Below are positions 1 to 64,000 of a stretch of 64,000 nucleotides of DNA, one piece after another. The notes under the pieces are model-generated. The model was not told the origin of the DNA, ran no database searches, and saw only the letters and a list, made by a program, of their open reading frames with translations. Numbering within the stretch: position 1 is the first letter of the stretch; the number at the start of each line of letters is the position of its first letter. Source of the stretch: Auanema rhodensis (taxonomy: Eukaryota > Animalia > Nematoda); NCBI GenBank assembly GCA_964057225.1, contig OZ059894.1, positions 14,446,001 to 14,510,000 on the forward strand, given 5' to 3'. Made by a program: the position numbers and the translations under genes.

Positions 1-1018
1 GACCTTTAGGTATTATATGACGAACATGAACTTTGTTGATGCTAGTTTATCCAGGCTTGAAGTACTCTGATTTCAACGATTTCTATGCAATGATGAATTT
101 GGAAAGCAAACTTACTCATGAAGAACATTTCATAAGCGAATTCATTCCTGCTCTTAGTTCTTCTCTTCATGTAAGAACTATCAAACTGTAAGGTTTAGTA
201 ATTTTTTCTTGTTCAAGAACGAACTTAAATTAGGAAACAAGAAGGTTCTTGACGTAGGTTGTGGAACTGGTCTCCATTCAATCTTATTAGGTAGGTATTC
301 TTTATTATTGATGTAGTTGATATCCCTGATATAGCTCAATCTTATCCGTTGTCTAATTTCACTGGAATTGATGTCACTTCGGAAGCTATTATTCGAGCCA
401 ATCAGAAAAGGTTTCAATTGTTGCTATCAGTAAATATGTTTACGTTTTAGTAAGGAAGGAGGTTTGAAGTTAGACAATCTCTCTTTCATTAATATGGATG
501 GTGGTGTAATGAATGCTGATTGGACAGAACAGTTTGATGTCGTAATAATAGTTGATGCATGTCATGATCAAATGCGTCCTGACAAAGTAATTAAATTTTT
601 AGATTTCTGCACACATGAATGTTTCAGACGTTGAAAGAAATTCATCGTGTATTGAAGCCAGGTGGAGTGTTTGGCATGTTGGAAATCATAGGAACAAGTA
701 ATATTTATGAAGACAAGGTAGAATTATAGTTTTCTATTCTTGTTGAATTTGCTTTCAGCAAAAATACGGCGAGCTTGCTACAACTCTCTACTGCTCCTCT
801 ATGTACCATTGCTTACCTGTTGGCAGCAACTGTGAAGGTAGATGGTCTAACACAAAACATTACAAAACTATTTTCTTACAGGTGCCTTAGGACTAGGTGC
901 CATGTGGGGAAGTAGAAGAGCTGTTGAACTACTCAATAACTGTGGATTCTCTAATGTCAAAGTCGTTCAGACTCCCCATTTCGCAATTAATCAACTCTAT
1001 GTATGTCGGAAGGCATAA
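1..1018 (+). CDS. SAM-dependent methyltransferase, Rv2258c-like family (5' end outside the window, multi-exon)
   Basis: Spliced translation gives motif I KVLDVGCGTG, then DACHDQMRPDK, LKEIHRVLKPGG and YCSSMYHCLPVGSNCEGALGLGAMWG; TAA at 1016-1018; AATAAA downstream. Confidence 0.85.
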
Positions 1019-1372
1019 TGTGGGAAAATATTTTTCGAAAATAAATTTTTAAAAGTATTTCTTCACTATTCACAATAAAATTCCAACGATAAGTTGTAGG
1101 TCATAAGGCCACGTGAATAACAATTCATTTAAAATTTAAAAATGGAAGCGAACGGTTGTTTTTTTATGGGGACTGTTTTTTTTCAGTCTATCTATCTTTA
1201 AAATTAGCCAATTACAACAAGTAAATTTAACTAATTAATAATGAATTGGATCTGACTAATTTTAATTTTATCATGGAAGCTGATAAGGTATTGATTTAAT
1301 TTATTATACCACTGAAATGCTCGGCTTTTAACCATTTGTGTGTCTAATTATTAATACTTATATAATTTAGTT

Positions 1373-1848
1373 ATGAATAAATCAGTTATTCTATTTGCAT
1401 TAATTGGAGTCTGCTTCGTATTAGCAGACAATGATGGAATTACTTGTCAATTTTGTAAAATACAACTAGCTTCCATGACTGAGACAATTCAAGCAAATCC
1501 TGATATTATGGTAACTCATTATATTTAATTATGATTCCCGTGTGAACAATTATTAGCTTATCTAAATATATTTAATTCTGATTAACTGTGATAAACCAAA
1601 CATTATTCTCCTTTTAGAGCCAAATGGGAGATTCATCTTCTCAGGGTTGTGATCAAATTCCTAATAAAGATCTTAGACGGCTGTGCAGAGAAACCTTAGA
1701 TGATAATTTCCCGCTTTTCTTGCAGGTATATTGCTAATATGATAACACACAATATTTATTCACTTAATTTTCGTTTCAGAACTTCTTGCAAGAGCCTGAC
1801 ACATCAGCTGAAGACTTTTGCCAGCAGATGGGCTATTGTTTTCACTGA
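1373..1848 (+). CDS. Secreted saposin-like protein (caenopore/SPP type), 3 exons
   Basis: MNKSVILFALIGVCFVLA signal peptide; CQFC...C...C...FCQQMGYC six-cysteine saposin B pattern; TTTAG just before the ATG. Confidence 0.9.
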
Positions 1849-4800
1849 GCTGTAAATTAATTGAAAGATATGCAGTGTAGAGAGAATAACTTTAACTTTT
1901 TAAATATAAAAACTTTGGTTTTAGTATATTATATTTAAGCCCAGGTGGTATAACAAAGATCTTTATAAAATATTTAGGTCACAAGTTATATGAATATTTC
2001 CATGTCTTTTCAATTATTCACAATACGAATATAAATAAGTATAATATTTTTTCAGCTTTTTCTGAAATTAACTTCAAATTTTTGTTGTAAGAAACATTTG
2101 CTTGGTAGACAATTCACAATTTTCAATCATATAATTTTGTAAAAGAATTATTTTTCCATGACAACACAGATTACCATGAGAATATAAAATTTGAGGTGAT
2201 CTGTAAATAATTAATTCTAATCAATCGAAATTTTTTAAAATACTCCCACTCTTATTGCCCTCCCCAAACTTGCTTACTTTCATTTGATTTGATGGTGGTC
2301 CCCAATAAACTGAGAATTTCTGATTGAAAAAAAAAGTGGGAAATCACCAGTAATTTGTTATCGCCAAAGCGATCAGAAATTGCGACTGTGAAAAAGCAAG
2401 AAAAAGAAAAATTTATCAGAATTTGTTAGATAAACGATAAAGGGAATATCATGCCTAATGCTTTCGTGATTGACAATCATTGAAATTAAACTCCGTTTTC
2501 GCTCTTTGACACCAAGGAATTATTGGTAAAGTTATCATTTGACTATTTTATGGCTGCAAAAAGTTTGCTTGGCAAGCCTCCTTATCGTCTAGCGTGAAAT
2601 TAAAAAAAAAGTTTTCACTAACTGATAAGACAAGATTGAAAAAAAGAATAGAAAGTTTTTGAGTCAAGCATCAACAAAATAGATTACGAAAAGTTTTCGC
2701 CCAGCAGACGTAATAGAACCAACCTAATTTTCAGTCTCAGCAGCAAAACTTCGCTTTGTTGCAACATTAATAATTTATTGCAAATTTTCAACCCACGAAA
2801 TTGCGGTTATTATGAGATTCATAATGTCGACAAATAGGTCCACAACACCGCCCGCTTCCTTCCCCCTTTACAGCCTTTTCATAGATGTTTCTCCAAGTGA
2901 AAACCAAGTTACAAATCAAGTGTGAAAAGAGGAAATATAGCACCCAATACGATTGACTTTCGGGAGCCCGGAATCAGATAATGCAAACGACGAATTCAAC
3001 AGTAGGTTGTCTCCTATTTCCATATTCCGTTTATAAACATCGGCGAAGCAGCGAAAGCATTAACGGCTCAGCCAGCAACAGCTAGCCCCATGATTGCCTT
3101 CACCGTTGCTAGCAGCATCATCAACATAAAGGTGATCGAGGCAATGAATACTGCAAGCAAGCAGCATGAACCAAACAGATAATGATGTCGTAGTTAGTGG
3201 TTGAATGAAATGTGCCACTCATAATATATGAAAATGTTCTCTGATAGATGAGGTATGAGCAACACCGGGAAAAATTGAAGTTATTCAGTGTACAAACTGA
3301 TATCCGTCAGCCATAGAAGAAAGACTTATAACAATTAACTTCCAATGTTGTCATGTTGTATGTGGTTAATGCTGAAAATAGCTGTAACCAGTTATAATAA
3401 GCCCTTTTAGAGCAGAGAACATTCAAAAAATAATGAGAGGAGAGAGATACAGAAATAAATAAAGAGAAAGTTAGAGACATATAGAAGTAGACCCCTATAA
3501 ACAAAGAGAGTATTAAAGAACGAAGACGGTGATGATAGAAGACGTAGAGTCGGAATGTTGTTATCAGCCAAGAAGAACATTTACGAAAAGAGAGGCTAAA
3601 GAAATGAAAAAAAAACGTTGGAAAGAAAACAGCTGAAAGTCCAAATGGTCGATGATACATAGAGGGATTTAGAGAGAGGGGGTGAGATGAAGGATTTTCT
3701 CTGTTTTTTTATGCTACTATGCCTTGTTTTCCGCCTTTTTGGTTATATTACTCAAAATACGCAACACCCCTCATGCTTTTTTTAATTGCCGACCTCGTAC
3801 ATTTCTCTCTCTCTCGGCACCACAACTTTCTTTACCTGTATGAGGCCTTAGTCAGCAAGAACAGCAAAAATGCCAGTTTTCTCGCAAAAATGTCTGTTCT
3901 TCTTTCCGTTTCCCCCATCGTTTCCTTGCCGATAGCCTTGAAAACGACAAGTATACTATGGGCAAAACGATATTTCCACTAATTGATGCCAGAAGACCTC
4001 GTCATCTATTTCGATGACAATGTCAACGTGCTGAGCTAGCTGAGGGTTATGTGTATATGTGTATGTGCGCAGCGCATGACAGCAATTTTTAAAAGAGAAG
4101 AGCACGTGACGGCGAGTAGATTGACGAAGCATCTAGAGCCTTCTACAACATTTCAATGACACGTGATCAGTTAAAATATTATGGACAACACACGATATAA
4201 ACAGCAAAATTCGAACAGGGAATACGTTGTGTTACATCATATGCAAATCAGCTTATTTCATTCCATCAGAATTAAATCCGTTGTTATTTTCCCACTGCAT
4301 TTATTTCTTACACAGGATGTTATTTTTTATTCTCCTTCCGCTTACTTCAAATCATTTTTTTAGTCCAAATTTGTCCTTTAGTTTATCAAGTTATCAAATC
4401 ATGAAGAATAGGCTAGGATGGCGACAATTGCTTCTAAACCTTGATGCAGACAGGAGCAACATGTAATTATCATTAATATTTCTTTTATTTTTTGAAAGAG
4501 AAAAATAGCAAACAGAAACAGCGAGATTTTTCAGCTATCCTTCATCATCATTGTTATGTCGGCACAGTGATCTTCCTGTTAAAACTTTTCTAACAGATGC
4601 TCTCTAACTGGACGCCACATTAGATATCTGGCGTTTAATGATTGGATTTGAAATCTGATTTGGAACTACGCACAGCAAACAATTGTATAATCTAATCCAC
4701 CTCTCTCCCTAGGATATATTTGAACAATCGGCATATAGCTACACACACAATTCCATATATGTATATGTATATATTGTCAGTGTATATATGCATGTGTCGG

Positions 4801-7742
4801 TGTGGATCTAGACAACTCCTTTTTTTGTTTCTTTCAGTTGACAACACCGCCAACGACGGCGACATGTCCATGAGAAGCAGGCAGGCAGCCTGCATGTGGT
4901 TCTTAACCAGCAACGTTGGGCAAATGTCGAAAACCGATTGTCCGGAAACGAAAGTAGCTAAGTGGCACATTCTTTGCTCTACACACCATAAGTATGCAAT
5001 TTTACTATACCCACATAATTCTCTCGCTTATAATAACCACAACTAAAGTATTGTAATTTCAGGAGAGAAAGAGAGAAAGCACGCGCCGAATCAATAGTGT
5101 TGCTTTCTGATTTTTAGATTTTAGTAGTATACGTCGGAAAATTTGATCAAAAATAAGAGGAAATTTAGACGTCGCTTCGTGCGATGTCCCTCTCTCGAAA
5201 ATCGCCATGCGTTAATACCCTGAGCTCATAACGACTAAACTGATGCTCAAGACGACAACGATATTGGTAGAGGAACAAAGACAATACGAAGAAGACTGGG
5301 GTCGTAGTTGAGCTTCTTCTCGCTCGAGTCCTCTCTTTCTTTCCATCTCTATCTATCTCTTTCTGTCTCTCTTTGCTTAGGATCCTATCTCTCTCTTTCA
5401 CATCTTGTGAACGAAGAAAAGAAAAAGTATACATAGAATGATAAACTAAGAGAGGGGGGAGAGAAAAAGAGGATGAAACAGTACACATGCGAAAGAGGGG
5501 AGAAGGGGACGGAAGCGGCGGCCTTCTCTGTGGCGACTGACGACGATGATGATGATGAGGCCTCAGTCAGGCACATAGACACAATGCTTTCTCTAGTTGT
5601 CGTTGTGAGAGATGCAGACGATCGGCAATATGTGTGACTGGCCGTCTGTGTATATGCGAAGGGGACGCAGGGCGCAAGGCATAAAGAGGATGCAGACAAG
5701 CATAGATACCGTAGAGTGTGCGAGCTGGAGAGAACGCAGACCACGCGTTGTGTGTAGAGAAGGCTGAGAGAAGAAGGATCTGTTTACGAAGCTTTGTGAC
5801 GTGGTATCGACAGTATGAGAGAGTGTGTGCGGATGGAGGGTACAGACATGTGTGTGGGAGGGGCCCAGATACGTTCCCCACTCCATTCCTCCTAGTCCAC
5901 GACGACAACTAGACCAACGTTGTGTTCTTTCACACAATTTTCTCTTATTTTAACCTTAATGTTCAATATTAAAGTTATATTTCTAAATAGTTTAGTTTGT
6001 AGTAAAAATCCTGGTATCAAAATATATTTTTCATTCCGGTGATTTTTATTTTGAACGGTATAAAAATGAATTCGGCACATACACACATAAAATTTTGTCT
6101 CGATTTTCATTTTATTTTTATTACTGATTTTCAATTGAGCGGTTGTTCGTAAGCCTTCTGTACGGTAACGATATTTCTAATTTTGATTTTGCTTTCAAAA
6201 GCTTATGAAAATATGATTTGCTTTCTGCAATATTTGCTAAATTTAAAATCTAGACAAACCAAATATGTCATTCATCTGTTATATTTATATGGATAAATGA
6301 TGTTAGATTTTAAGTAACAATTATGCTTTCATCTAATTTTTATAACGATACGGTGTTGTGTATTATCTATCTTCGATATATACATATACAGAAAACATAA
6401 ACATACGATATAAATCAATATCGATTATTCTTGCATTCAGTTCATTCTATACCATGTCGACTTAATTGGATCCTCTTTCCACTAATTCCTGCCTACTGGT
6501 ATAACTATTTTCTATGGTGCTTTATAATTTTTTTTATTGACCCATTGACTGAAATAGGATACTTTTGTGACGGTAAAGTCCTACTTGCCTAAGTTGAAAC
6601 AGGTTTTTGCAAGCTAGTAACCGTTTTGCTTCCTCCTCTGAATTTCATAACTAACTTTACCAATTTTTGAAAATATTGTAAAATATAAGGAATTTTTATT
6701 TAATGTCTGTTCTAGCTATTGTGCTGGTTATAAGTTTTCTTCCCTTATTATTTTCACAGTTCTCACTATTTTTTTCGATATAATTCTCTCGTCGTTTTCA
6801 TAGCACAATATATACGTCAATAGATTTTCTGAAATAGTTATTAAGCTCTTTAATTATATGTGCTCGAAGGTTTACCAAGAGCCAATGTTGTTTTTGAAAA
6901 TTGAGCCAGCGAGACAGGTTGGCCTAAATTCACTGCGAGGCCATCTTCTCTCAATCAATTCACCTCCATCTTTTAGAGGTCAACAGCTGAGTGCCCATCT
7001 AATTATGGCACAGTCGTGACGTAATTTTTATGTATCTTCTATAAGATGTAATACATGATTCTGGTAAACATAAATGAAAGGATATGACGAAAACTGTATA
7101 GACTTCATGTTTCACTTTATTTCATTGGAACTGTCTCTTTTATAAAAATCCACCAGATTGACCATGAGGAGTTTAACCGCCTCGTTTATGCTACATTGGG
7201 TCGTTTCTTTTTATAGTCGCACGTGTCTTTTTATTTGACATTTTCTCGGGAATTTCGACTTTGCTTATCAAGGTTTCAATAGATCTTGTTCTCTATCATT
7301 AGTTTCTTGTTACGGCAAACTGATTGCGCACTAATTAGTATCTCAATTGAACTGATTTTTCATTACCTCGGATTTACAAGAGAATTGTTGAAGCTAGCAG
7401 AATTAGCTTTATTTCAACATAGTCTGAATATCAGTTTGATCTGTGTCTCTCTTGAAGCTAGGGACGATGCAAGCCTAGATTGAAATCAATCTCCATTTCA
7501 ACTATTATTTTAACCGGACAGTCGAACGATCACCAATAATCATCAGAGACCAATAGAAAAACGATGAGAGAAGTTTGACAGCCAGAAATACCATATCGCC
7601 TCGGAGGGTATCGAAGTGAAAAATCGTTTTCAATTAGAGATACCAGCGATTATGGAGTGCTTCAGACAGTTAGGGAGAGCTGAGAGACAGAGGGGCGGTC
7701 CGGAATGAGGCGCAGAAGAGCGGAGGACAGAGGCCTAGCTGT

Positions 7743-7786
7743 CTGGTTGGTTGGTCGGTCGGTCGGTCGGTCGGTCGGTTGGTTGG
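7743..7786. repeat. (GGTY)n tetranucleotide microsatellite
   Basis: ggttggttggtcggtcggtcggtcggtcggtcggttggttgg. Confidence 0.9.
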
Positions 7787-8442
7787 AATGATGGCTGAGA
7801 CACAGCGAAAAGTTGAGAGAGAGAAAAAGAAGGAAAGGAACAAAATAAGAGAGTTGGCCAGAGGCTGTCGACACCCAGTTGTGCTTCCAGTCTTCTTTTC
7901 TCTCCCTCTCTCTTTTCATTCCATCTTTTCAATGGCTTGCGATGATGATGCGATTCAGTCCTATTCTTAGCCAACTGGTCCAGCCATTGTCTTTCTCTAT
8001 GTCTTTAGTTCTCTGCATCTCCTTCATTCTTTAGCTCCTGCTGCTTTCATCGTTAGAGCTGAATGGACCGTTCTCGCCGACCTGGTCCTCTTTTAGATTC
8101 TTGCCCTCCTTTGTTCACTTACACTGAGTCCCTAAAAATGAAGGTGTTAGACTCTCTTTTGTAGTAAAATACATTCATTTTTTATCTTTTTTTCAGTCGT
8201 ATTGTTGTTTTATGGATCATATTTGATCATAACTAGTCATTTTGTATTTTCGGTGTAACGCGAACTCACGGATCTTTAAAAAAATTTTATATTCTAGCTT
8301 TTCTATATTATTCATATATGTAATTGTGTTCTTTTGCTAAACCCATAAGACCAATCATCTGTAACTTACTGATTCATCTTTGTTCTGCTATACTATGACT
8401 CATTATTCATCTTTCAGAGTATTTAACCATTCCGGGTCCAAA

Positions 8443-11400
8443 ATGGTGTTATATATTCCTTGTATCTCATCTTCCACATCGTCCATCTCATCTTCAACCT
8501 CACTCTCAACATCATCATGTTCATCTCCAGTCTACGAGTCGACTACGTGTTATTCTCAACCAATTCCACTCAGGTTCGTGTTTTCATAAATCTGCACATA
8601 GTTTTTTGACCCGCTTCTTCATAAGTTGACTCGTAACTAGTTTCAAAAATAATTTGAACAACGTTTGTGTTGAATTATTCGTTCCTCTTTCTGTAGCAAA
8701 AATACTGAGACTCATGATAGCGTCAGCAGAGAATTTTTCTGCTGCAGAAACGACAACATGTTTGCTGTCTATGGCACACTGTAGTAGTAAATTGTTCGAA
8801 GGAAATGAGAGAACGAGGGAATAAAAGCGAATCGAAGTGGAAATTTGACTTTCTGAAGAAAAGTCACACCTCTATCCTTAGATATGTCTCAGTCTTCTTC
8901 GTCGTCTTTTCATCGCCTCATATCTTGCTTTATTACTGATCACCAAAGTGTTTTCTATGGGAAATAACCTCCTTGCCCTTTTTAATCTTTTGGAATGATA
9001 GCTAACAACTTCGAGGTTTTAAAAGATTATATAGTGGGAACAATACTGCTAAGATTAAAGGATTTTTTGATGGCAAAAGATTAGATTATCTTTAAGACTT
9101 GAATTTAAGTTAGTGTTTGAAATGCCACGCATAAAAATGTCACTTTTGAAAGTTAGTGATTTTTAGTCATATCATGTGTTAACATCTTTAAACATGGGCG
9201 ATGAAAGAGAAATAAACGAGGGAAATAGGGAGTGATAGAGATAGAGAGAGAGGCAACTCTCTTTCTATTTTCCTGTACACATTGGAATAGACGACGTTGG
9301 CCTGAAAAACATGTTTATTCCATTATGTAGGGTGTCTGCTGCCTTGGCTGCTTGACAGACGAGCAGAGGAATAGACATCAACTCAGGGATAGCTAAGACT
9401 ATTCTTCTGATTATCACGTGCAGTATGCTTACGTGAATGTTCCAGAAGCTTTGTTCTTTGCTTTCGCGTTATGGGGGGCAATTGAGACTCGAGAGGCGCT
9501 ACTGAAGTAGTTATTTGCCGAGCCAGCAATGCATTTTTAATCCACTCATGTTTGATCATTTTCAATATACCAAAAATAATTTTTTTATCTAATTACTTTA
9601 GGTCTCACGCCACTTGTGACGATTCTCTGTCATCCTCTACGCTGTCTTCTTCAGTCGAATCTCTTAGCTCTTTGAAGTCAACGTAAGCTACTCTTAAGAG
9701 AGTAAGGAAACTTATCCATACACCCTTATAGCTGCTCTTCCCGCTGGTCAGCTGAAAGAGAAGCAGAGCGAGCTGAAAAGAGACGTCTTTTGAATGGCAG
9801 TTTGTCCAAGTTGCGTAGCAATAGTAATTTGCCGTTGCGTAAGCATCTCCTCGTCTTTAATTCCATCAAATACCTCCAGGTTTGTGAAATTTCCATATAT
9901 AATCAGTCTTGTCTCATTGAGCATGTTATTAACATGCTCGATGAGAATCGCCAACCAATTTGGTGCATTTGTGAATGTGGCAGTCGAAAACCGGTCCAAT
10001 AATTGGACTTGAAATATTTACTTGGTAGTCATAACCACATTAATAACAGTGTTCACTGGAATATGAAATAGTAATATGTTTTTGAAAAAATCCTATTTGT
10101 AATATTCTTTTCTGTCGACTTAATGCAGGTAGCCAGAGAACTGTCCGAACTCGGGTTTTCTTAGTTGCTTTAATTGAACACGTTATGTACATATCGTAGT
10201 TTTTTAAAAATTATTTGTATTTAAATCATTCATGTATTTTCAGCGCGAACTTGATCTGCTTGATGATGAAGAGCTCTATTGCTCGCTGATGTCATCTTCT
10301 GATGAAGCAATGGAGGTGGATGAGCGGCGCTGGCTGGCGCCCACGGCCCAGCAGGCGCCCCAGACAGTTGCCGAGGAGCCCGCACCTCCCGCCGTAGAGG
10401 AGCGCGAGGCGCCAGCCGTCGTCTGTTCCAGTAGCTCTTCCAACGATATCAATGAAGACATGGACATGGAAATTATCATGAATCATACCGATAAAAAGAC
10501 CTCAGGAACTGGTGGTAAGCGTGATGAACCATCGAACTCTAGCTACTGGGGCTGGACGACGACTTCGACTACAACACCTGCAAGCAAGCAACATCAGCAG
10601 TCGAGCGGATTCTTCGATTCCATCGAGGTATGTTGGATTATGGTATAGGAAGTTAAGTGGTTTGGAAGAGTATTAAGTGAAGATCGTAAACTTGCGCCCA
10701 AATACAACCATGTGCTGTAGAGAGTTTTTCTCGGCTTAGTTTAGTTTGTTCAGCATCGCCGTTTTCTATTTCCTTTCTTTGTGAGCGCCTGTAAAGCGTC
10801 CTCGTTTTGTGTATATTTGAAAAAGACGAAGAGGAATTGTTCGCTGGGGAAAAGAAAAAAGGCGCATAAAGAGAGATTGAAATAGTTTTTATCTGTAGAA
10901 ACGACTGTTAGCAACTGTAGCATTCTTAATTTAGTCTGAAAGATCATTTCATAGATTTTTGCGTTTTTCTTTTTTCTCTCCGCGCTTTTCTGATCAACCC
11001 GAGATTGACATTGACTGCTGGTGGAGTCACGAGACTTCCCAATGGCATTGCGTCGTCTTCCTTCTCATCGCCGATGCCGCTCTCTGGTGTCATGTGACCT
11101 CGGCCCAATTTTACGGAGCTAGAGTCTCTCATTTTCGCTCGTATTCGATCATAGCGATTTTCACTATGCTCACAACTTCAGAACAAAATGGGAAATTATT
11201 ATTTGAAGGGGTTTACTCTTTCATACAAACTATTTACTTATTTTTAGGAAGCTCTCAACGTTACGAGTGCCTGGAGTTGGACCTCTTCTTCATCTGATTG
11301 GCCTGCTCTCAACACCTCAACAGGCTTTGACAACTTTGGTCGTTCTGGCTTTTCTACTAATGCTTCTTCCTTCTCTGGAAGTGGCCTCGGACGATCAAAC

Positions 11401-11517
11401 AATTTTGATGAGGACACCTGGACTCCATTAAGCGACTTTTCCGATCCGTTTGCTAGCTGTCTTAGTCGTTTCGAGCTTCAGCATCTGTTCCCATCGCAGC
11501 TGCTGCTTCAAGCATGA
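8443..11517 (+). CDS. SERTA-domain transcriptional co-regulator (taranis/SERTAD-like), 5 exons
   Basis: Exons ~8443-8573, 9602-9682, 9732-9879, 10244-10627 and 11248-11517 join in frame; EKRRLLNGSLSKLRSNSNLPLRKHLLVFNSIKYLQREL resembles the SERTA consensus; Ser-rich N-terminus and acidic C-terminus. Confidence 0.75.
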
Positions 11518-14500
11518 AGCCGGGACTACTTTCAGCGAAGCCAGCTTTGTTATTTCTTTTTTTTTGTCATCTTCCAAATGTTTGTGATTGACCGAATTGT
11601 TCTACTCTCAAGACAGTTCGGAAGTTCACAAGCTCCTCTTAGCCGGTTTTCGCCTTCAGGGTCCTTCTCAGCTCTCTTTTATCTAATCTAGTTTCTCTTA
11701 GATGTGGTAGGACCTACGTCAGCTGCGTTTCTGTGTATAGTTTTATGCCCTTTTTTGCATACAAATTACTTGTTTCTGTTCTCGGTCATCCCAGTACGAC
11801 TCCGTTCTCCCCGGGTGTACAGCTGTCTCATGTATGTAATTTCCATATAGTCATATATATGGATTTAAATTCAGATATATGTATATATATATACACACAA
11901 ACATATATATATCTATATATTTCTATTGGCACATCTTACCATGTATAGTCAGCGCCTTTTGTGATAGTTTTCTCTTTTATTCTCACCTTTCCATTTCGAC
12001 TGTAAGTCGTTTTTTAATATTTTTGTGTGCTTAGTCATCTACCTCTCATCTCTATCTTTCAAGATCTTTAGTAGTTTATAGAGATAGTTGGTGAGTACAT
12101 AGAATTATGTCCGTGATGAATACGATGATCGACTGTGATGTTGCTCTCCAGATGATCGGTGCCTGTTTTGATGGCACTGTTTTCTAGAGAGGGACGCATA
12201 GCTGGGATGAATCGTTAGTTCATCAAGGTTCAGCTCCTGTAATATAGTCATTGTATCTATATTTATGCCAAATTAGTCTATTTGCCTGTTGCCTCTCGAG
12301 CACAAGCTTTTTTTGTGATGCAACTCGTCTCCTCTCTTGTTTTTCGGGTGTTCTCGAGTCGCAATCCTCATTCTGATGCGTGTCTATCTATCTCCTTCTC
12401 AGCTTCCTTATTTTATGGTCTTATAAGGGTACTCTACTTGACTGAACAAAAAGCCTTAATATTTCCTTTCCCTCACACAAGTTCAAACTACCTGGTCCAG
12501 TTATCCGTGTGCTATCTCTCCTTAACTATACGGGCTGTATCTCCCTTTTTCTCATTCTGACTCTGGTTATATTTTCTCTTTTGTTCTTTAACTAAGCATG
12601 CTGTTTGTGTTTTCTTGTTGATCGTTCATCTCAAACCATCCAAAATACCAACTCACTCCGTTCGGGTTCGTCTTGTCCTCTTCCTTCAACCAAATCCGCA
12701 TTTTTAAATTTTTATTGTTGAAATGTGTCTTAATATATTATTATTTTAATATTATTATTCCATCACTTCGGTAGCTTTACCTTTTCATCTCTTTTCACTC
12801 TGGATTTGGCTCTTGTTCATTTCTTGCCACCCGATTTTTCTTGAACCTTCACGCATATCATGTGAAGATATTCGTGGAATCTTTGAAGCTCAACTGGCAT
12901 TTTTTAGAGCATTTTTTGTAAAAGTCTGTTAGACATTTCTCCCATGAGCTCTAAAATATGTCATTTGATATCAGATCTGTTTCAATCATCCATCTCCCTA
13001 CGATGAGAGTTCTTTGCATTTAACATTCTGATAAAACAAACGTGACTTTTTTTGAAAAAAAAACGGGTGACAGTTACACAAGTGTCCTGGATTTTCTCTC
13101 AGTTTGAATTCTCAAATTTTTAAGTTGTATATTTTCTCGAACAAGATGTCATCCGGCGCGGGTGTATGTTATGATGGTCATACTGTTTTTTGTATGAGAA
13201 ACAGTATTATCCAGTCAAACAAACAGCAGCAGCCGTTCTCGTCAAGTTGGTGTGCCCCAGCTGAATAGCCTATTAGATGGATCTTCCGCTTTTTAAGTAA
13301 TAAAGTCGTTTCTGACTAGGAGCTATTCAGATGGAAGGACGCCTTCAGCTCTGAACTTCGATCGTAATAATATGATTGTGTAAGACAACATTCTCACAGT
13401 ATTCCATCTAATTTGTGTTCTTATTATCGAAGTTCAGAATCTTCTCGCAGGTGCGATAGAAATTCTCCAAAAATTGCAGAGGAACCGCGGGTTGTCATAT
13501 CAAAGACAGATCTAGTTTGTCGGTTAGGGGCTCTATGGTCCAGCAATTCAGCAAAAATAGAAGTTTTGACAACCTGTGAGCTTCCAGCAGTTTATCCCAT
13601 TTTCTCACGATCACATACTTCTCGTCGTAATATTTTTAGCATAGTCATACAGAAGATGTATATATTTATACTGTATAAGATGTGTGCATTTGGTTTTCCT
13701 TCTCTTTTTGGCAAATATCTCTTTTTTTATATTTTCCATACTCTCAACTCTAGTATATTCTTTAGAGCCTTTTTCTACTGCAGGCACAAATACATATTAT
13801 TTGTTTGTTTTCTGTTGTATAAGCGTGTACAAAGGGTTTTATCTATCCATTATCTCAATTTATTCTATCCCTGTTCTTCTCCCCCTGTTCACCATCTCGC
13901 TGTAAACATTCAATCACCTCAGTTCGCCGAATACATGTGCTTTTTTTCCATGCAAAGCTTGTAGTCATTAATATCCGACATATATTATATATATAAATAT
14001 ATAAAGATATTCTATTGGCTGAAAATAAATGTTATTTTTATGATTGTGTTTTTCGTTACTGAACTTTGCATTTACTTAGAAAATTCTAGTGGCATTTGCT
14101 TTATTGACACTGAAATATATAGATAGATTGTATTAAGTTTGGATTCTTAAACAAGGAAAATAAGTGAAAGGACCTCTAAACAAGAGCAGAATACGAATAG
14201 CCATAGAACATGCCTATTATATAACATTGTCCTTAGAAAGATGTTTTCAATCGGGAAAATTGAAGATAAAAATAAAGATCATATGAAATGAAACATGAGC
14301 TATTGCATGGTATGCAATTAAAAACAATCTAATTCTATCAATTCTAATGAGCCTCTGTTGTGGTTGATTTCATTTCGCGAATCGATCACGTAAAGTGTGG
14401 TTGTGTTCATTCAGATGCTTTGAAAGACAGTACGACCGGTTGTTTTTTAATGGTAAAAAGGGAGAGTGAAATCAAATTGGTTTTTCAGATATAGATCATA

Positions 14501-15367
14501 GCTACTAAGGTTTGTAATGCTTTTTTTCTCAGTTTTTAATGTTTGGATTCAAAATTTTTTTCTTTTTGTATGTGTACTGGCTAAGTTTCAATATGACTTT
14601 CTTGAAGTCTTGATCGAAACAATGACAAAGGGTTACATGCATACAACGTTGAATACATTTGAGGTATTCGAATGTGCATACGAAAACACATGCTGTTCAA
14701 TTCTGAATAATGAACTGCTGTGAATGGATAACTGGCATGCTTATAGTAGTGTGTATATAAAGGAGAGTGTGCGTGCATTTAGAGATCTGTGTAAGATGAC
14801 CAGAAACCGGACCATAACAGCAAAATCTGCATTGACACCACTATGATGGCTGCATCGACAACACTAGAGTACCTGCGACAAACGCATGGATGGTGATCAC
14901 GACAACGATGACCATGTCGTCGACCCAAATAGAGAGAGGATCACGGCAGGCTAAGTGTCAGATCGTCACATATTACCGAATCACAATTTTTCTCTATTCG
15001 TGGTTGAGGGATTTCATCGTAATTTTCCGATAGAAAAATTCTCACAAAAAAAAATGAGAGGGGTGAACAAACCACAGAAAAAAAATTTTTTCTCATTCTA
15101 CTGAAAATTCTATGGGACCGTCGTAATAAAATAAAATGAATTGTGAGCTCTTCGTAATTCCCAGTTAATTACTCATTTTGATTTCAATATAAAAGAGAAA
15201 ATATCAGTTTAGAAAACAAAACAATTATATGTAATACTTCTATACCAAGCGTTAAACATTCTTGATCCGAGTGGACTATGGATGAAGTTCTAATTAAATG
15301 TCTAGACAGATTCAAGTTATACGCATATAAGAAGAATTTTTATCGGGGAAACATACGGTTTTAGTAG

Positions 15368-15843
15368 TATAGTAAAGATTGGCAAACATAATCACATCTG
15401 TTTGAAGTATGATGATATTTCATTGTACTTTGCACCATATTCTGGCCGGAATCTTGCATAAGATGTTGTATTGGATAAGTTATTAAGTTATAGTGATGTC
15501 ATATTTTATTTTAATTCTTCAAACAACGTTGGTAAAGCTACGTGATTTGACGTGAAACGTAATTTTATTTATAATTTTTTCAGAAGTATAGGTTGCATTT
15601 ATTTTGTAAAATTTTCCAAAAAGAACTTTAAGCTATTTTAACCCCTTTAAAATGTATTGAAAAATATTTAACCTAGCAAATGTTTCTGATATTATTTATT
15701 TGCAAGATTATAATATCTAATCTACAATGTTTTCCATTTTAATGATCATCGCAGCCATAAGAAGAAGAAGAAAATACATGCCTAACCCATTTTCATGCTT
15801 CTCTCAAGCTCATTAAATGTTTCAGAAGATACAGTTATTTAAG
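15368..15843. repeat. Left copy of a 476-bp inverted repeat (partner 19161-19636)
   Basis: Reverse complement of 19161-19636, with no mismatch noticed by eye. Confidence 0.95.
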
Positions 15844-16338
15844 CACGCAACGCGTTGGGTGGAGTGAAAGAGAGTGTCGCGCTGTGCAGGGATGCAAAGG
15901 AAGGAGAGAAATTGTCAAAATCGCATTCTTTCCTTAACTTGAGACTTCCCTTTTTCTGTAGTTCTCGTTAGTTTCGTAATTATCGCTGTGGTTTCTCTTT
16001 TTTGGCATTTTGTTCTACTTTTAAAAATAATTTTCCATCAAAAAAGTAAGAATTTACATAAACATGAGGTACTTGTGCCTTTTAAGTTATAAATTCAGTT
16101 GTGTTTAAATTCATGATTAAAAAGTTTTTTTAACTGTTTCGATTTATTGCATTCGGATGAAATTTCAAAAAACTTTCCATTTTGAAAACTATCTTCTTTT
16201 TTAGTGTTTGAAAAATTATTAATTATGGATTTTTTCAAGCTATTGAAATGCTTTCATCAAATCTGTTATAAGGATCAAAATGAAGATCGGTATGTTTTGT
16301 TTATGTTTTATTTTACTAGTCAATAATCTTATTTTCAG

Positions 16339-17417
16339 TATATTGTTGTTCAAGCGAACGATCGAGTTGTTAAAGTTACTGCTGATGACGATGGAACCGT
16401 TAGCAAAGACACTCTTCGTTCTGCTTTCCAACTTGAAGCTGATGTACCGATTGGTCTATTCAAGGGCGGCAAAGCTTTAAAGTAAGTTTTTGAAGGTTTT
16501 GTTAAGATTTTACGATTTAAGACTACGATTTTCCGTTAGCAATTTTAAATAAAATTTTGAACAAACTTTTAATGTAAAATTTTAGATGTCGACAGGATTT
16601 ATTCGAGTTGGAAAATAATTGGACCGGACAGGAGTTCGAGTTACAATGGAAAGAAGCCCGACGATCGCGGCCAGCCCCACCGATGTCTGTGGAATTCGAA
16701 AAAGTAGAAAGTATGATATATTTCTATTAAATGCTTGAAAACAATAATTTAGGAACCCAGAAAGTAATCAGTGAATGGGAGAACCGAGTCTTCATGGTGT
16801 CTGGCGATGGTCTACAAGGCACTGGAATTTTTATATCGCATCAACAAATTTTAACCGCTGCACATCTCCACTTCAAGATCGACAAGTCTTATACCGTCCG
16901 AGGAACAAATGATCGTTGCTTCAGTGCCAAATGCGAATATATTTCGAAAAAATATGATTTAACAAATATGTGACTATGGTATGACTTTATTTTTGAGTTC
17001 ATAAAATTTGCAGAAAATCTTTTTTTAAATATTATTAACTATTATTTAGGGGTATCCCAATGGCATTGTCAGTTCAAAACCGTCTGTTGCAAAAGGGATT
17101 ATGGAAGGAATGATGGACGATCAAATTCACTTAGGTAAGAATGATTATACTTTATTTATTTATTATCATTATTTTTTATAATTAATCATGATAAAACAAA
17201 TTTTTCAGTTGGAGTTCCTGGATCAAGACGTGGTTATTCTGGAGCGCCGATTATCAACTATTCTGGATGTTTGACTGGGATTTTGCTCGGTGGTTCACCC
17301 GATGTGCATATTGACACAACGATTCGTGAATGTCTGGAGCCATTGGCGGAACAGAAATATACTCGAATTTTGGGAATCACTAACGTTTACATCATCTTCA
17401 GTGAAGGTTTAGTTTAA
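16339..17417 (+). pseudogene. Intracellular trypsin-like serine protease (wosp-like) with a small N-terminal domain; frameshifted
   Basis: Exons encode YIVVQANDRVVKVTADDDGTV..., GTGIFISHQQILTAAH (His), KKYDL (Asp), GYPNG and GSRRGYSGAPII (Ser). After YDL the frame stops at TGA 16971-16973 while NKYVTM|GYP continues in another frame. I found no in-frame start by canonical splicing. Confidence 0.8.
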
Positions 17418-19160
17418 TTGATTTTAACTTTTTAGTAAATTCGGACACGGAAAGTTAAATTAATCACAGATTTTCATTTTTATTGTTTAAGTGCTTATAT
17501 TTGCTTATGTGTTATGTTAACGTTTAAGTTTAAATAAAATAATTATACCTTTTCATTTATTGAGCTTATTTCTTATCTTCAGAGATAATACCACTTTCAG
17601 CGGTTCCAAAAAGAGACTACCACTTTCTTTCTAAAATCGCTATCCTTGATATTTCTAAAAGTGTGAAAAATGACACATTTTTGAGTATTTAAGTATGAAA
17701 ATAGAAAATTAAAAAATAAAATCGCCATCCCAACAAAAATTGGTTGAAAATGTACAAAAATTATTGAAAATGAGCACTTTTTCAGACTTTAAAAATTGCT
17801 CATTTTGTATTTTTTTCAAAAAAGTGTTGTAAATGAGGTGATTTTCTGACTTAAGAGAATGAAAATGTATTGATAAGATTGAAAAGACTGAAATGTCGAA
17901 AAATGGTAGTATAATCCCTCATTACTATACTACTGGTTTTGCGTCAAATGCCTCGATCCTCTTTTATACGAACATGTCTTGTTCGGTTGCTTAATTTCTC
18001 TTTTTCCATTTTAGTATCGTGATGTCTTCACCTTCTTATTCCATTTGTCGTTTTCCTCTTCGTTGTGTTCTTCTTCTGTTAATGTCATCGTCCTCCGTGG
18101 TCATGAATAACGACGACAACGACAACGACAACGACGACGGCGACCACAACCATGAATCTAAAACGACCCTTTAGTTCCGCAGTCTGATCATAGTCGCAGT
18201 CCGGTCCTTGAAGATAGGATTCTGTTTGGTGGTTTTGAGTATCACACAAAACCTTTGTGTGTGTCTGTTTTTTTATTGCCAAAAAAGAAAGAAATCAATA
18301 GAAAAATCAACAAAAAAAGAAGTACAATCTTTTATACTTGATAGAAACTTTAAAAAAGAACACAGTAATGTTTTAGACATAATGTTCTTAGTATTTAGAT
18401 AGAATTGATAATCTTTGAAATAAGGGGAACAATCTGCAAAAAAAAAATTATATGAATGGAACAAATTTTAATTCCAACTTTTTTTAGGTGTAATATTTTG
18501 TAAACAGCTTCTGAAAAAAAGTTATATTTCAAAAGATTGAGAGTTTCTTTGATAACATTTTGTTCTTGTTAATAGTTTATCAGAATTGCGCAGTCGGGTG
18601 AGCCTGTGGGGGTACCTTCGGTATGTTTACTGATTACAAATTATGTGAATGCATGTGAATTAAACATTATAGTAGGTTAGGATAAGGATGCTCCATCTAA
18701 AAGTAATGGTGCCATCAGTAAAATCGGGATCAGGTGAGGGTTTGTTGATAACCGCTTATGTTTTCCTCATGATACCATCTTCACTGTCAGTTGTCATTTC
18801 AATGCCGTTGGTAGACTTAGTTAGTGTCCCATACCAAGGTCGCAATGTTTTTTTAGCCTTTCTTGTTCTTTCTGCCTGTTTTTTGTTGTTTTGGAATTAT
18901 ATTTTCTTTTATTCGCATGTTCTAGAAAAATCTTCCTACTACGAATTTCCTGTATTTATATTGAAAGTACAAAGCGTCTAAATATTATTTTCTCACATTT
19001 CTAGCAACAAGCTATTCAATAACTCTTTTAAAAATAGGCAGCAAAGAACATGTCATCATAGAAATCTTTGTTGTATTTCAATTTGTTTCTATATATATAT
19101 GAGAGAGAGAGAGAGAAAGAGAAAGAGGGAGAGATGGAGAAAGATTAGCCAGTCAACCTT

Positions 19161-19636
19161 CTTAAATAACTGTATCTTCTGAAACATTTAATGAGCTTGA
19201 GAGAAGCATGAAAATGGGTTAGGCATGTATTTTCTTCTTCTTCTTATGGCTGCGATGATCATTAAAATGGAAAACATTGTAGATTAGATATTATAATCTT
19301 GCAAATAAATAATATCAGAAACATTTGCTAGGTTAAATATTTTTCAATACATTTTAAAGGGGTTAAAATAGCTTAAAGTTCTTTTTGGAAAATTTTACAA
19401 AATAAATGCAACCTATACTTCTGAAAAAATTATAAATAAAATTACGTTTCACGTCAAATCACGTAGCTTTACCAACGTTGTTTGAAGAATTAAAATAAAA
19501 TATGACATCACTATAACTTAATAACTTATCCAATACAACATCTTATGCAAGATTCCGGCCAGAATATGGTGCAAAGTACAATGAAATATCATCATACTTC
19601 AAACAGATGTGATTATGTTTGCCAATCTTTACTATA
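19161..19636. repeat. Right copy of the 476-bp inverted repeat, directly upstream of the SCCPDH-like gene
   Basis: cttaaataac...ctttactata is the reverse complement of 15368-15843. Confidence 0.95.
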
Positions 19637-19713
19637 TTGCGAAACATTATGTTCTGTTTTTCACTATATTTCTATTTCGGTATACCATTGAAATTTCTTA
19701 AAATTTCAGTACG

Positions 19714-21486
19714 ATGTACGATTTGGTTATTTACGGAGCCACAGGATTCACTGGTGCTTATGTAGTTGAACAACTTGTTAACTCAAAATTGTTCAAGGTA
19801 TTTTTCATTTCCAATTGATTCAATATAATCTATCACGTAACATTATGATGTTTTAAGTTCGTAAATGCTTTTTAGGATGTTAAGTTTGCCGTTGCCGGTC
19901 GTAGCGAATCAAAATTGCGTAAGATCTTGAGTGATATTTCTGATAAGACAGGTTAGATTAGTTCTTCTTTTTAGTTTATCTATTGAAAGAAATAATGTGT
20001 TATCTACTGTGTAGTTGGTAATTTATTTGAACAATTACTTTCTAGGGAAAAACATTCGTGACACTCCTGTTATTGTTGCTGATACCAAGGATGAACAAAG
20101 CTTAATTAGCATGGCCAAGCAAGCCAAAGTTATCATTAATGCTGTCGGACCAGTATGAGAATCGCTGCTGAATTTGTAATTGTTGAGATGCTATTTTAGT
20201 ATCGTCTTCACGGAGAGTCCGTTGTCAAAGCTGCTGTGGAAAATGGAGCTTCACACGTCGACATTTCCGGAGAGCCAGCATATTTAGAAAAAATGCAAGA
20301 CAAGTATGCTGAAACTGCCAAAAAAAATGTTAGCCTTGTGTACATTTCCTTAAAAATATATTCTTTCTTAGAACGTTTATATTGTTGGAGCTTGTGGATG
20401 GGATTCTATCCCATGTGATTTGGGAATTAATTTCTTGAAAAATAATTTCAGTGGAGACTTGAATCATGCTGAAACATTCGTTCAATTAAATAATGGACCA
20501 GAAGTAGATTAATCTTCATATAAATAAGACAACACTTGAAATGTTTGCAGGGTTATGCTATCAATGCTGGAACATATCAAACTCTTATCTTGGGAATTAG
20601 TGAAGCAGCTAAGGATGGACTTGGAGGAATCCGCCGCAGAATTATGCCTGTCAAGATACCTCGTTCTAATGTTAAAGCACCAAAGAGGTAGATTTAGAAC
20701 ATTCATTTCATATCTTATATTAAAACTTCAGATCAACTTTATGGCAAGTTGATGAACCCGTCATTGGCGGATGGGCCTTACCTTTCATGGGATCTGATAA
20801 ATCTGTTGTTCAACGATCTCAATATTTCGGGTATACTTTGGATGGAAAGCGTCCAGCTCAAGTTGAAACTTACCTCCGCATATCATCCTTCCTCTGGGCA
20901 GCTCTTTTCATGGCTTGGTTAACTGTTTTCTTCTTCCTGTGCATGTTCAAGCCAACTAGAAAGTTCCTTCAAGCTTATCCTGATTTATGCAGTTTCAATC
21001 TTTTCAAGGTATTCTTATCGTTCAAGCATGAGTAAACTACTAATTTTTAGAACTCTGGACCCACTCAAGCTCAGATGGAAGGTGCTTCCTTCACATACTG
21101 GCTTGTGGGAACTGGTTTCAACCAATCACTTCCTGCTGATGAATTACACAGCGAGAAGCCAAACAAGAAGGTAAATTTCATGCTTTACATCTCAGCAAAA
21201 TCTATGAATTTCAGGTAATCGCTAAATGCGAGGGACCTGACTGCGGTTACTTGGCTACTTCCGGATGTGTCTTATCATCAGCCTTATCTATTTTGAAGGA
21301 TAAGGATACTTTACCCGCTGAGTAATTTAATGTAGAGTTATAGTTAATCTGATTCAAATACTTTTCAGCGGAGGAGTCTATACAACTGCTGCTGCTTTTG
21401 GAAAAACAAAGATCTATGAATACTTGTCTTCTTTTGGAATTAAGTTTTCAAAAGTAACCGAGGAAGAGCTTAAGAACAAACATTAG
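19714..21486 (+). CDS. SCCPDH: Saccharopine dehydrogenase-like oxidoreductase
   Basis: MYDLVIYGATGFTG Rossmann motif, FAVAGRSESKL, INAVGPYRLHGE, GACGWDSIPCD, GPDCGYLATS, GGVYTTAAAF. Confidence 0.92.
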
Positions 21487-22876
21487 ATTATTTCTTCTCG
21501 TTTATAATTTATTTTAATTATGTATTAATATTTTTAATAAATTTTCGTATTTAGTTTTAAGTGTAAGAGATTCCAATATTAAATCTACATCTTTTTATTT
21601 CGAAAATATGCATACATTTATAGATAAGCTTGTAACAATCCATTGATTGAGATGTATGTCTATAGAGATTAGTTCGCATTAAAACAAGAAATATCTCTGC
21701 TTTTATCATAATTCTTTTGTGCCATCTGCCATCTATAATTGTTGAATTACTATATTTTTGCTGTTTTTTTCTTATTTTTCTCGAACAATAGCTTCTCCTC
21801 ATTAAAAGTTATCTCATAATTTAAACTTGATTTTTTCTCTTTGAATAGAAATGAGCTGTACATATCATTCCTTAAAAAGAAAGATCATTTGAAGTCCGGC
21901 TTTATCTATCAATTTTTCCGAGTAATGTCAATTTATATCGCATCAGCCAAAATTATTCACGGAAAACGCTCTCAAACATTCTTCCGGCCTATATCACAGT
22001 TAAGACCTATGATCTAATTATGTATATTTCAAGCCTTATGACGTTCATCTCTGTTATTTTCTTATCCAATAGCTCATACTTTGTCTCATGGAAAGAAGAC
22101 CTTTCTCAAATATAATCCGTTAGGGAGAGAATAGTCTTCGGAGCTTCCGCCTATTCAAACTGCTTCCAATTTTCTTCTTTTTCGACTTTTATTACAAACG
22201 AACCTATATTTGATATGATTCTTGTGATTTTTAACAAGATATATGTATATACATACTCCTTAAGCACTTTGCTAATTCAATCAAATTTTTTTTATTTTTA
22301 AATTGAATGAATCAAAAATGTGTTTTTTCATATTCAAAGGGCATGTTAACAGTCTTTGTATATCTCTTCCGAATATCAAAACATTATTCAAATATAAAAA
22401 AGTAGAAGTCTAGATTTCATTTCGTGTAAATCGGGTTTTCGAATGTTTTCTAGAATAGAGAGGACTATCGCTGACTTTAGGTTTATCTATTAATCCACTA
22501 CTTAGAGCTTCATCTGCTTCATCCTTTTTTTTGATTATCCAAGCTATAAAATGGAGATATATACAAAGTATTTTGTTCTATATTCATATCTTGGTCAATA
22601 TAACTCCAATCTTTATCATTTTTATATATTTGTCACCTAACTAATCCGGAATTGACGTAGGAGCAACTTAATTCCCTTAATTCGAAAGTAGAAAGCGTCA
22701 ATGAAATTGATGGCAGCATTTATCACACAATGAACTCATTTTCACGTGTACACTCAGTTATAACTTGCTATGAATAGAATTTTTCTTGTTTCTCACATTA
22801 TCATCTTACCGTTCTTGTATATCATTTTGAAAGATTTCAGAGTTTTCCGGAATGTACCACTAAGTAGCCACTGGAA

Positions 22877-24386
22877 TGAGAATTCTGTCTGCTTTTTTCA
22901 CTGTTTTGTTCACTTTTATTAACCCAGTTATGCTTGTGAAAGGTTAGTTTCTATGAAGCCTATATGGTATATGAATGTATTTAAGTTGTTTCGGAAATGG
23001 AGAAATTTTTTGAAAATGATCGTAATTCTCCTCCACACTTACAATTACATGCTGTTGAATTATTAGTTTCATTTGTGGTTACGAACAATCTGGGATCTCG
23101 GTTAAAAACAGCCGTTTTGATTTTAGGTTTTTCCTATTCAAAGTAATTGCTTTCTTTATGTTTTGTTTCCTTTTCAGTGACGTTAATGTCATTCCTGCAC
23201 ATCGTTTTTTCTGTGCTTAGTCTTTATGGAATTTATTCCTGTAGACCCATATTTATGAGGCCTCTTCTCATAGATGTTTTTTTGAGCTTTGTAAGTTTTC
23301 TATTCTGCAAATATTTTTTTATTATTCTTTTTTTTACAGTTAATTCTTGCTGGTTTTGTTACATTCTCGCTATCAATATATTGGATTCTCAATACCAATG
23401 GCACCATCAAAGATCACGATGCTCTCAAAATTTATTTAAGGCTAGCTAAAAGACACTTACTGCTATGACATATTTATTTTTAGAAATGTTTATGTAGGAT
23501 CTGCGTTTCTCTTAGCTTATATTGTTTGGTTAATAATATCATGGGCTGGTTTTAAGTGAGTTTCTTGATACCCTCAATATGACGAAAAAATCCCGAAAAG
23601 AAATAAATAACTGTAAAAAACGATTTGAAACAACCGCTACTGGAGGCTGTCATTGATTGAAATGATGAGATTGGGCGCTCACGTGATCCACGCAGACGGG
23701 CGAGCACGTAAACATGATCTGACCACTTATCTCCTTACCACGTGAAGCACGTGTTAGTACCACAAGTGTTTCGTAAATGAAATTTACGAAACTTATTGAA
23801 AAGATAGTAAACTATTAACTTACATAGAGATATAGCAAAATATAAAAAAATGACTATTTTTCATATTTTGCAGAGATACAAGGAAAATGCATGCAGATTT
23901 TATGTATTGGATAGTAGAAGAACGAATGTCATTGAAATCACAGCAACACAACGTGTCCATTGATAATAGGTAAACTTACTTTCTATAAAGCTCAAACTTT
24001 ATCGACAACGTATGTTTGTAAAAGATGCACTAATAGGGCATGTTCGAACCCGTTATCAGCAATACAACATCTGGATCGATAAAATCTAAAACGTGCCTCA
24101 ATAAAACAGAGTGAAAGCTAAAAAATAATAATTACTAAAACGTGTTTTGATCATGTGCGTGGATACTCAGCATAAAATTTCTGAATAGCATGTTTCTTAG
24201 CATCGACTTTAGTGAATATGTTTCAGTGCTCAAAAATCTGATAGATCATCAAAAGGATCAAAAGCTAGCAGCCGAAGTGTCAAATCAGAACGATGGGCTT
24301 TGTCAAGACCGAATTCAGTATCAACCAGTGTTTGCAGTAACAAACGAACAAGTTTAGCTAATGCACGACTCTCTGTCCCATTATGA
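22877..24386 (+). CDS. Multi-pass membrane protein of unknown function (5' structure uncertain)
   Basis: Hydrophobic exons HIVFSVLSLYGIYSCRPIFMRP, LILAGFVTFSLSIYW and VGSAFLLAYIVWLIISW, followed by a Ser/basic tail ending ...ARLSVPL*. Confidence 0.6.
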
Positions 24387-26315
24387 ATAACAATCCCAGA
24401 ATTCTGCTAGCTCCCTTATTGAGTCTATTATTTTGCCAAAATGAAAAAGAGGAAGATACGAATTTTAACAATTTTCATACTAAGATCACTTCAATGAATC
24501 AAATGAATAGAATATTAAAGAGAAATAATCAACGTTGAAAGAATCAAGCAAGAGGGATAGCTCTACCATTTCCAAACCGATGCATTGTTGAGATTTCAAT
24601 TTTAAACTTGTACAATATTGCCGTTTTTATCAAAAGAAAAAACTTTATTTTATTGTTATTCTGTTCAGATCTTTTATTTTTATAAACCATATAGCTAGTG
24701 CCATTTAAAGATTATACTTTTTTCCTCATGTTGATCGAAAAATCTGCTTATTCATGTAAAATCGTCCAGGCTTATTTAAATTATTATTACTCAGTTGAAT
24801 CATTGTTCTTCATATTCAGAATTATAAAATGTTTTAAAATACTATTGTTCAAAGACAAACTACGATTATTCCGAGAATATTGAGTTATTAGAGTGAGCAT
24901 AATTATAAAAAGATGACTTACTTATCTAGACAAATGTTGGCAAATGAACATGTGCAGCGAAGCTAATTGTACATGTTCCCAATCCTCTATAATTAATCTG
25001 TTTTTCCTGTTTTTCACTATACAACGTATTTATATATATATATATATAATGTGTATATGCTTCCTATCCATTTATGAATCAACAAACCATTTCTCCTTTG
25101 GTAAGTAAAAAATTATTTGTACGTTTCTTTATGCTACTAAAATCTATGTCAATGCTAGAAAAAATATAATACTAGTGAATACATATATATATAAGAAATT
25201 ATATAATAAAGGTCATTATCGAAATTTTATACCTTTAATTCTTTTTCATATTTGACGATTGTTCGATAAAAATCTATCGTAATTTCTGTTTTTGCCTAGC
25301 TCTATAGAATCATATCGTAACATATGCGAATCTAAAATTCATTGTATTACAACTGCCAAAGCTTATATCACATAAAAATATTCATTATTTCGCTTTTTAG
25401 ACCTTCATTTTTCAAAAAAAAAAGTAAAACGATGAGTCGCTGTTGACATTACTAGCTTGTAGTCAACATGAAATTCTTTTGATCATTTGACCGTGTAGTT
25501 AGTTCGGAGTACTTTTTTTTGCTCCGTGAACACATTATTGATTAACCCCTTTAATGGATTTTAAAAATACTGCTTTTCTTATATCATGGAAGATATTGAA
25601 CATCTAATTGTCTTTACGATGAACTACGAAGAGAAGTTCTTATCTATTGAGACCGTTATGGACAGCAACAATATGAAAAATCCCGAAGACGCTACTTATT
25701 TCCTCGGTTCCCTTGTATATTTGTGCTACTCTTTATTTTTTCTTTAATTAATTTAAGTGTGTGAAATTAATTTCTCTCTGTTAAGACTGATCGAATATTT
25801 AGGAGTTAAAAATAGTTTTGTTAAACATTTTATCAAGTGAAAAGTTTTTTCTCAAAGTTCATTTGATGAGAAGCACGTAGATTTCAAAAGAATGAAGAAT
25901 TAGATAGAGAGGTAGAGAGTAAAAGAGTGCAGAGAGATGATAAATTAGGAAGAGAGGAGGACACATTAAACCCACCCAACCACGTGCTTTGAATATTACT
26001 TGACGCGAATTTTGTGTGCCGGGTAAGCGCCAGCGCGGTGATCCTAAAATTGCTGAATACCTACATAAAAAATTAGGATATTCTTTTAGCCTCTAAATAC
26101 ATATATTAGATATACTAATTTATGCCTCGAGTAATAATGTGTTTCTTACAATTTAACCTGGGTCCTTTCCTCATTCACTCTTTAACTTAGTTGTTTTTAT
26201 CTTTTATTATCAACTCGCTAATCATTTGTCGAATCGTAAGCTAGTGCTATAGGTTGCTGGGGTTCTTCGGAATCGTGGTTACCTTGGATAAGGGTCCCCC
26301 TCAACAATCTGTTGA

Positions 26316-28908
26316 ATGTCATCAATTGCGAAAAGCGACCCTCCTGTGGAGGTGAAAAAGGAGGAGTCGCAGGTAAATAACACCAATGCCTCTAATAACG
26401 TGAAGGTATTTTTTTTAGACCATAGAAATATTGTATTTTTTTTTCAGCAAGGAGAGCGATCACGTAGACGGTCCTATAAAGATCAGGATAATGGTTCTAG
26501 AAATGGCAGCAGACATAATAGCTATTCTGCTAGCAAGGATAAGGGTATGCATATAAGATTATCTTAAATTGAACTCTTTTCCTTGTCTTTTTAGGACGTA
26601 AAGATTGGCAAGATAGAAAGAGTCAGAGTCAAGGTGGAAATGGAGCTCTTAAGCAACCAGCCAAGCAAGATTCTGGAGATGGAAAAAAGAGAACCCGTAG
26701 TACTAACTGTGAGTATAATAGAAGTTTGAATGATATTGTAAAAATATATTTCAGCTACTAATGGACGTCGTCAACGTGACTCAACTCGAACTGCTTCACA
26801 AACTAGTAATGGTGATTTCAGTGATGAATGTAAGAAATTTGCATAATGTTGGCAATTTACTAATTACAAAGTTTTAGTCCCAGATGATCTTGAGGAGCCC
26901 TTTACTGATTCGGAAGACGAGTTTGCTTCATCCCAACCACAAAAAATGAGTTTAACACTACCAAGCGCTCGTATCAGGTAGAATATTTTATACTTTTCAA
27001 ATTTCTTTTCTTTTCTTAGAACTCTATCTGGTACTGTTCCAACTGTAGGTTATTCACCTAAGTGGGGTGGACCAACCATGTGTGTAAGCTGTCTTGAATT
27101 TTTTGACCTCCCAGAGCAACTCACTCAATTTGCTGAGTAAGATTTTCTTATTAATTTGATAAATTAAAGATGTATTTCTAGCCATCTGCTTATTGAGCAC
27201 AAAATAGTTGTTTCTGAGATGGAACTTATTGTCGATCCTAAGAGGTAAGAATTTTCTAAAATGCTGCAAGTAGTTCTTACTTTATAGATACATTGCTCAT
27301 TGGCGTCAACGTTTCGCCAAAGAAAGTGTAGACAAAATCTTCCCTCGTGTTGAACCTGCCGAAGGAGATGCATTATTTGGTAAAATCAGTTTTGTTGGTT
27401 TTTTCTTTTTATTTGCTATTCTGTAGGGAAGACTGACTATTTTTACAATATGTCGGAAGCTCTGCCCGAAGATTACTCTTTGCGTCAAAGACTCGCCATG
27501 AGACGCCTCGAAGAAGCTCTTTCTTGTCAACAACGCGAAAGGTAATATTAGTTGATTTTTTGGTATAGTTTTTTCATTATTTTTTTTAGAGAAGACAAAA
27601 CATTCCAATTGCAATGTATCTTCTGTCGTTACACAGCCAGAGGAAACAGGTACACATTTCTTTTTAATATGTTCACAATTCCCTATTTCAGATCTAAAAT
27701 CATTCATCATCTTTACATGATCCATCATTTAAACCTTGGATCTCCTGACAACCTTGTATTCGTTACTGAGTATATTGAGCATTTGAAGGAAAAGATGCAG
27801 GTTAGTGTTAGATAGGTGAAACATAAATATGATATTTGATAATTACAGAGAAATGAATGTATTTACTGTGAAAAAACTTTCCAAGACAAGAACACACTCA
27901 TGGATCACATGAGAAAGCGCAATCATCGTGAGGTGAGCCCGTGGTTTTTTAATGCAGTTTTGAACGAAGTAATTTCAGGTCAACCCAAAAAATCATTATT
28001 ATGATAAGTTCTATATTATCAATTACCTCGAGCTTGGCAAACGTTGGTTGGATGTTCTTGCTGAAGATTTTGAGGACACCATGCCCACATTCCAAGACTC
28101 CGATGAAGAGGAAGAAGAGTGCGTTTTTTTCGTTTACAAGGCTATTGTTTGAATTTCAGCAACTCTTGGTGCGAATGGCAGGAGGACAACAATGCCATGG
28201 AAGACACCAGAGTTCTTTGTCTTATGTGTGATGAGAGTGCCGAATCTGTTGACGCCATTCTTACTCATATGAAGGTATTATCTATTCTGCTTTTTTCCCA
28301 TTTATTTGATTGATTCAGGACACTCACAAGTTAGATTTGATTGGAGAAGTCGAGAAGCAGAAGCTGGGAACTTATGAAAGAATGAAATTAATTAATTACA
28401 TTCGTACCCAGGTATTTATTTAGCTTTCTTAATTTAATATGCAACTTTGTTAACAGAATTTTAATGCTGTTTGTTGGATTTGTCAGAAGAGTGATATCGG
28501 AAACACAATTCAACTTGCCAAACACATGAAGGAGGAAGAATCTCCGTTCAAGGTATAGAAACACTCTGTTTTATTTTATAGAGAATTATTTTGTGTAGGG
28601 TTTTCCTGATCGGAGCATTTGGGATAAAGAGGAGAATCTCGTTCCTCTGTTCGGAAATGATCACTTCCTCTGGATGCTCGAATCCTTCTTAGAGGAACGT
28701 GATGGCAGCAGCGACGTAGAAGAGCGCAATAGACGCGATTTAGAAAAGTCTATCAAGGCTATCATTGCCGAAAGCCAGAAGAATACTGTTGACGGAGTAA
28801 GACAGAGTTGAAACGGGATGATTTATATGATATACATTTCAGGTTCTTGCCGAAGATCTTCCCGATTTACATGAACTCAACAATACGGACCTTGATGAGT
28901 TGATGTAA
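26316..28908 (+). CDS. ztf-7: ZNF277-family C2H2 zinc-finger protein
   Basis: CIFCRYTARGNRSKIIHHLYMIHHLNLGSPDNLVF; CIYCEKTFQDKNTLMDHMRKRNH; YDKFYIINYLELGK; KLINYIR. Confidence 0.9.
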
Positions 28909-29439
28909 CTTGTTCTTTGTTATACAGCTCTCATGCACTCATCTTTCCCTTGTTTATTTTCTGTAATATCAGTTTCATAGTAGAATTGGACTAGCGAGAA
29001 TATAGTGATTTTTGTTGTTTGCTATATTCATTTCTCATCGTTTGTTAGGACTGTGGGCTCTTTCACTGTCCTTTTTGTTCATTGATTATCAAGTTGTTAA
29101 TACTAGTTAATGCAGGTTTTTTTCAACTGCATTACTTCACTTCGGTGGAAATACTTTATCCGGGGTTTCTCACTATACTATCACACATTCGTCTTTATTA
29201 GCTAACATCACGGTTACTTACTTCCTTTCGTCTACTTCTGGCTTTTGTCTTACCTTATCATCTTTAAAAAGAAGTTTGGCTCGCGATGGAACGTTTTAAC
29301 CCCGGACGTTGTTGACAATTGAGTGTTGATAAAGTTTTTATTCCTTCAAATATAGTTTTATTTATGTCGTGTTTTTTCGAAATCATATTTATCAGCTTAC
29401 AAGCCTGAATATAAGAGAAAGGAGAGCTTGTTATAGGTT

Positions 29440-32270
29440 ATGCTAGTTCGGTTCTCAATATTAAGTAGTAGATCAATCAGTTGCTTGCAAGCTTTACGGC
29501 ATAGAGTCTTAGCATCCAGTGAATTACCTAGTATGGTCAGAAACGAGCGGAATTCAAGTTTATATATTTTTTCAAGGTTATATATATGCTCAAAAGCAAA
29601 TTAGATATTTTGCTGACAAGAAGAGAGGAAAAAGAAAATATGTAGAGTCTGTAATAGTGAAGCAAACAAAAACATCAAAACAGATTCTCGAGGTTTACAG
29701 TGATATGTCCGCCAGGTTCGTTACAAATAGTTTTGTGGCACTATGATTCAAACTTAGAGAACTTTCGGAAGCTTTAAAAGTGACACTTGATGAAGTATCT
29801 GAAGTAGTTCTTAATTGGGATGCTAGAAATTTAGATGTTTTATCTGAGAACCAACCTCTTGGACAAGATCTTATGCTTAAAGTATAAAGTTCTCTAACAA
29901 ATATCTTAACTATCCTACGTATTTTAGATAGTAGCAGCATATAACTTTAAACCAAAGTTAATAAATAGAAAAGTTCAGAAGTTTGGCGAAACCGATGATC
30001 TCGTGCCTCAGTATGTTTTTAAGAAAATATTTGCCTCAAAAAAGGCCTATAATTCAGACAACCAGCTTCTGATGCTGAATGTATTAGAAGGCCACCAATA
30101 GTAGCTATTATGGGTCATGTAGATCATGGGAAAACTACGTTATTAGATGCTTTAAGAAATTCAAAAATAGTTGAGGGTGAATTTGGAGGAATTACTCAGC
30201 ATATTGGTGCTTTTTCTGGTGAGTCGATGTTTGTTTTCCAACCTTACTGTTACATTTCTCAGTTGAACTTGAAAGTTCTCGACGCAAGGTTACATTCTTG
30301 GACACGCCTGGACATGCCGCATTTGCTGCTATGAGAGCTCGAGGAGCACAAGGTGCAGACGTTGTTGTTTTAGTTGTTGCAGCAGACGACGGTGTCAAAG
30401 ATCAAACTATTCAGTCCATAAAGTGAGTTGATGTTTTTTTTTGTGAAAAAAAGTTATACTTCAGATTTGCGCAATCCAGTGGAGTACCTATTGTAGTTGC
30501 TTTAAATAAATGTGATAAGCCCACTGCTGACCCTGTAGGACTTGTCTTTTTTATTTTTTACTGTTTAAATCCTTCAGATGAAAGCTAAACGATCATTGCT
30601 TGAACATGGAATTGTTGTGGAAGATCTTGGAGGAGACGTTCAATGTATTGAAGTTTCAGCCTTACATGGAAAAAACCTTAAAGCATTACAGGTACGCAGA
30701 CTTTATATTTTTTAAAATTATCTATGTCTTCTATAGGAAGCTTTAGTTTTACAAGCAGATATAATGGATTTGAAAGCACCTAATAAAGGGTTTGCTGAAG
30801 GTGTCGTTATTGAAGCCACAGTAGTTCATGGTTGAGTATTACGTATTTAAAGTAAATTTTTAGCAATTATTTAGGAATTGGTAAGATTTGTACTATCGTT
30901 GTAACGAGAGGAACTCTTAAGAAGAATTCTATACTGGTTGCTGGGAATTCGTGGTGTAGGATTCGAACTATAACTGATGAACACGGAAGAACTATTGCTA
31001 GTGCACTACCAAGCACTCCTGTCAGAGTAAGATAATAAATTAGATTTGATTTCAAATCTAAAAATTTCAGGTTTCAGGATGGAAAGAAGATTTGCCATCT
31101 CCTGGAGACTTCGTTCTCGAAGCTCCTAATGTCGATAAAGCTCAAAAAGCAGTAAGCTATCGTTTAAAGCTTGAAATGGAGAAGAAAGCAGAGAACGATT
31201 GGGTATTTTATTTATTTTGACTTCTGATTATAAATATGAGTTGTTCTCAGGATGCCATTGAAGAAAAACGAGCTGAGGAACGAGAGAAGTATTTGCATAA
31301 TCGGCAACAACTTCTTAACAGAGGAATGAGATTTGGTTCTACCTTACGGAGAATTGTTCATAAACAAAATAGACTTGAAAAAGAAGTTGATGATGGATCT
31401 CCTCGTCTTAATCTTGTGGTATAGATTTTTCAATAACGATTGTAAATTCCCGTTTATAGATTAGGACAGATGTTGACGGTACATTAGAAGCCATAATGGA
31501 TATCATAAATTCATACGAAAGCAAAGAATGTCGATTTGATATCGTGGATTTTGGTGTCGGTCCACCTACAGAAAAAGATATTGAGATAGCAAAAGAAACC
31601 AATGGTTTGTTTATTTAATATCAATTAATCACTTTAATATCATATGTCCTTTTAAGCTTTAATTTATTTATTCAATGTTCAACCTTCAAGTAATATTAAA
31701 TCATCTGCTGATTCGAATTCTATAAGAATTGAACATTTTAATGTAATTTATCGGCTTGTTGAAGCTTTGAAAAATGAACTTTCATCAAAGTTACCAACGA
31801 AAACTGAGCTGGAGTTGGTAGGGGAAGGCCATGTTCTCAAGGTAAGTGATCTAGTTTGTTTATATACTGCATTATGGTATCTTAGGAATTCCTGATTTCT
31901 GATCGTGGTAGAAAGAAACAACCTATTGCTGGATGCTTAGTTGATTGGGGAAATTTTCAAAAGTAGTACTTTAAAATCATTAGAAATTTTGAGCTTTTCT
32001 TCAGAAATTGTGTTTACAAGTTCATTCGAGGATCAACTGTCGTCTTCGAAGGAGCAATCGAATCAATGAAATGTGAATTAGAAGTTGTTAGTCAGGCGAA
32101 AACAAATACAGAAGTTAGAACCTAATGTTTTACAAAAGTTATAAGATTTTATTCAGGTTGGCATTGCTCTTGAGAATAAAAGTATCCGTTTTAAAGAAGA
32201 TGATAAAATAGAAGTTTATAAAGAGAATGAAGTTAAACAAGAAATTGATTGGAATCCACCAGGATTTTAA
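29440..32270 (+). CDS. MTIF2: Mitochondrial translation initiation factor IF-2
   Basis: [46 protein letters not shown]; basic N-terminal presequence; ends IDWNPPGF*. Confidence 0.95.
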
Positions 32271-32477
32271 AATATTCTTTATTCGGGTAGTGTGTACATA
32301 TGATAGATTTAGGAAATTCAAACGATTTTTTGAATAAATTATAATAAATATGGATTTTACGAAACATTTGAATGGGTTGATCCTTTGCATATCATATTTC
32401 CAAAATTTCATGTTTTTATAATCTTATCTATTGTTATATATAGATAAGTGATCTCAATCCGATTCTAATTGGATGTA

Positions 32478-35400
32478 ATGGATATATGTAATGAAAATTT
32501 TACACCTACTACCAGTTCAATTAGTAGGCTGGATTCCTTAATATTTGGGTATTTGAGTAGGCAACAGGTAGTTTCATATGGTATTAGCCACAGTTTTTTA
32601 TGAAGTTTTATAACAGTATACCAAAACAGTCTCAGCTTTGCTGGAAGAATCTCCTGTTTTGAAAGAGAATGGCGGACGATTTGGAGGTGGACGAGGCGTA
32701 TTCGTTCAAATCAACCCTACAGTCTGTGATAAAAATTTAGAATATATAGTTGAGGTATAAACTCTTTATATTAGTCAGAAACTGCTTTTTTGCTGTAGAC
32801 GTTTGCTCAATATGGAAGATTTGATGTTCCACCTGAGTTTATTGACTTCGGTCATCAATTACGTTGTTTAGCTAATGATTTCTCGAGAATGACGACAGTT
32901 TTTGGAAATGCGAGAAGGTAATCTGATTATAATTATCTAATATAATCTAATATTTATAGCGAAAATCACCGAAAAATGTACGGTTCTCGTGCCAAAAGCC
33001 GTGCCCAACATACAAAGGTTATGAGAGATAGGTGTGTTGTAAATTGAGTAGAGTATAATAAATTTTTAACTTTAGTAGTAATTATACCCAGCCAAATCCA
33101 GTTAACGCAGCCGTTTTTCACATTCCACATCATCCCCTAACAGTTGACAGTCCTACTCCTCCACAGGTATAAATCTTTTGTATAAATGATATACAAATTA
33201 CTTCAAGAATCCTATTTATACCGGTGCACAAACTCAAATTGGTAATAGTGTAGATAATCAGCTCAATTATCAAAATCAAAATCATAATGTATGTTGCATG
33301 TTTCGACCGAACAAATTTACAACCTTCTAGGTTATAATAAGTAAAGATCAGGAATCTAAAGATAAATCTACGCTTTTATCAAGCGCAGCTTGCAATATAC
33401 CATCTTTTGGTGAAATTGATAACAATTTAAATATTTCGGGATCCAATAATTTGTAAGTTGAATATTATTTCTTTTCATCTTACGAAATATTCTTCAGGGA
33501 TCCTCCTATGGATACACATAATGAGGACAACGATAATCATATGCATTCCATACTCTCTGATGAAGGTAAGCTTATTTCATTTTTATGTTTGGAATTTTGG
33601 TTTAATTCAATTTCGCCACTTGATATGAACCGGTTGCATATATTAATATCTCTTACTTTTAACAGATTTAATGTTTCCATTTTCAGGATCCTCGAGGCGT
33701 AAGAGACATCAGCCTCATAGTTTCTCGGAGCGATTTATATCCAAGTTAGCAGACGCTGCCAGTCGCACAAAACAATGTAAAGAGCAACATAGTACCACTA
33801 CAGTAATAACATACTTAATAGTCATAATGTTGACCTTCATTATAGGATTTATCAACCCTAGATATTGGAGATGAAATTTTTGACTTTTGCGATATTAGAA
33901 ACCTCCCATCACAGCTAGAAGAGGTTGTCTGTCGATTCGATCCCGAGGATAGGTTTTTTGATTACGCAGGTTACATCGACATCGATGAAAACAGCCAAGC
34001 TCCTTTTGAATCAACTTCGTTTTCTGATACAGCAATGGTTAATTTTTCTTTTATTTAGGTATTTTGGTTTTTTATTTAGGTTGAACACGTCAGAGAGCCA
34101 TCTCCTGTTAAACAAACTATTCTTCCGTCGATTCCACCAAGGAAAGACACACCATTTGGACTTGATAACGTTAATCTGTCACTTATGCCTCAATCTACTC
34201 TGAGCTCAGAGAAGAATCCTGTGTAACATTAAAATATTAATTCAAAAAATTTTGAAATTTTTTAGATATAATCCTCGTCCTTATACAATGAAAGGCCCTC
34301 GTGGACCAACTAAGATTCAATCGGTAGTTTTAATTTTATGGCAAAGAAATTTATTTATGAACTTAAGAAATCTTTAATTGAAAGAACTGGCATTAAAGAA
34401 GCAAAAGTTTTCGAAGCGAAAAATATTCCATTACGTAACGAAAAGTAAGTTCATCAGTGCTTAAGAACTATTAAACTTTTGTTTAGAATTACCATGGATT
34501 CTCTGTTTGATGATTGTGACAGCAGTTCGTCTGATGGGCCCGAAGTTCGTGATAATCATAAACGCAGTAAATCTCCTGAAAAATCGAAAAAAGAGGGCCA
34601 TAGGGATGAATATCGTAATAAAAATAAGTGGGTTGAACTACTAGCACAATTATTAATACGTGTATTCGTTTTAAGAGAATCGCACGTAAAAGAGAAAAGG
34701 CCGGAGAAATCGAATGGCCACAGAGATAGGAAAGAGGAACGAGAACTTGATAGAAAAAGACACGATAAAGAGGAGAAAATCAGATCAGAGGTAAGTAATC
34801 AGATATTTATTTCCTTAATATATATGTTTTTAAGGATAAACATAAATCCGTTCGGACAGAAAAATCGGACAGAGTTGAAGACAAGAAAAAACATGAACGT
34901 TATCGTGATGATACTGAGAAGAGGGAGCACGAACGCAAAAAGAAGGAAATGGTTATTCGTGCTAGCAGAGAATATGAACAAGTATATCATTTATGGTGGT
35001 TTAGCTTATATATTATACTCTATAGCAACGGCGGGACGACGCTATGAAGAAAAGAGAAGAAGATCGCAAACGATATCATGAAGAAAGAAAGAAAAATGTA
35101 ATGCCCACCAAAGACGAAGAAAGAAAACCCCGAGAAGAAGTTGACGGTGCTGTTAAAGACGAAGATAGAAGATCTCGTGATAAGAGAAAACACTTAGATG
35201 ATGATACTTCTTCTGCCGAGGTTGATCGAAATGAAAGAGAGGCAAGTCAAGACAGTTTAATGAGCTCAAGCTATTGCTATTCGTTTGATCCAAATGCAAA
35301 AAAAAATAGAAACTCCAAAGAAAATGAAAAAGTTTCGAATTCTTTTAAAAGCAAGGTATCAAGGATACACATCTGAAATTGAAAAACATTTTTAGTTGTG

Positions 35401-36492
35401 GGACAATAAGACAAAAGATGAGTCTACTAAGAAGAAACGTTCTAAAGATGTTAGCGGCTCTTCAAGTATGCCTGATATATTATGGGAAATCGAAAAAAGT
35501 TTCGATAGCCTGCGAAGGTAGTATAAACTGCCAATTAATCAATTATGAATGTATTTAAGAAACGAACGTTCTCCTTCTCCTGATATGTCTTTCATGAATA
35601 TGAAAAAACTGGCTCCTTCCACAAGAGTAAGTTTATAGATTTCTATCTTTTTAATTTTAGCGGTTTTTCAGATACCTAAAAAGGGATCTGATCTTACCCT
35701 AGCTGCAGCTACTTCTGTGGCACCTTCTACCATACCTTCTGCAACACCTTCTCAAGCACATTCTGCAGCACCTTCTACAACGCCTTCTGCAGCACCTTCT
35801 GCAGCACCTTCTCCTGTGCCTTTTAACTCTATCACTCTTGCTCCGGAAAGATATTCAGAGCCTGATTCTCTCCCACCTCACCAACCTGTAGTACCTCATC
35901 GTACATCGCATCCTATACATGCACAACAATTACCAACTGTACAAACTTCCGAATGTTACATTCCAACTGTTTCTGTATGTTTTAATTTCATAAGTTGTTT
36001 TTTAACTATATTTACAGGAAAATCAAAATGATCAAAATTTAACAAATTTGCTTAAATCTCCAATGGTAAGCGGCCTACCCTCAAATGAAACAAATCTACT
36101 CATAAAAAGTACAGTTAATGATGCAAGAAGTATGCGTTAATTTTAATTAATTTTCTCTATTTTTAAAATATTTTTTAGTTGGCCTACAGTTTGAGAATGC
36201 AGCATTAAAATGGAGACAAAATATTGTTAGTTGTAATATTACTTACATTTTGCATCCATCTCATTTTTAGGAATTAGAAAAGGAGTCTGAATCTCGGAAA
36301 CGGTCTTCTCAACATAATGTGACTTTAAGTCAAGTATTTAATGGAAGTAGTTCTCCAAAGGTTTCAGTTGTATAGTATGAATTGAACAATTTTAAATCAT
36401 TTCAGGATATGAATAACAAGAAGATAAAACTTGATTTATCTGTAATTAATTCTATTATGAAAAAAGTGCATGGAAATTCATCTGCAGATTGA
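32478..36492 (+). CDS. N-terminal LisH-domain, largely low-complexity nuclear protein (NPAT/Mxc-like), many exons
   Basis: SISRLDSLIFGYLSRQQYTKTVSALLEESPVLKE...CDKNLEYIVETF; long charged and Ser/Pro-rich body; ends KKIKLDLSVINSIMKKVHGNSSAD*. Confidence 0.7.
35716..35815 (+). repeat. Degenerate 12-bp coding tandem repeat (GCAGCACCTTCT; AAPS units)
   Basis: APSTIPSATPSQAHSAAPSTTPSAAPSAAPSP. Confidence 0.8.
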
Positions 36493-36793
36493 TCATATAT
36501 TTTTTCTGTTTTTTTGTTTAGATTACTTAGGAAAGCTTACTTTCCAATTTGCTGCTATATATAACCACTATTTGATTAGATGTAATCGTTATATTTTATC
36601 ATACAAATTACGTGTTTCACTTGAAGTACTAAGAACTTCCATATCATATTGTTATAGCGGTTTTCTTGTGCCTTAATGAGAGGGGTTGTGAGCATAAAGT
36701 TATATTTGCGCTTTGAAATTTCTAACAGTTACACTGGATAGCATCCTTTTTCTATTCCTAGTAGGACGATAATTCTTTAATTGTTTTTTCTAG

Positions 36794-38769
36794 ATGATTC
36801 GATCATCTTATAGTCTGCTTTCACGGATATATCATGTACAAACTTCAAAATTTTATGCTACTTTATCAGCCTCGACAATTGATGAAACGTTGGCTTCGCT
36901 GTTGAATTCATTTTAATACCAAATTGTTTCAGATTTGAAGCTCTCTTAAGAGATGTTGATCTCAAAGATCCTCTCTACATACCCTCTGCTTCTCATGAAG
37001 TTATGGTTCTCCATCCTAAAGTATTACATAATTTTACCCCGTGTTTTTAACTGTTACGATTCTAGATTCGGTGGGGATCTTCTAGTCCTTCGATTTTAAA
37101 AAATCCTTCAGATCAATTAGATGAAGCCGTTTCTCTTGTAAACACATTACCAGGGTTTCGTGTTGTACAGTTCGTAAATGAAACAGTGATCTCGATATTT
37201 TATTTATTGCAGTTCAGAGATCATTGGTGTTGATTATAACACAAAACGGAAAGCTATATGGGGTACCGGAACTATTGAAGGTCTTTTAAGAAAGAAACAA
37301 GATATTAGAGCTTCCGCTTTAATGGTTAACGTTGATATGCTCTCAGCAATGCAACAGGTAGATACACTGATTCCATATTTTTATGATAGTACGTTGAATT
37401 ATTGTTATTGTAGGTAGAGTTGGCAGATATTTTCAAAGTACCTATATATGATCGATATAATATAGTTTTATCAATATTTAAACATTATGCAAAAACAGAA
37501 GAGTCGAAATTACAAATTCAGTTAGCTGAAATTCCATATATTCGGTAACAAACTTTAATGTCAGCTAAATCTATTTTCAAATTTCATTTTATAGTCATAG
37601 GTTACATTATATGAACAAGTCTGTTGCTAAAAGCTCTGTATTACACGTCGAAGAAGTGGAGCTATTCCGAGGGTTTCGATAAACTTTAAAGTTTTTTTTT
37701 ATTTCTCTTTTTTGTAGCGTTGACCGTTTTGAAGTTTTACGTTTACGGGAACAGTCAATCAAGAAGAAGCTTAGAGATTTATCAAAAGAAGAAAATAAAG
37801 AGATTAAACGTAGTGCTTCAGATGCTGGCCTAGTTGCTATAGTAGGGTAATGGAATATTCTCATTTTTAACTATTTATTGTTATTTATAAAGATATACAA
37901 ATTGTGGTAAAACTACTCTCGTCAAAAGGTTAACGGGCTCTAATTCATTGAATCCGAAGGATAGATTATTCGCAACATTGGACACCACGAGACATAATGC
38001 TTTGTACGTTTTAAGAACAATAATACTTCAACTAACCTATTTTAAAGACTACCTTCAGGAAGGAAAGTTGCATTTGCTGATACTATTGGGTTCTTCAGTG
38101 AATTGCCTACACATCTGATATCGGCTTTTGAAGCCACACTAGCACATGTTAAAGAAGCAGTAAACACAACGCTAAAACAAAAAATCACCTTATATTTTTC
38201 ATTATAGGATGTCATTATTCATCTTAGAGATATTTCTAATGCAGCATGGGAAGCTCAATCAGAGGATGTTCTGAATACACTTTTATCGTTGGGAATTCCT
38301 GAGGAAAAGCTCATTAATATGATTACTGTAGATAATAAGGTTCATCTTATCCATATATTTGTTTTGGTTAACTTTATCTAGATTGATAGAGATGGAGCAG
38401 CTAATACTGAAGGGTCTTACCGCATATCATGCACCTCTGGTTCCGGTATCGAAGAATTGATTGATACAATTGATAAGGTAGAACAAGTAGAAAAATACAT
38501 AAGTTTTGCAAACACTTTTTTAGAGTATTATGATTGCATTGGGTTGTAAGATTCGTCGGTTAAAGTTACTGCCATCATCTCCAACAATACCTTATCTCTA
38601 CAAGTACAAATAACAAGACAAACAACTTTAAATTCTATTTTTTAGCGAAGGTTTTGTATCCAAAGAACCAAAAATAGATGGGCCGTTCTTGGTATTTGAA
38701 GTATCAATGACCGAAGCTGAAATGAGCAGGATGAAAAAACATGTTGGATCTCTAGTTCGGGCAAATTAA
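36794..38769 (+). CDS. GTPBP6: HflX-family mitochondrial GTPase
   Basis: YDRYNIVLSIFKHYAKTEESKLQIQLAE; AIVGYTNCGKTTL; LFATLDTT; DTIGFF; NKID. Confidence 0.92.
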
Positions 38770-38905
38770 GCCAAGCATTTGTATAAAGTTTATTCTCATA
38801 TATGATTCATTTATATATTGGCTGTATTTCCAATTATTTTTTTTAATTTATTATAACGTTCGCATAACTAGATGTTTTAGAAGTATACGTTTATCTCTGT
38901 CGAAC

Positions 38906-39723
38906 ATGGTAAGTTGTTAACGTCTTTGTTCCGATAAGATCAATTTTCTCAGCCGTTCCTCGCTTTGGAATTGAGATGTAGCATGGTCAATGTAGACAAC
39001 CTTCACATCCAGGAGCCTGATTCATTCCGTTGGCATATTAGAGTATGATTAAGTTTTAGTTTATATTTTTAATAATCATAACACTACCCTATGGTGAAGC
39101 ATCTCATGGTGCAAAGTTATTCTCAACGCTTATAAACTTTATAATTTGAGGTCAGATGTACAAACTGTGGCGAGACTCCTCAAAATTGGCATTATGTTGT
39201 AATCAATGTAAGAATTTTCAATTGTTCGAATTATTTTTTTTTATTTAGGAGATGTCTGAAATTCCAGGATCAAGAGGTGAAGCTCACCTGGTTGAAAAAT
39301 GCAAACTCTGTAATCGTTTGAACACCTTGAGTTAGTTAAACAGATTAATTAACATTATTACGTTCCGAATGAATAGCTGTTCTTCCTGACACAATCGGCA
39401 GCTACAAGTTAGAAAACAACGAGAAGTTTCAACAAATTATTGTGTTCGACTGCAGGGGAATTGAACCCTTTGATTTCGATCCTAGAGTTGGTTTGATACA
39501 AATTTAATATTAATTAAGTATTATAGGATGGATGGGTTGCTGAAGGTCCAGAATCAGGAACAATGTTCGAAGATATTGACTTGAGCGAAAAGGTTTGAAT
39601 AATGTTATGAATATTTCATTATTTTAAATTTAGACTTGGGCTGATTACGATGAGAGAGCTAACGAAGCAACGGAGATTAATGATGTTGTTGTTCAATTCT
39701 CCCATGCTAAAATAAAGAAGTGA
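38906..39723 (+). CDS. CZIB: CXXC-motif zinc-binding protein (UPF0587/C1orf123)
   Basis: RCTNCGE, EIPGSRGEAHLVEKCKLC, FDCRGIEPFDFDPR, WADYDE. Confidence 0.92.
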
Positions 39724-40174
39724 TCCTTTTCGTTTTTCCTCGTATTTTGAAATAAAGATTCTGTATTTAGTCTTGCTTTGAAAGAAACAAACATTAAAAA
39801 GTATTGAAGACACCAAAATTTTTTTTCCTAGAACCATAGTTAGCAGTAGAGCAGTTTTTTATTGTAGCCCTTTAATGCAAGTATGCCTTTGTTAGTGACG
39901 TCATATGATTGAAGCTTGTGAACACGATGCCAAACAAACGTTCATTAATGCTTGTTTTGTATTTATAGAATGTAAATTCAAGATATTCGTTGAATTCTAC
40001 CCACCTATATTAAAAGCGTGTCATACTTAAGTGTTTTATACACTCCTGTACCTTTCCAGGATTCAAACTATGCTCGCTAGAATACTTCTCTAATGACCCT
40101 TGTTGCTGTATCATACTTCGCTCAATTAACTTGTTTTTCTTTTTTTTTTTTTAATAATAATTCATATTTTCAGG

Positions 40175-42109
<1,935 letters not shown>

Positions 42110-43152
42110 CTACATACTGATAATAGTAGTTGTTCTTTTAGCTTTTTACTTACTTTATTATCTATTGTCTTCATTACATCCATGTTATGTTATACAGGTT
42201 TCTATCATTTTGAAACGGTTTGCTCCCTATTCCCTTTTTGTATATAGAAGAATTCAGTCAAAACGTTTTCCGGTTCGTAGTCATTTACTGGGTATTTTAA
42301 ATATACGCGAGGCCTGATCTCCTCCAATGTAATACTTATATGCTTAATTCGTAGCATTTACATGCTTACTCTAGACCTACGCTTCTTGTACGTATGACTT
42401 CTCAGTCTTTCCTTGTATCTGCAGCCAGTAAATAATATTTGACCTCATACATATGTTTTGCCAATTTCTCAATTATAACATAACGAGTTCAAATTAAATA
42501 ATTGCCGTCAGTTAAGAAAATACATGACTATTTACGAAAGCAATAACGCACGGATCGGTTGGTTTTTCATTATCTATTAAAAAAAATTTTTTCATTTGAT
42601 TTTACATTTATGTTTATCTATCTCATTCCAAAGTTTTCGCGTTCCAGTTAAAATCTTTGTACTCCACTACTGACCACTTAGACTATAATGTATGATGAGT
42701 AGAAAGTTCATGCTCTTATCAGCCAGTGAAAGTATCGTCCAATGTACGCTTGAACCAGATAGCACTTGATTAAACCAATCTTAAATAGGAATACTATAAA
42801 GGAGTTCCTTATGCATGCAATCTATCTTTGGTATCTCCTTTTTTTAACATTATAGTTAATTTGCAAAACTTGTTTGATAAACTTCTTCTCAATTAGGTCA
42901 AATATGTCATACTCCCTCTGTCATTCTAAACCAGTGGTCGATGAATGAATATCATAGACTTTCCAATGATTTCGTTTACAAACAATTGTTGATTATGCTA
43001 ATTATGATATAAAAAGGACCCAATACAAACCATATTCTGTGTCTATTGTAGCCTGGTCTCATTCTTTGAGCTCTTAATACTGTTTTAATGTTTTGTTTTC
43101 TATAAATATTTTCTTTTTCTTATATGAACATTTAAAAATTTAGTTTTTGACG

Positions 43153-45720
43153 ATGAGTACTTTTTCAAAACAAGACGAACTTCCACATTTGATTGTACCA
43201 AATCTCGATGATACACTTAATAGATATTTGAAATCTGGTAAGTATCTATCTATCACCAGTTTCAAAAGAATGAGATAAATTTATAGCTCGGGCGTTAACA
43301 AATAATGATGAATATAATAGAACTGTTGCCCAAGTTGAAGATTTCAAAAAATCGAAACTGGCTTCACAACTTCAAGAAGCTCTTGTCGCCAAATCTAGAA
43401 GTTCTAAGAATTGGGTACACAATTACTGTTGTTTTATATTTTTATGAAATCTTCGTTTTTAGTTAGAAGATTGGTGGTACGATGTTTATTTAACTGTTCG
43501 TGAACCATTATCACCGTTTATGAATATTGTTGCTGTAAGATATTTCTTACAAATTTAAAATAATTAATATTTGGACATAGGGTAATACATATTATACTCC
43601 AGCACCTGGCTCACAGATAGGTAGAGCATCTGATGTTGCTTACCATTGGATGGCATTTTGGAATAAAATACGACTGTAAGTCAAATCATTTTGATAATTT
43701 CTCACTTTTTTCTTGAAAATTTTAGTGAAACTTTACCCATAACTCGTAGTCGTGGTGTTGTATGGGATATGCATCAGTACAGTTGTCTATTCAATTCTGT
43801 TCGAGTTCCTGAGTTAGCTAAAGATAAACTAGTTCGATACTTCAAAGGTTTTCTTAAAGTATTAAAGTTATACAATTATATGTTGATTATTCCAGTTCAT
43901 GATGCACCTTCTCATATAGTTGTCTTTTGCCGAGGAAACGCTTGGAAATTAGAGATGTTAAATTCTAAAAAAGAATTGATATCTCCTGATGAAATATATG
44001 GAGTTTGTGTTGTTTATGCCTTTCAAAATGATTTTTAATTTTTTTTAAGCAAATGGAATGGATTTATAATAATTCTAAATCTTTAAAACATAGTGTTATT
44101 ACACTAACAACTGAACATAGAGATAATTGGGCTAAGGTATTGTTCTTTTTTATTTTTTTTTTAGTTTTAAGTGTTAACAACTTATAGGCTCGAAGTTCTC
44201 TTTTGAAGTTAGGAAAAGCTAACAGTATATCTTTCCAAGTTATTGATTCTGCTGCATTTTGCATTTCTTTGGTAGAAAACTGTCCAGAGGATGAAGAAAT
44301 GGTTGGTTCAACTGGTGGTATGCCGTAATTCAAATTAGCTTTTTTAGTTATTAGAACAAGGTCTGATGGCTAATAGTCAATATAGTTGGCTGGATAAGAG
44401 TTTAAATTTGATTGTATTTGGAGATGGACAGATGGTAATGCAAGGTGATGTAAGTTTTTATTTTTTATTTTTCTGGGAAGATCAAGTAAACTTCTTCTAG
44501 CAAAGTAGTTTTTTATGCATTTTTTCAGCATAGTAACGTGGATGCAATTGTGATGTTACATTGTGGAGATGTTGCTGCTCCCAGAGTTAGGAAGGAACTT
44601 TGGAAACCTCAAGTTGGTTCTGTTGCTTTTCATAGAAACTTAAAGAAGTTTTAGATTGCCAGTTCTACTAAACCGGAACTATTAGAATTTGTATTGAGCT
44701 CCGAAATTGAAAGAGCTATTGATGAAGCGGATGCAAAGTTCAACAACTATGTATATCCAAAAACTGTTCTTTAAGCTATAAAATGTTTTTTTTATAGAAA
44801 GAAACCTATCGCTGTAAATATGTTCGATATACAAACTACGGAAATGCTTTTTTGAAAAAAAATAAACTCTACACAGATACAGTTGTTCAGTTAGCATTAC
44901 AGCTTGCTTTCTTAAAAACACATGGATCGTATGGTTTTAAGTATGTTTGTAAACTTCTAATATTTAATTTAGATTTGGTCCAATTTATGAAACAGCCTCT
45001 ACAAGAAAATTTTATCATGGAAGAACAGAGACTGTAAGGGGATGTACAATCGAAATGACCGAATTTGGAAAAGCTGTACTGAACAAGCAGGATGTATACA
45101 AAGCTAAAAAATCCAAACTTCCTTATTTTATTTTAGAATAATCTTTTGCCAAAGTTGTTCTTGAATGCTTACAATGCACATAATAAGCTAATGGAGGAAG
45201 CAACAACTGGACAAGGTTGAACTTATTCTCTAATTTATTTCAAGGAAGCTTATAATTATAGGAATCGATCGTCATTTGTTGGGTCTTAGATATACCTTAG
45301 AGCAATTTAACAAAGGATGCTCACCAAAGCAGTCACTACCAGCTTTCCTGACAGATTCTGTTTGGGCCAAAACAGGCGGTGATGGAAATTTCTTACTGTC
45401 AACAAGGTTCAATACTGAAATGATCTTATAATTGAAAATTTGTTTAGTTTCTGTGGTTATATGACTAATGAAGAAGATGGTGGATTTGGTTATGTCTGTG
45501 CTATGAGACAAGATGGCTACGGCATTTTCTATCGCATTGGGAATGATAGGTAATAGATTTTCTCACATTTATCTGATTTTAATTTCATTAAAATCTCAGA
45601 ATATGTATGGTGACAACTGACTGGAAGGGCACAAAAAGTAATCTTGATGCGTTTTCTCGTAATGTATCATGGGCATTTGATGAAATTAGATGTCTGCTTA
45701 ACGATAAAGCAAGTTTGTAA
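43153..45720 (+). CDS. CROT: Carnitine acyltransferase, CROT (octanoyltransferase)-like
   Basis: TFSKQDELPHLIVPNLDDTL, NWLEDWW, WLDKS, catalytic GDHSNVDA, YETASTRKFYHGRTETVR, GIDRHLLGL; C-terminus ...KASL (possible PTS1 variant). Confidence 0.88.
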
Positions 45721-47386
45721 TGATGAAAATTACTTTTTCTATTCCTTCTTTTAAAAATAATTGTGGTGTATATCTATACATGTATATATATTCCTTTTCT
45801 AAAATTTTATCATTAAACTATATTTGTATATCAACAAATATTAAATATGTATTTATAAAGTCGATACATACGTTTGCATAAAATAATCACCCCCCCCCCT
45901 CCTCACTCTCATCATAGCATGAGAAATTCCCAAAAGAGGAAACTTCATTTAGAAATTTTAAGAAGCAAGAAGCGGTTGAACGCAGACTGCATTTAAGTGC
46001 AATAGAACTTGAGCCCATTCCATTTCCCTCATCGATATCTCTCTCTACATTAACATGAAAATAAATTCAAACTTAGTCCAAACAGTAACAGGAAATTAAC
46101 TTTCAATGATCAGTCGAAAAATTCATGAAGATCTATGAGCTCAATAGTAACATATATGTTTTTTAAAAAAACAAAAAAAGAGAAGGAAGGGTGGGGGCTG
46201 TGGAGAAGGAAATATTAATCTTATCATATGTTTTAATTATAATTATTTATATTATAAACATATATATATATTCTATTGTTGATAGAATAATAATATTCAA
46301 TAACACTTGATTTACAAAATCATTCAGCTTCAACTAAAGCTATTATAAGTAAGAATATGTTATTTTGATCAATATTAATAATTAATACATCTATTATTAG
46401 AAGAAAAGAAAGTATAATGTATAAAACATTTATATTTTGATATTACCTTAATAAAAGGAAAAGAAAACGAAATCAATGGCAATCTCGTTACAGTTAATGC
46501 ATAGATTGTTTTTCATATTATGTATGTTTATATACAATTCACATGTTTTTTATTCTCCGATAAGTTTCGTTATGATTCTGAATAATTTAATTTATTCACA
46601 TAAAATTCATAACAAGTAGATTAATTCTTTCTTTTTAATGTTAGTATCACTTCCTTGTACACATAAAACAGGTGTTATTATTACTGATCCATAAGAATAT
46701 CCTAATATTCTTTTATTTTCTTCATATATATATATATATATATATACATAATTGTATTTGTTTTATTTTTTTCTAAAAAGAAAAGATATCACTCAAACTT
46801 ATTTTCTTTTCTGGAATGGCTAACTGCGAAAAACCTTTTGAGGAAATACATTTCTTTTTATTTTTGTTTAAAAAGGATATGTCGTGTGAAACTTGAAACA
46901 AATGTTGTCATATCCTGTATACAAATCTTTTTCTTTTCTATCATGATTCATGAATTATTTCTAATCAAATTAAAAGAATGTTTGTATTTTTAAGAAAAAT
47001 GCAATACAATTTATTTTTTGTCTGATAGGCTTCTCGAGAAAGCTCAAGGACATTCTTGAAAATAATAGAATTTGATAAGACTTTTACTTCCAGAAACATA
47101 ACATGTTTCAAATTAAGATAATGATTATACTAATAATGTTAAACTTGCAGGATGAAAATATTAATTTTTTCTAATAATATGAGTAAAAATGAAATTAAAA
47201 AGATGTTATTGAGTAGAAAACTTACATAAAGGTTAATTTTACCATAACACATAGAATTTAAAAATATCTTATTTTGAAAAGTATAGAGAAACAATCTTTA
47301 TTGGTACGAAAAGTTTAAAATATTCATAAACATATAGTTAAAGCAAATATCATTCTTACGCAAGAAAGTTATATAGAAATTAAATT

Positions 47387-47618
47387 TTATTTATATTCAT
47401 TCCAATCGTACAAAGTTGGGTTGAATGATGATAGAATTTGCTTTTTGACTGCTGGCTTCCAAGCAGGACGCATGAACCAAGGTCCGGCTAAAATAAAATA
47501 ATTTAATAATTATTAGATTTATACTTTATATGTAATTACCTCCTCGTTTCTGGAAAACTGCTTGTGTCAATGGTACAGCAAGGACAACGAGGAAAGATAT
47601 CAAAAGAAGAAGACGCAT
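47387..47618 (-). CDS. 56-aa secreted neuropeptide-like precursor, 2 exons
   Basis: MRLLLLISFLVVLAVPLTQA-VFQ-KR-GAGPWFMRPAWKPAV-KK-QILSSFNPTLYDWNEYK*; canonical ~50-nt intron. Confidence 0.8.
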
Positions 47619-49273
47619 TATGAAGTAATCTATAAACTAATTATTATTATAACTTCCATATAATTGAAAATAATAAATAAAAAGTCTAATAATTAAGAAA
47701 AAAAACATATTTGAAATAGAAATATTCAAATTAAATATATGAATTTGAGGTTAAAACGAAGCTTAATACATGGAAGAAGAGTTAGAATTTGAGAAAGAAA
47801 GTTTTTTTTCTATTTTCTGAAGATGAGTAAATCAGCCGGCGTATATTCTTCTGAAGTATGTTGAGGAATAGAAGACAACGATGATATGAGAGAGAAAGAG
47901 GAAATACAAAATGGATCAAATGAATAAAGATGTTTCTAGCAGTTTTTGGAGTTCTTAATAGTTTTGAATAGAATTGAATAGAATGTATTAAAATGTAAAC
48001 GTCATGGAAATTTAATGACGACAAATGTTTCAATAGGGGACGTAAGCTTTGTTCATCTTTTTTGGATTAATGGTTTGCTCATTTGATTATTCAGAATATG
48101 GATGAGATGAAAAGATAGTTAGATGTTGAAACGAAACTAAACATATCTTTCAATTTCTGAAGATGAATTTGAAAAAAAATTTTTTTTTTTGAAAATTTTT
48201 AATGACAAATAGTTCGTTGTGTAGTACATTTCATATTCATTTTTGTAATGAATTCACAGGAGAGAGAGAGAGAGAGAGAAATCTAGAAGAAGAAATTCAA
48301 ATATTATTCTGATTTTGATGAGAAATTATTTAACAAGCAATAACTGTTTTTCTTGCAAACAAAAAAAAGATCTCGGACAAAGCTTTAAAACCTAATGAAC
48401 ATCTACTACATGAGATGCGGAAAGGGTGGAGCTATAGTTAATGAGGAGGAGGAATAGAAGAAATGGCAAAATGCATTTTTCCAAAACAATCAAGTAAATC
48501 AGAAGAACTGCTTCAGAATCAACGCGCATTTTGAACTTTGTCAGAAAATGTCAAAGAATCAACTATGAACCGTGATGATCTTTTATGATCCAAGCCATAT
48601 ACATATGTGCATCATTTCAACAACATCTAGTTGTCTTAATTCTATTATTATTTCTTTGTCGTATCTCATTTGAAATTCAAAATCAAACAACACATATTAA
48701 AGAATATAGAATATATATATCTTATATGTATGTATCTAATATAATATATTAGCTATTATATGGATATTTTGCAATATTCTACAAAAAAAAAAGATAAAAG
48801 ACTAATAGGAATATTAAATTAAAAATGAAGATAGAGAATAATCAAATAAAAGAATTATGTATAGCAATTGAAATAAAAACTAATTGAAAGATGAAAAGTT
48901 TACATTTTCTTTTCCTCAAGCAGCAATTTTCGAGCTCAAGAATTGGCTCCAAATGCTAAGAAACCGAACAACTTGAGCTCAACAAGTTGCCAAAAAATGG
49001 CTTCACAAGTTGATTATTACTATTATTTTCAGACGACTCTTTTATTTTTTTTCTTTTGGAATACATTATATTAATCCATATATCACATATTATATATAAA
49101 ATAACCTACAAAAACCAATTAAGTTTCTGCCATCTCAATGACACGGATAGGAAATAATAATAGTTTCATTAACTATATCGTAATTGATGATTTTATTCAA
49201 ATAAATAAAGTTTTTTCCTTCTAAATAAAGATGAAAAACTTCAAAAAATAATCATTTATTAACACGAATGAGC

Positions 49274-51396
49274 CTAGTTGTATGTAGATTTGATAATAGA
49301 TTGAACCATATGAACAGCAGCTTCGGGTGTGTCGTATGCTACCTGAGAAAAGTAGAAGTCAATGTTAGCAGATAATTCTGAGAAATAACAGAATACTAAA
49401 CTTACCATATGACCAGCTCTGAGAATATACCAATATTGGAAGTTCTTATGCCTCTTGTAGAAGCCGGATAACTTCTCATTCGAAGTTCCAAAGTTATATC
49501 TGTGTGTTGAATTGAATGAACTCATTCCTTCCCATGTTAAGCGTTGAATCCAGAGATTGGTTCCTAGAAAATAGAAAACAATATTATATGTAGATATAGT
49601 CATATAGAAGTGTCATTACTGGTATATAAATGAGCAAACAAACCTAAAGTATCACAGATAAGATCCTCATTTCCATTGTAAACGATGACGTTAACTCCTT
49701 GTTTCAGGAGAGTATCAACGGTGGAATAGACGGGTTTCATGAAGTCACCAGATTGACTATTGAAAACAGCGCCAGCTTGAGCTGTAAGATTTCATGTAGG
49801 ACATGAAACAGATTGTTATGATTTACCTCCAAACTTAACAGTTGGAGGAATAACTCCAAGCTTTTGTCTGACAACAGTATCCATATAGTCTGATAAAGTA
49901 TCGAGTTGAAGTGGCTTAACAAAGGCACGGAAAAGATTTTCTAAATATGTTTTTCTTGTTTTGACTTATTTGATTTCTAACCAATTCCATAGTTTCTGGC
50001 TCCTCTTTTTCTTCTCTTAGACCAATCATCCTGGTTGCTTCTCTTCAGGATATTGTACCATGAAACGTCACCAGTTTCCTTTAAAATAAAAAAAAAACAA
50101 TTAAAAACAAGAAAATAACTAGAAATACATACAACCATTATCAAATCTTCCAATGTGCTCCAGCAGTTGGTTGCTTCTTTCCATTTGCCAGCGTCAACAT
50201 CCTTTTGACATTTAGCAGCCTGAGCTTGAACTTGAGACAAACTATGTTCATCCAAATAAGACTGAATAACATAATAAAATAAATAAAACGTGAAATGATA
50301 GACTAGATACATTGGCATAAAGGTATGGTCCCCATGAGTTTACATAATCCATGGGAGAAATCCATGAATCTCCTAAAGCTACACCAGCAAAATTCATTTT
50401 AAGCTTGTTGGTAGCAATTTCCTAGAAAATTCTCAGTTTTGTCTGAAAACTGCGTTGATGACGACATACACTAGTGATCACACGTGCAAATTCAGCACTC
50501 ATTTTCCCTCCATAACTTTCGCAGAAAATATAAAATGGACGAGTCTTATATACTGGATGAAGGCTAAGGAAACGCTTAAGCCAGACAAGCAAATCCTATA
50601 AAAAGGTTTTAAAGTTTCTAATCAGAATTAACAACTTTTTCTTCAAAAAAAAAGAAAAACTTACCGCTCCAATTTGAGCTACATTTGTGGTAAGAGCTGA
50701 TTCAGAATCAACATAAGAGAATCCAGCTCCAACTGGATTATCAACATAAACCAGATCAGCTACTTGAAGCTATAATAAATCGATAATTTGGTAATTTATA
50801 TATATAATTTATAAGAAATACCCAAGTAGCTTTGTTATCTGAACCATTAATCTGTTTGGGGCCAGTTTCTTCAAAGTTTCCGAATCCAGCAGATGAAGCA
50901 CCAGGACCTCCCTGAATAACTTGTCTCAAAAGAATGTTGTTGTTAAACATGTGCAACCTGAAGCCAGAGAATGAGTGGCCGTTGATTAGCTGGCTGGACG
51001 GCATAGAGCCACCAGAAAGTATGAGCTCCAGTTCGGACATCAACATATCCCCAATCTTCAGTATACTAAAATTATAAATAAATAAATATATTATATAAAA
51101 ATCAATAATATATTTTCATTTATAACCAAAATATTTTAGAAAATTAAAAAGAATAATGTCAAAACCCATAAATATCATAAAAGTATAGTAATTTTAAATT
51201 TTGTTGTTTTCGTATCTTGATATGGTGACTGCATATACGAATAAATTTCCAATATATATATATCTATATTAATAAAAAAAGTTTAAATTTATAAAATACT
51301 AACTTTAATAGTACCAGAATACGTATTAACAGTGCTCAAATCTCCAATAGCAGCTGCAACAAGAGCTGCTAGAAGTAATGATGTTTTGATCATCAT
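49274..51396 (-). CDS. SCPEP1: Serine carboxypeptidase S10, retinoid-inducible (RISC)-like
   Basis: Signal peptide; WGYVDVRTGAHTFWWLY; WLQGGPGASSAGFGNFEETGP; VDNPVGAGFSYV; FCESYGGK; YNGNEDLIC; ILRAGHMV. Confidence 0.93.
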
Positions 51397-52331
51397 TACC
51401 TTAAATAAAAATATTATAATATGTATAGTTATTATATTATTATACTATATATATATAGTATAATATAATAATAATAATATAATAAAATATAATAATATAG
51501 AAATCAATGTATAGAAAGGTTAAATGAAATGTAATAAAAACTGTTCTGTATGTTACATATAGTTAAATAACTTATATATTTATAAGAAAAAAACTTAAAT
51601 ATATAAAAATAAAATCTATCACTGACACTATCTTTTCACTTTTAAATAAAAAAAAAAGAATTTTTTTCGGAAAAAAGGATAGACAAAGAAAACTAATCAA
51701 TAAATGGGATCAAGGAACAGATAGAGGTTTCTCAGAAAAAATAAATGTTTTTGTTTAAAAGTTTAGGAATATCTAAGTAATGTATAAGAAAATTTTTTAA
51801 ATAAAATATTTTGAAAAATTTTTTTTGTTGGAAAAGTTCAAATTTAATATTTTAAAATTAATTTATAAAGGTTCATACACTTGTAATTTAAATCGGATTA
51901 AATGTATCTCATATACGTGGCTGATAACATAATAATCTGTCTTATCATATTAAGTTTATTAATAATTTTAAATCTTTTTTGCATGATTTTCATATTTTAT
52001 ACTTAATCCTATATATGAATATAGCCATTTATTATATTCTTTTAGTATTATGTATTTGAAATAGAGTGTATATATGTGTGTTTAAATGTATCTTCTTAGT
52101 ACAATGTATTGTAATAGATAACTTGAAAGACAACTGATGATTGCATGAGAGGATTACATCATTCATTTAGATTCCATACTTCAAATTCAAATAAGAATTA
52201 TGGAAATGATCAAGAAAAGAACAATTAAAAGCATTTTTATTTGTTTTTTTTGTTATTATTGTTATTATTGTTGGTTATAGCAATACATACATATAATATA
52301 TTCAATATAATTATACATATTGAATATTGAA

Positions 52332-55300
52332 TTACTCACCAATCACATTAATTTCAAAATCTGAAAGATAAATATAAATAAAAATTTCTATTTTTAAGTC
52401 AAATACCAAAGTTTTCTTCTTCCTTTGTTGGAGGTAAAACTATTTGTTTCCATAACGGGGAAGAATCAGTCGGAGTTGAAACAACGGGTGGTGATGGTGT
52501 TGTAGTTGTTGTTTTGATTTGAGTTGGTCTTGGGGGGGTGGTAGACTAAAACGGAAAATATGAAATGAATATCTATCGTAGTAAACATACTTTGACTAAT
52601 ATACGGAAGAATTGGCCTGGAACTTCTTCTTCGTAATCATCATCATTCTTTGATCCATCAATTTCAATAATTTCTTCCATAGTAAGTGATGGTTTAGTGG
52701 TTATATGGTCTACCAGAGGTCTAAAATATTGAAAAATTGAAGAAATAGAATCAACATCATCATCTAAATCTAACCTGTAGTGTTCAATAGGTCTTTGGGT
52801 TGTTGAATAAGGTGATGGATAACGATTATCTCTTGGAATAGCTGTAGTGTATCTTGGGTATGATGGATACGTTGGAGGTGGTATATATGGACGAAGAGTA
52901 GGAGTTGGAAGAGTTTTTGGAACTGAAACTACAGGTCTTGGAGTAGTTGATGTTGTGGATGGTGGCGTCGTCGTTGTAGTTGTAGTAGTAGAAGTTGATG
53001 TACTGGTGCTAAATGTGGTTGTTGGTACTATTCTCGGAACAAATGGCGTGGTTATGATATAAGGAATTGGTGCAAAAGTTGGACGAGGTGTTGAAGGACG
53101 AGCATAAGATTGAGAAGGTTGTTGATTATGATGAGGTTGACGGTAACGTGATGCTTCTTCTGGAGTTATAGCCGGAGTCCACTGATGTCGCGACTGTTGA
53201 GGTACAGGTCGTACAGGCTGTTGTGGCTGTGAAACTTGTGGAAGACGTGGTCGAGAAGTATGAATTGAAGAGCGCCGATCAACTTGATTATAAGAGTCAA
53301 GAACCTGACGATGATATTGAACTGGTAAACCAATTAAAGGATTGTTCTTTAATCCTGTCCATGATAACTTTTCATAATGGTATCCACGACCTTCAGGATT
53401 AACATCATATCGTATAAAGAAATATTTCTGAAAATGAATTTAATGATTAATTACAGAATCATATAGTATTACTAACCTCTTTAGGACCCATTTGTTGTGT
53501 TTGATGAACAGGTTGATAATAATATTGTTGTTGTTGTTGTGTTTGAGTATTTTGATTATAACCATTATTATTATTATTATTTTGATTATAATGATTATTA
53601 GGATTAGTTTTCTGAAGAAGAAAGTAGAAAATGCAATTTTCATGATAGATACTGTATAAGATGTGAGATTTACCTGCTGATTAACATCAGGATTAGATGT
53701 TGGATAAATTTTTCTTGGAGGAATTTTTTGTTTTTTCTTCATTTTTTCTTTTTTTCTCATTAAAGGATCTGATTGAATTCTTTGATTTTGATAATTATTA
53801 TAATCAGTTGGATTAATTCTTGGCATTGAAACCTATAATATCAAAAACAAAATCCAAAATCCTATGATGAGATGTTGAACTTGCATATTGTGTTTGTTGA
53901 TTTGAACTTGGATGTAATATCACAAGAACACTTCTATTCGTTGTTGTGCGACCATTATCAGATACAGTAACCTGAGGCTTTGAGCTGAATCTGAATAATG
54001 ACTCATGATTTATTCAATTCTATCTATTATAACTATATTACTGATAAATTTGATTTCCATTCTCATCAGTAATATTTTGCCAATCTCCTGGCTGAAAAAC
54101 AATTTCTTCGGGACTATTTCTCATTTCAGCATATGTAATAGCTTCGTTATTTGAATGGTACCCAGCATACGGTACTGCTGGATGAACTTCCACATTTTGA
54201 ACTGCTTCCCGTTGATTAGCAACTGTTGAATCCTAGACAAAGAGATTTGTTTCTATCAATCTATTCTCAGAGTTTTTTATTTTTTTAAAAAAAGTTTCGT
54301 GGGTGTTATAGGCAAACGCATGTTAAACAAATTTTTCTCAAAATGATCTATGACATACCGAGCTGGTGATGCCTTCAGACTGATACTGAGCTTGATGATG
54401 TTGCTGAGCTGATCCAACTACTAACTGTTGTTGATTTGAATATTGCGAAGCAGACTGCTGGTTCTGTGGTTGTTGATGGTACTGTTGTTGGTGCTGTATG
54501 ACAGGCTGTCGACCAGAACTTCTCATATCATCCACAGAAGATTGTGTCAATCCAAATTGTTGTAGTACTTCCGGCGATAATGACGGTCCCTAATACAACT
54601 TCAATATCTATATTGTATTTAACATTAAAATTTCAAAAAAATGATACATTTTGACGTCCCCAATATTCCCAATCAATTCCTGGACCAATTCCTGGTTCAG
54701 CTAAACTACCACATATTTCCATACAATGATTATAAGAGTAATAACGATTCTCATTTCCACCACATCCAGACCACCAACTAAGAAAAGAGATCAAATAAGT
54801 TTTTACTTTTTAATTATATTATTATAATATTTTCTAATTATATATAATCGATAATATTAGGGCTGAAAACTTATGATATGAGATTTAACTAAGAAAATAC
54901 AGTAAAAGCAAGTGTTCCCTTTCCCCAATTCCCTTTTTCTATTTTGAATTTTAAAAAAATGAATTTAAGAATCTTACCTACAAACACATTGTTTCTTGTT
55001 AATATCAAAATGCCATCGTTCAATATCACTTTGGCAATGTCCTGGATCATGTGGTAATCGACATCTATCAGTACGCTCTGGCTCACGGAAGAAACACGAT
55101 GAAGAACATTCTGAATACATAACGTCTTCAGAAAAGACCGTTAAGATTCAGAATATACCTTCAAGACTATTAAAGTTATTGCTGTTTCCTCCACATCCAC
55201 TGTAATAAAACTCACGACATCGATGATCATACCGGTCATAATACCTTAAAAATTATAAAATTATATATAAATATATAAATATAAATTATTTACCATTTAA

Positions 55301-55412
55301 CAGTAAAATTATTACATTCACCTGGATCTAGCCATTCATTACATCTGGGATTAGCTAATGCTTCTTGTGCTGAAGACGGTTTTAAAAATATTAACAGTAA
55401 CCATAAAATCAT
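52332..55412 (-). CDS. Secreted protein with two N-terminal Kunitz/BPTI domains and a long Q/P/T-rich tail
   Basis: Signal peptide; CNEWLDPGEC...FYYSGCGGNSNNF...EC and CRLPHDPGHC...WWSGCGGNENRY...HCMEIC; mucin-like Thr/Pro C-terminus; 3' end approximate. Confidence 0.85.
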
Positions 55413-57303
55413 CTGAAAAATAAGAAAAAATAATTAAAAGCAGTTGAAAGAAAGATATAATAAATTAAAAATTTATATTATTGAAAGGATAAAAAATTAA
55501 AAATGATTGTGTTTAAGACATTGAATAATTTGTGAAAATTTAGAAATTCTCAAAGCTTTTAAAGTCAGATAGCTTATGAATGTGAATAGATCCATCAAAA
55601 TTTGCAACAGAGCAGCTGGCTGGAAGTTAAAAAAACGAACGGATAAGCCTAGAATGGTTGATAACAAAATTTTGAAATTTTTGAGGATAATGGATTAAGA
55701 CAGTGATGAAGACATATGAACGATTCCTTCTACAAGAAAAAAAACTCTCTGTTGGCCAAAAAAAAAGTTTTTTTGAAGATCTAACGAAGCACATCAAGCA
55801 GATAATCGTCGAATAAGTTGACACAAACATATTGCAAAGAGTTGTTGAAAAATATTCAGAAATAACAAAAGTTGGTGTGATGTTCTCAGAAATGTTCTGG
55901 CATCTTCGATCAGACTCGTCAAGAAAAGGTTTTTTCTAGTTTCATTTGACGTTTGGAAACAAAAATTCTGAGAATGGAGCATCAAAAGCGAACCGACAGC
56001 ATAACGATCAGCGATCGGTTTAGGATTTAATTTGAAATTTCAAAATTGCAAGAACAGATCTGAGTCAGTTTGATAGCAAAATGTGAGAAGTGTAAATAGA
56101 ATTTCACATAAATCGGAGAAGAGAGAAAAAAAGTTGTAACTGAGCTTGTGCAGTTGTTAAAACTCTAAAGAAAAGGGTACGACATTCTGTAAATGAGGCA
56201 GCTACGCCTGAGGCCAAAAAGAAATTTGGAAAATGGGTATCTAAGTTTCTCAAAAAGTGTAACAGTTGGCTAGTTGGAGTCGACTTTAATACGAATAAAA
56301 GTTCAGTTATTTCGAGAACTTCAACCACACTTGTAAATCAAAACACTGTAGATTCACATAGTATATATACTATTTACAAATAAAATCATAGATGTAATAT
56401 AGAAAAAGATAAATAGTTATGATTTGATAAATAGATTCGAAAAAATTCAAATAGCTAAGTCTTTTTTCGCTTTTAGCTTTTTTCATAAAAAAAATTAATT
56501 TAATTTGATAATTTTAATATAAAATACAGTACTTTGGAATAAGTTCAAGTTAAAAACAAGGGAAAGAATAAAAGAATACGAAAAAGAAAAAAGAAAAGAA
56601 ATATGTGAAAAGAAGGTAAAAATAGAGAAAAGGGGAAATGAAGAAACAGCTGAATTGACCTCTGTCCAATTGCTTGAGGGTAATGTTACAGCTGTCTCAC
56701 CCACCAAATACTTAGTGAAGCCATGAACATATGCTTGTTCTCCAAAAATTAAATATTTTCCTTATTTATATGAAATAAGGGGCTTTGGATTGTTTCTTCC
56801 CTTTCAATGTAATTTCAGAATTTAAGAACATCATGTTAATATTATAGAATATACATGATATCAATCAATAAATATTTTATATTTGAACTGTAATACCAAT
56901 AGAAGTAACACATGAAAACCTCTATATCTCAGCTTATCTATTGTATCTCTGAAGATGAAGAAAAATCTTTTTCTAATTTAAAAGTCCGTAAGAGGTGTTT
57001 CAAAGATTAATTTTGAATTCGGAAAAAACTAATTTTATGAAACTTTTGATGTAAAAATCAATGTCACAATAGGAAAAATAACAATCGAACCAGATAGTAT
57101 AGAGAAGCTTATTCTATGTGATAAAGTGTCTAAGATTTGATCTTAGTTCTAAAGATCTGGATGATAATGTCTTCATAATATTTAAATTAAATTATTTTTC
57201 AATTTAAACCTTTTTATTATAATTTATTTGTTTATAACAACACAAAATTCATAGTACAGTTTGTTTAAACAAAATAAGTTTTTAATAATAAAATAAATTA
57301 AAA

Positions 57304-59780
57304 TTATTGAAGAAGCCAATACGTATGCATAACTCCTTTTCCCTAAAAAAAGTTATATTTTTCTTCAAAAACATCCAAAATAATCTATAGAGATAGTCAT
57401 TGTTACCTTAACTTCAATCTCTCCACGGCTAATTGTTTGGAATTGTGGATATGTTTGCTTCAATAGTTGTTGAGCATTGGGTGATAAATGAATTTTTGAG
57501 GCTAAAATAATATAAAATCTTTAAAACATACTGATTGTCATTATCTAACCTTCTCCAGTACTTTCCATTCGACTAGCTGTATTCACAGTATCTCCAAATA
57601 AACAGAATCTTGGCATGATCAAGCCTACAACACCAGCAACAACAGGCCCTATAGAAGTAAACAAATATTTTAATTTGCAAATATATATATAAATCAATAA
57701 TACCTGTATGTATACCTACACGTAATTCTAAAAATTTAGAGCTATCATGTGGCAATCTGATATTAGATGTTGCTTGAACAAGTCTCAAAGCAGATTCACA
57801 AATGTTTTTAATATGCTCAGTTCCATTACGTTCTGGAACTCCAGATACAAGCATATAACAATCTCCAATAGTTTCAACCTTATTATAGTAATTATTTAAT
57901 TATAATATATAATTAGATTACCTTATAGACATCAAAACCATTTACAACTGAATCCATTTTTGTATATAAATCATTTAATAAAGATACAACCTAAAACAAA
58001 TCTTCTTTTTCATCATAATTTCATAAGATGATTCAACCTGCCATGGTGAACATGAAGATGAAATAGTTGTAAATGATACAATATCTGAGAATAAGATTGA
58101 AACTGATTCATATGCTTCTGGAACAACTCCTTTTCCCGATTTTAAGCATTCAGCAACACTTCTAAATGAAACATAAATATTTTTTTGAAAACAAAATATA
58201 TTAAACTTAGGTAACATTCGATACAATAGCTTATCACTATTATTTTTTTCTTTTAATAATTCATCTGTTCTTCGTTTAAGTTGTTTTTCAAGTTGTTTAC
58301 ATTCATGTCGAACATCTTCAACTATATGATCTATTAAACTTCCATTTCTATAAGAAATTATTCATATAATTTCAAAAAAGTATAATCTACCTTCCAGGAC
58401 ATAATGATTCACAAACGTCTTTCAATTCTTTAATTGTTGGTCTCGCTCTTGGGACAAAACTCCAACCTTTTTTTATTAATGGAATCTAAAATGAGCATGT
58501 ATATAACTATAAATATAATATTTAATTATACTAACTATTCGTTGATCCATCATTGTTGATGCTTTTTCATCAATTTCTGGTCGTCTACTTCTACCAGTTT
58601 TCACATCCTCAAGAATATCTACCAATAAAATATTTAAAAAATGAAATAGGAGAATCAAATAAAAACCTTGAGGACTCAATTCATTTGTAGAAATATTCCA
58701 GCAATCCGTCACATTGATGATTTCCGAACATATTATAGATAAACTATACATATCTGCTTCAGGACTTCCAGTACATTCTCCATTCAATATCTCAGGTGAT
58801 AGATATAGCTTTTGATATTCATCAGGAGGTGATGATATTCCCAGATTATATAATCCATATTGTGATATTTGAATTCTCCAACGATCACTAACAAGACAAC
58901 ATTTAGAGTTCAATCTTCCATGAAATTTCAATGTTGAATTATGAAGATAATTTAATCCCTATAATAACTATATATTAACTATACGTATAGTTATAAACTT
59001 ACATTAACTGTATCATGAATAAAAGACATTTTAATGAATTCATCAAATTTTAAATTATTTTGATTTATAACATCATGTATACTTCCACGACAACAATATT
59101 TCCAAATTGACATAATTGTTGATGGATCTTGAACTGTAAGACCCATGAAACAATTTAAATTTGGAAATTTTAATTTAACCATCTAAATTATTTTGTTTTA
59201 TTATATATTTATAATAATTAATATTACTGTATGAAGTAGAACAGAAGAAGAAATATCATCACGAGGTCTACGTGGATGTTTTAAACCAACGACAGCTATC
59301 TTTAAATATAAAATATAATAATAATAATAATAAATAAATTTACATTACGGTACATATAATATCCAAATCGTCCAGATTCTTTTTTACTTTCAATTGGTAT
59401 ACGAAAAGGTGTTTCTTTTAAAAACTATAAAAACGTTAACTATATGAAATAATAATTGAAAATAAAAAATATCTTTCATACAAAAGGAGATATAGGCTCA
59501 ATTTTTTGTAATGATAATAAAGGAATTGTCCAACAAACAACATGTTCAACATCATGATTTTGACGTCCTTTTAATAATCTTAAATAATAATAATATATAT
59601 AATATAGTTTTATATAATTATATTTAACTTTAAAAGATAAAATATAATTACTGCTACAAGTATAAGACCTATAAGTAGGAATACTTCAACAAGTACTAAT
59701 GTTTCCCAAGCATATTCAAAGATCTAAAAAAGAAAATATTAATAAACAAATGTATATTATGTTATAATTACGTGAAACAT
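57304..59780 (-). CDS. Receptor-type guanylyl cyclase (TM + kinase-homology + cyclase) without an extracellular domain
   Basis: [35 protein letters not shown]; [15 protein letters not shown]; [45 protein letters not shown]. Confidence 0.88.
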
Positions 59781-60227
59781 GGATCAATTTTACTTGAAAC
59801 TTGTTATAAATGACGCTACGTCAACCAAATTTCTTTTTCACGTCTTCACGTGAAGCATTAATGACATGTTTAATAAAACTTAGATGATATTCTCAACATT
59901 ATAAGTTTGAAATTAAACTTAAATTTTCAAATAAAATTATAAAAATTTTATTTTTTTCTTAGTTTTTCTTATTAGATTAGTCATGCAATATATTATATAA
60001 TTCCGTATATGAATGATATTATTATTCATATTTGAAATGATTTTTACCTGATTATTCAAATTTCACGTCAAGTTCTATGTAGTGATCATGCTATAACTTA
60101 CAATTTCACGTGGAAATTTGAATTCATTTTGAAATTAAAATACTTTTTATGCTCGTAAGAAATGTTTTTTGATTAAATTTATTAATATATTTATTTATTT
60201 ATTTATTTATAATATTATATCATATAA

Positions 60228-62815
60228 TTAACATGTAATAAATGAACTAAGAGGCTTTGTTTGTCGAACCGTTTTACTGCGAGCATCATATTGATAAACT
60301 GTATTGCTAGTGAAAGCTGTGATAACAGACCCAGAAGCTGAAGAAAAAAAATTTTTTGCTTAACAAATGAAAAATGAAAATTCTTACGAGATTCTATTCC
60401 TTTAACGCCATGTGGTAAATTAGGGAAATAACTTGAAACTCTGTTAGAAAGTGTTTGCTGATTCCAGAATTCATCATAAACAGCAAAATCATCACCGTCC
60501 TTTAATAAATTATTTTTAATTTCTTTCATAAATCATATTCTAACTGAGAGTAAAATTTGGTGACCATTAATCCATCGTAATGCTCCAACAGGCTCAAACT
60601 TGATTTCAGAGGTTAATCGCTTTGGATATCCAGAGTCAAGTTGATATATTCCACGGATTCTTGAGAAATAGTATCCATAAACCTGAATCATTTATATAAA
60701 CAAAGAAAAATTAACATTACTAACTTGTCCATTTCCAAATATGAGCATTGTACCAGCAACAGGATTAAATACAGCAGCTCGAACACGTGAAGGGGCAGAT
60801 GGAAACATGTCACGAATAGCAAGCTTCTAAACAATATTTGAGATTAAGAATCATCTAATCAGAATCCGATTTTACTTTATGAACTTTTGTTCCACTTATT
60901 TGATATACATCTGAACCCGAAAATAGATATGAGAAATCATCACCTAAATATATCATATAGTTAGATAAACAATTAGCTATTGAGACTCACTTGGAGTATA
61001 AGCATCAACACTTCGAGGACAACTACCCGAACTTCCTCCAAATGATCCAGATGATCCACCAAAATCATCATTATCACCAAATATTGATCTACGTGTCGTT
61101 GTTGTAGGTCTCATCGTTGTAAAACGAGTTGTTGTTGTCGTTGGAGCACGAGTAGTATCTGAGTCATACAAATGTCTTCAATAAAGAACATGAATAATAG
61201 AACAAACCTCGTCCTAAGAAACGATCCAACCAGCTGGACTTTGATGTTGTGGTAGCTGGACGTTGAGTTGTGGTGAATGATCCTCCAGAACTTCCACCAC
61301 CTCGTTTTGGAGTCGTTCTAGGCCCTTAAAGCGGAAATGTCATCAAATCATTATGCATAACCACATCAATTCTACCATAGATATCTTGAATGCTTTGAAC
61401 ATCATCAGGTTGTAATTTTGGACGAATGTATCTTCCACTAGAATCCACAGTTTTTTGATAAAATGGAGCCATAATAGCACTTTCAATACGAGAATGATCT
61501 AATCCTAATGTGTGTCCTCCTTCATGAATAGCAACAGCAAGGAAATCAGTTGCCTGATCACTAAATAATATATAAATTAGATAATATAATTATATAATTA
61601 TATAATATAAATTATATTTAAATTTAAATTCATATACTAACTTTCCAATACGCTTAGTATCTTCATAAGCCCAATTCTCATCATCATCAAAATGCAAAGC
61701 ACCATTTTCAGGCATTGTAGCATGAGCTAATACACCTCCTATAAGTCAAGTTTTAAACCTTTCTTGCTTGAACTATACTCTGTCCAAACCTTTTCCATCG
61801 AAAGGCCATGGATCATTATGATTATTCGTTCCAAAACGAATCTTAATATCTGCAGATCCACCAGCAGCAACTTCAGAAAATTCTAATGGAGTAACTTCTG
61901 ACCATAGATCATAAGCTTCTCGTATGGCACGTCTAAAAGTTATTCAAACACGGATGTATTTGAAATTTCAAATTAACTACCTAACGTCATCTTTTGGCAA
62001 ATCAGGTGAGAAGTTTTCAATAGAATATGTTAAAGAGGTTTTCCTCCATTTGAAAGCAGCTCCTGAATATTGCAGTTCAGGAAGATATTTTGAACTTTTG
62101 CATTGTTCTACCTCCACTGGTCACAGCAGCTACATCAATGACTCCACAACGTGGCTCAGCCATTTTTGTTTTAGTGTCTTCATCAAGTTCTCCAGTATTT
62201 TTCAGTCCAGCAAACTCTTGGAATTTTCTGGAAACAAGCTTAATACATGATTTGCTCTTCTTGCAACACCCAAAAGATCAATCATAATTAATATTCTTAC
62301 GAGACAGCCTTCTTCAGCCAACTAGTGGATGAACCAAAATCAGCAGTCATGCCATTTGGGGATGAACCCAGACTATTACTAGGACCTATATATCCGAAAT
62401 CTTGTAAATATTTCTAAAAATTAAATAAAATAATTTTTTAAACATCGTTTTTATTTTATTTTCTTTGTTAAATTCTTTGTTAAAACATGAAAACTTCCTT
62501 TTTAGATTTTTGTCGTGTTTTAAACTTTTCTTACAAATGAATCTTCTCTTGATAAAGACTAATATAAAGAAAAAAAAAGAAAAAAAAGTTGAAATGATCA
62601 GTCATTACGATTGATGAGCCGATTTCTCAAAAAATATTTTAGTTTCTTAAAGTATAACTTACTTTAGCTTTATCATCTGATACTGGCCGAAATTTTGATT
62701 TTATTTTATGAGCTGTAGATGATGCTCCATCAGCTATTTTACTAATAAAATCAAAAAATCCAGCTTCAACTGTGATTATAAAAATTCCAAATAATATCAA
62801 ATATTTAATTCTCAT
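60228..62815 (-). CDS. Matrix metalloproteinase (zmp family) with hemopexin-like C-terminus
   Basis: Signal peptide; cysteine switch PRCGVID; HFDDDENW; HEGGHTLGLDHS zinc motif; AIMAPFY Met-turn; Thr-rich hinge. Confidence 0.93.
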
Positions 62816-64000
62816 AATTATCTGAAAGATTATTATCAGTATTTTTCATAAAATATATTTAAATTTTTGAATAACAAAAATAAAAATTCGTTGAAAATGT
62901 TTCAAAAGATGTAATGAAATAACATTTTTCATAAAGGAATATATAACTTTATGAATTATTTCTTTCAAGATTTTTAGAAGATAATTTAAACCGGTTTAGT
63001 ATATAAGCATTAAATATATATATATATAAATATCTTTATTTATATATAAAATTTAAAATAAAAATAAAAATAAATAATAATATTTAAAGAAAACAGCCTG
63101 CCAGATAGATTGTAGAATGAATGTTCTCTTAATAATTTTATTGAATCAAGAAAAATTTTGACAACAAAAAAAGAACAATGGCTTTGAAATCGATTGACCT
63201 ATCTGTTACAACAACGTTCCAATCGGTAAAAGGTGGAGAAAAAGACATTGCCTTTTGAATTTAATGGCTTTTCATACACATATTACTGTATATTTTCTCT
63301 AATTTCTCTTTTATTTTCATAATGTATTTGAAGAATATTTGGCCAATCCACACAGGAAGTTGTCTCATCAGCTAGACCATGTGAGAGAAAGAGAATTGAA
63401 AGAGTAAAAGTGTGAGAAGAAGAATGATAGAACCTTGAAGATCATCAACATATCTAGTAGTATTAGTCATTAAAATATATAAATTATTCTAAAAATAGTT
63501 AAAATCGTGTAAAAACTTTATATACTATATGCATGTTAATATAAAAGTTTTTATAAAATTGTACTTGTATTTCATTTAATAAAGAAAATTTTATTATAAT
63601 AAACATTTATTATATAACATTTACAGCAGTTTTTTACTTGATGTGTAAGGAAGAGATCACACTATTAACCAAAATAATGCCCGCATATAGTTTAAAAAAA
63701 AACTGTATTTATGTATATATATATAGTATATATAGTATATACTATATATATATATAATTATAAATTATAAGAAAAGAATTGATGAATAGATGAAAACATA
63801 TTTCAATTTGAGATTGATATACATGTAATATAGTATCAGATATATTAAGTATGTAATAATACTCGTAATTATCACTGGTAATCCAAAAAAAAACTTCGAG
63901 AATGAAGTTGGATGGACAAAAAAAAAAACATTTTTTTCTAAAAGAAAATGATAAATTTAGTTTATAAAAGGTACTCGTATTGATATGTTGTACAAAATTA

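What the first reader, a model, noticed from the sequence alone, without database searches (positions are those of the whole stretch)
15357..17940. Cargo-only mini-Maverick: 2.6-kb element with Polinton-type ends carrying a spliced protease gene
Seen: AGTAGTATAGTAA (15363) ... TTACTATACTACT (17934), flanked by identical GGTTTT hexamers and enclosing one intron-containing protease gene and no recognisable replication, integration or capsid gene. Known: Mavericks/Polintons have AG...CT (often AGTAGT) termini and 6-bp target-site duplications, are normally about 15-20 kb, and nematode Mavericks carry wosp protease cargo that moves horizontally between species. Inference: either a non-autonomous gene-shuttling mini-element mobilised in trans, or a full Maverick that collapsed after insertion.
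Basis: partly seen in the sequence, partly recalled or inferred. Interest (0 to 1): 0.92.

Follow-up and report, generated by a model that had tools for sequence, protein, structure and literature searches.

The report
Collapsed Maverick with broken protease cargo
A 2.6-kb stretch in a likely nematode genome has the ends of a virus-like jumping element and a spliced but broken protease gene, and its left part is an exact inverted copy of neighbouring DNA, so it is probably a leftover that shrank where it sits rather than a mobile gene shuttle.

Summary
AGTAGT…ACTACT ends (13-bp perfect inverted repeat) sit between two GGTTTT hexamers; 8 of 200 shuffles gave such a pair, 0 of 200 with an AG start. 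The right end is a real family terminus: two contigs of another sample stop matching at 17934 and run into other flanks.

(1) Bases 15368-15843 are a 476/476 inverted copy of 19161-19636, 1.2 kb outside the element, starting on an 8-nt word shared with the terminus. The element keeps one long terminal block (about 380 bp) and only 13 bp of the other end. (2) The WASP/WOSP-type protease gene is spliced but broken: no start codon joins its frame, and 64 nt present in a 96%-identical relative are missing after the catalytic Asp.

The unit is single-copy in its genome, and no empty site was seen in 8 of 8 runs laid. Best reading (0.65): a Maverick insertion that later collapsed in place by deletion with a templated filler. 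A short derivative that arrived in trans before that event is not excluded (0.15). No link of this terminus to polymerase or integrase genes could be tested.

The parts
15357..15362 (.). left copy of the 6-bp target-site duplication (GGTTTT)
15363..15375 (+). left terminus, (AGT)2 motif; all that remains of the left inverted repeat (13 bp perfect, 16 bp at 94%)
   Evidence: motif as in PMC8097293
15368..15843 (-). 476-bp exact inverted copy of 19161-19636; begins on the 8-nt word TATAGTAA shared with the terminus; inferred templated filler at the deletion junction
   Evidence: 0 mismatches in 476; a separate 476-nt contig at depth 86 against about 50 for its neighbours in run X1
15844..16224 (+). 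5' region of the cargo gene; relatives exist elsewhere (organism D from 15894; a diverged contig in X10 from about 15840)
16225..17417 (+). WASP/WOSP-type gene (ubiquitin-like N-domain plus HtrA-like protease), six exons; introns 16290-16338, 16482-16585, 16711-16752, 16979-17049, 17135-17208; spliced but broken
   Evidence: splice joints in contig 10 of run X11; homologues; fold of intact relative P0002; frame analysis
16960..16962 (+). site where 64 nt (net) present in relatives are missing, just after the catalytic Asp motif; the frame ends soon after
   Evidence: organism D contigs carry 65 letters in place of 1; 22 residues in P0001 and P0002 against 2 nt here
17554..17934 (-). long terminal block (about 350-380 bp; inner limit approximate), inferred surviving Maverick TIR, next to the 3' end of the cargo gene; ends in (ACT)2
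   Evidence: 99% identical contig in run X17 whose match ends at 17934; many diverged relatives in runs X1 and X9
17935..17940 (.). right copy of the target-site duplication (GGTTTT)
19161..19636 (+). inferred donor of the 476-bp filler; lies 78 bp upstream of the start codon of the neighbouring host gene
   Evidence: junction at 19636/19637 bridged in run X9
19714..21486 (+). neighbouring host gene, saccharopine-dehydrogenase-like oxidoreductase (name mainly from recalled motifs; Pfam support weak); context only
   Evidence: eight splice joints in run X11; PF03435 E=0.088 on one exon

Best explanation
This is likely the remnant of a Maverick (Polinton) insertion that collapsed where it sits: it has (AGT)2/(ACT)2 ends, a 6-bp duplication, one long terminal block, a broken WASP/WOSP-type protease gene and a 476-bp inverted copy of neighbouring DNA. 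Inferred order: (1) a Maverick carrying the protease next to one TIR integrated and duplicated GGTTTT; (2) a break or stalled fork just inside the other TIR was repaired by template switching, the end annealing through the shared word TATAGTAA at 19629-19636, copying 476 bp of nearby DNA in inverted orientation, then rejoining upstream of the cargo gene at 15844, so that everything between was lost; (3) the protease gene lost its frame at two places, before or after step 2, and is still spliced. Shown: the anatomy, the exact duplication, single-copy status, the shared right terminus, the gene breaks. Inferred: Maverick ancestry of the terminal block, the direction of copying, the repair route, the size of what was lost.
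For: End motif and 6-bp duplication match the published Maverick signature and are rare by chance. In run X17 two contigs stop matching at 17934 and continue into other sequence; one is 99% identical over 17554-17934. The block abuts the 3' end of the cargo gene, as reported for the C. bovis Maverick, and nematode Mavericks carry intron-bearing WASP cargo between a TIR and the integrase. The N-terminal exon is 70-81% identical to Mesorhabditis and Caenorhabditis proteins whose protease halves are distant, the modular pattern reported for WASP cargo. The 476-bp piece is exact, sharply bounded and forms its own contig between single contigs; its partner lies 1.2 kb from this insertion. Family-like sequence starts at the junction: a diverged contig in X10 begins at about 15840 (read from distances to the contig end; weak), and organism D's contig runs on into 82 other letters before 15894. 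Both flank junctions and the cargo lie on contigs of single depth in X1. Most vertebrate Maverick loci are degraded (96%); C. elegans has Polinton remnants tied to local rearrangements and templated insertions of 200-4000 bp with deletion in a repair mutant.
Against: No genome is held, so the terminal block was never shown on an element with polymerase and integrase genes, and no nematode Maverick end sequence was found to compare. No empty site was seen in 8 of 8 runs laid, though only organism A and C runs hold this locus and all carry the element. The direction of the 476-bp copy is inferred; TATAGTAA is common here (7 of 32 two-kb tiles), so its presence alone proves little. X1 may be the source of the window and is not independent. 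In 80% of published cases no Maverick gene was found near a WASP gene (47 of 235 linked). The size of the lost part is unknown.
Confidence: 0.65

Rival explanations
1. What inserted here was already a short, cargo-only Maverick derivative with two full TIRs, moved in trans; only its left TIR was later replaced by the 476-bp local copy.
For: The filler hides how much was lost, so a short precursor fits the locus equally well. A 99% identical terminal block, adjoining a 96% identical 3' part of the protease, exists at another site in run X17. Auanema rhodensis is listed among species with complete Polintons, so helpers exist in at least one genus with close cargo homologues.
Against: No second copy of the cargo in organism A (single depth over 15814-17777). 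The X17 copy is seen only in short contigs and switches to other sequence before 17128, so its size is unknown. Searches turned up no such mobile derivative; one paper notes an apparent absence of nonautonomous copies in the anole.
Confidence: 0.15
2. The 476-bp piece belongs to the element, or to a larger 4.3-kb unit (15368-19636) whose TIRs are the two arms, and the arm at 19161-19636 is the derived copy or a true right end.
For: Two arms of 476 bp at 100% identity look like fresh TIRs; a TA dinucleotide flanks 15370-19634. A MULE with 870-bp TIRs captured a WASP gene in C. briggsae.
Against: No direct repeat of 2-10 bp flanks 15368-19636, and the TA is automatic for an inverted repeat that starts with TA. 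The arms form one 476-nt contig at under twice single depth, not a family. This reading leaves unexplained why AGTAG plus GGTTTT sit directly outside the left arm and match the verified terminus at 17934.
Confidence: 0.09
3. A non-Maverick DNA transposon with 6-bp duplications captured the protease; the AGTAGT ends are a coincidence of family motif.
For: No Maverick core gene in the element, or among 49 other frames of 90 aa or more in the window. Another transposon class has captured such a gene before. That some hAT groups make 6-bp duplications is recalled, not from a call.
Against: End motif, duplication length, cargo family and cargo orientation all match Mavericks together.
Confidence: 0.06
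4. The 2.6-kb unit as it stands is a mobile mini-element that shuttles the protease.
For: Both extreme termini and the duplication are perfect; the cargo has 96% identical relatives in another organism.
Against: Single copy; only 13 bp of the left end remain; the left 476 bp duplicate DNA next to this site; the cargo is broken at two places.
Confidence: 0.05

Closest known systems
Nematode Mavericks carrying WASP (later WOSP) protease cargo (Widen et al., bioRxiv 10.1101/2022.07.12.499685)
   Same: Intron-bearing cargo of ubiquitin-like domain plus HtrA-like protease, 3' end next to a TIR; modular N-domain; near-identical copies in other organisms; most copies incomplete or pseudogenised.
   Different: Here no core gene is left, one end is cut to 13 bp, the gap is filled with an inverted copy of local DNA, and the cargo is broken.
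Polinton remnants and TIR-derived repeats at C. elegans eri-6/7 (PMC11414722)
   Same: Partly deleted Polintons and leftover TIRs tied to local rearrangements.
   Different: There the repeats are TIR sequence and mediate inversion and trans-splicing of a host gene; here the repeat is likely host DNA copied into the element, with no function shown.
Vertebrate Mavericks with 5'-(AGT)2//(ACT)2-3' ends and 6-bp duplications (PMC8097293)
   Same: End motif and duplication length; 96% of loci are degraded.
   Different: Intact elements are 12.7-24.6 kb with TIRs of 46-1,447 bp and eight core genes.
Templated insertions with deletion in C. elegans (PMC8078821)
   Same: Insertions of 200-4000 bp copied from elsewhere on the chromosome with loss at the acceptor site.
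   Different: Seen in a rip-1 mutant and between homeologous sequences; here the shared stretch is 8 nt and the donor is adjacent and inverted.

Membership tests
Maverick/Polinton (intact) | 5'-(AGT)2 ... (ACT)2-3' or similar end motif | tested here: met
Maverick/Polinton (intact) | 6-bp (5-8 bp) target-site duplication | tested here: met
   only k=6 fits among 2-10; definition
Maverick/Polinton (intact) | two long TIRs (100-1500 bp; 46-1447 in vertebrates) | tested here: not met
   13 bp perfect, 16 bp at 94%, then background
Maverick/Polinton (intact) | 13-25 kb with pPolB, integrase, ATPase, protease and capsid genes | tested here: not met
   2572 bp; longest frame 90 aa; no such Pfam family in the frames scanned
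Maverick/Polinton (remnant) | terminal sequence shared with an element that encodes pPolB and integrase | not testable with these tools
   no genome; no relatives in viral or metagenome collections
Maverick/Polinton (remnant) | terminus shared with copies at other sites | tested here: met
   two X17 contigs end their match at 17934 and run on; right end only
Mobile non-autonomous derivative (MITE/Ds-like) | same-structure copies at several sites with different duplications | tested here: not met
   single-depth contigs across both junctions and the cargo in X1
Mobile non-autonomous derivative (MITE/Ds-like) | empty site in related genomes | tested here: inconclusive
   no 15362-to-17941 joint in 8 of 8 runs laid; the runs that hold the locus all carry the element
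WASP/WOSP proteases | N-terminal ubiquitin-like domain plus HtrA-like serine protease without PDZ | tested here: met
   relative P0002: Trypsin_2 E=8e-9, model matches DegS/DegP/HtrA, strand-rich N-domain; window exon 2 TDP-43_N E=0.079, weak
WASP/WOSP proteases | His-Asp-Ser triad in one reading frame | tested here: not met
   all three motifs are present in the DNA but the spliced frame ends after 162 codons, before the Ser exon
WASP/WOSP proteases | sequence homology to named members of the published set | not tested
   no named member was obtained; hits are unnamed proteins of Auanema, Caenorhabditis and Mesorhabditis
MULE/Pack-MULE or Tc1-like unit bounded by the 476-bp arms | 9-bp or TA duplication and a multi-copy TIR family | tested here: not met
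   no direct repeat around 15368-19636; one 476-nt contig only

The most novel reading that the evidence does not exclude
Nematodes harbour a family of short, cargo-only Maverick derivatives (two TIRs plus a WASP/WOSP gene) that are copied, and perhaps packaged, in trans by full Mavericks and move cargo between species; this locus would be one such insertion, later damaged at its left end, and the 99% identical terminus in run X17 a sibling.
Probability: 0.15. Interest if true: 0.75.

Novelty: new member of a known kind. Interest (0 to 1): 0.35.

Why it matters
As a remnant it is ordinary in kind, but it is an unusually clean snapshot of how a Maverick can shed its core in one step and leave a transferred cargo gene behind under new upstream DNA. 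That offers one route to the 80% of WASP genes found without Maverick neighbours. The exact 476-bp copy suggests the event is very recent or homogenised, so strains with the earlier state may exist. If instead a family of short derivatives moves in trans, Mavericks would have satellite-like passengers, which would change how nematode horizontal transfer is modelled.

Tried and rejected
No whole genome is held. Protein-based locus searches found no relative in viral contigs (10 pattern matches, none confirmed) or metagenome contigs (127 matches, none confirmed). An 18-nt subterminal pattern gave 5 viral hits with no further similarity: chance. The terminal 20-mer gave 2 metagenome hits: L007 looks like a chance hit in a prokaryotic or viral coding region; L006 shares only the last 20 nt and does not align further; about one hit is expected by chance (rough estimate, not computed). 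Runs X16, X20 and X17 give no cover over 15200-15878; lack of cover is not used as evidence. No listed holder is on record as RNA; X11 and X20 are RNA by guess, supported by spliced joints. Only 8 of 20 listed runs were laid. A joint 15590-17587 in X1 has a 24-nt side and was set aside as spurious. Single-strand folding of the terminal block is unremarkable (z -1.76). The sigma-70 scan does not apply to a eukaryote. The protein atlas gave no answer. The PMC10748475 supplement holds no AGTAGT text; preprint supplements, which may list nematode Maverick ends and named WASP sequences, were not seen. Three look-ups in earlier findings returned nothing. The host species was not established: cargo homologues point to Auanema, but this gene family moves between species.

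Full report
OBSERVATION. The described features are present: GGTTTT at 15357-15362 and 17935-17940, and a 13-bp perfect inverted repeat starting AGTAGT at 15363 and ending ACTACT at 17934. It extends to 16 bp at 94% and no further. Only a 6-bp direct repeat fits among lengths 2-10. In 200 locally shuffled windows, 8 held a 13-bp inverted repeat with a 6-bp direct repeat within 25 kb, none starting with AG. The motif 5'-(AGT)2//(ACT)2-3' with 6-bp duplications is the commonest vertebrate Maverick signature (PMC8097293, passages). Nematode Polintons are defined by 100-1500 bp TIRs and 5-8 bp duplications (10.1101/2023.08.22.554363, passages).

THE RIGHT END IS A FAMILY TERMINUS. No genome is held, so I laid contigs of 8 of 20 listed public runs on the region. 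In metagenome run X17 one contig matches 17554-17934 with 4 differences and 1 gap and continues 188 letters into other DNA; a second, diverged contig also ends its match at 17934. An overlapping X17 contig holds 17128-17583, the 3' part of the protease, at 96%. In organism A the middle of this block has many diverged relatives. The block lies at the 3' end of the cargo gene. In the C. bovis Maverick the TIR joins the 3' ends of pPolB and the cargo gene, and nematode Mavericks carry intron-bearing cargo in 2-5 kb between a TIR and the integrase (10.1101/2022.07.12.499685, parts 1-5 of 7 read). I infer that 17554-17934 is a surviving TIR. I could not show it on an element with core genes.

THE LEFT END IS NOT A TIR. 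Bases 15368-15843 equal the reverse complement of 19161-19636 with 0 mismatches in 476 and sharp limits. The partner lies 1,221 bp beyond the element and 78 bp before the start of a spliced host gene. It is not an assembly artefact: run X1 has a contig of exactly these 476 nt at depth 86 between contigs near 50, and X9 bridges the partner's right junction; X1 may be the window's source. The copy starts on TATAGTAA, bases 6-13 of the terminus. That word is common (7 of 32 tiles); what counts is that the limit of the copy falls on it. From about 15840 the sequence again has relatives elsewhere (X10, weak; organism D from 15894, whose contig runs into 82 other letters). The simplest reading is a deletion from base 14 of one TIR to just upstream of the cargo gene, filled by template switching onto nearby DNA. 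Because the likely donor is adjacent to this insertion site, the present structure would have formed here. Deletions with templated insertions of 200-4000 bp are described in a C. elegans repair mutant (PMC8078821, passages), and Polinton remnants with local rearrangements at eri-6/7 (PMC11414722, passages). The reverse direction of copying is not excluded.

THE CARGO. Exon 4 is 83% identical to an Auanema sp. JU1783 protein and 80% to unnamed P0002. A profile search found 29 relatives; the named ones are from Auanema, Caenorhabditis and Mesorhabditis. The model of intact P0002 (mean pLDDT 69) matches DegS, DegP and HtrA, as published for WASP proteases. Exon 2 is 81% identical to a Mesorhabditis protein and 70-72% to three Caenorhabditis proteins whose protease halves fall outside the clade of P0001/P0002 in the tree, where the Mesorhabditis protein and eight short proteins were left out. 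This is the modular pattern reported for Maverick cargo. Organism D holds the gene at 95.7% over 1,485 nt including introns, gaps excluded; whether this reflects transfer or close kinship was not tested. A 967-nt contig of likely RNA run X11 shows five GT-AG introns and no mismatch in the four exon pieces listed. On that splice path none of six ATGs between 15903 and the first donor joins the protease frame open, and the frame ends after 162 codons. At 16960-16962 organism D has 65 letters in place of 1, and P0001 and P0002 have 22 residues where the window has 2 nt. The gene is a spliced pseudogene.

MOBILITY. In X1 both flank junctions and 15814-17777 lie on single-depth contigs, so there is no near-identical sibling in that genome. 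No empty-site joint appeared in 8 of 8 runs; this is inconclusive because the runs holding the locus all carry the element. No core gene was found in the element or in 49 other long frames of the window.

RIVALS. The filler hides how much was lost, so a short two-TIR derivative may have inserted first (0.15). The 476-bp arms as ends of a 4.3-kb unit, or the reverse direction of copying (0.09), lack a duplication and a family. A non-Maverick transposon (0.06) would have to match motif, duplication, cargo and orientation by coincidence. The unit as a mobile shuttle in its present form (0.05) conflicts with single copy, one-sided TIR, local filler and broken cargo.

COMPARISON AND NOVELTY. It fails the test for an intact Maverick (TIRs, size, core genes) and for a mobile non-autonomous family (no siblings). 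It is best filed as a likely Maverick remnant. Degraded Mavericks are the rule. Searches showed no described mobile cargo-only Maverick; I read passages of 10.1101/2025.02.07.637071, PMC5718144, PMC2836005, PMC3014272 and PMC6431247 and only listings for the rest. The library lacks most subscription papers, Repbase was not searched, and preprint supplements were not seen. Verdict: real feature, new member of a known kind, interest 0.35; the mini-element family reading has probability 0.15 and would deserve 0.75.

Noticed in passing
window 15451-16007: A low-depth contig of likely RNA run X11 spans the filler/cargo junction without mismatch; it may be a transcript starting in the copied DNA, or contaminating DNA.
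   Followed up: no
window 15903: Organism D's likely RNA contig begins here with a short foreign leader resembling a template-switch adapter (recalled), which would place the cargo gene's start near 15903.
   Followed up: no
window 17128: The X17 copy of the protease 3' part switches to other sequence before this position, suggesting an independent rearrangement or insertion in that copy.
   Followed up: no
window 17379-17553: The gene's last codons and 3' end differ from organism D's copy and from P0001/P0002 but continue in the X17 copy: likely recombination between cargo variants.
   Followed up: partly
window 17736-17886: Core of a diverged repeat family in organism A (summed depth up to 906 against about 52 in X1; mostly 80-95% alike); relatives also in organism D.
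   Followed up: partly
L006:899-1213: AT-rich eukaryote-like contig with internal inverted repeats that shares the element's last 20 nt; possibly a terminus of a distant element, possibly chance.
   Followed up: partly
window 52573-53832 (- strand): Two adjacent open frames of 288 and 130 aa with no Pfam match.
   Followed up: no
window 14899-14925 and 18110-18145: Related GAC/AAC-rich short repeats on either side of the element.
   Followed up: no

Follow-up and report, generated by a model that had tools for sequence, protein, structure and literature searches.

In the 64,000-nucleotide window of Auanema rhodensis DNA analysed here, positions 32478-36492 of the + strand coincide exactly with the coding region of a single spliced gene of 24 exons. 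The gene is real and expressed, and we estimate with a probability of about 0.6 that it encodes a fast-evolving, 937-residue nuclear scaffold or transcription co-regulator with a LisH-type head, of the NPAT, Nopp140 or Treacle type. An earlier note had proposed a nematode orthologue of NPAT/Mxc at this locus. The LisH-type head and the overall build invoked in that proposal held up on closer analysis, whereas none of the signals specific to NPAT was convincing.

Gene structure and expression

In four runs of a single study (X1-X4), transcriptome contigs some 3.05 kb long align to the gene with 23 joints. GT..AG borders were observed at 15 of the 15 joints that are listed, and the remaining eight joints were placed by length arithmetic, reading frame and collinearity across each boundary with P0002, an unnamed protein of 886 amino acids from Auanema sp. 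JU1783. The 24-exon model has a reading frame of 2,814 nt (937 amino acids) with a single, terminal stop codon, and its spliced length for 32442-36600 (2958 nt) is equal to the record position in the contig. The X1-X4 contigs begin at 32442 and extend 85-110 nt beyond 36600; CATAAA at 36693-36698, near the 3' end, is a candidate poly(A) signal. Intron 17 must be of the GC-AG type because contig record arithmetic and frame put the end of exon 17 at 35241. An Rfam scan of 32000-37000 gave no match. The features of the gene are as follows.

32442-36710 (+): transcribed span; 5' end no later than 32442, 3' end at about 36685-36710
32478-32567 (+): exon 1; ATG; residues 1-30; joint 32567/32617; 22/30 identical to P0002
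from 32529 (+): first half of the LisH-like motif, in exon 1
32617-32754 (+): exon 2; residues 31-76; contig joints; 40/46 identical to P0002
32617-32652 (+): second half of the LisH-like motif, in exon 2, with a Gly-rich loop after it
32731-32754 (+): KNLEYIVE, in exon 2, where NPAT/Mxc carry the LxxII (SIF) motif
32799-32917 (+): exon 3; conserved helical N-terminal domain ends here; contig joints; 34/39 identical to P0002
32960-33031 (+): exon 4; basic linker; contig joints
33076-33166 (+): exon 5; conserved HIPxHPLTVDSPTP island, which holds two S/T-P sites; contig joints
33208-33288 (+): exon 6; N/Q-rich, little conserved; contig joints
33331-33452 (+): exon 7; little conserved; contig joints
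33498-33565 (+): exon 8; contig joints
33687-33802 (+): exon 9; conserved SSRRKR basic patch, a candidate nuclear localisation signal; 29/38 identical to P0002; contig joints
33846-34037 (+): exon 10; conserved acidic/aromatic motif including SQLEEVVCRFDPEDRF; contig piece 33846-34036; 39/62 identical to P0002
34080-34222 (+): exon 11; S/T-P sites, one of them SPVK; contig joints
34266-34323 (+): exon 12; RPYTMKGPR island; contig joints
34368-34444 (+): exon 13; contig joints
34487-34627 (+): exon 14; ITMDSLFDD island; conserved site KRSKSP; hyper-charged region begins here; contig joints
34676-34790 (+): exon 15; hyper-charged helical region, K/R/E/D 60-75%; contig joints
34835-34981 (+): exon 16; hyper-charged helical region; contig piece 34833-34981
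35026-35241 (+): exon 17; hyper-charged helical region; GC donor at its end; contig piece 35026-35239
35242-35395 (+): intron 17; GC-AG, 154 nt, the longest intron; placed by contig record positions, frame and P0002 collinearity
35396-35517 (+): exon 18; KKKRSKD basic patch; conserved MPDI..EIEK.FDSLR island; inferred joint
35560-35626 (+): exon 19; conserved RSPSPD..FMN.KKLAPST island; 17/22 identical to P0002; inferred joints
35672-35974 (+): exon 20; P/S/T/A-rich low-complexity sequence, not conserved; contig piece 35672-35974
36018-36129 (+): exon 21; conserved NLLIKSTVNDAR island; placed by frame and P0002 collinearity
36179-36225 (+): exon 22; placed by frame and P0002 collinearity
36271-36360 (+): exon 23; SRKRSS basic patch; conserved SPK site
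36406-36492 (+): exon 24; stop codon; contig piece 36404-36600; 19/25 identical to P0002
36418-36429 (+): lysine patch KKIK, in exon 24
36430-36471 (+): amphipathic helix LDLSVINSIMKKVH, in exon 24; helix predicted at P0002 869-878

Conservation and architecture of the protein

P0002 is the sole relative that we found. It is collinear with the A. rhodensis protein over all exons, with about 52% identity overall and 83-87% in the first 113 residues, the head being the most conserved part of the protein. An exhaustive phmmer search with exon 10 recovered P0002 at E 6e-16; the six other matches were secreted S/A/V-rich repeat proteins with a repeated HF.PADHR.DA.G motif, which are unrelated. Word-index searches with P0002 (the whole protein, its head against candidates of 487-1550 aa, and its head against candidates of 154-490 aa) returned P0002 alone, and no relatives outside Auanema were found in these searches. 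A metagenome scan with the head gave two loci, both discarded as bacterial contigs of 67-69% GC with which the string FAQYGRFD is shared by chance. In P0002 the N-terminal domain, a number of short islands and the basic patch with its helix at the C-terminus are all retained, indicating that these are more than chance features, although constraint is not cleanly separable from recent common descent since only two sequences are compared. The pattern suggests that the head of about 113 residues is the only strongly constrained globular part.

The N-terminal string quoted in the earlier note is indeed encoded here, when exons 1-3 are read across introns 1 and 2. Pfam searches of ten single exons returned nothing because intron 1 splits the LisH-like motif. 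On P0002, Pfam LisH matched residues 16-40 at a sub-threshold score (E 0.047; 14.1 bits, with a cut-off of 21.6), the match spanning profile positions 3-27 of 27. In the ESM Atlas, the neighbours of residues 1-115 were BRWD1_N/LisH clusters at 0.87, a score in the range that gives a lead only, and the whole protein had no usable match. Searches of PDB sequences, for which exons 1, 2 and 24, the orthologue head and a head profile served as queries, gave chance matches only (Cake designer proteins and SlpX), and PDB LisH matches were absent even at E ≤ 10. AlphaFold placed helices at P0002 7-46, 65-78 and 86-103 in models of low confidence (38 mean pLDDT for the head with a four-row alignment, and 44 for the whole orthologue), so that neither model is good enough for a search by fold or establishes how the head folds. 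The head is probably of the LisH type, as these weak matches suggest.

Apart from the head, the charged helix and the C-terminal helix, the protein is probably disordered; this is supported by the AlphaFold model of P0002, which has few helices and is otherwise coil. The amino acid composition is S+T+P 24%, K+R 16% and D+E 16%. The disorder that the earlier note had ascribed to a long body containing SP/TP sites agrees with this composition and with the low-confidence models, but the sites themselves, though present, do not exceed chance (14 S/T-P sites vs 10.9 expected from shuffles, p 0.19). Two of them match S/T-P-x-K/R, and about six S/T-P positions are common to P0002. A short helix is predicted in the exon 9 region (P0002 270-282). 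The best-predicted part of the model is the hyper-charged stretch of about 150-190 residues, with helices at P0002 515-664 (pLDDT 70-90).

The C-terminal string given in the earlier note lies in exon 24, and its basic-plus-helix arrangement is conserved in P0002. In NPAT, KKKKIKKKK at 1397-1405 is followed by a helix at 1412-1425, and the FLASH/YARP-binding helix is located within 1397-1427, with L1420 and L1423 being essential (PMC7432317). The sequence itself gives no support for the claimed likeness to this motif: the last 45 residues match the published NPAT C-terminal helix AGMDVDKFLLSLHYDE no better than shuffles do (p 0.30; PMC7432317), and NPAT Y1425 has no counterpart in the C-terminal helix. 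Pfam NPAT_C (PF15712) also gave no match, either to the whole of P0002 at E ≤ 1 or to its last 127 residues at E ≤ 10. The NPAT_C model was presumably built from vertebrate sequences.

Considering how LisH domains behave in general, the protein may pair or oligomerise through its head. The disordered chain would carry the short conserved peptide islands, several basic patches are probably nuclear localisation signals that would place the protein in the nucleus, and the hyper-charged helix, about 150-190 residues long, might act as a stiff spacer or a coiled coil. The lysine patch and C-terminal amphipathic helix together resemble a docking peptide, by which a partner protein might be bound.

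Possible NPAT/Mxc orthology and alternative readings

The NPAT LisH fragment as given in the earlier note has its best match in the protein at position 14, with a score of 41 (the next is 12; 1 in 5000 shuffles), and shares 10 of 32 residues with it in a gapless alignment. By a hand count, the LisH domain of SMU1, in what we take to be its sequence, also has 10/32 identities, the resemblance to the NPAT fragment being no closer. In NPAT and Mxc, the SIF region about 20 residues past the LisH domain contains a conserved LxxII motif (L58, I61 and I62 in Mxc). Here, L-E-Y-I-V is found 24 residues past the LisH motif; a positional test against the NPAT fragment of the earlier note gave p 0.016, whereas the published Mxc SIF fragment GGLEEIICE gave p 0.25 at the expected N-terminal place. 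I-Y-L residues occupy the positions equivalent to the Mxc LisH triad V14, Y17 and L18, a hydrophobic-Y-L triad that is not specific to NPAT/Mxc because it is common to LisH domains generally (PMC4395134). The first 12 LisH residues are 11/12 identical between fly and vertebrates (PMC4395134), and about 5/12 are identical here by hand count. The assignment of Mxc itself was argued from its NPAT-type LisH being the reciprocal best among LisH domains (PMC3166876).

These results bear on whether the gene is a true nematode NPAT/Mxc orthologue, that is, a self-associating LisH-SIF scaffold that would act on replication-dependent histone genes as an S-phase activator and dock a SANT/Myb partner with its C-terminal helix. 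We consider this doubtful, although a good deal speaks for it. The build matches from the head to the C-terminal helix, the I-Y-L residues stand at the V14-Y17-L18 places, L-E-x-I-V-x-E stands at the LxxII place, and 10 of 32 residues agree without gaps with the NPAT LisH fragment. Outside the LisH domain Mxc and NPAT are themselves only 12-15% identical, and therefore weak similarity is to be expected (PMC3166876). Moreover, gon-4 is kept in C. elegans, and a mouse GON4L SANT bait recovered NPAT only (PMC7449961); GON-4 (the GON4L/YARP/Mute homologue), rather than FLASH, would be a plausible nematode partner. On the other hand, the databases gave no NPAT signal: NPAT_C was absent and the Atlas neighbours belong to other LisH groups. 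The C-terminal helix and the Mxc SIF fragment score at chance, Y1425 is unmatched, the near-invariant half of the LisH domain is poorly matched, the presumed SMU1 LisH sequence is as similar as that of NPAT, and S/T-P sites are not enriched. A helix like the long hyper-charged one is not known from NPAT or Mxc. In addition, histone locus bodies are without evidence in C. elegans according to a 2026 review (PMC13525598).

The sub-threshold Pfam score, the absence of LisH matches in the PDB searches, the single congener found and the fact that the charged helix is the best-predicted part would also agree with a spurious LisH resemblance. In that case the gene would encode a charged nuclear protein restricted to Auanema or close rhabditids, for example, a factor accessory to RNA processing whose helix is rich in Arg, Glu and Lys. 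However, this explanation is improbable: the full LisH profile is matched in Pfam exactly where a LisH motif would be expected, the independent embedding search also pointed to LisH-type N-terminal domains, and no other part of the protein is as well conserved as the head. It is very improbable that the protein is a diverged member of another LisH family (Nopp140/DAO-5, Treacle, SSBP/SAM-10, or a truncated relative of SMU1/TBL1), even though the SMU1 LisH is presumably as similar as that of NPAT, the clusters next to it in the Atlas are of generic LisH or BRWD1_N type, and Nopp140 and Treacle are built alike, with an N-terminal LisH domain, a long charged disordered chain and C-terminal basic regions. 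The defining domains of these families are missing: Pfam detected no SRP40_C, Treacle, SSDP, WD40 or CTLH and no other domain in whole P0002 at E ≤ 1, and nothing in its C-terminal 127 residues at E ≤ 10. SSBP/SAM-10 was rejected for lack of the SSDP/LUFS domain, and Nopp140/DAO-5 for lack of SRP40_C and of the acidic-serine/basic repeats, since the composition profile shows no Nopp140-type alternation of acidic serine clusters with basic blocks. SMU1, TBL1 and LIS1 were likewise rejected on the absence of WD40 and CTLH domains; the transcript runs intact from its ATG to its stop codon (937 aa), so that a WD40 part has not been lost from it. Our preferred reading remains a nuclear scaffold or co-regulator with a LisH head.

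No nematode counterpart of NPAT/Mxc was found in the literature searched, and the 2026 review sees no sign of histone locus bodies in C. elegans (PMC13525598). It is possible, if rather unlikely, that this gene is the missing nematode NPAT/Mxc: a LisH histone-gene activator scaffold kept although nematodes reportedly lack U7-snRNP histone processing and histone locus bodies. Such a scaffold would bind GON-4 (the YARP/Mute homologue), and not FLASH, through its C-terminal helix, and it may organise a body on histone arrays. If so, the transcription-scaffold role of NPAT would be separable from U7-dependent 3' processing, and GON-4, long known as a cell-cycle regulator of the worm gonad, would gain a molecular partner. 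If the gene merely encodes a lineage-restricted, LisH-headed disordered protein, it would be an ordinary fast-evolving nuclear protein of modest importance.

Comparison with known LisH proteins

The head is most simply likened to generic LisH (PF08513) and BRWD1_N-type heads, which are its nearest language-model neighbours and to which the full-length 27-position profile match (E 0.047) points, but the score lies under the curated cut-off and no CTLH or WD40 follows. With SMU1, a LisH-CTLH-WD40 splicing factor, it shares 10/32 LisH residues (hand count, presumed SMU1 sequence), whereas the complete transcript encodes neither CTLH nor WD40. Like Nopp140 (NOLC1; DAO-5 in C. elegans) and Treacle (TCOF1), the protein has the build of a nuclear-body scaffold, with a LisH head, a charged disordered chain and basic C-terminal patches, but it lacks the SRP40_C or Treacle domain and the alternating acidic-serine/basic repeats.

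It differs from NPAT and Mxc in length (937 aa vs 1427 and 1837 aa), in having no significant match to their published fragments except the generic LisH, and in S/T-P sites that are at chance level, whereas multiple cyclin E/CDK2 S/T-P sites are a feature of NPAT/Mxc. Like NPAT and Mxc, it has a LisH motif at the extreme N-terminus, inside residues 1-45, that carries the hydrophobic-Y-L triad, and a candidate L-x-x-I-[IV] motif follows at a matching distance. The body is again very long and disordered, other globular domains are lacking, and very little outside the head is conserved. In layout, the last 25 residues resemble the NPAT C-terminus, a lysine-rich patch preceding a short amphipathic helix.

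Gene structure and transcription

The region around 32.4–36.6 kb is AT-rich (GC 28–40%). An ORF scan detected no long bacterial-type ORF at 32.4–36.6 kb, and only short ORFs (<65 amino acids) on the minus strand across the gene. Reading in three frames revealed many short open pieces, parted by stretches of 41–154 nt with GT..AG ends. Contigs from four transcriptome runs of one 2019 study (X1–X4) demonstrated that the gene is expressed as spliced RNA: each run contained a contig of ~3.05 kb that fell on the gene in 24 pieces with 23 joints. Among the joints listed, 15/15 were GT..AG, and there were no mismatches.

A 24-exon model was derived from these contigs, the other eight joints being set by length arithmetic, frame, and collinearity over each boundary with P0002, a protein of Auanema sp. 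JU1783. When spliced, 32442 to 36600 gives 2958 nt, and contig X3 records base 36600 at precisely that position. Its coding part, 32478..36492, has 2814 nt, that is, 937 codons and a single terminal stop, and the coordinates proposed in the earlier note for a candidate nematode NPAT/Mxc (histone locus body scaffold) coincide exactly with its start codon and its stop codon. To check the frame and count residues, the exons were translated as one joined sequence, and P0002 served as query or stand-in for searches and folds.

Features of the gene and its neighbors
30110–30214: exons of the upstream gene; translational-GTPase signature (GTP_EFTU, E 2.2e-5)
35242–35395, + strand: intron 17; GC donor required (GCAAGT...TTTTAG, GC-AG); 154 nt, longest in the gene
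37420–37548: downstream gene; HflX/GTPBP6-type signature (GTP-bdg_M, E 0.0034)

The remaining introns are 41–121 nt long, and Rfam found no RNA family across the locus, intron 17 included. At 32442, where the contigs start, an acceptor-like site (TTATATAG, 32436–32443) has its AG, 35 nt 5' of the ATG. Such a 5' end would fit trans-splicing; the contigs that start there showed no leader sequence.

The two GTPase signatures are consistent with the labels previously given to the neighbors, mtIF2 upstream and GTPBP6 downstream. The transcript ends near 36685–36710, and ~85 nt further on lies the ATG of the HflX/GTPBP6-like gene (36794), immediately after a TTTTTTCTAG acceptor-like site. Such spacing is typical of rhabditid operons, which suggests that the two genes may be co-transcribed and the downstream one trans-spliced.

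Relatives and anatomy of the protein

An exhaustive phmmer search with exon 10 (64 amino acids, the longest informative exon) identified one true relative, P0002 (886 amino acids, E 6e-16), which is annotated as "unnamed protein product". Auanema belongs to the family Rhabditidae, within the suborder that also contains Caenorhabditis. All exons align to P0002 in order, with ~487/937 residues identical; identity reaches 79–87% in the first three exons and 19/25 in the last. The window's own source is accordingly most likely a further Auanema or a rhabditid close to it.

The other six matches to exon 10 were secreted repeat proteins, matched via a repeated motif and rejected as unrelated. P0001, P0003, P0004, P0005, and P0007 are secreted, S/A/V-rich proteins with the recurring unit ...SVKTPER.S.VISHF.PADH.YDATGSV...; their E-values against exon 10 (down to 1e-27) arose through repeated weak matches, which shows that repeats can inflate phmmer E-values. 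Word-index searches with the whole of P0002 and with the N-terminal head (candidates of 487–1550 and of 154–490 amino acids) returned P0002 alone. A metagenome scan with the head gave nothing beyond two chance matches (L001, 3176–3262; L002, 1697–1783), both bacterial and unrelated, with 67–69% GC and with the peptide FAQYGRFD in common with the head by chance. These searches leave the family with two known members, congeneric or nearly so.

Compared with P0002, the head (residues 1–113) is the best-conserved part of the protein. Positions 3–27/27 of Pfam LisH match P0002 residues 16–40 (E 0.047; 14.1 bits, below the 21.6-bit cut-off), and Pfam at E<=1 found no further domain in P0002. In the ESM Atlas feature search, residues 1–115 gave BRWD1_N and LisH clusters at 0.87, a lead-only range. 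AlphaFold predicted helices at 7–46, 65–78, and 86–103, with pLDDT <50. Beyond the head, the disordered chain bears short conserved islands.

Islands conserved with P0002
HIPxHPLTVDSPTP
SSRRKR...SFSERF.SKLADAAS
acidic/aromatic exon 10
RPYTMKGPR
ITMDSLFDD...KRSKSP
KKKRSKD...MPDI..EIEK.FDSLR
RSPSPD..FMN.KKLAPST
NLLIKSTVNDAR

Residues ~470–660 are hyper-charged (K/R/D/E 60–75%), and for this region of P0002 AlphaFold predicted long helices (515–664, pLDDT 70–90). Exon 20 is P/S/T/A-rich and not conserved. The C-terminus carries, in order, an SRKRSS patch, an SPK site, a KKIK patch, and the predicted helix LDLSVINSIMKKVH, which lies at P0002 869–878, seven residues before the protein end.

From this layout, the head may pair or oligomerize via the LisH helices and the two helices after them. 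Basic patches might provide nuclear entry, the charged helix could act as a spacer between the two halves of the protein, and the conserved islands and terminal helix would bind partners.

Comparison with NPAT and Mxc

The protein is probably a nuclear scaffold or co-regulator that has a LisH head and self-associates (probability about 0.6). That it is the NPAT orthologue itself appears rather unlikely, although several points favor this. SRP40_C, Treacle, SSDP, CTLH, and WD40 were absent from P0002 (Pfam, E<=1); with the defining domains of other such-headed animal LisH families missing, NPAT/Mxc is left as the only known fitting build. Mxc, too, was reportedly first proposed from LisH similarity alone. 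On the other hand, we know of no counterpart of the hyper-charged helix in NPAT or Mxc. C. elegans retains gon-4, the homologue of GON4L/YARP/Mute, and a GON4L SANT bait recovered NPAT alone in a mouse two-hybrid screen (PMC7449961); with gon-4 kept, it would be reasonable for a nematode to retain a C-terminal docking helix for GON-4. Against orthology, for C. elegans a 2026 review finds no evidence of histone locus bodies (PMC13525598), the literature searched names no nematode NPAT, and the NPAT-specific sequence tests were all negative or marginal.

In these tests, published fragments and two NPAT fragments as quoted in the earlier note were scored against P0002 with shuffled controls. Mxc has LisH residues V14-Y17-L18 and, after the LisH, a SIF region (L58-I61-I62) in the fragment GGLEEIICE (PMC4395134). 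This fragment had no match at the expected N-terminal place (p 0.25); its best match, SQLEEVVCR in exon 10 (33903–33929; p 0.005 anywhere in the protein), is in the wrong location for SIF, and the likeness is probably due to chance. SQLEEVVCR lies in the central acidic motif, not the N-terminal domain, and is conserved in the Auanema orthologue.

At the C-terminus, a nuclear localization signal has been placed at 1368–1405 in NPAT/Mxc (PMC11613458). The NPAT-like ending that had been noticed here stands as a KKIK patch followed by a helix, but the published NPAT helix matched the last 45 residues at chance level (p 0.30; best local VDKFLLSLH / IDAIMKKVH), and Pfam NPAT_C did not match P0002. 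In the best register hydrophobic residues face V1416, F1419, L1420, and L1423, and a His faces H1424, but any amphipathic helix would give much the same likeness. The SP/TP-containing body does have 14 S/T-P sites, but 10.9 were expected from shuffles (p 0.19), a difference within the range of chance.

The NPAT LisH as quoted in the note found its best match at position 14 (score 41 versus 12 for the next; 10/32 identical; 1/5000 shuffles). The other quoted fragment, GKNLTTILNEY, compared with DKNLEYIVETF at the expected distance, gave p 0.016 within the neighborhood only and p 0.065 over the whole protein. By a hand count rather than a tool result, SMU1 would share 10/32 LisH residues with the head, TBL1XR1 6/32, LIS1 6/32, and NOLC1 4/32. 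On this count the resemblance to NPAT would be in the top tier, not unique; the N-terminal LisH has support from the sub-threshold Pfam match and the Atlas leads, but a likeness specific to NPAT does not, as SMU1 would equal it. Fly and human LisH are 51% identical, and the remainder 12–15% (PMC3166876). In one half of the NPAT/Mxc LisH, flies and vertebrates agree at 11/12 residues, whereas the head studied here has ~5/12 of these residues.
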